Of a DNA stretch of 64,000 bases, positions 1-64,000 are shown in pieces; within the stretch, counting starts at the first letter, position 1; every line of letters begins with the position of its first letter. This DNA is from Microcoleaceae cyanobacterium. GTDB lineage: Bacteria; Cyanobacteriota; Cyanobacteriia; Cyanobacteriales; Microcoleaceae. The stretch is taken from assembly GCA_051652765.1 (NCBI GenBank), contig JBOFUV010000097.1:32001-96000 (forward strand), read 5' to 3'. Both the position numbers and the translations under genes were made by a program. Under the pieces are notes generated by a model that worked only from the letters and a program-made list of their open reading frames with translations, ran no database searches and was not told where the DNA came from.

Positions 1-3000
1 AACTCTGCCTCCACTGAATCAACGGTGATTGCTGGACTGAGAGGTTCATCCAAGTGACTATGGCCAACCCCAGGACACTGCCCCGCAAACAGTAACCATT
101 GCTCAAACACCAGAAATCGTCCATCGTTAGGTTCGACCACTTGATAGACTCGAATCCGTTTTTGTTGCTGCCGTTCACACCGCAGGATTTGTAACCCATA
201 GCCTACTTTATTCAACAATCGCCGCACAATTGTGATCGGACTTGAATTTTTAGCCAAGCCTATCCCTAGAACAGATTTAGTGGCAGGGCGATCGCGTAGG
301 GCCAGAGCAGCCAGATGTTGGAGATCGGGGTCAGTATTGCGTAATTCGCGTTCGGGATTTTGGAGCAGCGTTGGGACTCCCAGCAACTCCATTGTGCCGA
401 TCAAAGCCCCAAATTGGGAGCGATTGAAGTCAGGCGTAAAAATATGCCCATCTCCCTGTTCTAGTAATCGTCGTGCCATCAGTGCATCTCGACCCTTCAA
501 ATACGCCCGACCCATGGTGAGAAAATAGTGAATTCGGAGCTGGTCATACCAATCCTGATCATCCTTGACCACTAGGTCAGGGGTGACTAAAATGCCATAG
601 CGGGATTTCAATTCATATTTGCGCTGCGATCGCCGTTCCACCGGGGTCTTGATCAATTGTTTTTGCAGGGTGTAATACTGATAACCACTTAAATCCGGCG
701 CAATCACAATCGCCCGACATTCAGTCTGGTAGTTTTGATCCCGCACGGCGGTCACCATTTCAGCGAGAGTTGGACGAACGGATGGCTTGGTTTGGGATAG
801 ATGACTCGCAACTTCTGGTTTTTGGAGGGCATCTGGGATCACCTCTAGAATTTGATGTCCCTCTGCTGCCAACCCAGATAGAACCGACTCTCGATAACGA
901 CCCATGGCCGCATTAAACCGGACTGCCATCTTTGCCCAGCACCGCAGCGATTCTGCCTGGAAACCTAGTTCCAAATCATCCAGAGCCTCAAAGTCAGATT
1001 GCTGCAACAGCCGAATATTCAGTTGGGTTAATCGATGGCCACACCCGAGTAAGTTTGGCATTGAGGTTGAGCCATTGCCAATAGCATTCAACCCCTTGGG
1101 CGCAACCCAGAGGTAACGGGGGATATTTTCCCGAATTCGTCCTAGGGCTTGACGTACGCTGTTTTCAGCTTGAATCCCTTGGGCAATGCCCCACACCGAA
1201 GTGAAGTGTCCTCGGACATCAATACTTACCCCCGTTTCAACACAGGGAGAAGCCAAAACGATGTCATAATCAGGCAGGATTTGATTTAACTGTTTGATGC
1301 AATCGTAGGCCGGATGGGTTGGGTCAGCCAGGGATTCTGAGTCAATTCGTAGAATTTTTTTTTCCGGGAATTGCGTTTTGAGGTAGGTTTCTAAGGTGCA
1401 GGTGCCCCACTTGCTAGCAATTTTCTGAGCAGAGAGACAAACAAATGGTTTTCCCCCCGCTAGAATATGGTGCTCTAAGTCATTAACGAGCTGTTTGGGG
1501 GCTTTGCCAGAGTAAGGATAGATTGACCAAGCGTCCTCCTGGCCAGGTTTCCAAGTATTTTCTAGAATGAACGGAGCCTGTTCGACTCCCGCTAGGGTTA
1601 ACAAATAATCCAAGGACACATCGCTCAAGTCAGCGTCCGCGACAATGACTTGACCCTGACCCTGACCTCCGAGGGTCTGCTGTAACAGGCTCTTCAGCGA
1701 TTTGAGAATTGCTACCCGCTGACTGCGGCAGGTTTCCCCGTTGAGCCCATGCCAGAGCACCTGTTCAACTTCGTCAATAATCACCAACGCATCTGCCCAG
1801 TTGTCGGGGTTGAAACTGACTCTGGACTCAGGGTGGAGGGAATCAATACAAATGCCATAACCATTGGCTGCCAACTCCTCTGGACTTCTTGTTGCTGGGA
1901 GTTGAGATGGATCGGATGCATCAGCCTCTGATCGGTGATCTCGATAGCTTTTCAAGCCAAGCCGTTGGCAAAGGGCTTCAACCAAACGAACCCGATGACT
2001 GATGACTAACACCCGTTGTCCCTGGCAAATTGCCTGCTGTACCCATTGTTCTAACAGTTGGGTTTTACCTGTACCCTTGGGAGATTTAATCCCTACCAAT
2101 CGGGAGGATACGGGCCGTTCTAGAGCACTTAAGTACCGTTGGTTGACCTGAAGACTGGCGGAGTAGGTCAAACGGTTGAAGGATAAGGCTCGCCAGGTCT
2201 CTAAGGGCAAGGCATTTTCGTAGGCATGGGTAAACGCTTCTGGCCCGTGGTTGGCAATTAGATCATCGACTCCTTTTCCCAAGGTCGGATGCCAGGTGAC
2301 AACGTTCACATCACAGCCTTGAGCGTTGAGCAAGTAGCCCAGTTGTAGAATGGCTGCATCTACAGCCTTAACGGTTTGGAGCTTGGGATCTTGGTCAAAG
2401 ACGATGTAAACCTTGCGGTTCGATACGGCCAGTTTCTGTAGCTGAGGAATCAGGCGAGATTTGCCCATCCGGTTGCCCCAGGAGTCTTTGGGAACTCGAT
2501 ACCCGCTATTAACTCCCGGCAAAGCGATCGCTGCATATCCTGCAGTCAGTAATGCGCCTGCTTTCTTCGCGCCCTCAGTAATGCACAGGGGCACTTCGGG
2601 ATGGTTGACGACCCAGTCCCAGAATCCTAAATCTGGACAGTGGGACTGAACCTGTTGAGTGACCAAAGGCAACTTGTACCGTTGGGCAATTTGTTGCCAA
2701 ATCGGTTCAGTCACCTTCAGGGCAAAGACTCCCGTTGAGGCTTGGGGGGGATGTTCGTACTTGATTACCTTTTGGCGATCTGGATCGAGACGAGGATGCG
2801 TAGGCTTGAAACAGCCCCAGGGATCTTCGGCTCCGGTCAGGACATCTACCCCAGAACACCACCAACCCCCGTCAAAGACGTGCTGATAGCGAGTCAGCAC
2901 TGAACTCGAGATGCGGCCATCATTGCGGCGGGGCAAGGTGTTCGCATACAACAAATAATTTAACGGGCGATCGCCTTCGAGAGCAGTAACATTGAGAAGG

Positions 3001-3050
3001 GTGAGCTGCTGATCAACGCAGCTCGCATTCCATTCGATAAGGTGATTCAT
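1..3050 (-). CDS. CyRepA1-family replication protein (DUF3854/TOPRIM-like primase domain fused to SF2-like origin-binding helicase), 3' end outside window
   Basis: Not in ORF track. Manual translation from ATG at 3050: MNHLIEWNASCVD..GGWWCSGVD..WGCFKP..KYEHP..CITEGAKKAGALL..VFDQD..KGVDD..SPKGTGKT (Walker A, ~2061-2084)..IIDEVEQV (Walker B, ~1760-1781)..SPCVETGVSID..QALGRIR..RVYQ..DGR..VFEQW. Frame spot-checked as consistent at 3050, 2063, 1775, 1220 and 5. Confidence 0.9.
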   Translation of the reverse strand, partial: MNHLIEWNASCVDQQLTLLNVTALEGDRPLNYLLYANTLPRRNDGRISSSVLTRYQHVFDGGWWCSGVDVLTGAEDPWGCFKPTHPRLDPDRQKVIKYEHPPQASTGVFALKVTEPIWQQIAQRYKLPLVTQQVQSHCPDLGFWDWVVNHPEVPLCITEGAKKAGALLTAGYAAIALPGVNSGYRVPKDSWGNRMGKSRLIPQLQKLAVSNRKVYIVFDQDPKLQTVKAVDAAILQLGYLLNAQGCDVNVVTWHPTLGKGVDDLIANHGPEAFTHAYENALPLETWRALSFNRLTYSASLQVNQRYLSALERPVSSRLVGIKSPKGTGKTQLLEQWVQQAICQGQRVLVISHRVRLVEALCQRLGLKSYRDHRSEADASDPSQLPATRSPEELAANGYGICIDSLHPESRVSFNPDNWADALVIIDEVEQVLWHGLNGETCRSQRVAILKSLKSLLQQTLGGQGQGQVIVADADLSDVSLDYLLTLAGVEQAPFILENTWKPGQEDAWSIYPYSGKAPKQLVNDLEHHILAGGKPFVCLSAQKIASKWGTCTLETYLKTQFPEKKILRIDSESLADPTHPAYDCIKQLNQILPDYDIVLASPCVETGVSIDVRGHFTSVWGIAQGIQAENSVRQALGRIRENIPRYLWVAPKGLNAIGNGSTSMPNLLGCGHRLTQLNIRLLQQSDFEALDDLELGFQAESLRCWAKMAVRFNAAMGRYRESVLSGLAAEGHQILEVIPDALQKPEVASHLSQTKPSVRPTLAEMVTAVRDQNYQTECRAIVIAPDLSGYQYYTLQKQLIKTPVERRSQRKYELKSRYGILVTPDLVVKDDQDWYDQLRIHYFLTMGRAYLKGRDALMARRLLEQGDGHIFTPDFNRSQFGALIGTMELLGVPTLLQNPERELRNTDPDLQHLAALALRDRPATKSVLGIGLAKNSSPITIVRRLLNKVGYGLQILRCERQQQKRIRVYQVVEPNDGRFLVFEQWLLFAGQCPGVGHSHLDEPLSPAITVDSVEAE

Positions 3051-3053
3051 AAT

Positions 3054-3142
3054 TCTCCAGATTTAGTGTGCTGGACTTTTAGGATACACCATATCTAGTG
3101 GTAGTAGTGTCAAATGACAAACTTTAACACTGTATCTAGTGT
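3054..3142. promoter_or_regulatory. three NrdR-box-like 16-bp imperfect palindromes
   Basis: TCTCCAGATTTAGTGT (3054-3069), ACACCATATCTAGTGG (3086-3101), ACACTGTATCTAGTGT (3127-3142). They resemble the NrdR consensus acaCwAtATaTwGtgt; start-to-start spacing is 32 and 41 bp. Confidence 0.7.
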
Positions 3143-3195
3143 GTTGATTTTAGATACAATATTTATTCGGATTAAGCTCCTCGGTATGAATTTCC

Positions 3196-3263
3196 TGGGG
3201 ACGTTAGCTTTTTAGTCTTCAAGCTGCCTTCCGACGCTGTAGCTTGGAACTAAAGTGACCCCA
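3196..3263 (+). other. long imperfect RNA hairpin, possible ncRNA or leader structure
   Basis: TGGGG..GTTA..TTTAGT.TTCAAGCTGC pairs with GTAGCTTGGA.ACTAAA..TGAC.CCCA; several G-U pairs favour the + strand. Confidence 0.4.
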
Positions 3264-3404
3264 CATTCAGTCCTTCTTAGCGGCAGGGAGATATGAAATG
3301 CTGTTCTTCCATACTTCCTAAAAGTACAGAGCGCTTTATGATGTAGACAGCAAAATGGCACGTCAATGTCTGTACTTGCACAACAATTTTTGGAGGAGAG
3401 TCAG

Positions 3405-4133
3405 ATGCAAACCCTGATGTTTGATTACGCAAATTTGCCTTATGGTTCAGGCGGAAATGAGCCTGGGCGCAATCGCTTTAATTGGCGGTATGAAATGCTT
3501 TTTACCCGGAATCAACAGTTAATTAAAGATAAGGTGATTTTAGACTTAGCTTGTAATAATGGACGACTGTCTTACCCTTGTCTGGCACTTGGGGCCAAAA
3601 AAGTAATTGGAGTTGAAGCAAGGCAAGAGTTAATTGAAATGGGCAGAGAGTACCTAGAAGGGACTGAGTTTAAGGACAAAATGGAGTTTGTACAAGCAGA
3701 TCTATTTGAGTATTTATCATCTGCAACAAAAGGCCAGTTTGATTTAATTTTATGTTGTGGTTTTTTGTATCATACTGTAAGACAAGTCGATTTTTTCAGA
3801 CTGGCTAAGCAACTGGCTCCAGAACATATAATTATTGATACTAATGTTGCTAAAAACTATTTATGGTATGGGCTAAAAAACTTTTTGAAAAAGCCTCCTA
3901 TGTTGTACATGATTATAGAGAATTCCGAAAAGACAAGTGATACGACTGATGAAGACGGAATTGCATTTTGGCCAAGCTGTTCATTCCTAGAATCAATGTT
4001 TGATACGATTGGGTATGATCATCATCAGATAAAATATAGTTCAAGGGAAATTAAAGATTGGTCAGGAATGAGTGATTATAGAAAAGGATATAGAGTTTCC
4101 TATGTAGCGCATCAGAGAAAAGGCAACATTTAG
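3405..4133 (+). CDS. class I SAM-dependent methyltransferase
   Basis: ILDLACNNG motif [29 protein letters not shown] before ATG 3405 (track start 3366). Confidence 0.8.
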
Positions 4134-4146
4134 GAATGTATTAAAA

Positions 4147-4821
4147 ATGACCGCACGTATTTTGCTCGTTGAAGATGAAGCTGCCCTCGCTCAATTTCTT
4201 AAACAAGAGTTGAGTTATGAAGGGTATGAAGTGAGTGTTGAGCAAGATGGAATGAATGGGTTGGTGGCGGCACGGGAGTCTAACCCGGATTTAATTATTT
4301 TGGATTGGATGCTGCCTCGATTGTCGGGGGTAGAAATTTGTCGGCGGTTGCGTTCGAGTCATAGCACTGTGCCGATCATCTTACTGACCGCCAAGGATGA
4401 AGTGATCGATCGGGTGTCTGGGTTGGATTCTGGGGCAGATGATTATATTGTGAAACCCTTTAGCTTGGAGGAATTCCTAGCGCGAGTTCGGGCTCACATT
4501 CGTCGTCTGCAAGACCCTAACCCTGATTTATTACAGTTTGATGACTTGACTCTCAATCGCCGCACCCGAGAAGTCCATCGTGCAAGTCGAGGGATTGAAC
4601 TGACTGCAAAAGAATTTGATTTGTTGGAATATTTGATGACTCATCCTCGACAAGTTTTGACCCGTGATCAAATTTTAGAAAAAGTTTGGGGGTATGATTT
4701 TATGGGGGATTCCAATATTATTGAAGTTTACGTTCGGTATCTGCGGTTGAAACTCGAAGCTGAAAGTGAGACGCGACTAATCCAAACTGTTCGCAGTGTG
4801 GGCTATGTCCTACGAGAATAA
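4147..4821 (+). CDS. OmpR-family response regulator
   Basis: [31 protein letters not shown] receiver domain plus winged-helix [18 protein letters not shown]. Confidence 0.95.
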
Positions 4822-4904
4822 TGTTGAAGTAACATTACTTAAAACTAATAACATTAGATAACGTTAGATAACTTTGAAATAACTTTAAACTGCTCTGCCG
4901 ACTC

Positions 4905-5537
4905 ATGAATGATGTCCGCCAATTTGCTCCAGCAACTGAACGAAATCGTCAACCCATTTTAGCGGTCTTAAACCGAGTGCTCCCTCCAACCGGAACTGTC
5001 CTAGAAATTGCTAGCGGCACAGGCCAACATGGAGTCTTTTTTGCCTCCCACTTACCCTCTCTACGTTGGCTACCTTCGGATTTCAATCCTCAGAATCGAG
5101 TGAGTATTCGAGCTTGGCAAAGCTATGAACCGGCGGAGAATCTGCTGCCCCCCATTGATTTAGATGCTAGTTCCCCAGTTTGGCCTGTTGAAACTGCGGA
5201 ATTTCTTAGCTCACATCTCCTACCAATTACAGCAATTGTTAATATCAACATGATTCATATTTCCCCCTGGTCAGTGTGTTTGGGGCTCATGTCTGGAGCC
5301 CAGCGCATATTGTCTTCTGGTGGGATTCTCTACCTCTACGGCCCGTTTAAACAGGATGGAGAACATACCGCTCCTAGCAACGCGGCTTTTGATCAGTCTC
5401 TCCAAGCTCAGAACCCGGAGTGGGGAGTCCGTGACTTGAATGAAGTCGTTGCCGTTGCTCAGGAAAAGCAGTTGAAGTTACTGGAAGTGATCCCAATGCC
5501 AGCGAATAATTTGTCAGTTATCTTTCAGAAGGTTTAA
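4905..5537 (+). CDS. DUF938 family SAM-dependent methyltransferase
   Basis: APATERNRQPIL, VLEIASGTGQH, INMIHISPW, YGPF..SNAAFD..WGVRD, MPANN. Confidence 0.9.
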   Translation: MNDVRQFAPATERNRQPILAVLNRVLPPTGTVLEIASGTGQHGVFFASHLPSLRWLPSDFNPQNRVSIRAWQSYEPAENLLPPIDLDASSPVWPVETAEFLSSHLLPITAIVNINMIHISPWSVCLGLMSGAQRILSSGGILYLYGPFKQDGEHTAPSNAAFDQSLQAQNPEWGVRDLNEVVAVAQEKQLKLLEVIPMPANNLSVIFQKV

Positions 5538-5562
5538 GCTTCAATCGTTCAGTGATGCTTGT

Positions 5563-5970
5563 ATGAATCAATATCGGTTTTATCTTTTGCTTAGTTTGAT
5601 TGTCATTACTATCCTGGGCTTTACCACCAAGTTCTACCGAGGATCGTTTGAAAAATCGTTTGAAAATTGGATCAATAATTCTTTTTCGTCAATTTTCTAT
5701 GAACTGTTCTGGGTGTTTCTAGTGATTTTGATTTGGCCTCGATTTGATCTAAGAAAAGTTGTAATTGGGGTATTGATGATCACTTCGGGTTTGGAGATCT
5801 TACAGTTGTGGAACCCTCCCATTTTAGCTGCCATCCGAGCAACGTTAATAGGACGATTATTCCTGGGGACAACTTTTTCTGCCTGGGATTTTCTATACTA
5901 TGGTATTGGGTGTGCGATCGCATGGTGGTGTCTTCAGCAGTTAAAGTCTAGAGTCATAAGAGTTGAGTAA
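5563..5970 (+). CDS. DUF2809 family membrane protein
   Basis: Hydrophobic; [23 protein letters not shown] motif. Confidence 0.75.
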
Positions 5971-5972
5971 TC

Positions 5973-6449
5973 ATGGACAGCAGTCATTTGGCAACAGCAA
6001 CCTTTGGAGCAGGATGTTTTTGGGGTATCGAAGCGGCTTTTCGCCGAGTTCAAGGAGTTGCTTCAACTTCAGTGGGTTATATGGGGGGACACTTCCCAAA
6101 TCCTTGCTATCTCGATGTTTGTGCCCGCATTACAGGTCATGCTGAGGTAGTGCAGGTTCAGTACAATCCTCAACAGGTTTCTTATGAGGAGCTATTGGCT
6201 GTTTTCTGGAAAATTCATGACCCAACGTCCCTCAATCGTCAGGGGCCGGATCGGGGAGATCAGTACCGTTCTGTGATTTTTTATCACACTTCTGAACAGG
6301 ACAGAATTGCTCGACTTTCCAAGTTTCAGCAGCAGGCTTCCGGTCAGTATGACCAAGAGATTGTGACTGAACTGAACCCCGCATCTGATTACTATTTGGC
6401 AGAGGAATATCATCAGCAATACTATGACAAAAAAGAGATTAAAAAGTAG
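5973..6449 (+). CDS. msrA: peptide-methionine (S)-S-oxide reductase
   Basis: GCFWG catalytic motif, [29 protein letters not shown]. Confidence 0.95.
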
Positions 6450-6542
6450 TTCTTAGTCTCTTTAAGTGTCACTTTCAAGGGTTACTTTCAAGGCTTACTC
6501 TTAAGTAATTAAAGTATTTTAATTTTTTTAGAAGTTAAATTC

Positions 6543-7361
6543 ATGGGATATTCAGTCGAAGTTAGTCAGGACAACTTTCAAACAGAAGTCATCGAAAAGT
6601 CCTACGAAGTACTTGTAGTGGTGGATTTTTTTGCAACTTGGTGCGGCCCTTGTCAAATTCTCAAACCAATTTTGGAGAAGTTGGTTAAAGAGTATAATTT
6701 TGTACTAGCCAAAGTTGATATTGATCATAATCCAAATTTGGCAAATGCTTACAAAATTGAGGGTGTTCCTGATGTTCGAATAGTTCACCAAGGTGAAGTA
6801 ATGCCAGGGTTTGTAGGGGTTTTGCCAGAGCTAGACCTACGGCAACTTTTGAATAAGCTTGGGCTAAATTCTGCCTACGAGGTGGGCTTGGAATCAATAG
6901 AAGAAGCGATCGCCTGCCATGATCTGGAACAAGCTAAGACCCTATTCAATCAACTCTTAACTGAGTATCCAGATCGACCAGAGTTAGTTTTAAAGGCAGC
7001 TAAATTCTTCCTGGACTCCGATCAGCCTGAAGTTGCAGATCAGTTGCTCGCTGAAATTCGTGCTGATCAACGCGAATTTTATCCCCAAGCTCAAGCGCTC
7101 AAACAGATCGCATTATTTCAGCATGAAATCAAGCATCCTGGGGACAATGAGATCGATCAAAATTATGCTCAAGCGTGCCATTTTATCCTGACTAAAAACT
7201 ATGAAGCTGCCCTTGATTTATTGCTAAAAATCGTTAGTCAAGATCGCAAGTACAAAGAAGATGGAGCGAGGAAAGCGATGTTGACTGTGTTTGAATTGTT
7301 GGGCAGTGAGCATCCTCTTACAAAGCAATACCGCCAACAGTTGATGCTTCAGTTATACTAG
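6543..7361 (+). CDS. thioredoxin-TPR chaperedoxin (CnoX/YbbN-like)
   Basis: DFFATWCGPC thioredoxin motif; C-terminal TPR-like region ending ARKAMLTVFELLG..YRQQL..LY. Confidence 0.85.
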   Translation: MGYSVEVSQDNFQTEVIEKSYEVLVVVDFFATWCGPCQILKPILEKLVKEYNFVLAKVDIDHNPNLANAYKIEGVPDVRIVHQGEVMPGFVGVLPELDLRQLLNKLGLNSAYEVGLESIEEAIACHDLEQAKTLFNQLLTEYPDRPELVLKAAKFFLDSDQPEVADQLLAEIRADQREFYPQAQALKQIALFQHEIKHPGDNEIDQNYAQACHFILTKNYEAALDLLLKIVSQDRKYKEDGARKAMLTVFELLGSEHPLTKQYRQQLMLQLY

Positions 7362-7423
7362 AAATAGATTGCATTTTAGAACAAACTTGAAGAGCAAAGG
7401 TGCACTGTACCCTATAGGTTAAT

Positions 7424-7969
7424 ATGAGCAAGGCTCTATTTATTTTGACTGAGCTGACTGATCGGGATATTGATTGGATCATTGTTCATAGCAATCGAGA
7501 GCTTGTTTCTGCGGGTACAGTCTTGATTCATGAGGGTCAACCAATTACTGCTCTTTATATTTTGTTAGAAGGAACTCTGAGTGTTTCCGTGGCTGCGGTT
7601 GATAATCAAGAAATCAGTCGAATCAGTCAAGGTGAAGTTTTAGGAGAAATGTCATTTATTGATGGACGTTTACCGTCAGCAACGGTAACTGCCCTTGAAG
7701 ATTCCTTAATTCTTGGAATTCCTCGGCCAAAGTTAGCAGAAAAGATGGATCAAGACATGTTGTTTTCTTTGCGGTTTTATAGGGCAGTCACAAAGTTTTT
7801 GTCCTCTCGTTTGCGGAGTACGAATACGTTTGCTCAGAACACTCAAAATCCATCCTCAAATCAGAACGCTGCAACTCAAGCTACAAGTCTGGAGGAAGAT
7901 ACAAAGCTACAACAACAACTCATGCGCTTCAATACAATTCTAGAACGGTTGAAAGTCGGGAAGTCGTAA
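7424..7969 (+). CDS. cyclic nucleotide-binding domain protein
   Basis: LIHEGQ..LYILLEG.L.V..GEVLGEMSFIDGRLPSATV cNMP-binding fold; no HTH seen. Confidence 0.85.
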   Translation: MSKALFILTELTDRDIDWIIVHSNRELVSAGTVLIHEGQPITALYILLEGTLSVSVAAVDNQEISRISQGEVLGEMSFIDGRLPSATVTALEDSLILGIPRPKLAEKMDQDMLFSLRFYRAVTKFLSSRLRSTNTFAQNTQNPSSNQNAATQATSLEEDTKLQQQLMRFNTILERLKVGKS

Positions 7970-8028
7970 CCGTTCTGCCTACCTATCTTCCTTTGTGAGC
8001 GATCCATTACGCAGATTCTGTCCAATAC

Positions 8029-8075
8029 CTTATTCCCCAATCTTCTCTCTATTCGGGAGGAGATTGGGGAATAAG
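8029..8075. terminator. strong hairpin between convergent genes
   Basis: CTTATTCCCCAATCTTC ... GGAGATTGGGGAATAAG inverted repeat. Confidence 0.5.
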
Positions 8076-8223
8076 AGAACGCCCTGTTGGCTATACGTTT
8101 CACCTATTTGCGCTAACGCATAGTCTTGGTGAGGGGAGGCAGTCAGGAGTGACCTAAAGCCGTGTCGCTTCCAGAACTGCATCTAGCATGATTTCTGGAA
8201 GGAGGCAGGAGGGCAACACATCA

Positions 8224-9984
8224 TCAAGCTGGATAGATTCGCAGCCGACGATTGGGTTCTTCCCCAAAACTGTTGGATTTGAGCCGATAATGTTCGACTA
8301 GCTCATGTTGCATCTTACGCACCTTGGGCGATCGCGGCAAGAGTTCAACTGGTTGTCCCTTGGGAATCACGATTTGTTCTACCGCAAGCCGAGCCTCTTC
8401 CAAGGCTTCCAGTTCATCCGAAGAACCACTGTGAGTAAATAAACTCAGATCTGGAATTTCTGGCGTATTTGGATCTTCCATATTCAGTAATCGCCGTAGT
8501 GCCCTGGCAACCTGAGGTGGGCTACTGGACTTGATCGCATGAATCGGAATTTGACGGATCTTGGCAACGTGTTTCAGTTTTGATTGGTTGCGAACATGGG
8601 CTCGCAAGGTCAAAATCACATCAGCACCGTCAAGATCTTTCGTGAGGACGACTGGAAGCTCGAGAGCCCGAACAACATGATCGATTTGATGACGGGGAAT
8701 CCCATAGGGATAGACATGCAAGGGCAAGTCTTCTCCATTCGGGCCAAATTCCAGGGTATTTGCAGCCCCATTGGTCAGGGATTGAATCCCTGTGGTGAAG
8801 GATGCATCTAGCAGTTGACCAAAATACTGAGTTTCAGATAGAGACAAGTCTGAGGAGACCGGCATCATCTTGCCTGAGCCTCGCAAGCCATTGAATCCTG
8901 GGGCAGGCAGGGTTGCTAAGTTGGCTAGGGCTGATTTGTTGTCCGATTTGTTGTCCAATGCTGGAGTAGATTCAGGGCCCATTGGATAGCGCTCTTGGGC
9001 CACTTCAACCTCTCCGGCATCATTCATGGTTCGTACCTGCATCGCGGGTGGAATCCCTCGCAGCAAGTTGTCAATCGTACTTGACACAGATTCGTGAACG
9101 ACCCAGCGATCGCGTTCTAGCATTTCAATGGCAATTTCAAAGGTGGGAGGAGCCTTCCGTTCCAGCACGGTTTTCTGAGATCCGCGTCGCCGAGCTTCCT
9201 CATCTCCCAGGGTCACCGCCTGAATGCCCCCAATCAAATCAGAGAGGGTGGGATTTTTCATCAGATTTTCAATCCGATTCCCGTGGGCCGTGCCAATCAG
9301 TTGCACCCCTCGTTCAGCAATGGTGCGAGCCGCCAAGGCTTCTAACTCCGTGCCAATTTCATCAATTACAATCACCTCTGGCATGTGATTTTCCACCGCC
9401 TCGATCATGACCTGATGTTGTAACTCCGGACGAGACACCTGCATTCGTCGGGCTCGACCAATGGCGGGATGGGGAATGTCGCCATCCCCAGCAATCTCGT
9501 TTGACGTATCGATAATCACCACCCGTTTTTCCAATTCATCGGCCAACACCCGAGCAATCTCCCGCAGCGCGGTCGTTTTGCCTACCCCCGGACGACCCAA
9601 CATTAAAATTGACTGTCCAGTTTCCACCAAATCCCGAATCATCCCAATCTTGCCAAAAATGGCTCGACCGACCCGGCAAGTCAACCCAATCACCCGACCT
9701 GTGCGGTTGCGAATTGCACTGATTCGGTGTAAGGTGCGCTCTATTCCGGCACGATTATCACCGCTAAACTCCCCAATTTGAGAGATACATTGATCAAGGT
9801 CTTCCCAAGAAACGGATGTTTCGGACAAATACTCGGCTCCAGAGGGAAAGCGCGCTTCTGGGCGACGACCCAAGTCCATGACAATCTCAATCAGACTGCC
9901 ACGTTGAGGGTGTAGTTCTACCTTGCGTCGAATTTCCTCAGGAACAATTGCTAGCAACTTATTTAGGTCGTCTGTAATCTGCAT
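8224..9984 (-). CDS. ycf45: Ycf45-like AAA ATPase with C-terminal R3H domain
   Basis: GRPGVGKTT Walker A, VIIDTSNEIAGDG, IVIDEIG, C-terminal RKMQHELVE R3H. Confidence 0.88.
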   Translation of the reverse strand: MQITDDLNKLLAIVPEEIRRKVELHPQRGSLIEIVMDLGRRPEARFPSGAEYLSETSVSWEDLDQCISQIGEFSGDNRAGIERTLHRISAIRNRTGRVIGLTCRVGRAIFGKIGMIRDLVETGQSILMLGRPGVGKTTALREIARVLADELEKRVVIIDTSNEIAGDGDIPHPAIGRARRMQVSRPELQHQVMIEAVENHMPEVIVIDEIGTELEALAARTIAERGVQLIGTAHGNRIENLMKNPTLSDLIGGIQAVTLGDEEARRRGSQKTVLERKAPPTFEIAIEMLERDRWVVHESVSSTIDNLLRGIPPAMQVRTMNDAGEVEVAQERYPMGPESTPALDNKSDNKSALANLATLPAPGFNGLRGSGKMMPVSSDLSLSETQYFGQLLDASFTTGIQSLTNGAANTLEFGPNGEDLPLHVYPYGIPRHQIDHVVRALELPVVLTKDLDGADVILTLRAHVRNQSKLKHVAKIRQIPIHAIKSSSPPQVARALRRLLNMEDPNTPEIPDLSLFTHSGSSDELEALEEARLAVEQIVIPKGQPVELLPRSPKVRKMQHELVEHYRLKSNSFGEEPNRRLRIYPA

Positions 9985-10067
9985 ATCTACAAAAGTGACA
10001 TCTGCAAACGAATTGCCAATTCCCAGCCCTGCCCTGAATACTCTGTGACTGAACAGTGACAGAACAG

Positions 10068-11261
10068 TTACTGAATATTCAACTCATCAAACTGGTAAAT
10101 TGACGACTCACACCCCTTGATCTGAGAAACGAGAGAGCTGGCCAAACGGACTGCTTGCCAAAGTAAATTGGGCTCTGCTTCCAATAGAATGGGTCGAGAA
10201 TGACTGAGTATCTCTGGAATTGATTCAAAAGTCAAGTTCGCCCCAGGGACAGAGGTATACTTTGATTCTAGTATGTCCGCAAGCTGATCTAATACAGGTG
10301 ACAACAATACCCGAGCAAAACTGCCATAGGCGACTCCCGAAACTGCCCTAAAACCCAGTATTTCAGATTCCGATCTTGCCAATAGACCCAGCGACCTCAG
10401 CTTGGTAACGGTGTAACCGTTCGTACCTCCTGCCAGTTGAACATATCCCGGCAGATTGGCAGCCAACACCTTTTTTGCCAACTTAATACTGGCAGAGGTC
10501 GTTCCAGCTCCGATATCTCCACTCATTGGGCGACCATCGGTTTGCCAAATCAGAGGGCAAGACAGGGGAGAAACGATATCGTACAGTGTCCAGAGGTAGT
10601 CAACTAAGTCAGCTCCATCTGGACAGCTAATGGCCACCAACTGCAGTTGATCAACCCACGGTTGCACCCCGTTCCAAAGTCGTCTAAAATCAGATTCTCT
10701 TCCAACTTGAGTATGAATCTCAATTGCATCTACTCCCGTTTGCAATACCAAGGGCATGATAGTTGCGGGGGTAGAAACAAAGGATCGGGTCTGAATCAGT
10801 TGGCTAGGACAGATCGGTACGCAGCGACCACATCCATAGCAAAGCTGATCAATCACACCAGATGCCCCTCCCAATCGATCAGCAAAGGCGATCGCCTCTG
10901 CTGGACAAACCTGCTCGCAGGGTCGCCAACACTGAGTAGGACAAGCTGTTGGATCAAACTCTGCTTTGCGAAAATGAGGATCTTCTCCGTCGTTCACACT
11001 AACCATTAGCCAGGGCCTACCTTTGAAGCCAAAGCCCAGAGTTTGAGCTTGAGATCCTAAGGTTTGGGCAACCTGAAAAGCGTCTTGAGCTGCAGCAATC
11101 ACCGCAGGGTCAGCCGCTACATCAACACAATCAGCCCCGGCCAAGGTGTAGGCTAGGGCAAGGCTGCGGACTGCTGGCAAATGCTGATAACTGGCTCCGC
11201 AAATGAGCTTAAACCAGTCACCTTTGCGTAGTGAATCGAGCGGAAAGGCGTTCTTTATCAC
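10068..11261 (-). CDS. ldpA: light-dependent period protein LdpA (4Fe-4S)
   Basis: WFKLICGAS, DPHFRKAEF, CPTQCWRPCEQVCP and CYGCGRCVPICP Fe-S motifs, QTDGRPMSGDIG. Confidence 0.92.
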   Translation of the reverse strand: MIKNAFPLDSLRKGDWFKLICGASYQHLPAVRSLALAYTLAGADCVDVAADPAVIAAAQDAFQVAQTLGSQAQTLGFGFKGRPWLMVSVNDGEDPHFRKAEFDPTACPTQCWRPCEQVCPAEAIAFADRLGGASGVIDQLCYGCGRCVPICPSQLIQTRSFVSTPATIMPLVLQTGVDAIEIHTQVGRESDFRRLWNGVQPWVDQLQLVAISCPDGADLVDYLWTLYDIVSPLSCPLIWQTDGRPMSGDIGAGTTSASIKLAKKVLAANLPGYVQLAGGTNGYTVTKLRSLGLLARSESEILGFRAVSGVAYGSFARVLLSPVLDQLADILESKYTSVPGANLTFESIPEILSHSRPILLEAEPNLLWQAVRLASSLVSQIKGCESSIYQFDELNIQ

Positions 11262-11696
11262 AATTTATATAGTGCCATAACGTTGCCCAAATTCATCATT
11301 TGTTTGTTTGGAAATTGCACACCTTCGGAATTTTATTGCGGATTACGCTAGATGTTGTAGCAAAATTATATGGAACACCTGTACGTAGGGGATTGTGTAA
11401 ATTCAAACTGAGGATAAACTCGGAAGACACTGATACCACTTTTACCTGTAAATTATTCCTTCCCTAGAAAAAATGAGGAAAAATTTAGAGTGAAGTTGAT
11501 CAACCCAAAGATTTAGGGAACCCTGGGAAATGGATGTAACCAAGCCTTCATAAGTTTTTCACACTGGCAAGATAAAATTTAGACAACAGTTTGATTGATG
11601 GGTGGAGTATTTTGCTAATGAGTAAAAGCAAATTATGGAGACCAAGATCCAACTCAGTAGCTAGAGTAATTCCAATAATGATTTCTAGTTTGTACC

Positions 11697-11743
11697 AGTT
11701 TTTAGAAGTTTAGTTTTTAGAAGTTTAGTTTTTAGAAGTTTAG
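11697..11743 (+). repeat. 3 x 15-bp perfect tandem repeat AGTTTTTAGAAGTTT
   Basis: Units at 11697, 11712 and 11727, ending just before ATG 11746. Confidence 0.9.
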
Positions 11744-11745
11744 AT

Positions 11746-13029
11746 ATGAATCAAGCAAATATTCTGGTGATTGACGACAATCCAATCAATTTGGGGGTAG
11801 CCGTGAATTCCCTGGAAGATCAAGGATTTAATGTCCTTGTTGCAAGTAATGGTGAATCCGGAATTAAACGAGCAAAATACGCTCATCCCAGCATCATTTT
11901 GCTCGATATTTCAATGCCTGGACTAGATGGATTTGAAACCTGCCGTCGATTAAAACAAGATCCAGAAACTCAAACCATTCCAGTAATCTTTATGACAGCC
12001 TTTTCAGATGCAGAGAATAAAGTCAAAGGGTTGGAAGTTGGGGCAGTAGATTATGTCACAAAGCCGATTCAAATTGAAGAAGTTACTGCCCGGATCAACC
12101 TTCATCTCAAACTCTATCTTCTCACACAAAAATTAGAACAACAGGTTGAACAACGAACGATTGATCTAAACGCAGCGTTACAGAGACTTCAGACCTCTCA
12201 ACTACAACTAATTCAGCATGAAAAGATGTCAGCTCTTGGTCAATTGATGTCAGGTATTACCCATGAGATTAATAATCCGTTGGGTTTTGTTTCCGGAAAT
12301 TTAAACCATGCTGTAATGTATGTTCAGGACTTAGTTGATCACTTGAAACTGTATCAAGAAAAATTTCCCGAACCTGGAGGAGACATCGAACAACATGCAA
12401 TAAAAATTGAGTTGGATTATCTTTTGGAAGACTTGCCTGAGGTGCTAAATTCAACCCAAAATGGCATCAAACGACTCCAAGATATCAGTAGCTCTATGCG
12501 GATTTTTTCCCGTGCTGATCAACACCAGAAAGTTACATTTGATTTGCATGAAGGAATTGATAGCACTTTACTCATTCTCAAGCATCGCCTCAAGTCTAAT
12601 GAGAACCGTCCTGAAATTACAGTAATTAAAAAATATGGCAATGTTCCTCAAGTTAGCGGATTCCCAGGACAATTAAATCAAGTATTCATGAACTTGATTG
12701 CCAACGCAATTGATGTATTTGATGAGATGGCTGAATCCATGAACTTAGCAGAAATGAAATCTCACCCTTTTCAAATCATCATCTCTACTGAATTTCTCCA
12801 AAGCGAGAAACAGGTAATGATTAAAATTCAGGACAATGGGAGAGGCATGTCAGCAGAGGTTAAAACGAGAATGTTTGATCATTTATTTACCACAAAACCT
12901 GTTGGTAAAGGGACAGGACTGGGGCTATCAATTTCGCGTCAAATTATCGAGGAAAAGCATAATGGCAACTTGACCTGCAAATCCGAATTAGAACAAGGAA
13001 CAGAATTTACAATCATTCTTCCTGTATAA
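11746..13029 (+). CDS. receiver-domain histidine kinase (REC-HisKA-HATPase)
   Basis: ILVIDD..ILLDISMP; EKMSALGQL..HEINNPL; QLNQVFMNL; FTTKPVGKGTGLGL. Confidence 0.93.
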   Translation: MNQANILVIDDNPINLGVAVNSLEDQGFNVLVASNGESGIKRAKYAHPSIILLDISMPGLDGFETCRRLKQDPETQTIPVIFMTAFSDAENKVKGLEVGAVDYVTKPIQIEEVTARINLHLKLYLLTQKLEQQVEQRTIDLNAALQRLQTSQLQLIQHEKMSALGQLMSGITHEINNPLGFVSGNLNHAVMYVQDLVDHLKLYQEKFPEPGGDIEQHAIKIELDYLLEDLPEVLNSTQNGIKRLQDISSSMRIFSRADQHQKVTFDLHEGIDSTLLILKHRLKSNENRPEITVIKKYGNVPQVSGFPGQLNQVFMNLIANAIDVFDEMAESMNLAEMKSHPFQIIISTEFLQSEKQVMIKIQDNGRGMSAEVKTRMFDHLFTTKPVGKGTGLGLSISRQIIEEKHNGNLTCKSELEQGTEFTIILPV

Positions 13030-13236
13030 GAGTTAAACTATTTCACTAAGAATTCTTTTCAAGCCACCCTCGTTCTTCGCCGACAAACAAGCACTGCTTG
13101 TCGAATTTCTTCCGTCTATTATTCATTTTTCTGGCCAAGATAATATTATCTTTCTTGTCCCAAAAAGAATTTATGAAATCAAATGTAAGCTTGACTGATT
13201 AAAATCAAAAGACTTAATGGATTAAGGTTAACAAAA

Positions 13237-15516
13237 ATGTCTATTAGAAATAAAATCATTCGTGGGTATACCTTGGCTTTGAGTATCGCTTTAGGAGGAA
13301 CAATTTCCGGATTAATAATAGGAAATTACTATCAACAAAAGGCACTGAAATATCGAGAGACTGCTGCTATAGATCGCAAATTTTTGAGCACACTACAATT
13401 AGATATTCTATATAATCGGCCTACCAAACAACTGTCTCCTTATCTGCAGAATCCAGAAGATTTTAGTCAAGAAAGTGAAAAATTCATCCGACGACTTGAT
13501 AAAATTCAGTCGTTTTTACTGGCATATAATTCTTTGGAGAATCCATCAACTCTTGAAGGTTTGCCGCCTCTGTTAAATGCTTATCTAGTTGTCGTTAATA
13601 ACTTTTCTCAAAGATTCAAATTGTTTACTCAAAAAGTCAGACCTTTGGTTACAACCCCAGGCGGTGTAAGAGAAGCGGAGATTGAACTTTTACAACTGGC
13701 GAAAAGCTTAGAGTTTGTGAAGTTTATTGAATTTCCAGAAGAACTCTCTAGTTTTTATAAGCTTGCTGAGCAACAGGAGGAAAATTCTGAAATTGCTTTA
13801 GCTAGGGCTGAAGTATTACGAACCTGGATCATTATAACAAGTCTAGGACTATCAACTCTTTTGGCAATTATGTCAGTTTTACATACTAGCTATAGTATCG
13901 CTTATCCAATTCAATCTCTCAATCTTACTGCTCAAAAAGTCACGAATGAATCGAATTTTGATCTACAAGCTCTAGTTGAAACAGAAGATGAAGTTGGCGC
14001 TTTAGCTATATCTTTAAACCAAATGATTCAACGAGTACAACAGCTATTAAAGGAACAACAGGAATATATAAACCAACTTCAATCAGTCACAAAAATTGCT
14101 GATGATGCTAACCAAGCCAAAAGCGAGTTTCTATCGAATATGAGCCATGAGTTAAGAACGCCGTTGAATGGAATTCTAGGTTATGCTCAAATCTTAAAAC
14201 GCGACCGTACCCTAACACCTCAACAAAGTGATGGACTCAATATTATTCAAAAAAGTGGCAATCATTTATTAACCCTAATTAACGACATTCTAGATTTATC
14301 GAAAATTGAAGCCCGCAAGATGGAACTATATCCTAGTGATACTCACCTTGCAAGTTTTCTAGACAGTATCACTGAACTGATGAGAATGCGGGCATTAGAA
14401 AAAGATATTCTCTTCAAGCTCGAATTAGATTCAGCCCTGCCTGCGGGAGTTAAAGCTGATGAAAAACGGCTCAGGCAAGTATTGTTGAACTTATTAGGAA
14501 ATGCAGTTAAATTTACTGATCAAGGTCAGGTTATTCTGAGGGTAAAGCAAGTTAGAACCGAGGCAGATCAAGCAACTCTGCGGTTTGAAATTATCGATAC
14601 AGGAGTCGGCATGACTCCCGAACAATTGCAGAAAATCTTTCAACCCTTTGAACAAGTCGGAGATAGCAAAAAGCGTTCAGAGGGTACAGGCTTGGGACTC
14701 GCAATTACTCAACAATTAGTTGGACTTATGGGAGGTGAATTGCAAGTTTCTAGCGAATCCGGAAAGGGATCAACCTTCTGGTTTGAAGCCACATTTCCTG
14801 TGATTGAAACCTGGATCGAATCCCAACCCGAAATCACTCAACAAATTGCAGGTTATCAAGGGCAAAAACGCACGATTTTAGTTGTCGATGATAAGGAAGA
14901 AAATCGTTTGGTTTTGCAACATATGCTAGAACCTTTAGGGTTTGATATTCTCCTGGGAGAAGATGGTCAACAAGAAGTTAAACTTGCTCAAAAACATAAG
15001 CCTGACTTGATTTTAACGGATTTAGTTATGCCAGTCAAAACAGGGTTTGAAGCGATTCAAGAAATTCGACAAATTCCAGAGATTCAGGAAATACCGATTA
15101 TTGCCATATCCGCTAGTTTAATGGATTCAGAACAGCATAAAAGTAGAATTGGAGGATGTGATGCTTTTTTACCTAAGCCAGTTGAGGAGCAAAGTTTATT
15201 GAAAATGCTAGGTCACTACCTACATTTAGAGTGGATATATGAACAACAAATTCAACCTACTCAGACTGAATTCCAAAGTTCAATTCAAGATGAAGTTTCA
15301 ATGGTATCAGAAGAGTTAGTTGTTCCCCCCCTGGAGGAGATAGAAGTTTTGTATGAATTAGCCATGCTGGGCAATATGCGAAAGATTCAGGAACGAGCTG
15401 TTTATTTAGAGGAGTTAGATGTTAAATACACTTGCTTCTCTCAAAAGATTAAAGCCTTAGCCAGTGAATTTCGGGATGGAGAGATTATTGCTTTAATCGA
15501 ACGTTTTCTTGGGTAA
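13237..15516 (+). CDS. membrane hybrid sensor histidine kinase (HAMP-HisKA-HATPase-REC)
   Basis: Two TM segments, HAMP (EDEVGALA..NQM), SHELRTPL, NAVKFT, GTGLGL, C-terminal receiver. Confidence 0.93.
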   Translation: MSIRNKIIRGYTLALSIALGGTISGLIIGNYYQQKALKYRETAAIDRKFLSTLQLDILYNRPTKQLSPYLQNPEDFSQESEKFIRRLDKIQSFLLAYNSLENPSTLEGLPPLLNAYLVVVNNFSQRFKLFTQKVRPLVTTPGGVREAEIELLQLAKSLEFVKFIEFPEELSSFYKLAEQQEENSEIALARAEVLRTWIIITSLGLSTLLAIMSVLHTSYSIAYPIQSLNLTAQKVTNESNFDLQALVETEDEVGALAISLNQMIQRVQQLLKEQQEYINQLQSVTKIADDANQAKSEFLSNMSHELRTPLNGILGYAQILKRDRTLTPQQSDGLNIIQKSGNHLLTLINDILDLSKIEARKMELYPSDTHLASFLDSITELMRMRALEKDILFKLELDSALPAGVKADEKRLRQVLLNLLGNAVKFTDQGQVILRVKQVRTEADQATLRFEIIDTGVGMTPEQLQKIFQPFEQVGDSKKRSEGTGLGLAITQQLVGLMGGELQVSSESGKGSTFWFEATFPVIETWIESQPEITQQIAGYQGQKRTILVVDDKEENRLVLQHMLEPLGFDILLGEDGQQEVKLAQKHKPDLILTDLVMPVKTGFEAIQEIRQIPEIQEIPIIAISASLMDSEQHKSRIGGCDAFLPKPVEEQSLLKMLGHYLHLEWIYEQQIQPTQTEFQSSIQDEVSMVSEELVVPPLEEIEVLYELAMLGNMRKIQERAVYLEELDVKYTCFSQKIKALASEFRDGEIIALIERFLG

Positions 15517-15621
15517 TGGGGTAAGGAAGAATTAACAAGGGTCGAATTTTGACAAGACACCGTGTAAGCTGAGGTGAAGAATTTGTACCGTCTCTGAAAC
15601 GATCCACGATCACACCTTAAC

Positions 15622-16857
15622 ATGGCAACGATTAACGATAACTACCTCAAACTCAAGGCTGGATACTTGTTTCCCGAAATTGCGCGTCGGGTGAATGCCT
15701 TTGCTGACGCTAACCCAGACGCAAACATGATTAAACTCGGCATTGGTGATGTTACGGAACCTTTACCAGAAGCCTGCCGTATTGCCATGACCCAGGCGGT
15801 AGAAGAAATGGGCGATCGCGCTACATTCAAGGGTTATGGCCCAGAACAAGGCTACGGTTGGCTGCGAGAAAAAGTTGCCCACCATGATTTTCAGTCCCGA
15901 GGCTGTGAAGTTGATGCGGCTGAAATTTTTATCTCCGACGGTTCCAAGTGCGATACGGGTAATATCCTCGACATTTTCAGTCAGGACAACACAATTGCTG
16001 TCACCGATCCGGTTTATCCCGTGTATGTAGACACGAACGTGATGGCTGGCAATACAGGGGTTGTGAACGATCAAGGAGAATATGAAGGCTTAGTCTACTT
16101 GCCGATCACCGCCGAGAATCACTTTACCGCTGCATTGCCCACGAAGAAAGTCGATCTGATCTATCTCTGCTTCCCCAACAATCCCACGGGGGCCACTGCC
16201 ACCAAGGAGTATTTGAAAACTTGGGTTGAGTATGCCAAGGCCAACGGTTCAATTATTCTGTTTGATGCTGCCTACGAAGCGTTTATCACTGATCCAACCT
16301 TACCTCACTCAATCTACGAAATTGATGGGGCGCGAGATTGTGCTATTGAGTTCCGTTCTTTCTCCAAAAATGCTGGATTTACGGGAACCCGCTGTGCCTT
16401 AACCGTTGTCCCCCAGACCTTAACGGCTAAAGCGGCGGATGGCTCTGATGTAGAACTGTGGAAATTGTGGAACCGTCGTCAGTCTACTAAGTTTAATGGC
16501 GTTTCCTACCTTGTGCAGCGGGGTGCAGAAGCCGTTTATTCTGAGGTGGGACAAGCTCAAGTTAAGGCGTTAGTCCAGTTCTATCTGGAGAATGCCAAGA
16601 TCATCTGTGATCGATTGATGGCTGCCGGACTGGCGGTTTACGGTGGAGTGAATGCTCCCTATGTTTGGGTAAAAACCCCCAACGGTTTGTCAAGCTGGGA
16701 TTTCTTTGACAAGTTGCTCCACGCCTGTAACGTGGTCGGCACGCCCGGTTCAGGGTTTGGAGCGGCTGGGGAAGGATATTTTCGGATTTCTGCTTTCAAT
16801 ACTCGTGATCAGGTAAACGCAGCCATGGAGCGGATTGCGGAGAAGTTTAAGGTTTAA
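15622..16857 (+). CDS. dapL: LL-diaminopimelate aminotransferase
   Basis: [46 protein letters not shown]. Confidence 0.97.
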
Positions 16858-16904
16858 CGTTAAACTTCTGGGTTGAGTTTTCCATGTTCGGCCCAACCCC
16901 ATAC

Positions 16905-17363
16905 CTAGAAGCTGATCTCTAAATCAATTCCCTGAGACAAGATCTGTGCCTGACGACCCTCTCCTCGCTGATGGAGTAGGCTGATCTGAATCCAGTGTTG
17001 AGGTTGATAAACCAATCGTTCTGCCCATTCAATGGCAACAATTCCAGGTTCAACCTCAGTGCCTTCCCAGTAGAGATCCAGGTTTAAGGCTGCAACTTCT
17101 GAGGGGGTCAAACGATATAAGTCTAGATGGTACAGGGGAATTCGGCCAGAGGTATACTCATTAATTAAGGTAAATGTCGGACTGTCAATGGGTTCTGTGA
17201 TACCTAATCCCTGGCCAATTCCCTGGACGAGGGTTGTTTTTCCACTGCCCAACTCTCCAGCTAGCAAAATCACACAATTGGGCAGGAGCGATCGCCCAAG
17301 CTGAATCCCCAAATTCCGAGTGGCGATTACATCAGGCAGAAAAATAGCATTCTTCTGGGTCAC
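16905..17363 (-). CDS. tsaE: t6A biosynthesis ATPase TsaE
   Basis: GELGSGKT, SPTFTLINEY, HLDLYRL, IEWA. Confidence 0.95.
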   Translation of the reverse strand: MTQKNAIFLPDVIATRNLGIQLGRSLLPNCVILLAGELGSGKTTLVQGIGQGLGITEPIDSPTFTLINEYTSGRIPLYHLDLYRLTPSEVAALNLDLYWEGTEVEPGIVAIEWAERLVYQPQHWIQISLLHQRGEGRQAQILSQGIDLEISF

Positions 17364-17466
17364 ATCAACTATTCCTATCCTTAGCTAACACAAACTGCAT
17401 AGTTTTTCCTGAATCCACCTTACTAAATCTGTAGAGTCTAGCACTGAATATAAGGGAGCAATCATT

Positions 17467-18324
17467 ATGCGTTGGAGCAAGCCTCACATCCAGCAGCTCA
17501 GACTAACCTTCACTCTGGCGTTATCACTCTCAGTTGGGTTTCCGGTTCAGGCCCAGACCTTTCCTCCTCAACCTGTAAACCTAGCCAATCCACTGGCCAA
17601 TTCACTGGCTAATTCAACCGTTAACTTAAATTCTATAGAACAACCTCTACAGTTCAATCTTCCGGATATGACTGACCGAGGGCGACCGGGTGAACGCAGT
17701 GGAGGCGGGAGCCGTGGCCCTTGTTCGATTGATCCAAAGGAGTTGTATGCCCTTGTTCCCAAAGATGGTCGAGGCTTGACTGTAAGTGGTTCTCCAAGCT
17801 TTTGGTTTCGGATTCCCTATTCATCGACAGACTATCATTCCCTCAAATTTCAGTTGACGCGATTTTGGAATAGTGGCAAACGGGAAGCTTTAGTCTACGA
17901 AAAAACATTATCTGCGGCTGAGGTTCCCACAGGAATTGTCAGCATTGCTGTGCCAGAAACCATCAGTCTACTCGAAACCGAACCCACTTACTACGAGTGG
18001 TCACTGGCCGCCTACTGTCAGAACTCTGAACCCAACTCTGAACTCGTAGAAACAGCCGTCGTCTATGGTTCTATCGTTAGGATTCAGCCAACTCCTGAGT
18101 TGACCCAAGCCCTAGAAACTGCTGCGACGGATCGCGATCGCGCCCGAATCTATGCAGAACAGGGCCTGTGGTACGATAGCCTTACGGTGTTAGGCTATCT
18201 GAACCGGAGTTCTCTCGATCAGCCTGAGCTTTCAGCCGATTGGCAAGCCTTGCTGAAAAGCGTTGGTCTGGGACAAATCGCAACAGAACCCCTAGCCGAT
18301 TGTTGTAACGTTGCTCGAAACTAA
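17467..18324 (+). CDS. DUF928 domain secreted protein
   Basis: Signal peptide, GGGSRG.C, P.FWF.IP, YAEQGLWYDSL, W..LLKSVGL. Confidence 0.85.
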   Translation: MRWSKPHIQQLRLTFTLALSLSVGFPVQAQTFPPQPVNLANPLANSLANSTVNLNSIEQPLQFNLPDMTDRGRPGERSGGGSRGPCSIDPKELYALVPKDGRGLTVSGSPSFWFRIPYSSTDYHSLKFQLTRFWNSGKREALVYEKTLSAAEVPTGIVSIAVPETISLLETEPTYYEWSLAAYCQNSEPNSELVETAVVYGSIVRIQPTPELTQALETAATDRDRARIYAEQGLWYDSLTVLGYLNRSSLDQPELSADWQALLKSVGLGQIATEPLADCCNVARN

Positions 18325-18434
18325 AACTGTTGGTGTCGAAGCCAAGTTTTTGGCAGGTTGAGTTGCTTAATTAGATCTCTAGACTGTTCGGGCAAGATGC
18401 TTAACTCACGTTTACAATTCACAGGGGATTGTTC

Positions 18435-18529
18435 TGTAGCCATCACCAAGGCGGTGAGGACAGGGACATTTTTGTGGGCGCGAGCGATCTGCGCCCACAA
18501 AAATGTCCTAAACATAATGGCAGCCTAGC
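18435..18529. mobile_element. degenerate MITE-like repeat with perfect 18-bp internal inverted repeat
   Basis: TGTAGCCATCACCAAGGCGGTGAGGACA left end; GGACATTTTTGTGGGCGC (18464-18481) / GCGCCCACAAAAATGTCC (18491-18508); right end degenerate. Confidence 0.5.
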
Positions 18530-18622
18530 TTACACCCTGTTTAACATCAAGTCGAAATTAAGCCGGATTAGAACCTGATATGATCTTCCTGTTTAACCCT
18601 TAATTAGATTGAATAGAATCCT

Positions 18623-18931
18623 ATGTCCTCCCCAACAACTCCTGATTCTTCCAATACCCTGGGCGCAGATGCAATTGATGAGGCGATTGCCCAAGGGATT
18701 GACTTTGACGGGTCTGCCATCCCCCCCGAAAAGCTTGATCTCTACAACAAGGTTATGGCCCTAGAGGCCGGACGGCAACGCAGCGGAGTGTCCAATACTA
18801 TGCGATCGCGGATTGTTCGGATTGGGGCAAAACACATTCCCCAGGGCGAGTTAAATCAGATGTTGCTTGATGCAGAATTCGCCCCTTTGAAAGAGAAAGA
18901 AATTGCTTTTTATTACGGCGGCAAATCCTAA
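18623..18931 (+). CDS. DUF4090 family protein
   Basis: GADAIDEAIAQGIDFDGS..RQRSGVSNTMRSRIVRIGAKH..LKEKEIAFYY. Confidence 0.85.
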   Translation: MSSPTTPDSSNTLGADAIDEAIAQGIDFDGSAIPPEKLDLYNKVMALEAGRQRSGVSNTMRSRIVRIGAKHIPQGELNQMLLDAEFAPLKEKEIAFYYGGKS

Positions 18932-19038
18932 TCAAGGCAGAGATTAGCCTACGATCACCCCTGATCACTTGCACTCTGACGAGCAGGCAGACCAAATTAG
19001 TTCCAATAAGATAGATGCCCTGAGAAGATTGAGTGTGA

Positions 19039-19428
19039 CTAGGCTAGTGCCTCAGGGCAATATCCTAAGCCTTTGACAAACTGGGAACGAAATGCCTCAA
19101 TGTCTTCCCGACTGGGGCGGCCATGGGAAACGACTGCGACTTGATATCGCCGCATCACACTGAGAGGAGTTTGCCCTGTTTCCAAGCCCCAAAGCGCCAT
19201 TTGAATCCGGATATTTGGATCATAGGGAATTCCTAGTTCAGTCATAAATGCCTTAAAGTCCCCATGTTGCTGAGCTGTTAGCGGCTGACTCATTTTGATT
19301 TTAATAATCCATCCATCAATTTGATGAATTATTGTTAAAAACTTCAAAGGCAAATTGCTGCGATTATATAAATAATCAGTTGCTCGCAAAGTTAAACTTG
19401 TATTGGCTAGAAAGTATAAATACTCCAT
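19039..19428 (-). CDS. conserved cyanobacterial hypothetical protein
   Basis: MEYLYFLAN.SLTLR..HQIDGW..VAVVSHG..GLGYCPE; probable ATG at 19428. Confidence 0.75.
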   Translation of the reverse strand: MEYLYFLANTSLTLRATDYLYNRSNLPLKFLTIIHQIDGWIIKIKMSQPLTAQQHGDFKAFMTELGIPYDPNIRIQMALWGLETGQTPLSVMRRYQVAVVSHGRPSREDIEAFRSQFVKGLGYCPEALA

Positions 19429-19690
19429 TGAGTTTCTCCTGCATTCTCCTGTATTGACTCTCAAACCCATACCGCAAGAACTGGCATCTGACAGAAACTT
19501 ATATGCTTCTTACTCCGCTAGTCAATATCCAGTTCATCGCTCAGTAATACTATACTTCTATGATCACGGGATAGGGATCAACTGAAAAGGGGAAAAGCCC
19601 CCGATTTCTTTTGGGGGATTCTACCCATGCTTTACAAAGTGAAACATTTGTCGATTCGGCCATCTCAAGGGCAGGGAATAAAGATGAGGA

Positions 19691-20836
19691 ATGGATGAAT
19701 TAGATTGGACACTGAGTGTATATAACTATCTATTACCGGAAGAACGAATTGCCCAAAATCCAGTTGCTCCCAGGGATCAATCGCGATTGTTGGTGGTAGA
19801 TTCTCCGACTTCCCACACCCATGTGATCTTTCGTGATCTGCCGGATTTGCTTCAGCCCAAAGACTTACTCGTGCTCAATAATACTCGTGTGATTCCTGCT
19901 CGACTCTACGGTCATAAAACGAGTGGTGCTGAGGTGGAGATTTTATTGGTAGAGGAACAAACCTTTAACCAATGGTTAGCACTAGTTAAACCCGGTAAAC
20001 GGTTTAAAGTTGGCAGTCAAATTGAGTTTAAATCCACCAATTCTGCGGAGAACTTCCAGGGTTCTACTAATATTGAACGAACTTCTTTGGAGCGTCTAAC
20101 TGCAACCGTGATTGCCGTTGATCAGGCTACAGGAGGCCGGATTTTGCAATTTAATCTACCCTTTCAGCAGTCTTTGATTGAAGTCCTGGATCAATTTGGC
20201 CACGTGCCATTTCCGCCCTATGTCACCCAATCCCAGGCCCATCCCGAACAATATCAAACCATCTACGCTGAAGCCTTAGGCGCGATCGCTGCACCAACGG
20301 CAGGGTTACATTTTACCGAGGAACTCTTTGCCCGATTACAGCAAAAAGGGATTGAAACAGCCTTCGTGACCTTGCATGTTGGGGTTGGAACGTTTCGTCC
20401 AGTAGAAGTTGACAATATTAAAACCCACTCCATGCAAGGTGAATGGGTTGAAGTTCCAGAGGAAACCGTTGAAAAAATTCAAGCGACTCAACGGCAGGGA
20501 GGGCGAGTTATTGCTGTTGGAACAACGGTTGTTCGAGCTTTGGAAGGTGCAGCTTCTGCCCAAACTCCATTGGCTCCCTTTTGTGGAAAAACTCATCTTT
20601 TCATCTATCCCGGCTATCGATGGCAAGTAGTTCAAGGATTAATTACGAATTTTCACTTGCCCCGCTCAAGTCTATTGATGTTAGTTGCAGCGATGATTGG
20701 GCGGAAACGATTGCTCGATTTGTATCAAGATGCGCTCGCTCAACCCGCCGATCAATTCCAACGTCCCTACCGCTTTTATTCCTTTGGAGATGCGATGTTA
20801 ATTCTACCGGAGGCGGTTTCTCTGTTTGAGACTTAA
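19691..20836 (+). CDS. queA: S-adenosylmethionine:tRNA ribosyltransferase-isomerase
   Basis: [63 protein letters not shown]. Confidence 0.97.
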
Positions 20837-20844
20837 GTTAACAT

Positions 20845-21235
20845 TTAAGCCATCGTTTTGTTAGCAGTCTGTTGCACTTTTTTACTCTGATTAACCGGAT
20901 TCATCCTTTTCTCTACCCACTTTAAAAACAGGGACGCGGCAGTTGTTAAAATCAGGTAGACAAGAGCTACAGCCAAATATACTTCAAAGGCTTTATAGGT
21001 CGTTGCCACCACTAATTGTCCCTTGCGAAAGAGTTCTTCAAAGCCAATCACTGCTGTCAAGCTAGTATCTTTGATCAGGGTAATAAACTCATTTCCTAAC
21101 GGAGGCTGTATCAGCCCCAGTCGTGCCAATTTGAACTGCAATTCCCTTCCCTGCTAAATCATCAAATGTCTTAATCGTCTTATTTTGATCTTGCACCGCG
21201 ATCGCTAAACCTGCCTTGAAATAGGGGCGGGAAAA
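20845..21235 (-). pseudogene. remnant of a fused amino-acid ABC binding protein/permease (BgtB/GlnP-like), internally deleted
   Basis: Binding-domain fragment FSRPYFKAGLAIAV..IAVQIGTTGA joined out of frame near 21106 to permease C-terminus PPLGNEFITLIKDTSL..FEELFRKGQL; no N-terminus present. Confidence 0.85.
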
Positions 21236-21370
21236 GTGGAGTGGGGATATTCTCTCGTTAGTCAGTAACCCTGCCCTTAATTCTAGAAGGAGCATCCTCC
21301 AACAGTTACTTTTGAACTAGGAGACTATTGACTAAAAAAACAACATTGTCAACTTCAGAGAGGTAAAGGT

Positions 21371-21388
21371 ATATTAAGGAAATGTAAC
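21371..21388 (-). promoter_or_regulatory. possible HLR1 (RpaB) element
   Basis: Minus strand GTTACATT-TC-CTTAATAT, an imperfect 8-2-8 direct repeat upstream of a bilin lyase gene. Confidence 0.3.
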
Positions 21389-21455
21389 GAATTATGACTA
21401 AGCCTTGACAAGCGCGTTGAGGTGTTTAATATGGCTATTCGCAAGGATTCTTTTA

Positions 21456-22001
21456 ATGACACAGCCCTTTCAGCTCACCCACATCAGTGCAACTACTGAT
21501 GATCTGATTGCTAATTTTCTCTATCAATCTGAGGGAGAGTGGCACTCGGATCGGCGATACTATACGCTACCCGATGGCAAAACGCAAGAACTAGTCAGCC
21601 GTCTTACCGTTCAATTTTTAGATAAAGGCTGCCCTGAGTTGCTCCAATTGGCAGAACTGCATGGTTTAGAAGATTCAACAACATTGCTTTGTGGTTCTAG
21701 GATCATTTGGAAGAGTGCGAATTCTATCTCAGGCCAGCGGCAATCTGAAGGTACGACTGTTTTTGGGGTATGGGGAACCAGTCTATATCGCGATCGCGGT
21801 TTTGCCACCCCTCATCCGGTGATCGCTCAATACTCCATGCCAGATGCCAACACCCTTTGCCTCAGAACCGAGTACAATAACTCTGTATTCGAAGAAGAAA
21901 TTAAACACATTGGTCAAAAGTATCGCACTCGCCAATCCATTATTTCCAGGGCTGGAGAGCAGCAGATGATTGGCCAATACTTAGAGAAGCGGATTCGGTA
22001 A
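21456..22001 (+). CDS. CpcS/CpeS-family phycobiliprotein lyase
   Basis: F..SEGEW.S.RRYY, LYRDRGF, LRTEY..FEEEI..RTRQ..GQYLEKR; likely ATG 21456. Confidence 0.85.
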   Translation: MTQPFQLTHISATTDDLIANFLYQSEGEWHSDRRYYTLPDGKTQELVSRLTVQFLDKGCPELLQLAELHGLEDSTTLLCGSRIIWKSANSISGQRQSEGTTVFGVWGTSLYRDRGFATPHPVIAQYSMPDANTLCLRTEYNNSVFEEEIKHIGQKYRTRQSIISRAGEQQMIGQYLEKRIR

Positions 22002-22004
22002 GCG

Positions 22005-23228
22005 GTGAAGCGACGGGACATTTTATTTGGGGCAACAGCCTTAGCCTTGGGCAGTGCGGTGACAGGATGTAATCGTACTGTAGCCTTGCGAATCGAGATT
22101 CTCAAAAATTCTGTTCCAGTGCAGATGTTGAGCCAGTTCCGTCGCAGTTTGCCCAACCATCCTCCTTTGGACATTGTGCCAAAGCCTCAGCTTCAGGATT
22201 TGTATGATGTGCTGAGAAAACTCCAACCCAGATCTCAAAATAGCACTCCAGCTCCTGAACCTTCACCATCATCCTCTCAATCAGTCTCAGATTGGTTGAG
22301 TAACCTGCGGTTGTGGGGTTCCTCTAACAGAAGTCCTAGTGTTAATGTTCCTCCTGCCGATTTAGTTTTGATTGGAGATTACTGGCTGGCCGCAGCGATT
22401 CGGCAAGGGCTTGTTCAGTCCCTCAATCCGGCTCTGTTGAGCCAGTGGAATCAGCTTCCCGATCCGTGGCAAGCCTTGGTTCGGCGGAATGCTCAAGGGG
22501 AACCCGATCCGCAGGGTACTGTTTGGGGAGCGCCCTACCGCTGGGGAACCACGGTCATTGCTTACCGAGCGGATAAGTTTGAGCGGTTGGGCTGGGAACC
22601 TCAGGACTGGAGTGATTTATGGCGGGAGGAATTGCATGATCGCATTTCTTTACTTGATCAGCCCCGTGAAGTGATTGGTTTGACCTTGAAAAAATTAGGA
22701 CACTCCTACAACACCTCAGATCTAAGCGCCGTGCCAGAGTTGGAGGCAGAGCTACGGCAGTTGCATCGCAATGTCAAGCTATATGACTCGACCACCTATC
22801 TCAAGCCTCTGATCCTGGGGGATACCTGGTTGGCCGTGGGCTGGTCAACGGATCTTTCCCTTGAGGTTCAGCTCCAGAATGATTTCAAAGTGGTGATTCC
22901 CCGCTCGGGTACCAGCCTTTGGGCTGATCTGTGGGTGGCACCCAAGTCTGCTCCGCTGTTCTCGGCAGCCAAGTTATCCGCTCAGTGGATCGATTTCTGT
23001 TGGCAGCCTCAAGTTGCCGCACAGTTGGGCGGATTAACTGGAGCAACTTCCCCCATTGCTCTCCAGATGAACCCTGAGGATTTGCCATCTGCCTTGCGAG
23101 ATGACCCAGTGCTCTTGCCAGACCCAGCAATTTTAGAAAAAAGTGAATTTCTTTACCCGCTGTCTGAGGCAGCCCTAGAACAATATCAGACACTATGGGT
23201 TAAGATCCGCAATGAAACTAGAGTTTGA
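22005..23228 (+). CDS. PotD-like ABC substrate-binding lipoprotein (Tat-type signal)
   Basis: MKRRDILF..VTGC lipobox, GAPYRWGTTVIAY, DWSDLW, SGTSLWADLW. Confidence 0.85.
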   Translation: MKRRDILFGATALALGSAVTGCNRTVALRIEILKNSVPVQMLSQFRRSLPNHPPLDIVPKPQLQDLYDVLRKLQPRSQNSTPAPEPSPSSSQSVSDWLSNLRLWGSSNRSPSVNVPPADLVLIGDYWLAAAIRQGLVQSLNPALLSQWNQLPDPWQALVRRNAQGEPDPQGTVWGAPYRWGTTVIAYRADKFERLGWEPQDWSDLWREELHDRISLLDQPREVIGLTLKKLGHSYNTSDLSAVPELEAELRQLHRNVKLYDSTTYLKPLILGDTWLAVGWSTDLSLEVQLQNDFKVVIPRSGTSLWADLWVAPKSAPLFSAAKLSAQWIDFCWQPQVAAQLGGLTGATSPIALQMNPEDLPSALRDDPVLLPDPAILEKSEFLYPLSEAALEQYQTLWVKIRNETRV

Positions 23229-23248
23229 AGTAAAAGCAACCTGAGCCA

Positions 23249-23983
23249 GTGATCCAAAGACCCCTTGGCTATCCCAGTCGCCAGCGACAGCTTGAAAAAT
23301 TGATAGAGCGTTTGGGATTGTCAGACCCTGCCCCCGTGAATTGGCAATTGCTCAATCTTGCCCTGACCCATCCCACTGCCTCTCCAACGGATAATTATGA
23401 GCAGCTTGAATTTGTTGGGGATTCAGTTGTGCGGCTAGCAGCTTCTGAGTTGTTGCTCGAGATCTATCCAAATCAACCTGTGGGAGAGTTTGCTGCCATT
23501 CGTTCGATCTTGGTCAGCGATCGCGCTTTGGCTGAAATTGGGGATTACTATGGTTTGGGGCGATATTTGATTCTTTCAGATAACGCGGCTCGAGATCGGG
23601 CTGGGGAACAGTCCCGTCTAGCCAATTGCTTTGAGGCTGTATTGGGTGCGCTCTACCTTAGCACCCATACCCTAGAGCTGGTTCGGCCTTGGCTTGATCC
23701 CCATTTGCAGGAGCAGGCCCACCAAATTCGGCGAGATCCAGCTCGACAAAACTATAAGGCTGCCCTGCAAGAGTGGACTCAGAGAAGCTATAAGATTTTG
23801 CCGGAATATCACATTCAAGAAACCGGAACCATTGGCGATGCTGAACGGTTTACAGCAGAGGTTTGGTTTCAGGGTCACAAATTAGGCCAAGGGAAAGGTC
23901 GCTCCATCAAAGCTGCCGAACAAGCCGCCGCTCAAGTTGCCTATTTGTCCTTACATCCACTGGCAGAGGGAGAAAACCCATGA
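23249..23983 (+). CDS. rnc: ribonuclease III
   Basis: ALTHP..NYEQLEFVGDSV signature, FEAVLGALYL, dsRBD NYKAALQEWTQ..G.G.SIKAAEQAAA. Confidence 0.92.
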   Translation: MIQRPLGYPSRQRQLEKLIERLGLSDPAPVNWQLLNLALTHPTASPTDNYEQLEFVGDSVVRLAASELLLEIYPNQPVGEFAAIRSILVSDRALAEIGDYYGLGRYLILSDNAARDRAGEQSRLANCFEAVLGALYLSTHTLELVRPWLDPHLQEQAHQIRRDPARQNYKAALQEWTQRSYKILPEYHIQETGTIGDAERFTAEVWFQGHKLGQGKGRSIKAAEQAAAQVAYLSLHPLAEGENP

Positions 23984-25047
23984 CCCATCCGACTCAACTA
24001 GCAATCTTCGGTGCAGGTCGCTGGGGAAATCATTTGATCCGTAATTTTGCCAGCCATCCCCAAGCAGCGGTGATTGGAATTGCTGATCCCAATCTGGAAC
24101 AGCTCAAAACGGCTCAGGCAAAGTTTCAACTCCCAAATACCGTCAAATTGGCAACAGATTGGTCAACGATTATGGGCTTGCCTGGATTGGAAGCTGTGGT
24201 GATTGCGACTCCAGCTTCAACCCATTACGCACTCGTTTCGAAAGCCCTGCAACGGGGGTATCATGTTTTTGTGGAGAAGCCGCTCACCCTGAATTGGTCA
24301 GAATCCTTAGAACTCTGCCGACTGGCCGAACAGTGCGATCGCCAGCTTTTTGTGGATCATACTTATCTATTCCATCCTGCTGTTACCCAGGGGAAGACTA
24401 CCGTTCAAGCGGGAACCCTGGGAGATTTGCGGTATGGCTATGCAGCTCGAACCCATCTGGAGCCTGTTCGACAAGATGTAGATGCCCTGTGGGACTTGGC
24501 GATTCATGATATTTGTATTTTCAATCATTGGTTGGGTCAGATGCCAGTGCGAGTTCAAGCTACTGGGACGGTCTGGCTACAGCCCCAACATCAGCTAGAA
24601 GTCGGTCACCCCACAGATTTAGCCTCAAATTTAGTCATCCAGGGATTGGCTGATTTTGTCCTGGCAACGTTGACCTATGCCAACGGGTTTCAAGCAATGG
24701 TGCATTTGTGCTGGCTAAACCCCGACAAACAAAGACGGTTGGCGATTGTGGGTAGTCAGGGAACCCTGATTTTTGACGAATTGCTGCAAGAATCACCGCT
24801 CACGTTGCAACGGGGCTGTCTACAAGTGGCCGGGAAGGGTTGGCGGGGATCGGGTCAACAACAGGACGTGATCATGTTTCCTTCAGCAGAACCGTTGGCC
24901 CAAGTTTGCGATCACTTCCTGCAATGTGTTCGAGAGCATCAATCCTCTGAGATTTCCTCCGGCCATGTCGGAGCAGAATTAGTTCAAGTGCTCTGCGGTT
25001 TGAGTCAATCCCTCTCTCAGGGGGGCCAACCGATTGACCTCAGGTGA
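23980..25047 (+). CDS. Gfo/Idh/MocA family oxidoreductase
   Basis: GAGRWG, IATPASTH, VEKP, WDLAIHD; ATGA overlap with rnc stop. Confidence 0.9.
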   Translation: MTHPTQLAIFGAGRWGNHLIRNFASHPQAAVIGIADPNLEQLKTAQAKFQLPNTVKLATDWSTIMGLPGLEAVVIATPASTHYALVSKALQRGYHVFVEKPLTLNWSESLELCRLAEQCDRQLFVDHTYLFHPAVTQGKTTVQAGTLGDLRYGYAARTHLEPVRQDVDALWDLAIHDICIFNHWLGQMPVRVQATGTVWLQPQHQLEVGHPTDLASNLVIQGLADFVLATLTYANGFQAMVHLCWLNPDKQRRLAIVGSQGTLIFDELLQESPLTLQRGCLQVAGKGWRGSGQQQDVIMFPSAEPLAQVCDHFLQCVREHQSSEISSGHVGAELVQVLCGLSQSLSQGGQPIDLR

Positions 25048-25107
25048 TGAAGTGGTTGTGCCTCCTAATCCCCCTGAATAGATGAATTCTGCTCTGCTAT
25101 GGCTTGC

Positions 25108-25542
25108 TTAACGCTGCCGACGTTCCTGACGCTGTTGGCGCATTTGTTGAAGCTGTTGCTGCTGTTCTGCGGTCAAAACTGCTTGCATCTGCTGTCGGGC
25201 CTCCTGCTGAATTGCCCGCACTTGGTCTTTCTGGGTGTCGGAGAGGTTTAGGGTTTCTATTGCCCCCCGTCGATTTTTTTCCTGTTGGCGGATCGTTTGC
25301 CATTGGGCTTTTTGTTCAGGGGTTAAAATAGCCTCTAGGCGATCGCGGCTAGATTGCCAAATGGTTTGCATTTGATTGCGTTGAGTTTCGGTGAGATTTA
25401 ACCGTTCAGCTTCTCGTTCAGATCGTTGTCTTAAGGGTTGCTGAGGGGTTAATTCAGTTTGGGCGATCGCCGGAGTAATCACAGTTGCAAACACTGTTAA
25501 ACCTAGAATTCCAGGGATCGCCAAAGCAAATTTGTTAGTCAT
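25108..25542 (-). CDS. Spy/CpxP-like periplasmic protein (LTXXQ motifs)
   Basis: Signal peptide; LNLTETQ, ILTPEQ, LNLSDTQ, VLTAEQ. Confidence 0.85.
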   Translation of the reverse strand: MTNKFALAIPGILGLTVFATVITPAIAQTELTPQQPLRQRSEREAERLNLTETQRNQMQTIWQSSRDRLEAILTPEQKAQWQTIRQQEKNRRGAIETLNLSDTQKDQVRAIQQEARQQMQAVLTAEQQQQLQQMRQQRQERRQR

Positions 25543-25640
25543 TTTTTGGGTTTAAACTAGCTGTTACCTGAGGGATAACTCTTGCGATTTAACCTCTCAG
25601 TGATGTACAGATTTTTAGACCTAGGTGTTAGAAACGGGGT

Positions 25641-26342
25641 TCAACTCGACTGCATTAATTCGTCATATTTTTTCCGAACTTCCTGAATATCCTGCCACAT
25701 CAACCATTTGGGTTGCCCTTTTTCGCGGGAGGCATTTCGGAGCAGATAAGCTGGGTGAAAAATCGGCATACAGGGAAGACCTTCCCACTCCATCCACTGA
25801 CCTCTAATTTTGGTGATGCCCCGCTTATCTCCAGTTAAAGATTTTACCGCAGTGGCTCCTGTGAGCAGAATCATCTTAGGATTAACGAGGCGAATTTGTT
25901 CGAGGAGATAGGGTTTACAAGCGTCTATCTCTTGGGTCGTGGGGGTGCGGTTTTCTGGGGGGCGGCAGCGAATTGCGTTGGAAATGTAGACCTCTTGCTC
26001 TGTACTCAAACCAACAGCAGCCAGAATTTTGTCCAAGAGCTGCCCCGACTTCCCAACAAAGGGCAGACCCTGCTCGTCCTCATTCTGACCCGGTGCTTCC
26101 CCAATCAGTAAAATTGGGGCTTGGGGATTTCCTCGACCCATGACGGCGTTTGTGCGATTGTTGCCTAACTCACAGCGATGACACTGATTACAGTGCTGGG
26201 CAATGTCCGCTAGAGTTTGATAGGTGCCTAAAGGGATGGGAACCCGAGCATCTTGAGGGATTTTTGAGGGGTCGAAGGCTGATGATGGGGCAGGCTGAGA
26301 GTCTGAGAGATTAAATAAATCAAGTTGTTGCTCGTTGGACAT
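25641..26342 (-). CDS. family-4 uracil-DNA glycosylase
   Basis: C..C.L, IGEAPG..ED..G.PFVG.SG, CRPP.NR.P, FHPAYLLR. Confidence 0.93.
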   Translation of the reverse strand: MSNEQQLDLFNLSDSQPAPSSAFDPSKIPQDARVPIPLGTYQTLADIAQHCNQCHRCELGNNRTNAVMGRGNPQAPILLIGEAPGQNEDEQGLPFVGKSGQLLDKILAAVGLSTEQEVYISNAIRCRPPENRTPTTQEIDACKPYLLEQIRLVNPKMILLTGATAVKSLTGDKRGITKIRGQWMEWEGLPCMPIFHPAYLLRNASREKGQPKWLMWQDIQEVRKKYDELMQSS

Positions 26343-26484
26343 AACCCTGGATGCTCTGAGAAATTCTGATCATAATCCTTAGACCTTAGAAGCTTAACTT
26401 TAAATTTGTTAAGTTTAGGTCAAGAGAGTTGCAAATCTCTAGTGTAACCTTCACGATCAAGATGATGCCACGATTTCACTGCCT

Positions 26485-27189
26485 ATGCTGCCGTCTCCTC
26501 CTTTTCGCGATCGCTCTCATGCAGGTTGTGAACTTGCCGAGGCTATTGTGGCAGAACTCAGCCTTAGCCCTCTCCATCATAGGGTTTCCCCGATTGTTTA
26601 TGCGTTGCCCAAAGGTGGACTGCCTGTGGCGGAGCCGATTGCTAGCCGCCTGAATTGTCCCCTGGAAGTGATTATTGCTAAAAAAATTACCCATCCTGAC
26701 AATCCAGAGTTGGCCCTGGGAGCCGTCACTGCCGATGGCCATGTGTTGTGGTCAAAGCGCAAACCAGAGCGTTTGGCAGAACAGCAACTGTTGTTGGATC
26801 AGGCTCAAGCCAAAGCCTGTAGACAGTGGGAGACCTTTTCAACCTATTGCCTCAATTCGAGTCCTCAAGGTGCTCTTGCCTTGATCGTGGATGATGGTGT
26901 GGCAACGGGAATGACCATGGCTGTTGCCGTTGAGTCTTTGCGGGAAAAGCAGCCCGCAGAAATCTGGATTTGCGTTCCTGTTGCTCCCTTGGAACTCGTT
27001 CAACCCTTGCAAAGCTGGTGCGATCGCCTCATTACTTTGAAAACTCCACGCATTTTTCTGAGTGTTGGTCGGTTTTATCAAGAGTTTACTCAGGTGGAGA
27101 TGGAGCAGGCGATTTTAATTCTGCAAAATCAACAGGAGTACTTCTGTGCCCCGGAGGAGGATCTCTCAAATGAGGCAGGGTTGCTATAG
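26485..27189 (+). CDS. phosphoribosyltransferase family protein
   Basis: FRDRSHAG, ALPKGGLPVA, PELALGA, IVDDGVATG, VGRFYQEF.Q. Confidence 0.88.
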   Translation: MLPSPPFRDRSHAGCELAEAIVAELSLSPLHHRVSPIVYALPKGGLPVAEPIASRLNCPLEVIIAKKITHPDNPELALGAVTADGHVLWSKRKPERLAEQQLLLDQAQAKACRQWETFSTYCLNSSPQGALALIVDDGVATGMTMAVAVESLREKQPAEIWICVPVAPLELVQPLQSWCDRLITLKTPRIFLSVGRFYQEFTQVEMEQAILILQNQQEYFCAPEEDLSNEAGLL

Positions 27190-27222
27190 TGTGTACAGAA
27201 ATTTCAATCTTTCTTTCTGCCG

Positions 27223-27537
27223 ATGAGATTGTGGCGCGTTTGGTGGCAAACTCTCGTTTATTCAGCCCAGTACAATCCTCCTCAGTTTATTGAGTTCGTT
27301 ATGTTGATACTGGCCCTTGTTTTGCTCTCCTTGTGGGGAGTGACGGGGCATTGGGTTTGTCTGGTTTTATGTCTTAGCTATGCAGCGGGTTCCTCGATGG
27401 CCATGTTAGTTCGAGAAGCTGTCCTCCCTTCTGCCCGGTTTCAACCTGCTCAGGCTATTGCAGTGCTTTTGCTAATCGTGAGTCTCTACACCTTGGCGGA
27501 GCTAGTCTTGCAACCGTTCCCTTTCATCTCTAGATAG
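27223..27537 (+). CDS. small hypothetical membrane protein
   Basis: 104-aa ORF with three hydrophobic segments filling the gap. Confidence 0.6.
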   Translation: MRLWRVWWQTLVYSAQYNPPQFIEFVMLILALVLLSLWGVTGHWVCLVLCLSYAAGSSMAMLVREAVLPSARFQPAQAIAVLLLIVSLYTLAELVLQPFPFISR

Positions 27538-27638
27538 GAAGAGCCAGTCCACTGACATCGGCAAGAGGACTAGAAAAAACTCTTTCAGGTTATCCTGCGA
27601 AAAGACAGTTTTCACATCGTATAACTTGTTACCCACTC

Positions 27639-28319
27639 ATGGACAGTGATAAGACTCTTTTTCAACTTCAACAGATTGTGGCTGAAGCCAAAGCGTACCC
27701 ACCGAATAGCGTGGAGCGTCGTCAAAAGCTAAATCAGATTATTCGGCTAGTCATGGGTTCTAAGAAGCTTTGGAGAGAATCCTCGGATTACTACAACGAT
27801 GCCTTGCAGGAGATGTGGGAGTATTGCTGTCAGCATATTGAAGACTATGATCCTGACCGGAGTAACGTCATTACCTGGCTAGATTGGCATCTGAAAAAGC
27901 GGTTGAGGGCTTTACGCGATCGCCGCTATCGGGATTATAGTCGGCAAGCCTCTCCTTTGATTTTTGATGAGAGCTTTCTAGACCCCTTGGAACAGGTTCC
28001 AGCCGCCTCTGAGGTTCAGCCTATTTTAGAAATTTGGGAAAAAACCATAGAGTGGGTTCAAGCAGATCCTCAAAGCAACCTTTATCGTACTTGTTTTAGA
28101 AACTGTTCAGACATTAATTGTCAAGCGCTTTTTCTCAAACGATTTCCCCATGAAACCCCTTGGAATGTTATTGCCGCTGAGTTTAGCCTGGATTCAGCAG
28201 CGACTAAAGATTTGCCTAAGTTTTACAACCGTAAGTGCTTGCCTTTGCTCCGAGATTTTGGCCTATCCCAAGGGTACTTAGATTCTTCCCAACCTAAAAA
28301 TCCAAGGAAATCATCATAA
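27639..28319 (+). CDS. sigma-70-like (region 2-like) cyanobacterial regulator
   Basis: Y.DALQEMW.Y.C..I..YDP.R..VITW...L..RL motif; stop overlaps next ATG (TAATG). Confidence 0.65.
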   Translation: MDSDKTLFQLQQIVAEAKAYPPNSVERRQKLNQIIRLVMGSKKLWRESSDYYNDALQEMWEYCCQHIEDYDPDRSNVITWLDWHLKKRLRALRDRRYRDYSRQASPLIFDESFLDPLEQVPAASEVQPILEIWEKTIEWVQADPQSNLYRTCFRNCSDINCQALFLKRFPHETPWNVIAAEFSLDSAATKDLPKFYNRKCLPLLRDFGLSQGYLDSSQPKNPRKSS

Positions 28320-29569
28320 TGCTGTTTAGCTCAACTCCGTGCGATTTTGCGATTCCCCTAGCTATCCCGTCTCAAGCGCGGGAACTTGCGGCACAATTTG
28401 CAGCCCAATCTCCTGATGCAACAAAAGCAGAGCAGATTTATCAAAATACTTTGGCTGTTTGCTTAGTCAATAACTACTTCCGTATTTTGGGGATTCCTGT
28501 AGACGTTCAGGCTGGGGATAGCTGGAACCCAGCGGTCTATCTATTTCATGATGTTGCCGATCTGGTACTGCCTCAGCGGGGTCGGTTGGACTGTTGTCCC
28601 TTGTTGGTCTCAGCGACCACACCTCAACCGAACCGATGTCGAGTTTCCCCAGATCTTCAAGGGGATCGCTTGGGGTATGTGGTTGTTCAGATTGATCTGA
28701 AGGCTCAGGAAGCTGCGTTACTGGGGTTTGCACCTGTTGTTGCCGGAGAATGGTTGTCCTTGCAGGAATTGCGATCGCCGGATGAGTTAATTGCCCATGT
28801 GATGGGCACTGCTCCAAGCCCTGAGGTAAATTTGCGCCAATGGCTACAAAATAGTGTCAATGAAGGATGGGAGCGTTTAGAAAAAGTTATTTTAGAAAAG
28901 ATTATTTTAGAAAAGATTATTGCAGAAAATCTTCTAGACAATCTTTCTGAAAATCTTTCCGCAAATATTGTAGACCTGCCTCAACTCATCCCCGTCCGCA
29001 GTGTTGCTGTCGAAAACCCGGTTTCACTGACCCAAGACTCCGTGGCTTCTGTGATTCGATTGCTCCAGCCTGATCAATCGGAGGAGGCTCGTCTTCAAGC
29101 CACAGAAATTCTGGGTAAAATTGGCAAGGGCGATTTTGCAGCCGTTCAGGCTTTGAGTCAGGTGATGCAAACGGCTGAAACAGAAGATCTGCGTTGGCAA
29201 GCGGCCATTAGCTTGGGCACTCTAGACCCTTGCCATCCTCAAGCCGGACTGCAACGGACAATTCGTCTGCCCTTGGGTCAAGAACAGGTATTACTCGTCG
29301 TTACTGTCATTCCTAAGCCAGAGAACCGGCTGGGAGTCTGGCTTCAAGTTGAATCCCGTAATCCTCAGCAGCTCTTGCCTCCTGGTTTAACGCTGAGAGT
29401 GCTTGCTACCACTGGAGAAACCTACCTGCAGATTGAGGCGGAAGCAGACAGCCACGGTCGGGGAGTGAATTCAGTGATTGGACGGCGGTTTTCCCCTCCG
29501 GTAGGAACTCATTTTCAGGTGCAAGTTCAGCTTGGAAATCACCAGTTTCAAGCTGGTTTTTTTGCATAA
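28319..29569 (+). CDS. DUF1822 family protein with HEAT repeats
   Basis: A.QFA.Q..KAEQIYQNTLAV..DSWNP..DVADL..DRLGYVVVQI..A.LLGF; HEAT-like RLQATEILGKIG, RWQAAISLG; LPPGL.L.V. Confidence 0.8.
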   Translation: MLFSSTPCDFAIPLAIPSQARELAAQFAAQSPDATKAEQIYQNTLAVCLVNNYFRILGIPVDVQAGDSWNPAVYLFHDVADLVLPQRGRLDCCPLLVSATTPQPNRCRVSPDLQGDRLGYVVVQIDLKAQEAALLGFAPVVAGEWLSLQELRSPDELIAHVMGTAPSPEVNLRQWLQNSVNEGWERLEKVILEKIILEKIIAENLLDNLSENLSANIVDLPQLIPVRSVAVENPVSLTQDSVASVIRLLQPDQSEEARLQATEILGKIGKGDFAAVQALSQVMQTAETEDLRWQAAISLGTLDPCHPQAGLQRTIRLPLGQEQVLLVVTVIPKPENRLGVWLQVESRNPQQLLPPGLTLRVLATTGETYLQIEAEADSHGRGVNSVIGRRFSPPVGTHFQVQVQLGNHQFQAGFFA

Positions 29570-29672
29570 CGAGTAGACTGAACCTATCAATATGGCCGTA
29601 AAGGAAGAAGAGCTAGGGCACTATACCCTAGCTGCTTCGGCTCAAGTTTCCTAGGATTTCCCTGGGATTTCC

Positions 29673-30200
29673 TTAAGAATTAAACAGCGTTCTAATAGTT
29701 TCTACCCGTCGGCGATTTACACCCAGATCAGAGTCTCCCAATCGAGAGGCAGAGCGGACTTGAATCACACCCTTCGCTTCATCAATGTAAAACTCCACAT
29801 CATCTACAAAGCCAAAGATAGGAATTGTAAATTCTGCATAGAGATAGTGGTCGTCGGCGGTCACTATTCTGGCATTGTCAAAGGTCTCTAGCACCATTTT
29901 CAGCTTATCCAATGCCTCTGATGCCGACTGTTCGTAGGTCAAGGCCGCAATTTCATGGGTTGGATCATCTGTGCTCTGACTAGAAACACAGTTCGGCGAA
30001 CTTGGGCATGGAGCCAGCCGTTCATCCTGAAACCCCAAATTGCTAGGGGCAGTGCCTGGGAATGAGAGCAGGGTTGCGATCGCCTTGGGCTGAGAGGGCT
30101 GGGCAAATGCAGGAGTTGCGATTCCCCAAGAACCGATCAAAATCAGCCCGAAAATGGCCATCATGACCGCGCGATATCTCAACTTAACTTTGGTAAACAT
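29673..30200 (-). CDS. DUF1499 domain protein
   Basis: LAPCPSSPNCVSSQ, FGFVDDVEF, VRSASRLGDSDLGVNRRR. Confidence 0.92.
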   Translation of the reverse strand: MFTKVKLRYRAVMMAIFGLILIGSWGIATPAFAQPSQPKAIATLLSFPGTAPSNLGFQDERLAPCPSSPNCVSSQSTDDPTHEIAALTYEQSASEALDKLKMVLETFDNARIVTADDHYLYAEFTIPIFGFVDDVEFYIDEAKGVIQVRSASRLGDSDLGVNRRRVETIRTLFNS

Positions 30201-30358
30201 ACTGAAATTATCCTTATTACGTCCGTCAAAATCGAGAAGCTAGGAAGTTCAATCTCTAAAGGATTTAACCTTAGGATTTAACCTTAGCGTAAATGCCCTG
30301 CCGCCATTTCCTAGTATGATTAAAACAATAGAGCAAAGTCAATCGTAAACGGGGATCT

Positions 30359-30835
30359 ATGCCAAAAACTGTTGCTGATGTAATGACTCCTAACCCCATC
30401 GTAGCCCAACCTGATATGCCATTGAAGCAGGCAATTCAAGTCCTCGCCGAAAACCGAATTAGTGGTTTACCGGTCGTGGATGAAGCAGGTAAATTGCTAG
30501 GAATGATTTTAGAAACAGACATTATTTGGCAAGAAAGTGGAATTACTCCCCCTGCCTATATCACAATTCTAGACAGTATTATCTACTTAGAAAATCCGGC
30601 TCGCTACGAACAAGAACTCCATAAAGCTCTAGGAACAACGGTTGATGAGGTGATGACCAAGAAAGGAGTCGTTACTGTTGCCCCCAACTGCCTTCTATCA
30701 GAAGCAGCACGGTTAATGCATGAAAAACGGGTTCATCAGCTTTCGGTTTTGGATGAAGCTGGAAAAGTTGTCGGAATTTTGTCCTGTGGGGACATTATTC
30801 AGGCTATGGCTCTGGCCGGGGGCAACCAGGTTTAA
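30359..30835 (+). CDS. CBS domain protein
   Basis: TVADVMT..ISGLPVVD..G tandem CBS pair. Confidence 0.9.
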   Translation: MPKTVADVMTPNPIVAQPDMPLKQAIQVLAENRISGLPVVDEAGKLLGMILETDIIWQESGITPPAYITILDSIIYLENPARYEQELHKALGTTVDEVMTKKGVVTVAPNCLLSEAARLMHEKRVHQLSVLDEAGKVVGILSCGDIIQAMALAGGNQV

Positions 30836-30964
30836 TTGGGGTGGGTTTTAGGGTTAGACCATCAGGTGCCAACAGGAGGTGTCAACTTAAGGTGTCAACT
30901 TAAGATGCCAACTCCTGTTAAATCAGGACTTTAGATGTTGTACTTTTAGAGTTTAATTTTTTAT

Positions 30965-31633
30965 ATGACTGTTACTCCAGAAACGATTCAACACTGGTTG
31001 AGTTCAGAGGATTTGGGCGATCGCTTGCGGGCCGTAAACCAGATGCGAAACTTAGATCCGACCATTGCATTTCAATTGATTCAGACTGCTGTGATGGATT
31101 CTGACACCCGCGTTCGTTATGCAGCGGTCAGTCAGTTGTCCAGTTTGGGACAACAGGATCGGTCTCGCTCCTTGGAAATCCTGCGCGATCGCATTCAAAA
31201 TGATTCAGAACCAGATGTGCAGGCTGCTGCTGCCGATGCCATTGGCGGTTTGCACCTTGCAGAAGCCTTCGAGGATCTACAGACCCTCTACCACCACACC
31301 CCAGAATGGCTGGTCAAAGTCAGCATTGTTGCTGCACTGGGAGAACTGGGAGCACCTCAGGGATTTGAACTGTTAGCCGATGCCCTCGCGAATGGAAATG
31401 AATTACTCCAAACGGTCGCCATCGGGGCATTAGGAGAGTTGGGCGATGCACAAGCAGTCCCTTTACTGATTACCCACATTGCTAACCCGGATTGGCAAAT
31501 TCGCTATCGGATTGCTCAAGCCCTAACTCGATTAGGGGGCACAGAGGCGAATGCTGCCCTGAAACAATTGGCCGAGGATGAGACTGCACAAGTTGCTGAA
31601 TCGGCAAAATTAGGCTTAGTTGATCAGAGTTAG
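30965..31633 (+). CDS. nblB: HEAT-repeat phycobilisome degradation protein NblB-like
   Basis: L.SEDLGDRLRAVNQ.R..RVRYAAVSQL..DVQAAAADA..WL...SIVAALGELG. Confidence 0.75.
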   Translation: MTVTPETIQHWLSSEDLGDRLRAVNQMRNLDPTIAFQLIQTAVMDSDTRVRYAAVSQLSSLGQQDRSRSLEILRDRIQNDSEPDVQAAAADAIGGLHLAEAFEDLQTLYHHTPEWLVKVSIVAALGELGAPQGFELLADALANGNELLQTVAIGALGELGDAQAVPLLITHIANPDWQIRYRIAQALTRLGGTEANAALKQLAEDETAQVAESAKLGLVDQS

Positions 31634-31665
31634 GGTTCCTGGCGCTAAATCTATACTGAATCAAT

Positions 31666-32139
31666 CTATTGGATCAAAAAATTATCAAAAGCAGTTTTGA
31701 GATTCTCAGGTAGCCGACGCATCACTTTTCCTGTTGCTCGATCGACTGGAACGAGAGTAATTTGAGCGGTGACATATCGGACTTGCCGATCGATAGACTT
31801 AATTTGATAGTCCCATAGCAGCCGAATCTTAGAGGGTTGCAGCAGCCTTGCCCGCACAACGGCATCCATGCCCATTTTGATGGATTGATGGTAACGAATA
31901 TTAGCATCGACCACAGGTAAGTCACAGCCAGCAGTCACCAAATCCCTGTAGTCAATACCGGCCAGTCGCAATCCTTCAACTCGGGCTTCTTCCATCCAGT
32001 TGAGATAGGTGCCATGCCAGACAATGCCCGCATAGTCCGTGTGATGGGGAAAGGCATGAATAGGGTATTCAAACCATCCATTCGTAAAGTTAATTTTTTG
32101 GAAAAAAGACTGGGCAACTCTAAATTGAGAATCAGACAC
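31666..32139 (-). CDS. acyl-CoA thioesterase (YbgC/4HBT family)
   Basis: HHTDYAGIVWHGTYLNWMEEARVE. Confidence 0.9.
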   Translation of the reverse strand: MSDSQFRVAQSFFQKINFTNGWFEYPIHAFPHHTDYAGIVWHGTYLNWMEEARVEGLRLAGIDYRDLVTAGCDLPVVDANIRYHQSIKMGMDAVVRARLLQPSKIRLLWDYQIKSIDRQVRYVTAQITLVPVDRATGKVMRRLPENLKTAFDNFLIQ

Positions 32140-32301
32140 GTTACAAATTGTTCCAAAATACTAGGGCGCTATGATGATTCATCCCCTATCAGATCTATGC
32201 TTAAAACTACAATAAATCTGGCTGATTGATTGAGTTGATTGAGTGAGCTAATTTAATCAAATTTTTGCTAAGTGTTTCCATTTTCATGCTAGGAAGAGCC
32301 C

Positions 32302-33159
32302 ATGGATATTAACAATATTTTGGTTGCCGTTGCAGGTCGGGGATTGTGCGAGGAAATGCTGAATATGCTGATGGATATCCCGCCGTTTAAACTCGCCAAT
32401 GTAACGGTGTTGCATGTTGTTCCTCCTCAAGCCTCGGCAGAGGCGATGTCACAGAAACTTGAAGACGGGGGGAAAATTCTGGCCCAAGCCGTTCAATCTA
32501 TTCACGTTGACCCCAACAAACTAAACCCCCGCCTCAAGCAGGGAGATCCAAAAGATATCGTCTGTCAGGTGGCGGAAGAAGAAAATTCCGATCTGATCAT
32601 CATTGGTTCACGGGGACTACAAGGGTTGCGGGCAATTTTGGAAAATTCCGTCAGCCAGTATGTATTTCAGTTAACCAGTCGCCCCATGTTGCTGGTCAAA
32701 GATGGGCTGTATGTCAAAAAGTTACGGCACATAATGGTTGCTCTTGATCCCTCTGAATCCGCAACCGAGTGTTTGCGGGTTGCACTCTCTTGGGCCAAAC
32801 AGGTTCCTGGCGGCCAGTTAATCCTAGCCCATGTCAATAAGGATCTAAGCGGAAAGTCCGATGAAGACTTTTCAGCGAATGCCGAAAATGATCCAATTTT
32901 AGCTGCTGCGGCAGCCGAAGCTAAGCGTCAAGGAGTTAATTATCGCTGTGTTGCAGGAACCGGCAAACCCGGCCCTGAGATTTGTAAAATTGCTGAAGAG
33001 GTGAATGCTGATTTATTAATCTTAGGTTCACCCGATCGTCGCCCAACTGTGGCCAAGACTATCGTTGATATTGATCGCTTAGTGGGGGGGTCGTTGTCTG
33101 ACTATGTGCGGGTTCATGCCAACTGCCCTGTGCTCCTCGCTCGAACTGCAGAAGCCTGA
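32302..33159 (+). CDS. universal stress protein (tandem USP domains)
   Basis: GDPKDIVC..DLIIIGSRG..SVSQYV; second domain GSLSDYVRVHANCPVLL. Confidence 0.92.
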   Translation: MDINNILVAVAGRGLCEEMLNMLMDIPPFKLANVTVLHVVPPQASAEAMSQKLEDGGKILAQAVQSIHVDPNKLNPRLKQGDPKDIVCQVAEEENSDLIIIGSRGLQGLRAILENSVSQYVFQLTSRPMLLVKDGLYVKKLRHIMVALDPSESATECLRVALSWAKQVPGGQLILAHVNKDLSGKSDEDFSANAENDPILAAAAAEAKRQGVNYRCVAGTGKPGPEICKIAEEVNADLLILGSPDRRPTVAKTIVDIDRLVGGSLSDYVRVHANCPVLLARTAEA

Positions 33160-33293
33160 ACGCAATTAATGTGATCATCACCTGAACTTGCTCCAGCGGT
33201 TTTTCAATCAGTGAGGGACATCCTAGCCATTCAAGTCCTCCTGTTTGAATTTAAAGGGGATTTAGGGCGATCGCTAGACAGCTGTAGATTACT

Positions 33294-33351
33294 CCAAGAT
33301 TAAGTTAACCAAGATTAAGTTAACTGAAATAAGTTAACCAAAATAAACTAA
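33294..33351 (+). repeat. 4 x 14-15-bp degenerate tandem repeat
   Basis: CCAAGATTAAGTTAA x2, CTGAAATAAGTTAA, CCAAAATAAACTAA. Confidence 0.75.
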
Positions 33352-33384
33352 AAAGCACCGAGGAATAAATTACTTTCGGTGCTT
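33349..33384 (-). terminator. rho-independent terminator of psbM
   Basis: Minus strand AAGCACCGAAAG...CTCGGTGCTT followed by T-run. Confidence 0.7.
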
Positions 33385-33423
33385 CTCAATTGACTTGGAA
33401 ACAATCTGAAGGCTTCCAACTTA

Positions 33424-33531
33424 TTAACCTTCGGTCTCTTTACGAGTTTGCAAATATAGAATAATCAAAAAAACCGCTGGAACAAGTACAAACAGAAGGC
33501 TGGCTACAAATCCAAGATCATTAACTTGCAT
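33424..33531 (-). CDS. psbM: photosystem II reaction center protein M
   Basis: Not in ORF track; translates [35 protein letters not shown]. Confidence 0.95.
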
Positions 33532-33638
33532 AATTCCCCACTTTTTTAATCACTGAACCTTTTATTCACTAGCATATCATTAATCAGCAATCTAATCGCA
33601 TAACCAATTATTAATCTTAAACCCTGAAAGTAGCTGAT

Positions 33639-34535
33639 TTATGCTTCGCGACTATTGCCTCTCGTTGAATTCTTTTCCAAAAATTCAATGATTTTACTGG
33701 GTACATCGACTTCTGTTGCTTTCTCAATTCCTTCTAACCCAGGGGAGGAGTTGACCTCCATTACCACAGGCCCATGATTGGAACGAAGCAGGTCAACGCC
33801 CGCAACCTTTAAGCCCATGATTTTGGCCGCTCGAATCGCAGTCAAACGCTCCTCGGGAGTCAGTTTCACTTTCTCTGCCTTGCCGCCCCGATGTAAATTA
33901 GAGCGAAACTCTCCTTCAACCGCTTGCCGTTTCATCGCCGCTACAACCCTCTCTCCAATCACAAAACAACGAATATCAGCTCCTCCCGCTTCCTTGATAT
34001 ATTCCTGCACCAAAATATTAGCATTGAGTCCCCGAAAAGCTTCAATAACAGACTTTGCAGCTTGGTAGGTTTCAGCTAAAACCACGCCGATTCCCTGGGT
34101 TCCTTCTAGCAATTTGATCACGAGAGGAGCCCCGCCAACAATATTAATCAGCCCATCAATATCCTTGGTTGAATGGGCAAAACCCGTTACCGGTAGACCA
34201 ATTCCTTCTCTGGCGAGCAACTGTAAGCACCGCAATTTGTCTCGCGATCGCGAGATCGCTTGGGACTCATTGGGGGTAAACACTCCCATCATCTCAAACT
34301 GTCGCACCACGGCTGTTCCATAAAATGTTTGAGAAGCACCAATTCGAGGAATAATTGCATCAAATCCTTCCAGAGGTTGTCCACCGTAGATCACCATTGG
34401 CTTATGGGAAGTGATATTCATGTAGCAGCGCACATAGTCAATCACATACATTTCATGACCCCGCTGTTCTCCAGCTTCTCTGAGCCGCCGTGTCGAATAC
34501 AGGGTGGAATCTTGAGATAAGATCGCAATCTTCAT
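33639..34535 (-). CDS. rimK: RimK-family ATP-grasp glutamate ligase
   Basis: [55 protein letters not shown]. Confidence 0.93.
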
Positions 34536-34588
34536 AATCTTCTGTCATGTTAGTATCACGCTCCTGCTGCAATTGCGGCTGACTAAAC

Positions 34589-34627
34589 TCCAACTGAATC
34601 TGGATCAACTAGCCAGATTCAGTTGGA
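34589..34627. repeat. perfect 15-bp inverted repeat
   Basis: TCCAACTGAATCTGG / CCAGATTCAGTTGGA with 9-nt loop. Confidence 0.8.
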
Positions 34628-34727
34628 CATGCGCTCAAGCAGGCTACATTCGCTAGAGTGGAAGGTTCAAAGAGACCGTACCCCTAGACCATCGTGCTTA
34701 TTGTATCTTGTCGCGTCGAAATCCTCT

Positions 34728-35465
34728 TTATCCCTTCCGTCTTGCCCAAGCTGTTGACTTCCAAAACAGAAAAAACAGGACTGCCGCAATCAGAGCCCCT
34801 AAATTCCATTTCACAGAATTTTTGGCAAGGGTAACCCGACGATTTTTCCGAATCTCTTCTGCTTGAATGATGGTTGACTTGTCAGCGCGATCGAGGAAGG
34901 TTGTGAGCTGATCCTTTACTTCTTGAAGTTGCTCTGTCCCTTGAATGTCTGGGGAGCGACCTTGTAGACGACTGAGTAGGGTTTCTACCTGTTCTTCACT
35001 TTTGGCTTGTTCAAGCTGTTGTTGAATCGCTTGAACTTGGGTTTTTCGCTGATCCCGTTGTGTGTTGATCTGCTCACTACTTTGTTTCTCAATTCGAACT
35101 GTATTTAACACTCCTAAAGGTACTAACAGTAAAAACAAAATTGCTAAAAGCAATGTTAGCCAAGATAAGGTTTTGAGTAATGGAATTTCCCACTTTCCTC
35201 TGAGAGTTCGCTCTCCATAAAATATAAGCGCAAACCCAATTAAAGGAACGGCAACTCGCTCCACCAGAGCACCCATCGTTTGGAATTCCCAAATGGCATT
35301 GGTAAATTGAGGTGGAATGAGCAAAAAGACAGAATCAATTAGAGCAAAGATCAACAGACCATACCCCACCCAACGTAGAGGCGGAATGGTCTGAACCATG
35401 CTAGAGTTTAGCTTCCAAAGGACTTCAACTTTATCTGGCGAAAGATTACCGCTGGAGGGTGTCAT
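34728..35465 (-). CDS. HpsJ-like membrane protein, cyanoexosortase A-associated
   Basis: LRWVGYGLL..PP.F.N..WEFQTMGALVERVAVPLIG..KNSVKWNLGAL. Confidence 0.8.
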   Translation of the reverse strand: MTPSSGNLSPDKVEVLWKLNSSMVQTIPPLRWVGYGLLIFALIDSVFLLIPPQFTNAIWEFQTMGALVERVAVPLIGFALIFYGERTLRGKWEIPLLKTLSWLTLLLAILFLLLVPLGVLNTVRIEKQSSEQINTQRDQRKTQVQAIQQQLEQAKSEEQVETLLSRLQGRSPDIQGTEQLQEVKDQLTTFLDRADKSTIIQAEEIRKNRRVTLAKNSVKWNLGALIAAVLFFLFWKSTAWARRKG

Positions 35466-35511
35466 AGGTTTAATCCATTATTTTGAAAGATTAAAAAGTA
35501 AACAATCAAAC

Positions 35512-36168
35512 TTAAAGTTTGGGAAAACGAGGATGCCACCACAGATACCAAGAGCGCCAAACCTCTTCAAGAACTGCATAGGATGAATCGGGGGAAGTTG
35601 AATCAATCGGAACCGACAAATAAACCCAGAGGCAGCGATGATCTCTCAGCGGCTCTTGACCCAATAAAACGGGCAAAAAACGACTAGCTTTCAAGTCATA
35701 AGTATACCGGTTTTTAATAAACTGTTCGTAGGTAATTGCTGCTGGGCCACGGGGGTTGATGCAAGAGCGCAGGTAGGCCCGATCTTTCTCCTGAGAAAGG
35801 CTATAGGAACCCAGATTTTGCTGTTGATGAATTGTTGTTCCTTTGTCTTTTGCATTCGGAGAAATCGTTGGATCGTACTCACGAAATAGCTTCTCATTAT
35901 CATGGGGATGATCCACATAACGCAGCTCAATTTCTAAGTTCAGATCTCCCTGACGATACTGATACTGTGTGCCCAAAGGTTGATTTAAAGCCTTGCTGTC
36001 TATAGATTGCCAGTTGGGTAATGGCACTGACATCGGTAGAACAACGGATTGAATTTCAACTTTTTCGGCAACTGGATTCAGTATCACTTTTGCAAACGTG
36101 ATGAAAACTCCACCAAAGGTTAGCACCAGCAAAGGAACGCGAATTGTCTTCCAGAGATCCACCACCAT
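35512..36168 (-). CDS. cyanoexosortase A system-associated protein
   Basis: VPLPNW..YQY..LEIELRY..AYLRSCINPRG..D.RCLW; directly downstream of exosortase. Confidence 0.85.
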   Translation of the reverse strand: MVVDLWKTIRVPLLVLTFGGVFITFAKVILNPVAEKVEIQSVVLPMSVPLPNWQSIDSKALNQPLGTQYQYRQGDLNLEIELRYVDHPHDNEKLFREYDPTISPNAKDKGTTIHQQQNLGSYSLSQEKDRAYLRSCINPRGPAAITYEQFIKNRYTYDLKASRFLPVLLGQEPLRDHRCLWVYLSVPIDSTSPDSSYAVLEEVWRSWYLWWHPRFPKL

Positions 36169-37034
36169 TAGACCTCTGCTGCTACATCATCGCTATCCTC
36201 TTCAATATCACTTTGCCGCAAGAGAAACCAACAAAATAAACCAAAAATCCCAACTGAAATCAGCGAGAACATTAAAGAGCCATCCCCTACATGCCAATAC
36301 TCCAGCGATTCAGGGTTTTTAGCATTTGCAAAAAAGGCCATGAATGCAACCCGAAACCCATTCACAATGAACGCAGTAATCACTGCAACAATCGGTACTA
36401 AAACCTTAGTCTTCCACCCCCTAAGGGGAAAGAATATTAAGAACAAAGCCCCCAAACCCAGTAAATGAAAAATTCCCTCAAATCCAGAACATCCCATATT
36501 CACACTGACCCCTCCATTCGGCAGCAGCACTTCAAATCCGCGACGGGATACCTCAAAGCCAGAATACCAGAGAATAAAGGTCGATAGCTGAGCCGTTAGC
36601 CCAGAAATATCTAACACAGGGCGCAGAACCACAAAAGGAACCCCTAGAAAAAATAAGAGGGTCAGTTCACGCCAATACTGCCTCAGTCCAATAAAGCCTG
36701 AAGCCAAAAGTGCCATTCCTAGACCTGAAATAAACGGGGAAACCCCTAAAAAGTTTGAAGTTGGCGAGAATGAACCCTTGAGTAATACGGCAGCAATCAG
36801 AGCTACCCCGAGTAAACTCGCAAAAAAATCACTGTCCAAGTCAAGGCGATCGCGCTTTTGCCAGATCAGAGCTGCAACTGCAAACCAAAACAGCAAACTC
36901 AAAGCCTGTAGATTAAGACTAGCATGATGCAGAGTGAGGGTGAGATTAACTGCCATCAACCCAGCCGCAATGCCCAACAGCCAGAATTTTGAGGTTTTCA
37001 GAGCCCGAATTGAGGGAACATTTGTTGCTGTCAT
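36168..37034 (-). CDS. crtA: cyanoexosortase A
   Basis: Multi-TM; V.V..GCSG (catalytic Cys), VNGFRVA (Arg), EYWH.G.G (His). Confidence 0.88.
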   Translation of the reverse strand: MTATNVPSIRALKTSKFWLLGIAAGLMAVNLTLTLHHASLNLQALSLLFWFAVAALIWQKRDRLDLDSDFFASLLGVALIAAVLLKGSFSPTSNFLGVSPFISGLGMALLASGFIGLRQYWRELTLLFFLGVPFVVLRPVLDISGLTAQLSTFILWYSGFEVSRRGFEVLLPNGGVSVNMGCSGFEGIFHLLGLGALFLIFFPLRGWKTKVLVPIVAVITAFIVNGFRVAFMAFFANAKNPESLEYWHVGDGSLMFSLISVGIFGLFCWFLLRQSDIEEDSDDVAAEV

Positions 37035-37165
37035 TGTCTTAGTTTAGAAGAGGGTAGAACACCTGACTGGTCGATTTTAACCTGATTGAAACGAAACGAT
37101 GACAAGCAATACGGCAAGGATCAACGTCACCCCCTGTCACAAGCATCCACTCTTGAGAGTTAACG

Positions 37166-38266
37166 TTATCTAGAGTTAACTTTTTGCAACATATCAGATT
37201 GATAGAGCTGATCCAGGGTCTGATTTCCAGTACAGAATAGCACAGTTGCAAGTTCTGCCATTAGCATCTCAACCAAGGTGTAGACAGCGGCTTCTGATTC
37301 GGCGGCAGCTTGCAAAAATGGCCAAGCTAAACCCCCTAAATCTGCTCCGAGGGCGATCGCCTTTGCGACATCTAGCCCATTGCGGAGTCCCCCAGACGCA
37401 ATCAATGGAATCTGCGGAGCGACCTGACGGACGTTAACAATACATTCGGCAGTAGGAATCCCCCAATTTGCAAAGGTTTGTCCCAATCGCCGTTGGCGTG
37501 GATCAGTCCCCCGTTCGCCTTCGATTTTTGCCCAAGAGGTTCCTCCAGCTCCTGCGACATCAATCGCCCTCACTCCAGCATCCAGCAACTTCTGAGCCAT
37601 GGGGGCAGAAATGCCATTGCCGACTTCTTTGACAATAACTGGCACAGGAAGGCAGGCACAAAGTTGGCCAATTTTACTCAGCAACCCGCGAAAGTTGGTA
37701 TCCCCTTCAGTTTGAATCCACTCTTGCAGGGGGTTCAGGTGCAGGATCAACGCATCGGCCTCTAACAGGTCAATCACTCGCAGACATTCGTCCACGCCAT
37801 AGCCGTAGTTAAGTTGGACGGCACCCAAATTGGCTAGCAGGAGAATATCCGGGGCCAGCGATCGCACAGCAAAGGTATTAGCAACCTCTGGTTTTTCGAC
37901 GGCAACCCGTTGGGAGCCAACCCCCATGGGAATCTGGTAGTGTTGGGCAACTTCTGCTAAACGAAGGTTGATCTGCTTTGCTTGTTCTGTCCCTCCGGTC
38001 ATGGAAGAAATTAACAGCGGCGCACCCAACGCCTTACCCAGAAAAGTTGTCCTCAGATCAATATCTTCCCGATTCAGTTCCGGCAGACAGCAGTGTGTAA
38101 ACTGATAGCGTTCTAGTCCAGAGGTTTGTTGACAAAACTGAACGTTTTCCTCCAGACAAACCCGCAGGTGATCTGCTTTGCGACTCTGGGTTTGCTCTGG
38201 AGAAGTCTGGAGTTCTGAACTGGATAGATCTAAGTTAGGTGACCTTTGGGGGGCAGATCGGGACAT
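37166..38266 (-). CDS. fni: type 2 isopentenyl-diphosphate delta-isomerase
   Basis: [38 protein letters not shown]. Confidence 0.95.
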
Positions 38267-38377
38267 GGTTAACGGTAAATCGGTAGGGCTGGAGTTGGCG
38301 GTAAAGCTCCTTCAGTATCCCCTAATCTGACCTAGGCTGTTCACATTGCAATATCTTTCAACAGATGGTGTTGCCCC

Positions 38378-38914
38378 TCACTGATTCCCGATGAGTTCTA
38401 CCCGATCTTGGCCATCAATCTCTTCCAAGTAAACCCTCACCTCTTCTTCACGGGCGGTGGGGAGTTCCTTGCCAATAAAGTCAGGATGAATCGGCAGTTG
38501 TCGATGGCCCCGATCCACCAAAACAGCGAGGGCTATGGTTTCAGGTCGCCCATACTCATTTACAGCGTTCAATGCGGCTCGAATCGTGCGTCCGCTATAG
38601 ATCACATCATCGACTAACACCACGGTTTTGCCCGTCAAGTCAATGGGAATTAAGGTTTTGGCTGGAGTTCGCATGGCCACCCGCTCTAGATCATCACGAT
38701 AAAAGGTAATGTCAAGGGCACCCACAGGAACTTGAAGTTGTTCAAGAAGTTCAATCTGATGGGCCAGCAACTTCGCCAAGGGAACTCCTCGGGTGTGGAT
38801 GCCAATTAAAACCAGGTCAGATAGATTGCCAGCCTTCTCAACAATCTGTGAAGCAACCCGGTTCAGAGTGCGGCGGAGTTCTTCGGCAGAAAGGATTTCA
38901 ACGATTTTGGTCAT
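38378..38914 (-). CDS. pyrR: pyrimidine regulator/uracil phosphoribosyltransferase PyrR
   Basis: [43 protein letters not shown]. Confidence 0.95.
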
Positions 38915-38975
38915 TGTTACGACGAGTGACGAGTTCCCTCAATTTAAAGCTGTTTGCTCAAGATTTCCAGATTAT

Positions 38976-39569
38976 TCAGTTATCATTCTGGGATATCATC
39001 TGAAGATAGAGACCGAACCGCTCAATGGCAACTCTGAGAGCCGCATTGATGGGCATTCGCTGCTGGCCTAAGGTCGGGTCAAGGTTGGTTATCTGCTGAG
39101 TTGCCTCGGCAAAGTTCGGAGCATGAACGGTGCCCTGGGCGATCGCAGTTTGGGCATTTTTCAAAATATCGGGTACAGCAGTTTTGTGTTTAACACAGGC
39201 GGCTAGCTGTTCCTGACCAGACTTTTGAGTTACAGTGGCAAAGCCAAAGAGACGGCAGAGAGTTGGCCGCCAGGGATAGACCTGACAGCGACCCTTCTCC
39301 TCAATCAACGGGTCAGGCTGGTAAAAAACACATTGTCCTTGATATTCAGAAGCAGCAGCCTGATGGAGCCATCCTTCGATCTCACCTCGCTGAAAAAGCT
39401 CTATTACCAAGGGCAGCATTTCCAGGAGAGTTGTCTCAACTTCGGGATTTTGGCAACACCAACCACATCCATTTGGACAGTGTAGATGAGTGGCTGCCTG
39501 GAAAGTCTCTACAGTTTGATCAATTCGAGTATAGGCATCCATCACCTGGGCAGCGATTGCAAGATCCAT
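38976..39569 (-). CDS. YkgJ-family cysteine-cluster protein
   Basis: CPNGCGWCC, C.F..GRCQVYPWRPTLCRLFG; ATG 39569 preferred over TTG 39611. Confidence 0.85.
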   Translation of the reverse strand: MDLAIAAQVMDAYTRIDQTVETFQAATHLHCPNGCGWCCQNPEVETTLLEMLPLVIELFQRGEIEGWLHQAAASEYQGQCVFYQPDPLIEEKGRCQVYPWRPTLCRLFGFATVTQKSGQEQLAACVKHKTAVPDILKNAQTAIAQGTVHAPNFAEATQQITNLDPTLGQQRMPINAALRVAIERFGLYLQMISQNDN

Positions 39570-39847
39570 AGAGTTTTCGTCGGGATAAGAGTTTTGTGGG
39601 GATGAGATCAAGCATAAGCTGAAAAAATCTGCTGTAGCTATTAATTGTCAGTTGCAGTTTCAAGCTGCGAACTCTTGCTTAAATCTAGGCTCTATCTGCC
39701 TGGAAATTGGGTATGACTTAGATTGTAAGCCGATCAAAGCGATCGCCAAACAGATGCTGAATGTGTCAAACTGAAAGTATACCTGAGCACAATCATCCCG
39801 GTTCCTCCTAGAGCAATTGGGAGTTGGCCTTGTGTTAACAGCAAATC

Positions 39848-39870
39848 TATAGCAATCATTGCGGATTGAT
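39848..39870 (+). repeat. MITE terminal sequence
   Basis: TATAGCAATCATTGCGGATTGAT, near-identical to the ends at 41609-41650. Confidence 0.6.
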
Positions 39871-40107
39871 GAGATATCTGTGGTGTAGGGGTTAAGGACT
39901 TGTGCGGGCAGGGTGTCTATTCAACGTTAACGCTTCAAGTCAAATCGCCATATGGCCAGGTATACTTTTTAAAACTATCAGTTGCTGAGTACTTAAGCCG
40001 TTGCTCAGGAGCAAGGTCACTTTACTTCGATTTGTCAAAAATACTGTGGCAGACTATTGATAACCTGATCTCAACCCTCTTTGTCGAACCCTACGTTCTA
40101 AGAAACT

Positions 40108-40701
40108 ATGATTGAGCTCCTAGCTGCGCTTTCTGCATCGGCAGCAGCAGGGATAAGAATCGCTCTGCCTCTCTTGTTAATTGGTCTTCTGCGAGATGAC
40201 TTATGGTCAAACGTTCCGCTCTTATCTGCCTGCCCTCCCCAGTTAATTGTAGGAATGTTGGTGAGTTGGTCTTTGTTTGAACTCTTTGCCTCTACAAAAC
40301 TCCTAGGGCAACGAATTTTGCAGATCGTACAGCTTATATTCAGCCCAATTGTGGGGGCTATTATGGGAGTTGCCGTTGCTCAAATTGCATTGCTGCCCCC
40401 TTGGCTGAGTTGGATACTGGGTCTCACTGGCGGGTTGCTCGCCCTAGTGTTACAACTGGTTCAAGCAGGCTGGCTATACCGTTTGCGAGGACTGCCACTC
40501 TGGGCGATTCTTGCACAGGATATTCTGTGCATTTCCCTGGTTGTCTTCGCCCTGGGTGATCCCCAACGGGGCGGGCTGATCGCTCTTTTGCTGCTATGGT
40601 TGGCAATCCGGAGTTCCAAAGAATGGTATCGCTGGTATAGGATTCAAAGACCAAGACATCCTCGCCTCCCTCCTCCTCAAGACACATATGGCCCAGACTA
40701 G
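40108..40701 (+). CDS. DUF4126 family membrane protein
   Basis: LAALSASAAAG.RIALPLL, ELFAS.KLLGQR, GW.YRLRGLP; multi-TM. Confidence 0.75.
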   Translation: MIELLAALSASAAAGIRIALPLLLIGLLRDDLWSNVPLLSACPPQLIVGMLVSWSLFELFASTKLLGQRILQIVQLIFSPIVGAIMGVAVAQIALLPPWLSWILGLTGGLLALVLQLVQAGWLYRLRGLPLWAILAQDILCISLVVFALGDPQRGGLIALLLLWLAIRSSKEWYRWYRIQRPRHPRLPPPQDTYGPD

Positions 40702-40703
40702 AC

Positions 40704-41312
40704 CTATTGAAGCTCATTCGGGTAGGGTAAGTCCTGATCCAATCCTTGCATTCGATTGATCGGCCAAAACCTTAGAATCGCCCGACCAATGATATTTTCC
40801 CGAGGAACATAGCCCCACTTACGACTATCGTAGCTATTGTTGCGGTTGTCACCCATCACCAAGTAGCTGTCGGCAGGGACAACATTTTCAATACCTGCTG
40901 GAGGCCAATCTTCATGGGGAAGCTCGGCAATGTAATCCTCGGGCAGAGCTTCTCCATTCACATAAACTGTGCCACCTTTAACTTCAACAGTGTCTCCCGG
41001 TAGACCAATAATCCGCTTAATGAAAGCATCTTTATATTGGCTCTTGAGCTGATCCGGTGGAGAGAAGACAACAATATCCCCTCGATTGGGCTCCTTGAAG
41101 CGATAACCCAATTTATCAATAATTAGGCGATCATTGACTTCTAGGGTCGGCTCCATGGAGCCTGAAGGAATATAACGAGCTTCGGCTACAAACGTTCGAA
41201 TTCCTAAGGCTAAAACAATACTGAGTCCAACGGTCTTCAGCCCTTCAATCCAGGGATTTTCTTCTTGGGAGGGATTTCTCTTCTCTGGTTCTGGGTTGGG
41301 CACGCTACTCAT
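40704..41312 (-). CDS. lepB: signal peptidase I
   Basis: IPSGSMEPTL (Ser), FIKRIIGLPGD (Lys), MGDNRNNSYDSR. Confidence 0.95.
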   Translation of the reverse strand: MSSVPNPEPEKRNPSQEENPWIEGLKTVGLSIVLALGIRTFVAEARYIPSGSMEPTLEVNDRLIIDKLGYRFKEPNRGDIVVFSPPDQLKSQYKDAFIKRIIGLPGDTVEVKGGTVYVNGEALPEDYIAELPHEDWPPAGIENVVPADSYLVMGDNRNNSYDSRKWGYVPRENIIGRAILRFWPINRMQGLDQDLPYPNELQ

Positions 41313-41610
41313 AGGTTGTCGATTCACAAGCAAGCTATCGGGATTAATCTATATCAAAAGCTGCAGAAACTTGAAACTCATAGATTCCCTATAAGGCTGT
41401 CATCTCAAGCAATACAGATGGCTGCGCTAAATGCAGTGATGACTATTGTACCAAATTCAACCTACGATCGCCCATGCCTCCTGAACAAGAGATCGAAACT
41501 TAGACGCATTGTCGAGGTGAAGGCGGGCTCACTTAGAGCAATTTTATCATGTGAGCTTTAACCCGCGCAGGCTCGCACCCCTCCCTGTACTACAGGGACA
41601 GAATCTGAAT

Positions 41611-41648
41611 CAATCAGCAATGATTGCTATGGCAATCATTGCTGATTG
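41611..41648. repeat. 17-bp-arm palindrome formed by two abutting MITE ends
   Basis: CAATCAGCAATGATTGC-TATG-GCAATCATTGCTGATTG. Confidence 0.75.
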
Positions 41649-41711
41649 GTGAAATAGGTAAAGAATAATCTTTCTTGAGGACACAGTCCCAAACCCCTCT
41701 TTAATTTTTTC

Positions 41712-42689
41712 ATGACTGAATTTAGGATTGCTAGGTATAGCGCCAAATACAGTGACCAACTAACTTGGGGTAATGTGATGAAGTATTCCTTGAAGTTTAA
41801 GTCCAACTCTCAGTTGAAACGATTTCCACTGCCAACCGATCAATTAAAACCCGGTGATATCATTGACAAAAAAGCAGGAGAAGTGATTTCTATTAGTGAC
41901 TATACTCTCAACCTGCAAGGAGGATATGTTCGGGTTATTCTTGATGAATTTGACCCGGAAACTATTTCTGTAGAAACAGTTAAAGAACAATATTATTGTT
42001 TGAATCATGAGATTGAAATTACTACTGTTGAATTATTGTCTCAACCGACTACTACAGGTCAACAACTTTCTTTGTCCCGGCCTGCACAAGTCGATTTAAA
42101 AAAAGTTCCTTATCATACCCAATTAAATAATAAGTATGAACCGAGTGGCACTTGTAACGTTACCTGTGTAGCAATGGTTTTGAAGTATTATGAGGTTGAT
42201 TCTCGCACAGCATCAGACTTAGAAAACAAGGTACAACTTGAAGATATTCTCTATTTAAAAACCAAAACCTGGGATGAGTTTTATGGCTACACTGGTGGGA
42301 CAAAAACTCGCCATGAACCCAGTTTTTTAATCAAACTTCTGCGAGAATGGGGGCAAAAGTACGGCAAGGGAATATTAAGAGATTCCTACTTCAAAGCTGC
42401 TGCGACTGAAGAGGAAATTAAACAACATATTGCCCAAGAGAATCCCGTCATTATTCATGGGTATTTTACTCACTATGGCCACATCATTGTAGTCAGAGGA
42501 TACGATGATACAACCGGGGAATGGATTTGCAATGATCCCAATGGTAAATGGTTAGGAACGCCGGGTAAATATGATAAAAATGCCAGCGGTGAAGGAGTGC
42601 GTTATCGTTATACAAGTGTTCATGAGGTATGCCACATTGGGGGTGGTATTTGGTGTCATTTTCCAATTCCTCAAGTGCTGCAAGGGTAA
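41712..42689 (+). CDS. C39-like cysteine peptidase domain protein
   Basis: VPYHTQ..TCNVTCVAM (Cys), GHIIVVRGYD (His), CNDP (Asp); start may be ATG 41778. Confidence 0.85.
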   Translation: MTEFRIARYSAKYSDQLTWGNVMKYSLKFKSNSQLKRFPLPTDQLKPGDIIDKKAGEVISISDYTLNLQGGYVRVILDEFDPETISVETVKEQYYCLNHEIEITTVELLSQPTTTGQQLSLSRPAQVDLKKVPYHTQLNNKYEPSGTCNVTCVAMVLKYYEVDSRTASDLENKVQLEDILYLKTKTWDEFYGYTGGTKTRHEPSFLIKLLREWGQKYGKGILRDSYFKAAATEEEIKQHIAQENPVIIHGYFTHYGHIIVVRGYDDTTGEWICNDPNGKWLGTPGKYDKNASGEGVRYRYTSVHEVCHIGGGIWCHFPIPQVLQG

Positions 42690-42690
42690 T

Positions 42691-44445
42691 TCAGACTTGG
42701 AACTGTTGAGTGGAGCGATTAGCGGAAGTAGATTGTTGGATCGGAACTTGAATCACAAATTCTGTCCCTTCTCCTAGAATTGAATTGCACCAAATTTTTC
42801 CATGATGTTTTTCAGTCACAATCTGATAGCTAATCGACAATCCCAACCCTGTTCCTTTGCCAACAGGTTTAGTTGTAAAGAAGGGATCAAAAAGTCTTGC
42901 TTGAACCTGTTCTGAAATTTCTCGACCGCTATTCAGAATAGAAACTTTAACCCAATCTTTATCATCTATCTCGGTACGAATTTTGATGTGGCCGGGATGC
43001 TGCTTAACCTCCTCTAAGGATCGTTGCTGATTCCATTCCTCGATTGCATCAATGCCATTACTAATAATATTCATAAATACTTGATTTAACTGGCTGGGGT
43101 AGCATTCAACCAGAGGCAATTCGCCATAATCTTTAAGCAATTTAATCTCAGGATGTTCTGACCTTGATTTTAATCGATTCCGCAGAATTAATAAGGTGCT
43201 ATCAATTCCTTCATGAATATTCACGGCTTTCAGCGCCGACTCATCCAGGCGAGAAAAATTTCGCAAAGAGTTGACAATTTCCCGAATTCTTTCTGTCCCA
43301 ACTCGCATAGATTTTAAGAGATTAGAAATATCTTGTTTGAGAAAATCCAACTCAATTTTTTCTAGTTCTGATTGAATTTTTTTCGGTGGATCGGGATAAT
43401 ACTCTTGATACAAAGCAATCAAGCCTAGTAAATCCTGAGTATATGCTTCAGCATAGGCCACATTCCCATGAATGAAGTTAACCGGGTTATTAATTTCATG
43501 GGCAACTCCTGCCACTAACTGCCCTAAACTGGACATTTTTTCTGCTTGAACCAACTGGGTTTTGGTACGTTCCTGTTCATCCAAAAGATTTCTAACGCGA
43601 TGAATCAATTGGTTTAAGGCAGTCGTTAATTGTCCAACTTCATCATCTGTAGTAACGGGTGCTTGTAGACTAAAATCATCTTCTTGAGTGACCTCTTGAG
43701 CAACTTTTGTAGCAGAACGGAGCGGGCAAGAAATTGCTTGACTGATATAAAATGCAATCCAAGTTGCTGCAACTAGAGAAAGTAACATACTTGCCGTAAG
43801 AATTTTAACTCTTAATCGTCTCGCTTTTCTCAAAGCTTGATCGACTTCCTGTTCTTCTTCTCTGACTGTTTCAACTAGCTCTTTAATCTCATTAAAAAAG
43901 TAATTGACCTTGCTGACAGTATGATTCCCATAGTCCAGCGCCAAGAGGATTTTTTGATTTGCAGCAACACTTTCTGCAGTTCTGTTCGAGAGGTCAATCT
44001 TTTGAACTACAGTGTTGATTTGTTGTTGATAGCTTTCTAGCAAACCATCATATTTCCGATTTAACGTATTGAAAATTTCTAGCTCTTCATCTGTTTCTTC
44101 AACCAGTGGATTTTCATAAGATTTCGTCAATTGTTCCCAAGCCTCTAGAGCATTTTCAGAGTATGTCCGAAATCCTTGATAAGCATTTTGAAATTGAACT
44201 GGGTCATTCACCAAAGCCGTAAGCTGATGCTGATATTCTTTGGCTTCCAGGATGCTGGTTTGTAGATCAATAATTAGACTGAGTTCTTTATATAAATCTT
44301 CCTTTAAAAGATCTGCCTTCCGTTGTTGGGCATCTCCAATGGTAACTCCCAGCCAGGTTCCTAGGGTCGCCAGTCCTAATGGGATAATGTAGCCCAGCCT
44401 AATCTTTTGGCCCAAACTGCGAACTCTGAGCCAAGGCAACAACAT
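42691..44445 (-). CDS. membrane sensor histidine kinase (HAMP-HisKA-HATPase)
   Basis: KIRLGY TM1, TM2, HAMP DDEVGQL, AHEINNPV, FTTKPVGKGTGLGL; upstream extension in the track overlaps a dispersed repeat. Confidence 0.9.
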   Translation of the reverse strand: MLLPWLRVRSLGQKIRLGYIIPLGLATLGTWLGVTIGDAQQRKADLLKEDLYKELSLIIDLQTSILEAKEYQHQLTALVNDPVQFQNAYQGFRTYSENALEAWEQLTKSYENPLVEETDEELEIFNTLNRKYDGLLESYQQQINTVVQKIDLSNRTAESVAANQKILLALDYGNHTVSKVNYFFNEIKELVETVREEEQEVDQALRKARRLRVKILTASMLLSLVAATWIAFYISQAISCPLRSATKVAQEVTQEDDFSLQAPVTTDDEVGQLTTALNQLIHRVRNLLDEQERTKTQLVQAEKMSSLGQLVAGVAHEINNPVNFIHGNVAYAEAYTQDLLGLIALYQEYYPDPPKKIQSELEKIELDFLKQDISNLLKSMRVGTERIREIVNSLRNFSRLDESALKAVNIHEGIDSTLLILRNRLKSRSEHPEIKLLKDYGELPLVECYPSQLNQVFMNIISNGIDAIEEWNQQRSLEEVKQHPGHIKIRTEIDDKDWVKVSILNSGREISEQVQARLFDPFFTTKPVGKGTGLGLSISYQIVTEKHHGKIWCNSILGEGTEFVIQVPIQQSTSANRSTQQFQV

Positions 44446-44817
44446 TTGACACTGAGTATTAAACCAACTTGGAACCTGTCTGTTCAACCGATGTCTCCTA
44501 TGATACTGATGCAAATTGTGATCGCAATCTGATTTGAAGTGTGAACGTGGGTGGGCATCTTCCTCGCGCAGGCTAGAAGCCTGTGCCACAAGTCTTCTGT
44601 AATCCAGAGGTAAACCCCCAGAACGATATAACTTTAGTTTTAAACTTTAAACCTAACTTTTAGTTATAGACCCAAGAGCCTAGGGTTGGCGTGATAGAAG
44701 TTTGGCGATTGGAGTGATAAAGGTCACACTCCAATGGGTTCTATACCTCGGGACTTTCAACCTCTGAATTGTAGATTCGAGGCTCAAGCAGATTTTTTTG
44801 TACGATTGATATTTTTC

Positions 44818-45633
44818 TTAATTTTTCATGCCCGTTGTGGCAATGCCCCGAATAAATTGCCGTTGCCCAATCAGGAATAAAACAACCACGGGCAATGTTG
44901 CGATCACCACTGCCGCCATCAAGAGTGACCAACTGCTCGTGAACTGTTCTTGAAATTCTGCTAAAGCGAGTTGTACGGTTCTCAGTTCGGGCCGAGTGGT
45001 GAACACTAAAGGCTTAAACAGGTCATTCCATTCTCCAATAAATGTAAATAAAAACAAGGTAATCAGGGCTGGGCGGGCACAGGGAAGCATGACGTGCCAG
45101 AGGATTTGCCAACGGTTGGCCCCATCTAAGGCTGCAGCTTCCTCAAGTTCGATAGGAACCGTCAGGAAATATTGTCGCAGCAGAAAAATCCCAAATCCAT
45201 TCACTGCCGTGGGCAAAATCAAAGCGCCGTAGGTGTTGATCAGATGTCCCCACTTCAGAACCAAGAAAATTGGAATCACCAACAGTTGGAAGGGAATCAC
45301 CAAAGTTGCAATCACGATGAGTAAAATTGCTTGCCGCCCTCGAAATCTTAGCCTTGCCAGGGAATATCCCGCTAAGGCCGAAGTCAAGACCTGTAATGCG
45401 GTCACAGCGATCGCCACTATAGTAGAATTGGCAAACGCTAGCCAGAAATTCCCTCGCTGCCAAGCTTCTCGATAGTTTGCCAGGGTAAATTCCGGTTTTC
45501 CTGGGGAGCCAGCCGTTGTAAACGAAGTCCACAACACTACTCCCAAGGGCAAGAGGACAATTCCAACTCCAATCAGCAGCAAGCCCAGCCTGATAACCTG
45601 AGAGAATGTCAATCGGCTGATTTCTGTTTTCAT
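44818..45633 (-). CDS. carbohydrate ABC transporter permease
   Basis: NS..VA..SALAGYSLAR, ELEEAAALDGA (EAA loop), EWNDLFKPL; ATG 45633. Confidence 0.92.
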   Translation of the reverse strand: MKTEISRLTFSQVIRLGLLLIGVGIVLLPLGVVLWTSFTTAGSPGKPEFTLANYREAWQRGNFWLAFANSTIVAIAVTALQVLTSALAGYSLARLRFRGRQAILLIVIATLVIPFQLLVIPIFLVLKWGHLINTYGALILPTAVNGFGIFLLRQYFLTVPIELEEAAALDGANRWQILWHVMLPCARPALITLFLFTFIGEWNDLFKPLVFTTRPELRTVQLALAEFQEQFTSSWSLLMAAVVIATLPVVVLFLIGQRQFIRGIATTGMKN

Positions 45634-45967
45634 AAGTGTTTCCAGAGTAAAGTTTAAAAGAGTTGAGCAAAACTTATCAAACATGGATAGAAATTGTCGG
45701 GTTTCTTGACCCTGAAATGATTTATTCCAGAGAAAGAACACCAAACTGGTCAAATCTTCGATTAAATAGGTAAAGTAAAATAATGTATGTTCAAAGCCCC
45801 TGACTCTTGATCTGACTTTGGATAGCCTTAGCCCCTGAAGTTCAACTGTTCTTGATCTTCCCTCTGAGGGAATTTGGAATCAAGGACGGTTTGTCGGTGC
45901 TGAGACTTGGAGCTAGAACCAGAACATTAGTACAAAATAGCAGTTTGTGATGAGGAGATAGAAAACC

Positions 45968-46663
45968 ATGCCACAGCTTGAAGCCATTGCAGAGCTAGAT
46001 TTCCATTCTGATCTTTACAAAGATGCTTACAGTCGAATTAATGCCATTGTAATTGAAGGCGAACAAGAAGCCTACGATAATTACATTAAATTGGGTGAAC
46101 TTTTACCTGATCAAAAAGATGAGTTGATCAACTTATCTAAGATGGAGAAGCGTCACATGAAAGGGTTCCAAGCCTGTGGCAAGAATTTGGAGGTGACCCC
46201 TGACATGGGGTTTGCCCAGAAGTTTTTCTCAAGCTTGCACCAAAACTTTCAAGACGCTGCTGTAGAAGGTAAGATTGTGACTTGCCTATTAATTCAATCT
46301 CTGATTATTGAATGTTTTGCGATCGCCGCTTACAACATTTACATCCCAGTTGCTGATGCCTTCGCTCGCAAAATTACTGAGGGTGTGGTCAAGGATGAGT
46401 ATATGCACCTGAACTTTGGGGAACAGTGGCTCAACGCCAACTTTGAAGCTTCACAAGCAGAACTGGAAGCCGCTAATCGGCAAAATTTGCCCATTGTTTG
46501 GCAGATGCTTAACCAGGTTGAAGAAGACGCAAAAGTTCTGGGTATGGAAAAAGATGCGCTGATCGAAGACTTTATGGTTTCCTATGGAGAAGCCTTAGAG
46601 AATATTGGTTTCACAACCCGTGAAATCATGCGAATGTCTGCTTATGGCTTGAGAACTGCCTAG
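45968..46663 (+). CDS. ado: aldehyde-deformylating oxygenase
   Basis: [40 protein letters not shown] di-iron motifs. Confidence 0.97.
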
Positions 46664-46683
46664 AACGTTCTAGATCATTGGGG

Positions 46684-46715
46684 CAAGGACATGGTGTAAT
46701 ACCGTCATGTCCTTG
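46684..46715. repeat. hairpin/short dispersed repeat between ado and aar
   Basis: CAAGGACATG..CATGTCCTTG inverted repeat. Confidence 0.6.
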
Positions 46716-46785
46716 AAGATAAGTTCTGCATCTCATGCCCTCCGAAGTTATCATCTAGAATCTATCCAATTTTTGAAGTTACACT

Positions 46786-47811
46786 ATGTTTGGCTTAATC
46801 GGTCATCTCACAAGTTTAGAACACGCTCAAGCCGTTGCAAAAGATTTAGGTTACCCAGAATATGCTGACCAAGGGTTGGATTTTTGGTGCAGTGCCCCGC
46901 CTCAGATTGTTGATGATATTAAAGTCACTAGCATTACAGGTCAAGTAATCGAAGGTAAATATGTGGAGTCTTGCTTTCTACCAGAAATGTTAGCGAGTCG
47001 TCGCATCAAGGCTGCAACCCGTAAGGTGATCAATGCCATGGCTCATGCCCAAAAGCATGGGATTAATATTACTGCCCTAGGCGGATTTTCTTCAATTATT
47101 TTTGAGAATTTTAGCCTAGAAAGTATCAAGCAGGTTCGGAACATCAAGCTCGAATTTGAGCGGTTCACGACCGGCAATACTCATACTGCTTATGTGATTT
47201 GTCGTCAGGTAGAACAGATGGCTCCCAAACTTGGGATCAACCTATCTGAGGCAACGATTGCCGTTTGCGGGGCAACAGGGGATATTGGCAGTGCCGTTTG
47301 TCGATGGTTGGAAAAACGCACAGATGTTGGAGAGTTGTTGTTAATTGCTCGTGATCGCGATCGCTTACAAAATTTGCAGGCAGAGTTGGGACGGGGCAAG
47401 ATTCTTAGTCTGGATGAGGCTCTTCCCATAGCAGATGTAATCGTTTGGGTTGCCAGTATGCCCAAGGGCGTTGAGATCAATCCTGAGAGCCTCAAAAAAC
47501 CTTGTCTGGTAATCGATGGTGGCTATCCCAAGAACATGGTCACCCAGATTCAGCATCCTGGTATTCATGTCCTAGAAGGCGGCATTGTAGAGCACTCTTT
47601 GGATATTGACTGGCGCATCATGAAAATTGTCAATATGAAAGCTCCGGCTCGTCAACTATTTGCCTGTTTTGCGGAATCTATGTTGCTAGAGTTTGAGAAG
47701 TTGTACACCAACTTTTCCTGGGGACGGAATCAGATTACAGTTGAAAAAATGGAACAAATTGGCCAAGTTTCCGTGAAGCATGGATTCAAGCCCTTGCAAT
47801 TGTCTGTTTGA
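46786..47811 (+). CDS. aar: long-chain acyl-ACP reductase
   Basis: [34 protein letters not shown]. Confidence 0.97.
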
Positions 47812-47895
47812 TTAATTTTGGTTAAGATTGGGTCTTGTACCGAATCTAGTTGGGGGCGTAGCGATTTAAAACCTGTTGATGAGACCTTAAAAGTC

Positions 47896-50472
47896 ATGCC
47901 GCGCATCTCTGTTGTTACGCCAACCCATAACCAAGAAGCCTTCATCCTGTCAGCTCTTGTCAGTGTTTTAAATCAAACTTACCAAGACTTTGAAATCATT
48001 ATTACTAATGATGCCTCCACAGACTGTACCCTTGAAAAAATTTCGGAACTGAACGATCCTCGAATTCGGTTATTTTCACTAGAGCACAATCAAGGAGAAA
48101 GCGCTGCAACAAACCACTCCATTCTTCAGGCTACGGGTGAATATATTGCGATTCTACATTCTGATGATTTATTTGTTGCTCACAAGCTAGAAAAACAGGT
48201 TGAGTTTCTAGATCAAAATCCTCAGTTTAATGCAGTTCTGAGCTACGCCCAAATTATTGATGAGCAAGGACAACCACTCCCAGATAATAGTCATATCCTT
48301 CAGAGAACGTTTACTCAACCCAATCGCACTCGATTTCAATGGTTAAATTATTTTTTTACCCAGGATAATTGCTTGTGCCAAACCAGTGCCATGATTCGAC
48401 GCAGATGTTACGAAACCGTCGGACTCTATGACTGTCGTTTTCGTCAAGTTCCAGATTTTGACTTTTGGGTGAGATTTTGTCTGCACTATGACCTGTACAT
48501 CTTGCCTGAAGATTTAACCCAATGCCGAGTTCACCAATCAAATATTAGTAGAATTCACCCAGAAACAATTATTCGCCATACGACCGAAGTTTTCCAGATT
48601 TTGAAACATTATTTGTGTTCAGAAGTCTATCAGAATATTATTCAAATTTTTCCAACTCTGGCTGAAAATAACGTAGCTTTTGAGGCAGAACTCGCGCCAT
48701 TCTTACTAGCAAACCAGGCACTAAACATTAGCCGTCCATCCCATCAACTATTCGGATTAGAGATTCTGTATAACTTGCTCGATCAACCTGATCTTGTAGT
48801 CAAATTAGAGCAACATTATAGGTTCAATTTTCGTAGTTTAACTCATCTCACTGGAAAGTATGATGTTTTTGGACTGCGCCCTAGTCAGAAGTTAAATCCA
48901 CAAGACACTAAACTCTCTCTAAAAAACCATCAAGAATTTCCCTTAGTTAGTTTGATTATCCCAACTTTTAATGGGGAAAAATTTATTACAGAAGCTCTCG
49001 AAAGTGCTGTCTCACAAACCTACTCTAATCTGGAGATTATTATTTCTGATGATGGCTCAACAGATCGAACCTTAGATTTGGTTAATGCCTTCAAGGCTCA
49101 ATCTCTAGCGCCATTAAAAGTGATCACTCATTCTAACTATGGGTTAGTCAAAAACCTGAATTTTTGCATAGAAAAGGCTCAGGGAAAATATATCAAATTC
49201 CTATTTCAAGATGATCTGCTAGAGCCTGAATGTGTGGCAAAAATGGTTCATCTCGCTGAACAAGATCTAAACATAGGTCTAGTATTTTCGATCCGAGAAG
49301 CCTTGATCAATTCAGATTCAATTGATAATCCTCTTTGTCAGGCAGCCCATCGTGGAGCCCAAGATCTTCAGCAAGATTGGTCACAGTTAAAATCTATTCA
49401 ATCTGGTCAAGTCCTATTATCTGATCCGCACTGTTTCGTGGGTCGGTTAAATAAAATTGGTGAGCCTACAACAGTACTAATTCCCAAAGCCGTTTTTGAA
49501 AAAATTGGAGGATTTGATCCCAATTTACATCAGCTTCTGGATGTGGATTTCTGGTTTAGAATTATGGGTAGCTACAATATTGGATTTATTAACCAATCAC
49601 TTTCTAAACTACGAATTCATTCCGGACAACAAACCCAAAAAAATATTTCGGCCCAGGAGAACTTAAAAGATTACCAAAGACTTTTCTATAAAATGTTGGA
49701 GTCTCCAGACTACTACTTTCTCAGCGCAGATTTAAAGCAAATTATTTTTTGCAAGTTGCTAGCAAAATCCAAAGATCTTGAAGTAATTGCTACTCAACTT
49801 GTGACCCAGTATTGCCAGAGTTCAGCAGGTACTTCAACTGCTGAATTGGTGTTAGAACGATTGCGTGAACTTCGTCTCAATGTTGCTAAGCGATGGCTAA
49901 ACTTGCCGAGCAAAAATCTAAGCAAAAATCTAAAGAATTCATATCAGAACGATCTAGGAAAAACCCATCAAATCCTAGTCGAGAGCAACTTGCCAGTAGA
50001 AAAGCTAACTGAGTCAGAGCAGCAGTTTGTCAACCTGATGACTCAGCATCTTTATGGAGGTATCAAAACTGAAAAAGACGTACAAGTCTTACTGGCTGTG
50101 ATGCTCTATCAACCTGCTTATCGGATTAACTTAAACTACAGAAATGCTGCAATTCCCCAGCATTTATTTGAAGATTTTCTAAGATACTTATTTGACTCAT
50201 CCCATTTGCCCTCAGACTCTAACTCTCTTCAACAATTCATTCGGTTTAACCGGGACTTACTCAAGTATCTCCGGGTTAACTATGAGTCCAGTTCGGCGAC
50301 GGATCTTTGGCAATACGTGGTCTCAATCTTCATTCAGAGTTCTAACAGTAACCGATGGGAAATAGGGAGGTGTGATGAACATGAGCTACAAGAACTACTG
50401 ATTGAGCGAGCCAAACTGACTGAGCGCTATCTCAACCGCCAAAATAATCTTGCCTCTTCTCAACTCTTATAG
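47896..50472 (+). CDS. glycosyltransferase with two GT2 domains and a C-terminal helical domain
   Basis: ISVVTPTHN..NDASTD..HSDD; second VSLIIPTFN..DDGSTD..FQDD..GEP; likely ATG 47896. Confidence 0.9.
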   Translation: MPRISVVTPTHNQEAFILSALVSVLNQTYQDFEIIITNDASTDCTLEKISELNDPRIRLFSLEHNQGESAATNHSILQATGEYIAILHSDDLFVAHKLEKQVEFLDQNPQFNAVLSYAQIIDEQGQPLPDNSHILQRTFTQPNRTRFQWLNYFFTQDNCLCQTSAMIRRRCYETVGLYDCRFRQVPDFDFWVRFCLHYDLYILPEDLTQCRVHQSNISRIHPETIIRHTTEVFQILKHYLCSEVYQNIIQIFPTLAENNVAFEAELAPFLLANQALNISRPSHQLFGLEILYNLLDQPDLVVKLEQHYRFNFRSLTHLTGKYDVFGLRPSQKLNPQDTKLSLKNHQEFPLVSLIIPTFNGEKFITEALESAVSQTYSNLEIIISDDGSTDRTLDLVNAFKAQSLAPLKVITHSNYGLVKNLNFCIEKAQGKYIKFLFQDDLLEPECVAKMVHLAEQDLNIGLVFSIREALINSDSIDNPLCQAAHRGAQDLQQDWSQLKSIQSGQVLLSDPHCFVGRLNKIGEPTTVLIPKAVFEKIGGFDPNLHQLLDVDFWFRIMGSYNIGFINQSLSKLRIHSGQQTQKNISAQENLKDYQRLFYKMLESPDYYFLSADLKQIIFCKLLAKSKDLEVIATQLVTQYCQSSAGTSTAELVLERLRELRLNVAKRWLNLPSKNLSKNLKNSYQNDLGKTHQILVESNLPVEKLTESEQQFVNLMTQHLYGGIKTEKDVQVLLAVMLYQPAYRINLNYRNAAIPQHLFEDFLRYLFDSSHLPSDSNSLQQFIRFNRDLLKYLRVNYESSSATDLWQYVVSIFIQSSNSNRWEIGRCDEHELQELLIERAKLTERYLNRQNNLASSQLL

Positions 50473-50543
50473 AAGAGGCAATTTGTAGTTAATTAATATT
50501 TTTAGCGTACAACTCACTTCACGAGTCACTAATTAATTAATGA

Positions 50544-51053
50544 TTAGTTGATGCTTAACACCCAAGTTCCCACATAACGAGTAATGGGCACATCCCCTGG
50601 AGTGCGAATATTAGCATTGAAATGGAACATTCCGCCAAAGTTTGGATTCCTGACGTTCGACATCACAATTTCAATTTTGTTGCCTGCAGGAATCGGTTCA
50701 GCGGGATAAATCTCAATAAAACGATTTTCAGGGTCCCAAACCACTTCTTCTAGAGCGATGGGCTCGTCTTTAATCCGAATTTCTATCCGGTCTGGATCAA
50801 ATTTGCCTCTGTAGTAGTCTGGATAAGTGATTGAAATCAACTCAACGGCCAAATTCAATCTGTCCGCAGGAATTCTCAACTTGTAGCGATCCTTGACTCC
50901 CGGCTTACCACTTTGGAGGAAGAAATTCAGCAGGTTGGCTTTGTCTGGCCCACCAAATAAAGTGACTCCCTGGGTTCCTTGGGCCAATGAGATCACTGGA
51001 AGACTTGCCAGGAGACAAGCGGAGAGGGCTAGACCTGTTGTTAAACGTTTCAT
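50544..51053 (-). CDS. DUF2808 domain secreted protein
   Basis: Signal peptide; DRY.LRIP..I.YP.YY.G.FD..VRNP..GMF.FN..Y.GTW. Confidence 0.8.
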   Translation of the reverse strand: MKRLTTGLALSACLLASLPVISLAQGTQGVTLFGGPDKANLLNFFLQSGKPGVKDRYKLRIPADRLNLAVELISITYPDYYRGKFDPDRIEIRIKDEPIALEEVVWDPENRFIEIYPAEPIPAGNKIEIVMSNVRNPNFGGMFHFNANIRTPGDVPITRYVGTWVLSIN

Positions 51054-51384
51054 AGAAACTCCTGCAATGAATCGTAATAATGTTAGAAATCGCTGAACTA
51101 GATCACTGAACGAGATAAAGACAAACTAAAGATCCGAATTGCCTCAGAAAATCCAGACTAGGATGCAAATTAGATCAGTATTGTGCCACAACCAGAGGGA
51201 TAGTGTCGAGCTTCTTGTCGGCAGAACTGGCCAGGGCTTTTGTCGGCTGAACAATTGGGTTGTGGCTTAATTCAGTCAGAGTATGTTCAAAAGTTTTAGA
51301 CGCTGGGTTCTGGCGAGAGTTCCAGGATCTATGCGTCTTCATCTTTATGAACTTTTGCTCCAAGTTGTAAGGAGACGTGAATAC

Positions 51385-52539
51385 ATGAAAATCGCGATCG
51401 CGAAAGAAACTCAAGTTGATGAACGGCGTGTTGCTTTGATCCCAGAGGTTGCTGCACGCCTGGTGCAGCAGGGTATTGAGATTTGGGTTGAAGCAGGAGC
51501 AGGGGAGCGATCTTTTTTCTCAGATGCGACCTATGAAGCAGCCGGGGTACGGGTGATTGATAATCCTCACTCCCTTTGGCAGGACGCTGACATTGTGTTG
51601 AAGGTCGGTGTCTTACAAGAGTCCGAAGTTTCACAACTGCGAGATGGCAGCATTTTGATTGGATTTCTTGATCCCCTGGGGAATCCCGTTCTCATTCAAA
51701 AACTGGCCGAACGAAACGTCACCGCCCTCAGCATGGAGATGATCCCCCGAATCAGTCGGGCTCAAACCATGGATGCTCTCTCCTCCCAAGCCAACATTGC
51801 TGGATACAAGTCTGTACTGATTGCCGCAGCCACGTTGCCAAAATACTTTCCCATGCTGACTACCGCAGCAGGAACAATTCGTCCAGCAAAGGTGCTTGTC
51901 ATAGGGGCAGGGGTTGCTGGACTACAGGCGATCGCCACAGCACGGCGATTGGGTGCAGTTGTCGAAGGCTATGACATTCGCCCAGAAGTTAAAGAGCAAG
52001 TGCAAAGCTTGGGGGCGAAGTTTGTGGATGTTACCCTGGAGGAAGATACCGTTGCTGAAGGCGGCTACGCTAAAGAAATTTCTGAAACCGCTCAGGAACA
52101 TGCCCGCAAGGTGTTGACTCAGCATGTAGCTGCTTCCGATATTGTGATCACCACGGCTCAAGTTCCCGGTCGCAAAGCTCCCCTGTTAGTCACAGAAGCC
52201 ATGATCAAGGAGATGAAGCCTGGATCAGTGATTGTTGATCTGGCCGCTTCCCAAGGGGGCAACTGTGAAGGTACAGAACCTGGGAAAGATGTGCAAAAGC
52301 AGGGGGTAACAATTATTGGGCCAATGAACTTGCCCGCTTCAATGCCAGTTCATGCGAGTGAGGTTTATTCCAAGAATGTGCTGGCGTTGCTGAAGCTGAT
52401 GACAACCACAGCAGGAGAACTCAACCTGAATTTTGAGGATGAAGTCATCAGTGGCGCTTGCGTTACCCATCAGGGCGAGGTTCGTTCCCAGCGGGTTCGA
52501 GATGCTTTGACCAGCTATCAGTCCTCGGTGACTAGCTAA
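51385..52539 (+). CDS. pntA: NAD(P) transhydrogenase subunit alpha, part 1
   Basis: MKIAIAKE..ERRVAL.P, RAQTMDALSSQ, GAGVAGL, GGYAKE; AGGAG SD. Confidence 0.95.
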   Translation: MKIAIAKETQVDERRVALIPEVAARLVQQGIEIWVEAGAGERSFFSDATYEAAGVRVIDNPHSLWQDADIVLKVGVLQESEVSQLRDGSILIGFLDPLGNPVLIQKLAERNVTALSMEMIPRISRAQTMDALSSQANIAGYKSVLIAAATLPKYFPMLTTAAGTIRPAKVLVIGAGVAGLQAIATARRLGAVVEGYDIRPEVKEQVQSLGAKFVDVTLEEDTVAEGGYAKEISETAQEHARKVLTQHVAASDIVITTAQVPGRKAPLLVTEAMIKEMKPGSVIVDLAASQGGNCEGTEPGKDVQKQGVTIIGPMNLPASMPVHASEVYSKNVLALLKLMTTTAGELNLNFEDEVISGACVTHQGEVRSQRVRDALTSYQSSVTS

Positions 52540-52595
52540 CAATTCACTCCACCAACTATCCCCTGACCCACGAACAATCGTTAGTGATCCTTGCC

Positions 52596-52892
52596 ATGAG
52601 TACAGAAGTATTAATTTCCGCTCTGTTTGTGTTTGTTCTGGCAACCTTTGCCGGATTTGAAGTGATTACAAAAGTTCCCCCCACGTTGCATACTCCGCTG
52701 ATGTCTGGAGCCAATGCAATTTCCGGGATTAGCGTTCTGGGAGCCATTATCGTCGCTGGAGAACGGGGCTGGAACATCACTGTGATCCTCGGGCTGATTG
52801 GGGTGATTCTTGCCATGATTAACGTTGTGGGCGGCTTTCTCGTGACCGATCGGATGTTGCAAATGTTTAAAAAGAAGGAGGCCAAAGCATGA
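52596..52892 (+). CDS. NAD(P) transhydrogenase subunit alpha, part 2 (membrane)
   Basis: VPPTLHTPLMSGANAISG..NVVGGFLVTDRMLQMF. Confidence 0.95.
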   Translation: MSTEVLISALFVFVLATFAGFEVITKVPPTLHTPLMSGANAISGISVLGAIIVAGERGWNITVILGLIGVILAMINVVGGFLVTDRMLQMFKKKEAKA

Positions 52893-54298
52893 GCGAGTTT
52901 TTACCGACTGGAATTCAACTCAGCTATCTTGTCGCTGTCACTCTATTTTTCTTTGGGCTGAAAAAATTAGGGTCTCCAGCAACTGCCCGTGCCGGGAATG
53001 TTTGGGCTTCTGTTGGCATGTTGATTGCAATTGTGGCGACCTTGCTTGACCAGCACGTCCTAAACTACGAAATGATTGGTTTAGGGCTAGTGATTGGTTC
53101 CATTATTGGCGCAATCATGGCTTACAAGGTTGAGATGACCGACATGCCTCAAATGGTGGGTCTATTGAATGGATTAGGGGGTGCGGCTTCCTCCCTAGTT
53201 GCGGTAGGCGAGTTCTGGAAATATTTGGCAACTGCCGATGTTCCTCCATTGGCAACAACCATTACAGCGGTGCTCGGGGTGCTGATTGGGGGTGTAACCT
53301 TTACCGGGTCTATGATTGCTTTTGCCAAGCTACAAGGTCTGATGAGTGGTTCTCCAATTACATTTCCTCTGCAGCAAGTTGTCAATTTCCTGCTGTTTGG
53401 AGGATTTTTGGTGGGTAGCGTTTATATTTGCTTTAATCCCTTCAACTTGCCTGTTTTCTTCGCTCTGGTTGCCCTTTCCGTTGTGCTTGGCGTGTTGTTT
53501 GTCATCCCGATTGGGGGAGGCGACATGCCCGTTGTGATTTCTCTGTTAAACTCTTTCTCGGGTTTGGCTGCCAGTGCCGCTGGGTTCGTGGTGATGAACA
53601 ATTTGCTGATCATTGCTGGAGCTTTGGTGGGCGCGTCTGGAATCATCCTGACTGTGATTATGTGTAAGGCAATGAACCGCTCTCTAACAAGCGTTCTATT
53701 TGCTGCGTTTGGTACTGGAAGCGGAGTTGTTGCCGGAGGTTCAGGGGGAACAGCAACTGACAAAGCTGTCCGCAGTATTGATCCTGAAGAAGGGGCTATG
53801 ATGTTGGGCTATGCTCGTTCTGTGGTGATTGTTCCGGGCTACGGAATGGCTGTAGCTCAAGCCCAGCACTCAGTGAAGGAGTTAGTCGATCAATTGGAAA
53901 ACCTGGGGGTAGAAGTGCGGTATGCGATTCATCCTGTTGCCGGACGAATGCCGGGGCACATGAACGTCCTGCTGGCGGAGGCGAATGTTCCCTATCCGCA
54001 GTTGTACGACATGGATGACATTAACCCTCAGTTTGAACAAACGGATGTGGCGTTAGTGATTGGGGCAAATGATGTAGTGAATCCAGCGGCGCGAGAAGAT
54101 GCAACAAGCCCAATCTACGGAATGCCGATCTTGGAAGTGGATCGGGCTAAGCACACGATTGTGATTAAGCGTGGCCTCAACACTGGCTTTGCTGGAGTTG
54201 ATAATGATTTGTTTTACAAAGACAAAACCATGATGTTATTTGGCAGTGCTAAAGAGATGGTTGCGAAGTTAGTTTCTGAAGTCAAGCAACTTAGTTAA
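52889..54298 (+). CDS. pntB: NAD(P) transhydrogenase subunit beta
   Basis: MTDMPQMV, GGGDMPVVISLLNS, HPVAGRMPGHMNVLLAEA, GANDVVNP. Confidence 0.97.
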   Translation: MSEFLPTGIQLSYLVAVTLFFFGLKKLGSPATARAGNVWASVGMLIAIVATLLDQHVLNYEMIGLGLVIGSIIGAIMAYKVEMTDMPQMVGLLNGLGGAASSLVAVGEFWKYLATADVPPLATTITAVLGVLIGGVTFTGSMIAFAKLQGLMSGSPITFPLQQVVNFLLFGGFLVGSVYICFNPFNLPVFFALVALSVVLGVLFVIPIGGGDMPVVISLLNSFSGLAASAAGFVVMNNLLIIAGALVGASGIILTVIMCKAMNRSLTSVLFAAFGTGSGVVAGGSGGTATDKAVRSIDPEEGAMMLGYARSVVIVPGYGMAVAQAQHSVKELVDQLENLGVEVRYAIHPVAGRMPGHMNVLLAEANVPYPQLYDMDDINPQFEQTDVALVIGANDVVNPAAREDATSPIYGMPILEVDRAKHTIVIKRGLNTGFAGVDNDLFYKDKTMMLFGSAKEMVAKLVSEVKQLS

Positions 54299-54340
54299 CA
54301 CGAGTGTGATCGCAGCCGTTAGATCCGGAGCGGGCTCTCA

Positions 54341-54373
54341 CAAAGTCCCCTTTTCGCCGTGAAGGGGGCTTTG
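54341..54373 (+). terminator. hairpin downstream of pntB
   Basis: CAAAGTCCCCTT..AAGGGGGCTTTG. Confidence 0.55.
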
Positions 54374-54410
54374 ATTGTTGATCCTTCCATTTCTGCATGA
54401 AGCGAACGCT

Positions 54411-54525
54411 TATAACAGTCCTAAATCAATCATGAGAGATCTTAGGGAGGGGTTTGGGACAAAGTCCCCAAGGAGGAAGCAACGCCCCTCCACTTCCTCC
54501 TCACAAATCATTTAAGATTGCTACA
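54411..54525. mobile_element. MITE-like element (~115 bp) with imperfect terminal inverted repeats
   Basis: Left TATAACAGTCCTAAATCAATCATGAG; right end reverse complement TGTAGCAATCTTAAATGATTTGTGAG; internal GAGGGGTTTGGGAC also occurs inverted near 41686-41699. Confidence 0.65.
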
Positions 54526-54887
54526 GTGCCAGTGTTGAGAATTGTAGCTTCAGAGCTTGATCCTGGCTAAATCAGTAAGAGTTGATATAATAGTCTATAG
54601 ACTGTTAACGCAGTGGGATGACTTGATGAAAGCTATAGGCGTTGGCGCGAGTCTTTTTGATTTTGAGCACTTTGATTTTGAGCACTTTGATTACCTGCGA
54701 TTTTGATGCATTCTTTTTAGTCAGTGCTTGAAAGTTACTGTTGCGGAATGTGGCAGTCTGATTTGAGTTTTGAGATGTCATTTCCCTTCCAATTGCAGAC
54801 TAGGCAGAAATTCGAACTGATTCAATCTCAATGTTGACTTCGAATCTGGGTTTGCAGTTATTAAGTTCATCACGAGGAGAGTTCAAG

Positions 54888-55883
54888 ATGGATTTAGAAC
54901 TTAATACCTGGAATTCCTCAACATCAACTTGCAGGACAGATGATGCTGTTAGAGCATTATTTAGGCAGATGTCTCGCTATCCATTGCTAACGTCTGATGA
55001 GGAAACCAGGTTCGCTCGCCAAGTCCACACTCTAGTCAAGCTAGAGACAATCCAGGCGGATTTAACTGGTAAATTTGGACGTTCTTCGACTCTGGCTGAG
55101 CTTGCTCAAGCCACTCAGATTAATGAATCAGAATTAAAAAATCACTTCTCCCTCGGTCATAATGCCAAGCAGAGAATGATTAGCTCTAACCTGCGCTTGG
55201 TTGTTTCAATCGCAAAACGCTACACCAATCGAGGCGTTCCATTTTTAGATCTAATTCAAGAAGGAGCATTAGGACTCAATCGAGCAACCGAAAAGTTTGA
55301 TCCTGATAAAGGATACAAATTTTCGACTTATGCGTATTGGTGGATTCGGCAAGGCATTACTCGGACAATTGCGAATCAAGGACGCATGGTACGCTTACCG
55401 GTTCATATTATTGAACAGTTGAATAAACTACAGCTTAGCCATCAAGAACTGAGGCGATCGCTTCGTCGTCAACCAACCGAAACTGAACTGGCTGAAGCAC
55501 TCAAAATTTCTGTTCAACAACTGCGGTTGCTTTTGCAGGTTCGTCATAAATCAATCTCTTTAAACCATCGTATTGGGGCCGATGAAAACTCTGAGTTGAT
55601 GGATATTTTAGAAGATCGTGATACCCGTTCTCCTGAGGCTCAAATGCAGGAAACGATCATGCGTCAGGAAATCTTGGAAGTCCTTGAAATTGCCCTATCT
55701 CAACCAGAATGTGATATTCTAGCGCTGCGTTATGGATTGGTCACGGGAATTCCCCATACGCTCGATGAGGTCAGTCAGATCTGCGGTTTTTCGCGGGAAC
55801 AGGTACGCCAAATTCAAGCTAAAGCCATGCGAAAATTGCGTCGTCCTTATGTTGCAGAACGGTTAAAAGGATGGTTAAAGTAA
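54888..55883 (+). CDS. group 2 RpoD-like sigma factor (SigC-like)
   Basis: DDAV...F..M.RYPLLT, NLRLVVSIAKRY, DLIQEG, GYKFSTYAYWWIRQGITR, SREQVRQIQ; AGGAG SD before ATG 54888. Confidence 0.9.
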   Translation: MDLELNTWNSSTSTCRTDDAVRALFRQMSRYPLLTSDEETRFARQVHTLVKLETIQADLTGKFGRSSTLAELAQATQINESELKNHFSLGHNAKQRMISSNLRLVVSIAKRYTNRGVPFLDLIQEGALGLNRATEKFDPDKGYKFSTYAYWWIRQGITRTIANQGRMVRLPVHIIEQLNKLQLSHQELRRSLRRQPTETELAEALKISVQQLRLLLQVRHKSISLNHRIGADENSELMDILEDRDTRSPEAQMQETIMRQEILEVLEIALSQPECDILALRYGLVTGIPHTLDEVSQICGFSREQVRQIQAKAMRKLRRPYVAERLKGWLK

Positions 55884-55917
55884 GGAAAGTATTGGTTCTG
55901 AAAAAATATCTCAAAGC

Positions 55918-56430
55918 ATGTCTCAAGAAATATCCCAAAGCTTGCAAGTGCAGTTTCAGTTGCGACCCGCAAATCCGAATGATGTTCCAGAAATCTTTAG
56001 ATTAATTCAATCTTTGGCTGACTATGAGCAGCTGCTTCATCAAGTGACTGGAACTCCAGAACTTCTGAGTCAACACTTATTCAGCTCCCAACCCCATATC
56101 GAAGTAATTGTTGCTGAATCTGACACTAATCTTGTTGGATTTGCGCTGTTTTTTCATAACTACTCTACTTTCTTAACACAACCTGGAATTTATTTGGAAG
56201 ACCTATTTGTTCAGCCAGATTTTCGGGGCTGTGGCATCGGCAAAGCATTAATTATTCGAGTTGCACAAATTGCCGTAGAACGAGGCTGTGGACGGTTTGA
56301 ATGGAGTGTTTTAGATTGGAATCAAACTGCAATTGACTTCTACAAGTATATGGGAGCTGATGTTTTAGAAGACTGGCGAATTTGTCGAGTTGCCGGGGAA
56401 TCTCTCCTACAACTGAGCCAACAGTTTTAA
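55918..56430 (+). CDS. GNAT N-acetyltransferase (SSAT-like)
   Basis: LADYE, NYSTF..GIYLEDLFV..RGCGIG, WSVLDWN. Confidence 0.92.
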   Translation: MSQEISQSLQVQFQLRPANPNDVPEIFRLIQSLADYEQLLHQVTGTPELLSQHLFSSQPHIEVIVAESDTNLVGFALFFHNYSTFLTQPGIYLEDLFVQPDFRGCGIGKALIIRVAQIAVERGCGRFEWSVLDWNQTAIDFYKYMGADVLEDWRICRVAGESLLQLSQQF

Positions 56431-56562
56431 TCTTGCTTGTATGCAATCAACCTTTTCAATTAGACTATCATTAATAGTTGATAAAAAAGACAAGTTCCGA
56501 AGCGATGGCCTGAGCAGCAATAGAAGATGATCAAACATGCGGGACTACTGGTATGAGCTGGT

Positions 56563-57714
56563 ATGAAGATGTATCCAATTGTCATTGACCTATTTTGTGG
56601 ATGTGGCGGAATTTCAACAGGTTTACTTGATGCGGGTTTGGCTGTGCAGGGGGGCTTTGATATTGAAGCTCGATCGATTGAAGTCTACAACTATAATCAC
56701 AACTATCGAGGAGCACAAGGATTTCAGTTGGATTTATCGAAATCTACTGGCGTTGAACTTTTGCAGTTGTTGAATCTAGAGACTGTTGATTTACTCGTGG
56801 GTGGTGCGCCCTGTCAGTCATTTAGTATTGTTGGATCGCGCAAAGGACTCAGTGATCCAAGAGGGCATTTAATCTTTGACTTTATTCGCTATGTTGCTGA
56901 ACTAAAACCCAAAGCCTTCTTGTTAGAAAATGTTCCCAATCTCCAAAAAATTGAGCAGGGAACTGTTTTTAACGGTGTGATTCAAGAGTTGGAACTGTTG
57001 GGTTATACCGTTAAATATGCTGTTTTATCAGCAGCAGACTATGGAGTTCCACAAAATCGCAAACGAATTTTTATCCTAGGAACGTTTGGTCAAAATATTG
57101 TCAATTTTCCACCTCCGCCCACTCATTTTCAGCCCAATAGTTTATTCGTTCAACTAGAAGGTCGTCCGGCTTATAAAACTTGTAAAGCAGTACTGAATGA
57201 TTTGCCCGATGTTAATGATTTGCAGGCTGAAGGCATCCCAAATCATGAGCCAACTTTTCATAATGATGCTGTGATTGCTCAACTTAAACAGTTACAACCC
57301 GGAACACGAGACAAAAAGTACTTTTATGACCGCCTGCATCCCGATCGACCCAGCTATACACTTCGAGCGGGTTCAGGCAACTTTACCCCGCTCCGTCCAA
57401 TTCACTATCACTATCACCGGGTTATTTCTGTCCGAGAATCTGCTCGTTTACAAGGCTTTTCGGATGAGTTTATTTGGGCAGATTCGATCCCTCGATTGCA
57501 GCAATATCGCCAAGTCGGCAATGCAGTTTGCCCTCCCATAGCAGAAGCTTTAGGTCAATTTTTGTGCAATCTCATGCAGTGGGAACGCAATCCAGATTTA
57601 TTCAAGGGTGATTCCCAAAATCGGCCTGCCCTTGTTGCCAAAACTAAAGCTGAGAAGATAGCAGAACGTACAAAGCGAATTCGAGGTGCTTCTTTAGGAC
57701 TACACCCTGTTTGA
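56563..57714 (+). CDS. DNA (cytosine-5) methyltransferase, orphan
   Basis: DLFCGCGG (I), GGAPCQSFS (IV), ENV (VI), QNRKR (VIII), RESARLQGF (IX), QVGNAV (X). Confidence 0.93.
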   Translation: MKMYPIVIDLFCGCGGISTGLLDAGLAVQGGFDIEARSIEVYNYNHNYRGAQGFQLDLSKSTGVELLQLLNLETVDLLVGGAPCQSFSIVGSRKGLSDPRGHLIFDFIRYVAELKPKAFLLENVPNLQKIEQGTVFNGVIQELELLGYTVKYAVLSAADYGVPQNRKRIFILGTFGQNIVNFPPPPTHFQPNSLFVQLEGRPAYKTCKAVLNDLPDVNDLQAEGIPNHEPTFHNDAVIAQLKQLQPGTRDKKYFYDRLHPDRPSYTLRAGSGNFTPLRPIHYHYHRVISVRESARLQGFSDEFIWADSIPRLQQYRQVGNAVCPPIAEALGQFLCNLMQWERNPDLFKGDSQNRPALVAKTKAEKIAERTKRIRGASLGLHPV

Positions 57715-57994
57715 GTCATTATTTATTTAAGGGGTTAAGGGCTACCTGTTTGGGCTGTGGTAATAGTCATGGTTTATAATGTAATGTCTGTGATGCAGAC
57801 TGCTAACTTGGGCGGGCAAGATGCCAACTCTAGGGTCACACTTCAAATCCAATCGCGATCACGACCCATCATTTAACTCACTGATCATTAAAACGATTCA
57901 TTAAAACGATTTGATTCCATTGATGCGGTCTCAGCAATTCGGTTTAAACTATTAGGTTAAAGCATTAGTTTCAAGTGGCACACCACAAAACGTT

Positions 57995-59443
57995 ATGACT
58001 GTTAGAGTTCGTCTTGCCCCCAGTCCAACTGGAAATTTGCATATTGGCACAGCTAGAACAGGGGTATTTAACTGGCTATTTGCGCGTCATCTGGGTGGAA
58101 CATTTATCCTCCGCATTGAAGACACGGATTTAGAGCGATCGCGCCCAGAATATACCCAGAATATTCTTGAGGGCTTGAAATGGTTAGGATTGACTTGGGA
58201 TGAGGGGCCATTTTTTCAGTCAGACCGTCTCGAACTCTATCGTCAGCCGATCCAATCGTTGCTAGACCAAGGCTTAGCCTATCACTGTTACTGCACTTCG
58301 GAAGAATTGGACGAAATGCGGGAAGCCCAAAACGCTAGAGGAGAAGCCCCGCGATATGACAACCGCCACCGTCACCTCCCGCCGGAACAACAGGCGGCCT
58401 TTGCAGCCGAGGGACGCAAGCCTGTAATTCGCTTCAAAATTGACGATGACCGGGAAATTGTTTGGAAAGACTTGGTGCGAGGAACGGTGGCTTGGCAGGG
58501 CAAAGATCTGGGTGGAGACATGGTAATCGCTCGGGCAGCGGCAGGAGGTGAAATCGGTCAGCCGTTGTACAACTTCGTTGTCGTTGTCGATGATATTGAC
58601 ATGGGGATTACTCACATCATTCGGGGGGAAGATCATGTTGGCAATACTCCGAAGCAGATTTTGCTCTATGAAGCCTTAGGAGCAATGATTCCAGAATTTG
58701 CCCACACCCCCTTGATCTTGAGTCCTGATGGACGCAAATTGTCCAAACGGGATGGTGTCACTTCAATTTCTGACTTTCAACGCCTGGGTTATATGCCAGA
58801 AGCCTTAGGGAACTATATGTCTTTGCTAGGCTGGACTCCCCCAGATTCTACGCAAGAAATCTTTACATTGACTGAGGCAGCTCAGAAGTTCAGTTTTGAG
58901 CGGGTAAACAAGGCTGGGGCAAAATTTGACTGGGATAAGCTAGATTGGTTGAATAGTCAGTATATTCATCAACTGCCAGCCCAGCAGCTCACTGATTTGC
59001 TGATTCCTTACTGGCAAGAGGCTGGCTATGAATTTGACCCCCAAGGCGATCGCCCGTGGCTAGAGCAGCTTGCTACTTTGCTTGGCCCCAGCCTGGTTCG
59101 GCTTAAGGACGCAACTGAAGAGAGTCGATTGTTCTTCAATTCAATCATTCCCTTGGATGAAGAAGCTGAGGCTCAGTTGTCTCAAGATGGAGCCGCAACT
59201 GTAATTCAGGCAATCGATGAGAAAGTCAAAGCCAGTCCGACTTTTACCCTAGAGCAGGCCAAGGGCATTGTCAGCGAAGTCACCCAAGAGACTCAGTTGA
59301 AAAAAGGATTAATCATGCGATCGCTCAGAGCCACCTTAATGGGATCGATGCATGGCCCAGATCTAATGGAATCTTGGTTGCTATTACATCAGCGGGGATT
59401 CGATCAAATTCGCTTTCAAACTGTACTTAATCACTTTACTTAA
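57995..59443 (+). CDS. gltX: glutamate--tRNA ligase
   Basis: [29 protein letters not shown]. Confidence 0.97.
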
Positions 59444-59469
59444 TTACTGATATTCCGGAGACTGAGATC

Positions 59470-60540
59470 ATGACAGACTCTTCCAAGCCAAAAAGAACAG
59501 CACCCAAAGGATTTGGAGCTTCTAGTTCCAAGCCCGAACCTGAAACTCCTGAGATTGAAACTCCTGAGGACGGTTCCGCTTTTGAGGTTGAGTTAGATTC
59601 TACCCCGACCCAATCTGAGATCCCTCAAACTGAAGCGCCTGCAGTTCAGTTTATACAACCAGACCCCCAGCCTGCTGAGGATGAAGCCGCTCAACCCTGG
59701 GAGGAACAGGTTCAGGCTGTTGCTCTCCAACTTGGCGTTGATCATCCAGTTGAGGTTCAATCCCTTGAGTCAGGGGTAGAGTTTTCAACGGTGACTAGAG
59801 AAGAACCTGTAGAGGCACTATCCTATGATGCTTACCCTACAGAGATACAATCTGCTGACTTCAGTTCCAAATCTGTAGAATCTGAATCTGTAGAATCTGA
59901 ATCTGTAGAACCTGAATCTGTAGAACCTGCTCTTGAACTTTCCTCTGTCGTTCCATCAGAATTGAGTGAGTCAAACACAACCCCAACTGCGGAACCCGTG
60001 GTTAAATCAGAGCCAAATTCGCCTAAAATAGCTGAACCTGTGCTTAAATCAGAACCGATAGCAGCTAGAGCGCCAGAGCCTATGGCCGAGCCTGCGCTTT
60101 CTGCTTCCCCGGTTGTTAATGTTAAAATGGAGCCGCCTATGTCTCTCGAATCTTCTCAGAAAGAGTTGGAAAAAGGATTAGATTCCATTAAGGATGATTT
60201 GGAATCAGCGAAGGATGAATTAGAAACCGTCAAGGACAAAGTTGCCAGATTTCTTGCAGATCTCCCGGAAAATGTCGGGAACTTCTTCAATGAGTACCAA
60301 CGTCCTTTGATTACGGTTGGGCTTCTATTAGCACTCTTAATTACCCTGAGAGTTCTAATTGGTTTAGTGAATGTTCTGAATGGCATTCCTCTGGTGAAGC
60401 CGACGTTTCAAGCCATTGGTCTAGGCTATTCAGGTTGGTTCATCTATCGCTATCTACTGCGGTCAGAAACTCGTCAAGAGCTGTCTCAAAAATGGCAGTC
60501 TTTCAAGGATGATGTAGTTGGCCAAAGTCAGAGTCTCTAG
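59470..60540 (+). CDS. CAAD/CurT-domain thylakoid membrane protein with long acidic N-terminus
   Basis: Glu/Pro/Ser-rich N-terminus, coiled coil, then FFNEYQRPL..TM..IPLV...FQAIGLGYSGWFIYRYLL..RQEL. Confidence 0.85.
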   Translation: MTDSSKPKRTAPKGFGASSSKPEPETPEIETPEDGSAFEVELDSTPTQSEIPQTEAPAVQFIQPDPQPAEDEAAQPWEEQVQAVALQLGVDHPVEVQSLESGVEFSTVTREEPVEALSYDAYPTEIQSADFSSKSVESESVESESVEPESVEPALELSSVVPSELSESNTTPTAEPVVKSEPNSPKIAEPVLKSEPIAARAPEPMAEPALSASPVVNVKMEPPMSLESSQKELEKGLDSIKDDLESAKDELETVKDKVARFLADLPENVGNFFNEYQRPLITVGLLLALLITLRVLIGLVNVLNGIPLVKPTFQAIGLGYSGWFIYRYLLRSETRQELSQKWQSFKDDVVGQSQSL

Positions 60541-60570
60541 GATTTAATAGCCCAGTGTATGTATTGCAAT

Positions 60571-60597
60571 AAATCCCCTCGGTTTTCTAGGGGATTT
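60571..60597 (+). terminator. hairpin terminator
   Basis: AAATCCCCT..AGGGGATTT. Confidence 0.55.
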
Positions 60598-60611
60598 TAA
60601 AATAGGAACCC

Positions 60612-61142
60612 ATGACATCAAATAGAGGGAAGTTTAATCGGATAGGAGTTAAGCGGATAGGGCTTAAGCTGGTGATTGTTCTGGGAAGTGTGTTTCTCAG
60701 CTCTCTTGCTCTGGCTCAATCTCCTAAGTCAGACCCAATCCCAATGTTTGAAAACGTTACACTTTCACCTAATTTTTCACCGAATCCGTTGACTGTTCGA
60801 GGGTTAAGTGGAGGGCCAGTGACTTCAGAGAAAACAGCGGGTCGGGCTAAAACGCCTACAGGCCCCTGCATTGGTTATGTCGATGAAAAACCTGACCACA
60901 CCCTGGTTCTAACAGGGTTTTTTCAATATCTGAGCCTTCAGGTCAAGAGTAGTGCAGATACGGTCTTGGTCATTCGGGGGCCAGGGGGGAGTTGGTGCAA
61001 TGATGACTACACTGATATGAATCCAGGAATTGCTGGGCAGTGGCTCTCTGGAACCTATGAAGTTTGGGTGGGTTCCTACAAGTCCAATGACTACCACCCC
61101 TACGTGATTAAAATTACGGATATCCCTCAGGCCCAAAACTAG
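60612..61142 (+). CDS. secreted hypothetical protein (PPC-like beta domain)
   Basis: Signal peptide; C.GY...PDH.L.L, DT.L...GP...C.DD, G.YEVWVGS. Confidence 0.7.
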   Translation: MTSNRGKFNRIGVKRIGLKLVIVLGSVFLSSLALAQSPKSDPIPMFENVTLSPNFSPNPLTVRGLSGGPVTSEKTAGRAKTPTGPCIGYVDEKPDHTLVLTGFFQYLSLQVKSSADTVLVIRGPGGSWCNDDYTDMNPGIAGQWLSGTYEVWVGSYKSNDYHPYVIKITDIPQAQN

Positions 61143-61231
61143 CCCCAGTCCAAAGGTCAATGTTGCTGACTTAGGGCTTTCACAGGTCTAAAGCCTGAGG
61201 TAATCCGTTCTGCATCTATTTGTGCTGCCGA

Positions 61232-62497
61232 TCACACGAGTTGAGCTAGGGCTGCTCCTAAGGCTTGAATCCCTTGATCAACCTCTGCTTCGGTGACAAT
61301 CAATGGCGGCACAAATCGGACAACCTTTGGCCCAGCCGGAACTAGCAGTAACCCTTTTGTCATCGCAACTCCGACAATTTCTGGAGCCGTCAGTTCAGCC
61401 TCATCCCTAAGTACCAAGCCATTGATCAAGCCCCAACCTCGAACTTCACTAATCAGGCTTGGGTATTTGCTAGCAAAAGTTTGCAATTGCTGACGCAGTT
61501 GTTCTCCTCGCTGTTGGACATTCTGTAACAGGTTCTCTTGTTCCAGAGTTTGGCACACGGCCAAAGCTACGGCACAAGCAAAAGGATTCCCCCCAAAGGT
61601 ACTGGCGTGATTCCCAGGTTCAAACACATCACAGGATGCCTTGCACAACAACGCCCCGATGGGAATTCCGCCGCCCAAGCCCTTGGCCGAGGTAAAGAGA
61701 TCAGGTTCAATGCCTAGGTTCTCATAGCCCCAAAGTTGACCACTCCGACCCATGCCCACCTGAACCTCATCCAAAATCAGCAGAATCCCCTTCTCATTGC
61801 AGATCTGCCGTACCCGTTGAAAATAGGCCAAATCACCTGGACGAACGCCCCCTTCCCCTTGAAGAGCTTCCAGCATAATTGCAGCCACTTGGCGTTGGTG
61901 CTGATCGAGGTCAGCAATTGTGGCTTCAAGGGCATCAATATCGTTGTAGGGAACGTAGGCAAAACCAGGAACGAGGGGACTGAATCCTTTATGATACTTG
62001 GGTTGCCCGGTGGCTGTAACCGTTGCTAGGGTTCGTCCATGGAAACTGGCATGGGCTGTTAGAATCACGGGATTCTCAATGCCTAGTTTCTCGTGGGCAT
62101 ATTTGCGAGCCAGCTTAATCGCCCCTTCATTGGCTTCTGCACCGGAATTACAGAAGAACACTTTATCAGCACAGGAATGGGCCGTGAGCCACTTGGCCAG
62201 TGCTCCCTGCTCCCGAGTGTAGTAGAGATTAGAGACATGGTGTAGGGTATTGATCTGACGGGTGACAGCTGCAACTAAAGCGGGGTGAGCATGTCCCAAG
62301 GTACAGGTTGCAATTCCTGCCACGAAGTCCAAGTAGGGTTTCCCCTCCGTATCCCAGACCCAACATCCGACTCCTCGCTCTAACGCAATTGGAAACCGCG
62401 CGTAGGTTGTCATTACAGAGGCGTTGAAGTCATCCTGATCAAAGGGTAGAGACTCAACAGCAGGAACAGGAAGTTTAACCAAGGTTTCTGGACTCAC
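61232..62497 (-). CDS. argD: acetylornithine aminotransferase
   Basis: YLDFVAGIA..LGH, FFCNSGAEANE, FHGRT, DEVQ.G.GRSG, AKGLGGG; GTG 62497 follows GAGGA. Confidence 0.93.
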   Translation of the reverse strand: MSPETLVKLPVPAVESLPFDQDDFNASVMTTYARFPIALERGVGCWVWDTEGKPYLDFVAGIATCTLGHAHPALVAAVTRQINTLHHVSNLYYTREQGALAKWLTAHSCADKVFFCNSGAEANEGAIKLARKYAHEKLGIENPVILTAHASFHGRTLATVTATGQPKYHKGFSPLVPGFAYVPYNDIDALEATIADLDQHQRQVAAIMLEALQGEGGVRPGDLAYFQRVRQICNEKGILLILDEVQVGMGRSGQLWGYENLGIEPDLFTSAKGLGGGIPIGALLCKASCDVFEPGNHASTFGGNPFACAVALAVCQTLEQENLLQNVQQRGEQLRQQLQTFASKYPSLISEVRGWGLINGLVLRDEAELTAPEIVGVAMTKGLLLVPAGPKVVRFVPPLIVTEAEVDQGIQALGAALAQLV

Positions 62498-62600
62498 GGG
62501 CAATTCCTCAACAACTGATCTAAACGGTTTTGGCCTGAATAATTTCGTTGCCCTTTATCTTAAAGGAAAAATCCAAGTTCGGGGTGTTGAATCTGTGACG

Positions 62601-62633
62601 TTTCTCAGACATTTCTTAGACATTTCTCAGACG
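62601..62633. repeat. 3 x 11-bp direct repeat upstream of argD
   Basis: TTTCTCAGACA, TTTCTTAGACA, TTTCTCAGACG. Confidence 0.8.
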
Positions 62634-62762
62634 TTCTTCATCTGAGTGAAGCCTGTAGAGTTAGTGCTGTACTTGGAAGTCGCTGTTTCCTAATGCCTTG
62701 CCCCTGATCAGATGGCGCGGTTCCACCCTCGTTGTTCCAGAGTTCGGGTAACGTATGAATTC

Positions 62763-62809
62763 AAAAATAACCCCCGCTTACGCTAACGCACAGCATAAAC
62801 ACGGGGCTT
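62763..62809 (-). terminator. probable terminator downstream of psb30
   Basis: Minus strand AAGCCCC.GTTTATGCT/AGCGTAAGC.GGGGGTT then ATTTTT. Confidence 0.55.
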
Positions 62810-62928
62810 TTCAGCTCACAGCCCACTCCATCTCCTTTCTGAATGTGGAAAGTTCTGAATGGGGAGAATTTTGCCTCCGCTGTGATCAAACTACGACTGT
62901 CAATGAACTCTTCCCAGGGAAATTGAAC

Positions 62929-63081
62929 TTACAGATCTCCACCCCGAAAAGCCAGCAAAACTACAACCACAGGGCCAGCAATCACGATCAACGCTAACAT
63001 GGTGAGCTGAGCAATGAGTTCAAAATTGACATTGCTGAATATATCAGCAAAGTTACTGAGCAAATTAGTAATAAAGTCCAT
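62929..63081 (-). CDS. psb30: photosystem II protein Psb30 (Ycf12)
   Basis: Not in ORF track; [57 protein letters not shown]. Confidence 0.95.
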
Positions 63082-63294
63082 TTTTCCTCCCAAAATATGA
63101 CCCAAAAGCCCTGGATTTACTCCAGATTACTAGAACCAACAGTAGATCCTACAGGCGATCGCAATGGTTTCTAAGAATTTTCACAAAATGCAACAGAGGG
63201 TTGGGCAAGGCTGCGATCACTGGAATTTATGAGCTACGGAATAGCGATAAAATGACTAGCAACTTGCTAAAAACCGGCCCCTAAGCCTGTAACC

Positions 63295-64000
63295 ATGTCC
63301 TCAACATCATCGTCCCCAACATCATCCCCGGCTTCACTAGACCGCATTGCTTTTTGGGCATTGTGTCTTGCCCTATTCGTGATTTCTTACAACATTAGTG
63401 TCATACCGCCGATTATGCCCTTGCTGGTGCGGGACTTGGACTCAAGCATGGGCTATATTCAGATTGTCATTGTCTTGTTTTCTTTGGTGACGGCCTCTTT
63501 TTCGCCAACCTGTGAAAACCTCTGTCGCTTCTACGGTCGGGAACAGGTATTTTTGACTGGATTAGTCTTTTATGGCTTAGGAATTCTCTGGACAGCGATG
63601 AGTTCGACAATTGGCGTGCTGGTTGTTGGTTTTTCATTCCTGACTGGATTGGCTGCGACCCCTTTGGTGAGCGAACCCTGGGCGATCATGGATCTGGCCT
63701 ATGAGGGGAAAGCAGAAAAACGAGCGACTCTGGCCCTGATTTTGTTCTCTACCTGTGGTGGATTGGCTGGATCAATTCTAGGAGGGTTTATTGCTTCTAA
63801 GGTGGGTTGGCGTTGGGCGTTTATGCCTTCTTTATTAATCCTAGTCTTTGTGGCGGTTGGGGCAAGAAAGTTGCCGCCTAGTCCAGTCGTTCGTACAGAT
63901 CCGATTGATTGGATTGGTGGATTGTTGTCTTTGCTTGGATTGGGGTCAATTCTTATGGGGATTAGTCTGGCTGGAGAATATGGCTGGTGGTTCCCCAAAG
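63295..64000 (+). CDS. MFS transporter, truncated by window end
   Basis: Not in track; open frame from ATG 63295 with multiple TM segments, GGFIASKVGWRWAF and DWIGGLLS motifs. Confidence 0.85.
   Translation, partial: MSSTSSSPTSSPASLDRIAFWALCLALFVISYNISVIPPIMPLLVRDLDSSMGYIQIVIVLFSLVTASFSPTCENLCRFYGREQVFLTGLVFYGLGILWTAMSSTIGVLVVGFSFLTGLAATPLVSEPWAIMDLAYEGKAEKRATLALILFSTCGGLAGSILGGFIASKVGWRWAFMPSLLILVFVAVGARKLPPSPVVRTDPIDWIGGLLSLLGLGSILMGISLAGEYGWWFPK

What the first reader, a model, noticed from the sequence alone, without database searches (positions are those of the whole stretch)
3054..3142. Three helically phased NrdR-box-like sites over the start of the CyRepA1 gene: possible dNTP-gated replication initiator
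Seen: TCTCCAGATTTAGTGT (3054), ACACCATATCTAGTGG (3086) and ACACTGTATCTAGTGT (3127), spaced 32 and 41 bp; the first lies 3 bp from the ATG and covers the RBS region. Known: NrdR is the ATP-cone, ATP/dATP-sensing repressor of ribonucleotide reductase genes and binds tandem 16-bp acaCwAtATaTwGtgt boxes separated by whole helical turns (about 31-32 or 41-42 bp). Inference: this primase-helicase is co-regulated with RNR, coupling a non-DnaA initiator to nucleotide pools. This is my best candidate for an undescribed system in the window. Alternative: the repeats are iterons bound by the Rep protein itself.
Basis: partly seen in the sequence, partly recalled or inferred. Interest (0 to 1): 0.85.

Follow-up and report, generated by a model that had tools for sequence, protein, structure and literature searches.

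The report
NrdR-controlled domesticated plasmid replication gene
Three sites matching the binding sequence of the nucleotide-sensing repressor NrdR sit over the start of a chromosome-resident, plasmid-type primase-helicase gene and recur before its relatives in many cyanobacteria, so the gene is likely switched together with the enzyme that makes DNA building blocks and likely helps start or restart chromosome copying.

Summary
The three sites are there as described. A matrix trained only on other genomes' nrdA promoters ranks 3054+3086 the best phased pair in this 5-Mb genome, above its own nrdA operator; nrdR is present. The gene is a 1024-aa CyRepA1-family Toprim/origin-binding-type helicase with intact motifs, in a chromosome-resident clade. 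Boxes precede 45 of 49 clade genes, nearly always 31-32 or 40-42 bp apart. They precede 0 of 23 more distant paralogues and 0 of 26 chromosomal copies of a separate lineage in an nrdR-less family. Iterons are very unlikely. NrdR control is about 90% likely but unproven by binding or expression data; Synechocystis slr0554 and nrdA read counts do not co-vary. The 'non-DnaA initiator' step is weaker. This genome keeps dnaA, 5 of 9 dnaA-less genomes lack such a gene, a sister species has it broken, and no origin-like element flanks it. In its favour, three dnaA-less genomes keep it with boxes, and the fold resembles origin-binding proteins. I found no paper reporting this link; the 2005 NrdR survey and RegPrecise could not be checked. 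This scan noted the same link earlier on other DNA. New variant of a known regulon; interest 0.62.

The parts
1..3050 (-). Chromosomal CyRepA1-family primase-helicase gene, 1024 aa (last 8 codons lie just outside the window; G000:C97:31976-35050); only copy in the genome
   Evidence: (NF042913 541 bits, cut-off 200); dN 0.18 vs dS about 2.2 (near saturation) against G001
2235..2624 (-). DUF3854 Toprim-like domain (aa 143-272) with E159 and D219-x-D221 intact
   Evidence: weak profile match to a solved DNA primase, E 0.031
192..2105 (-). Superfamily-2 helicase part (aa 316-953): Walker A at 323, Walker B at 424, motif VI at 634; closest solved fold is HSV-1 origin-binding protein
   Evidence: pLDDT 88.9; E 2.5e-13, TM 0.33-0.40
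3054..3069 (.). NrdR-type box, gene-proximal; covers the Shine-Dalgarno-like GGAGA; this extra proximal box is shared by all three genomes of the genus
   Evidence: 17.2 bits; L004 and L210
3081..3086 (-). Candidate -10 hexamer TATCCT abutting the middle box (predicted; start site not mapped)
   Evidence: TAnnnT within 0-2 nt of the box end in 18 of 40 orthologues vs 9% background; not reported by the promoter scan
3086..3101 (.). NrdR-type box, middle; 32 bp from the first, 41 bp from the third
   Evidence: 16.1 bits
3127..3142 (.). NrdR-type box, distal; A6G deviation, probably weaker
   Evidence: 14.0 bits; effect of A6G in PMC13584703 Table 3

Best explanation
The three phased 16-bp sites match NrdR boxes and likely form a NrdR operator that would repress an intact, chromosome-resident CyRepA1-type primase-helicase gene in step with ribonucleotide reductase, and the protein likely serves as an accessory factor that unwinds and primes DNA to start or restart chromosomal forks. 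Shown: the sites, their rank, their conservation and phasing in one chromosomal clade, their absence from other CyRepA1 lineages, and intact enzyme motifs. From established NrdR biochemistry: a dATP+ATP-loaded tetramer bridges two boxes three or four helical turns apart and blocks transcription, while ATP-only NrdR cannot bind. Inferred: the middle box sits just upstream of the -10 hexamer and pairs with either the distal box (41 bp) or the 5'-UTR box (32 bp). The gene would therefore be off when DNA synthesis halts and dATP builds up, and on when ATP is high and dNTPs are being consumed. An ancestral plasmid Rep was domesticated once in this order and acquired the host operator. It is dispensable in some lineages, so it probably supplements other routes of fork establishment rather than replacing DnaA.
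For: Top pair of the genome by an nrdA-trained matrix; nrdR present. Box of 10 bits or more before 45 of 49 clade genes (42 of 46; 3 of 3); phased pair in 42 of 49; shuffles give 33 of 920 boxes and 1 of 920 pairs. With spacing left free (16-70 nt), the best partner falls at 31-32 or 40-42 bp in 41 of 42 loci, the windows in which NrdR binds in vitro (PMC12051234). 0 of 23 paralogues and 0 of 26 copies in family f7, where nrdR was found in 0 of 26 genomes. All 29 clade-bearing genomes among 201 have nrdR. The clade split has support 1.0. In 4 of 92 loci the gene lies head-to-head with nrdA, each with its own boxes. A published guide RNA against Synechocystis slr0554 contains a 16-mer identical to an 18.4-bit box of L067. 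Catalytic motifs are kept in the 44 full-length clade proteins aligned. The plasmid relative Slr7037 is required for autonomous pSYSA replication (PMC9978351).
Against: No binding, mutant or induction data. slr0554 and nrdA (slr1164) start-site reads over 10 conditions do not co-vary (rho 0.09). 4 of 49 clade genes (L007, L008, L009, L012) lack boxes although their genomes have nrdR. One plasmid gene (L204) has a single 12.9-bit box at -91. L211 has two strong boxes 29 bp apart. The f7 control is confounded, being a different lineage of the protein, and no clade gene was found in an nrdR-less genome to test directly. Kin are not independent. The replication role rests on homology only; the gene is broken in G002 and was not found in many relatives, e.g. 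all 8 genus-g5 genomes.
Confidence: 0.65

Rival explanations
1. NrdR-controlled, but the protein is the dedicated DnaA-independent initiator of the chromosome, binding its own origin(s) as a plasmid Rep does.
For: Fold closest to origin-binding proteins. The three models with dispensable dnaA each list one chromosomal CyRepA (slr0554, SYNPCC7002_A0214, alr3925) and DnaA-dependent S. elongatus lists none; UCYN-A and two diatom endosymbionts keep one (PMC10899382 supplement; PMC7198777). An integrated plasmid origin rescued S. elongatus dnaA deletion. Three dnaA-less genomes (G031, G222, G228) keep the clade gene with boxes.
Against: dnaA-less Cyanobacterium aponinum and Geminocystis NIES-3708 list no chromosomal CyRepA; 5 of 9 dnaA-less genomes of the order show neither type. 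The PCC 7002 origin maps near dnaA (A0001), about 200 locus numbers from A0214, and Synechocystis fires from many sites. No conserved flanking motif besides the boxes and no conserved neighbours. Broken in G002.
Confidence: 0.2
2. NrdR-controlled, but the protein works in DNA repair or recombination, or in trans on plasmids and integrated elements, not in normal chromosome replication.
For: sbcC also carries a box pair here and in 8 of 30 loci; patchy loss; superfamily-2 helicases often act in repair (own knowledge).
Against: Strains lacking slr7037 could not keep pSYSA free although slr0554 was present; retention in very small symbiont genomes; fused primase domain intact.
Confidence: 0.1
3. 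The repeats are iterons or an autoregulatory operator bound by the Rep protein itself.
For: Plasmid Reps commonly bind phased repeats next to their gene (own knowledge); the motif tracks one clade of the protein.
Against: The same motif lies at nrdA in genomes where no clade gene was found (L042/G006, L045/G027, L053/G034); it is the published NrdR consensus; it is absent before slr7037, a working Rep (L205, maximum 7.0 bits), and before 23 paralogues.
Confidence: 0.03
4. The boxes are chance matches or control the divergent methyltransferase gene at 3366.
For: The boxes are palindromic and lie in a shared 315-bp spacer.
Against: Expected number of such pairs 0.002; across orthologues the boxes stay within about 130 nt of the CyRepA1 start while upstream neighbours change.
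Confidence: 0.02

Closest known systems
NrdR operators of ribonucleotide reductase promoters (PMC13584703, PMC12051234)
   Same: 16-bp partial palindrome with C4/A6/A8/T9/T11/G13, AT-rich core (6 of 8 here), pairs at three or four helical turns, placed over promoter or 5' leader; three-box promoters exist (S. pneumoniae nrdHEF).
   Different: The target is a primase-helicase, not an RNR gene. The 41-42 bp spacing, called atypical in PMC12051234, is the rule in this order at nrdA too (12 of 17). Binding not tested for cyanobacterial NrdR.
CyRepA1 (Slr7037) of Synechocystis plasmid pSYSA, NCBIfam NF042913 (PMC9978351, PMC10079941, PMC10899382)
   Same: DUF3854 Toprim plus DEXD helicase architecture, far above the family cut-off, about 39% identity.
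   Different: Chromosomal, single copy, in a separate well-supported clade among housekeeping genes; upstream control is a NrdR-type operator, whereas pSYSA uses the ssr7036/asRNA1 RNA pair and has no box; no adjacent origin evident. Chromosomal homologues were listed in 80 of 145 genomes with function left open.
Herpesvirus and giant-virus origin-binding proteins (HSV-1 OBP, PDB 9hgi/9hgj)
   Same: Best sequence-profile and fold match for the helicase part.
   Different: 12-14% identity, TM 0.33-0.40; this protein adds an N-terminal Toprim domain; origin binding untested.
NrdR boxes before non-RNR replication genes in other bacteria (Rodionov and Gelfand 2005; recalled, paper not held)
   Same: A regulon extension to DNA replication genes.
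   Different: Recalled cases (such as dnaA, topA, ligA) were sporadic; here the link spans many families of an order and targets a domesticated plasmid Rep. Whether that survey or RegPrecise lists slr0554 could not be checked.

Membership tests
NrdR operator | 16-bp box with conserved C4, A6, A8, T9, T11, G13 | tested here: met
   6/6, 6/6, 5/6; 14.0-17.2 bits
NrdR operator | Two boxes an integer number of helical turns apart (spacers 14-17 or 24-27 bp) | tested here: met
   Spacers 16 and 25 bp; 41 of 42 orthologues at 31-32 or 40-42 bp start to start
NrdR operator | nrdR in the genome and the same motif at its RNR promoter | tested here: met
NrdR operator | Overlap with the RNA polymerase site or start region | tested here: inconclusive
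   Start site unmapped here; -10-like hexamer abuts the box in 18 of 40; slr0554 has a 43-nt leader and a box in its guide-RNA target
NrdR operator | dATP/ATP-dependent NrdR binding and derepression in an nrdR mutant | not testable with these tools
   Needs EMSA/MST and a mutant; published read counts show no co-variation with nrdA
CyRepA1 protein family (NF042913) | Score above curated cut-off; DUF3854 plus DEXD helicase with intact motifs | tested here: met
CyRepA1 plasmid replicon (pSYSA type) | Located on a plasmid or mobile element | tested here: not met
   122.8-kb contig with housekeeping-type neighbours; orthologues on multi-megabase contigs; best plasmid match 51.8% among 248 records
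CyRepA1 plasmid replicon (pSYSA type) | Adjacent origin or sense/antisense RNA control region supporting autonomous replication | tested here: inconclusive
   No conserved flanking motif other than the boxes; RNAs and replication activity not testable
Iteron-type origin | Direct repeats specific to the Rep gene and kept in replicating relatives | tested here: not met
   Palindromic, shared with nrdA, absent before slr7037 and 23 paralogues

The most novel reading that the evidence does not exclude
This domesticated, NrdR-gated primase-helicase is the missing DnaA-independent initiator of many cyanobacterial chromosomes and dnaA-less diatom symbionts, so the ATP:dATP ratio directly licenses origin firing together with dNTP synthesis, as part of a wider NrdR replication regulon that also holds sbcC and an unknown 203-aa protein.
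Probability: 0.2. Interest if true: 0.88.

Novelty: new variant of a known kind. Interest (0 to 1): 0.62.

Why it matters
How Synechocystis, PCC 7002 and dnaA-less cyanobacteria start chromosome replication is open (PMC7198777). A conserved NrdR operator marks a gene of unknown function (slr0554 type) as part of the host's DNA-synthesis programme rather than plasmid debris. It also gives a simple handle (nrdR deletion, box mutation, single and double knockouts) to test whether a domesticated plasmid Rep establishes forks under nucleotide control. It widens NrdR from an RNR-specific repressor to a replication regulator in a major cyanobacterial order.

Tried and rejected
RNA runs: no RNA holder listed. 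The promoter scan found no sigma-70 match at the boxes; a TTGACA at 3113-3108 is 21 nt from the candidate -10, too far. Single-sequence fold unusable (pLDDT 37.5); the alignment-based model was used. The genome-collection scan confirmed only 2 named loci among 38 candidate stretches; they repeat the upstream sequences of L005/L006 and were dropped from counts. CRISPRi fitness for slr0554 and A0214 not seen: the PMC10615215 supplement is cut and showed only guide names, the PMC11962424 files held no A0214 row, and absence from the PMC7125299 essential-gene table is uninformative; unseen supplements may hold decisive fitness data. The box pair beside the DUF2811 gene was rejected as a conserved regulon site (no pair in 30 relatives). 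slr1780, recalled as nrdR, is ycf54 by the listings; dropped. A support value of 0.268 was a label shift from re-rooting; the unrooted tree gives 1.0. Rodionov and Gelfand 2005 not held. The ESM Atlas gave only unnamed cyanobacterial clusters for the 203-aa protein. No complex prediction was run.

Full report
OBSERVATION. The three 16-mers are at 3054, 3086 and 3127 as written, 32 and 41 bp apart, and the first ends 3 nt from the ATG of a minus-strand gene at 3050. PMC13584703 (parts 1-2 of 4 read) defines the NrdR box by C4, A6, A8, T9, T11 and G13. The sites meet 6, 6 and 5 of these; the miss is A6G, which lowered affinity 4- to 10-fold when placed in both boxes of a test site. The genome has nrdR and nrdAB with a box pair 41 bp apart. 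I built a symmetrised matrix from all 27 six-of-six matches within 260 nt of nrdA in 16 loci of other genomes; the own locus, one duplicate and three loci without a 5' end were left out. The window's sites score 17.2, 16.1 and 14.0 bits. Among phased pairs in 5.04 Mb, 3054+3086 ranks first (33.3 bits), ahead of the nrdA operator (31.6), and 3086+3127 follows (30.1); 0.002 such pairs are expected by chance.

THE GENE. It encodes 1024 aa, is the only copy, and scores 541 bits on NCBIfam CyRepA1 (cut-off 200) with a DUF3854 Toprim-like domain at 143-272. Toprim acidic residues, Walker A/B and helicase motifs are kept in the 44 full-length clade proteins aligned, apart from rare single substitutions; dN is 0.18 against a near-saturated dS of about 2.2 versus G001. 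An alignment-based model (pLDDT 88.9) matches HSV-1 origin-binding protein best among solved structures (E 2.5e-13, TM 0.33-0.40; profile E 7.5e-11) and origin-binding or helicase-primase proteins among viral models. Relatives fall into three groups: (a) a one-per-genome clade at 53-75% identity, several on multi-megabase contigs, split from all others with support 1.0; (b) a separate long-branch group, one copy in each of 26 genomes of family f7; (c) scattered paralogues and plasmid genes (248 plasmid records, best 51.8%). The two named genome records returned are Limnoraphis at 67-68%.

CONSERVATION AND CONTROLS. Within 300 nt upstream, 42 of 46 clade loci (own included) have a box of at least 10 bits and 40 of 46 a phased pair; shuffles give 33 of 920 and 1 of 920. 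Three further loci all have boxes, two phased and one pair 29 bp apart: totals 45 and 42 of 49. With spacing left free, the best partner lies at 31-32 or 40-42 bp in 41 of 42, matching the two spacer windows measured in vitro (PMC12051234, passages). Group (b) has 0 of 26, and nrdR was found in 0 of 26 of those genomes. Group (c) has 0 of 23; one of these had a poorly placed start and one only 102 nt upstream. Of 8 named plasmid genes fetched (8 of 248 records; one with only 12 nt upstream), none has two sites of 8 bits at a phased distance; L204 has a lone 12.9-bit box at -91, L203 a 10.7-bit site at -411, and slr7037 has none. All 29 clade-bearing genomes of the 201 sampled have nrdR. In 4 of 92 loci, probably one event, the gene is head-to-head with nrdA and each has its own boxes. 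Against: L007, L008, L009 and L012 lack boxes although nrdR is present; for three of these genomes the nrdA operator is intact, so the loss is gene-specific. The f7 control is confounded by lineage, and kin are not independent. The three-box layout is shared by the three genomes of this genus.

MODEL STRAIN. The supplement of PMC10899382 (rows and part 5 of 9 seen) lists slr0554 as the chromosomal CyRepA of Synechocystis PCC 6803. A fragment of it printed in the PMC7125299 supplement is, by eye, 30 of 54 residues identical to the window's protein, and the guide RNA slr0554|24 contains a 16-mer identical to the 18.4-bit box of L067. slr0554 is transcribed with a 43-nt leader and is lowest in darkness (PMC4195498 supplement rows; file 1 not searched). 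If guide numbers count from that start site (methods passage; my inference), the box lies in the leader. Its read counts do not follow nrdA over 10 conditions (rho 0.09), so co-regulation is not evident in the only expression data seen.

MECHANISM. dATP+ATP-loaded NrdR binds two boxes and represses when DNA synthesis halts; ATP-loaded NrdR does not bind. Here the middle box abuts a candidate -10 (TATCCT, 3086-3081; such a hexamer follows the box in 18 of 40 orthologues against 9% background) and can pair with either neighbour, the proximal box adding a block over the leader. The gene would be on when ATP is high and dNTPs are being used, like RNR. Iterons are unlikely: the motif stands at nrdA in genomes where no clade gene was found and is absent before the one Rep proven to work. 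On function, Slr7037 is needed for free pSYSA replication (PMC9978351, passages; PMC10079941, passages), and an integrated plasmid origin can replace oriC in S. elongatus (PMC7198777, passages). The three strains with dispensable dnaA list a chromosomal CyRepA, S. elongatus does not, and UCYN-A and two diatom symbionts keep one; which lineage alr3925 belongs to was not tested. But G000 has dnaA beside dnaN, and 26 of 29 clade-bearing genomes keep dnaA. Of 9 dnaA-less genomes in the order, 3 have the clade gene, 1 the f7 type and 5 neither. dnaA-less C. aponinum and Geminocystis NIES-3708 list none, the PCC 7002 origin maps near dnaA rather than at A0214 (distance inferred from locus numbers), G002 has a broken copy, and no origin-like element or neighbour is conserved. 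I therefore favour an accessory fork-establishing role, starting or restarting in trans, over a dedicated origin-bound initiator.

WIDER REGULON. The next-ranked pairs in G000 precede an unknown 203-aa gene (pairs 41-42 bp apart in the 10 closest of 19 loci, own included, two of them weak), sbcC (pairs in 8 of 30) and a DUF2811 gene (not conserved).

NOVELTY. Searches for NrdR with cyanobacteria, CyRepA1, slr0554, A0214/alr3925/Tery_1066, RegPrecise, primase and Synechocystis (listings) showed no paper linking the two. slr0554 appears only as an unknown protein (single passages); passages of a cyanobacterial network preprint and of the NrdR preprint do not mention it. Rodionov and Gelfand 2005 was not held; I recall that it lists boxes before some replication genes in other bacteria, and the RegPrecise web entries could not be seen, so a prior computational listing is possible. 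Earlier notes of this scan, read after my analysis, describe the same clade and, in one case, the NrdR link on other DNA; they are not independent support. Verdict: real and conserved NrdR-type operator (about 0.9), replication-accessory role likely, dedicated initiator about 0.2; new variant of a known kind; interest 0.62.

Noticed in passing
L116:1858-2466 (G000:C70:9354-9965, minus): 203-aa protein with no Pfam family above cut-off; NrdR-type box pairs 41-42 bp apart in the 10 closest of 19 loci. Likely a second unknown member of the regulon.
   Followed up: partly
L117 (G000:C36:37646-40940): sbcC/Rad50 gene with a box pair 33 bp apart; pairs at 32-33 bp in 8 of 30 loci and one lone strong box.
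   Followed up: partly
L118 (G000:C71:about 3050-3300): Array of DnaA-box-like 9-mers (consensus recalled) spaced 21-22 bp upstream of a DUF2811 gene; densest cluster in G000 and present in 29 of 30 relatives' loci (the other lacks upstream DNA), on a different contig from dnaA-dnaN. Looks like oriC or a DnaA titration site.
   Followed up: partly
L119 (G000:C34:217477): Near-perfect single box (19.3 bits) before a 270-aa unknown gene; boxes of 14 bits or more in all 3 genomes of the genus, none in 4 of genus g6.
   Followed up: partly
L120 (G000:C30:616): Single 17.5-bit box 34 nt before a C5 DNA methyltransferase gene.
   Followed up: no
L076-L095: Family f7 holds a second, independently domesticated chromosomal CyRepA1 lineage with DxE in place of the Toprim DxD and its own upstream motif (ACAATACA in 18 of 20).
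   Followed up: partly
L029 and L210 (G002:C140): The orthologue in a sister species is split by frameshifts and stops, yet all three boxes are intact; recent decay or assembly error.
   Followed up: partly
L066, L071-L073: Clade gene and nrdA transcribed head-to-head across about 450-550 bp, each with its own boxes.
   Followed up: yes
genome sample: nrdR not found in families f7 (0 of 26), f2 (0 of 3) and f36 (0 of 90).
   Followed up: no
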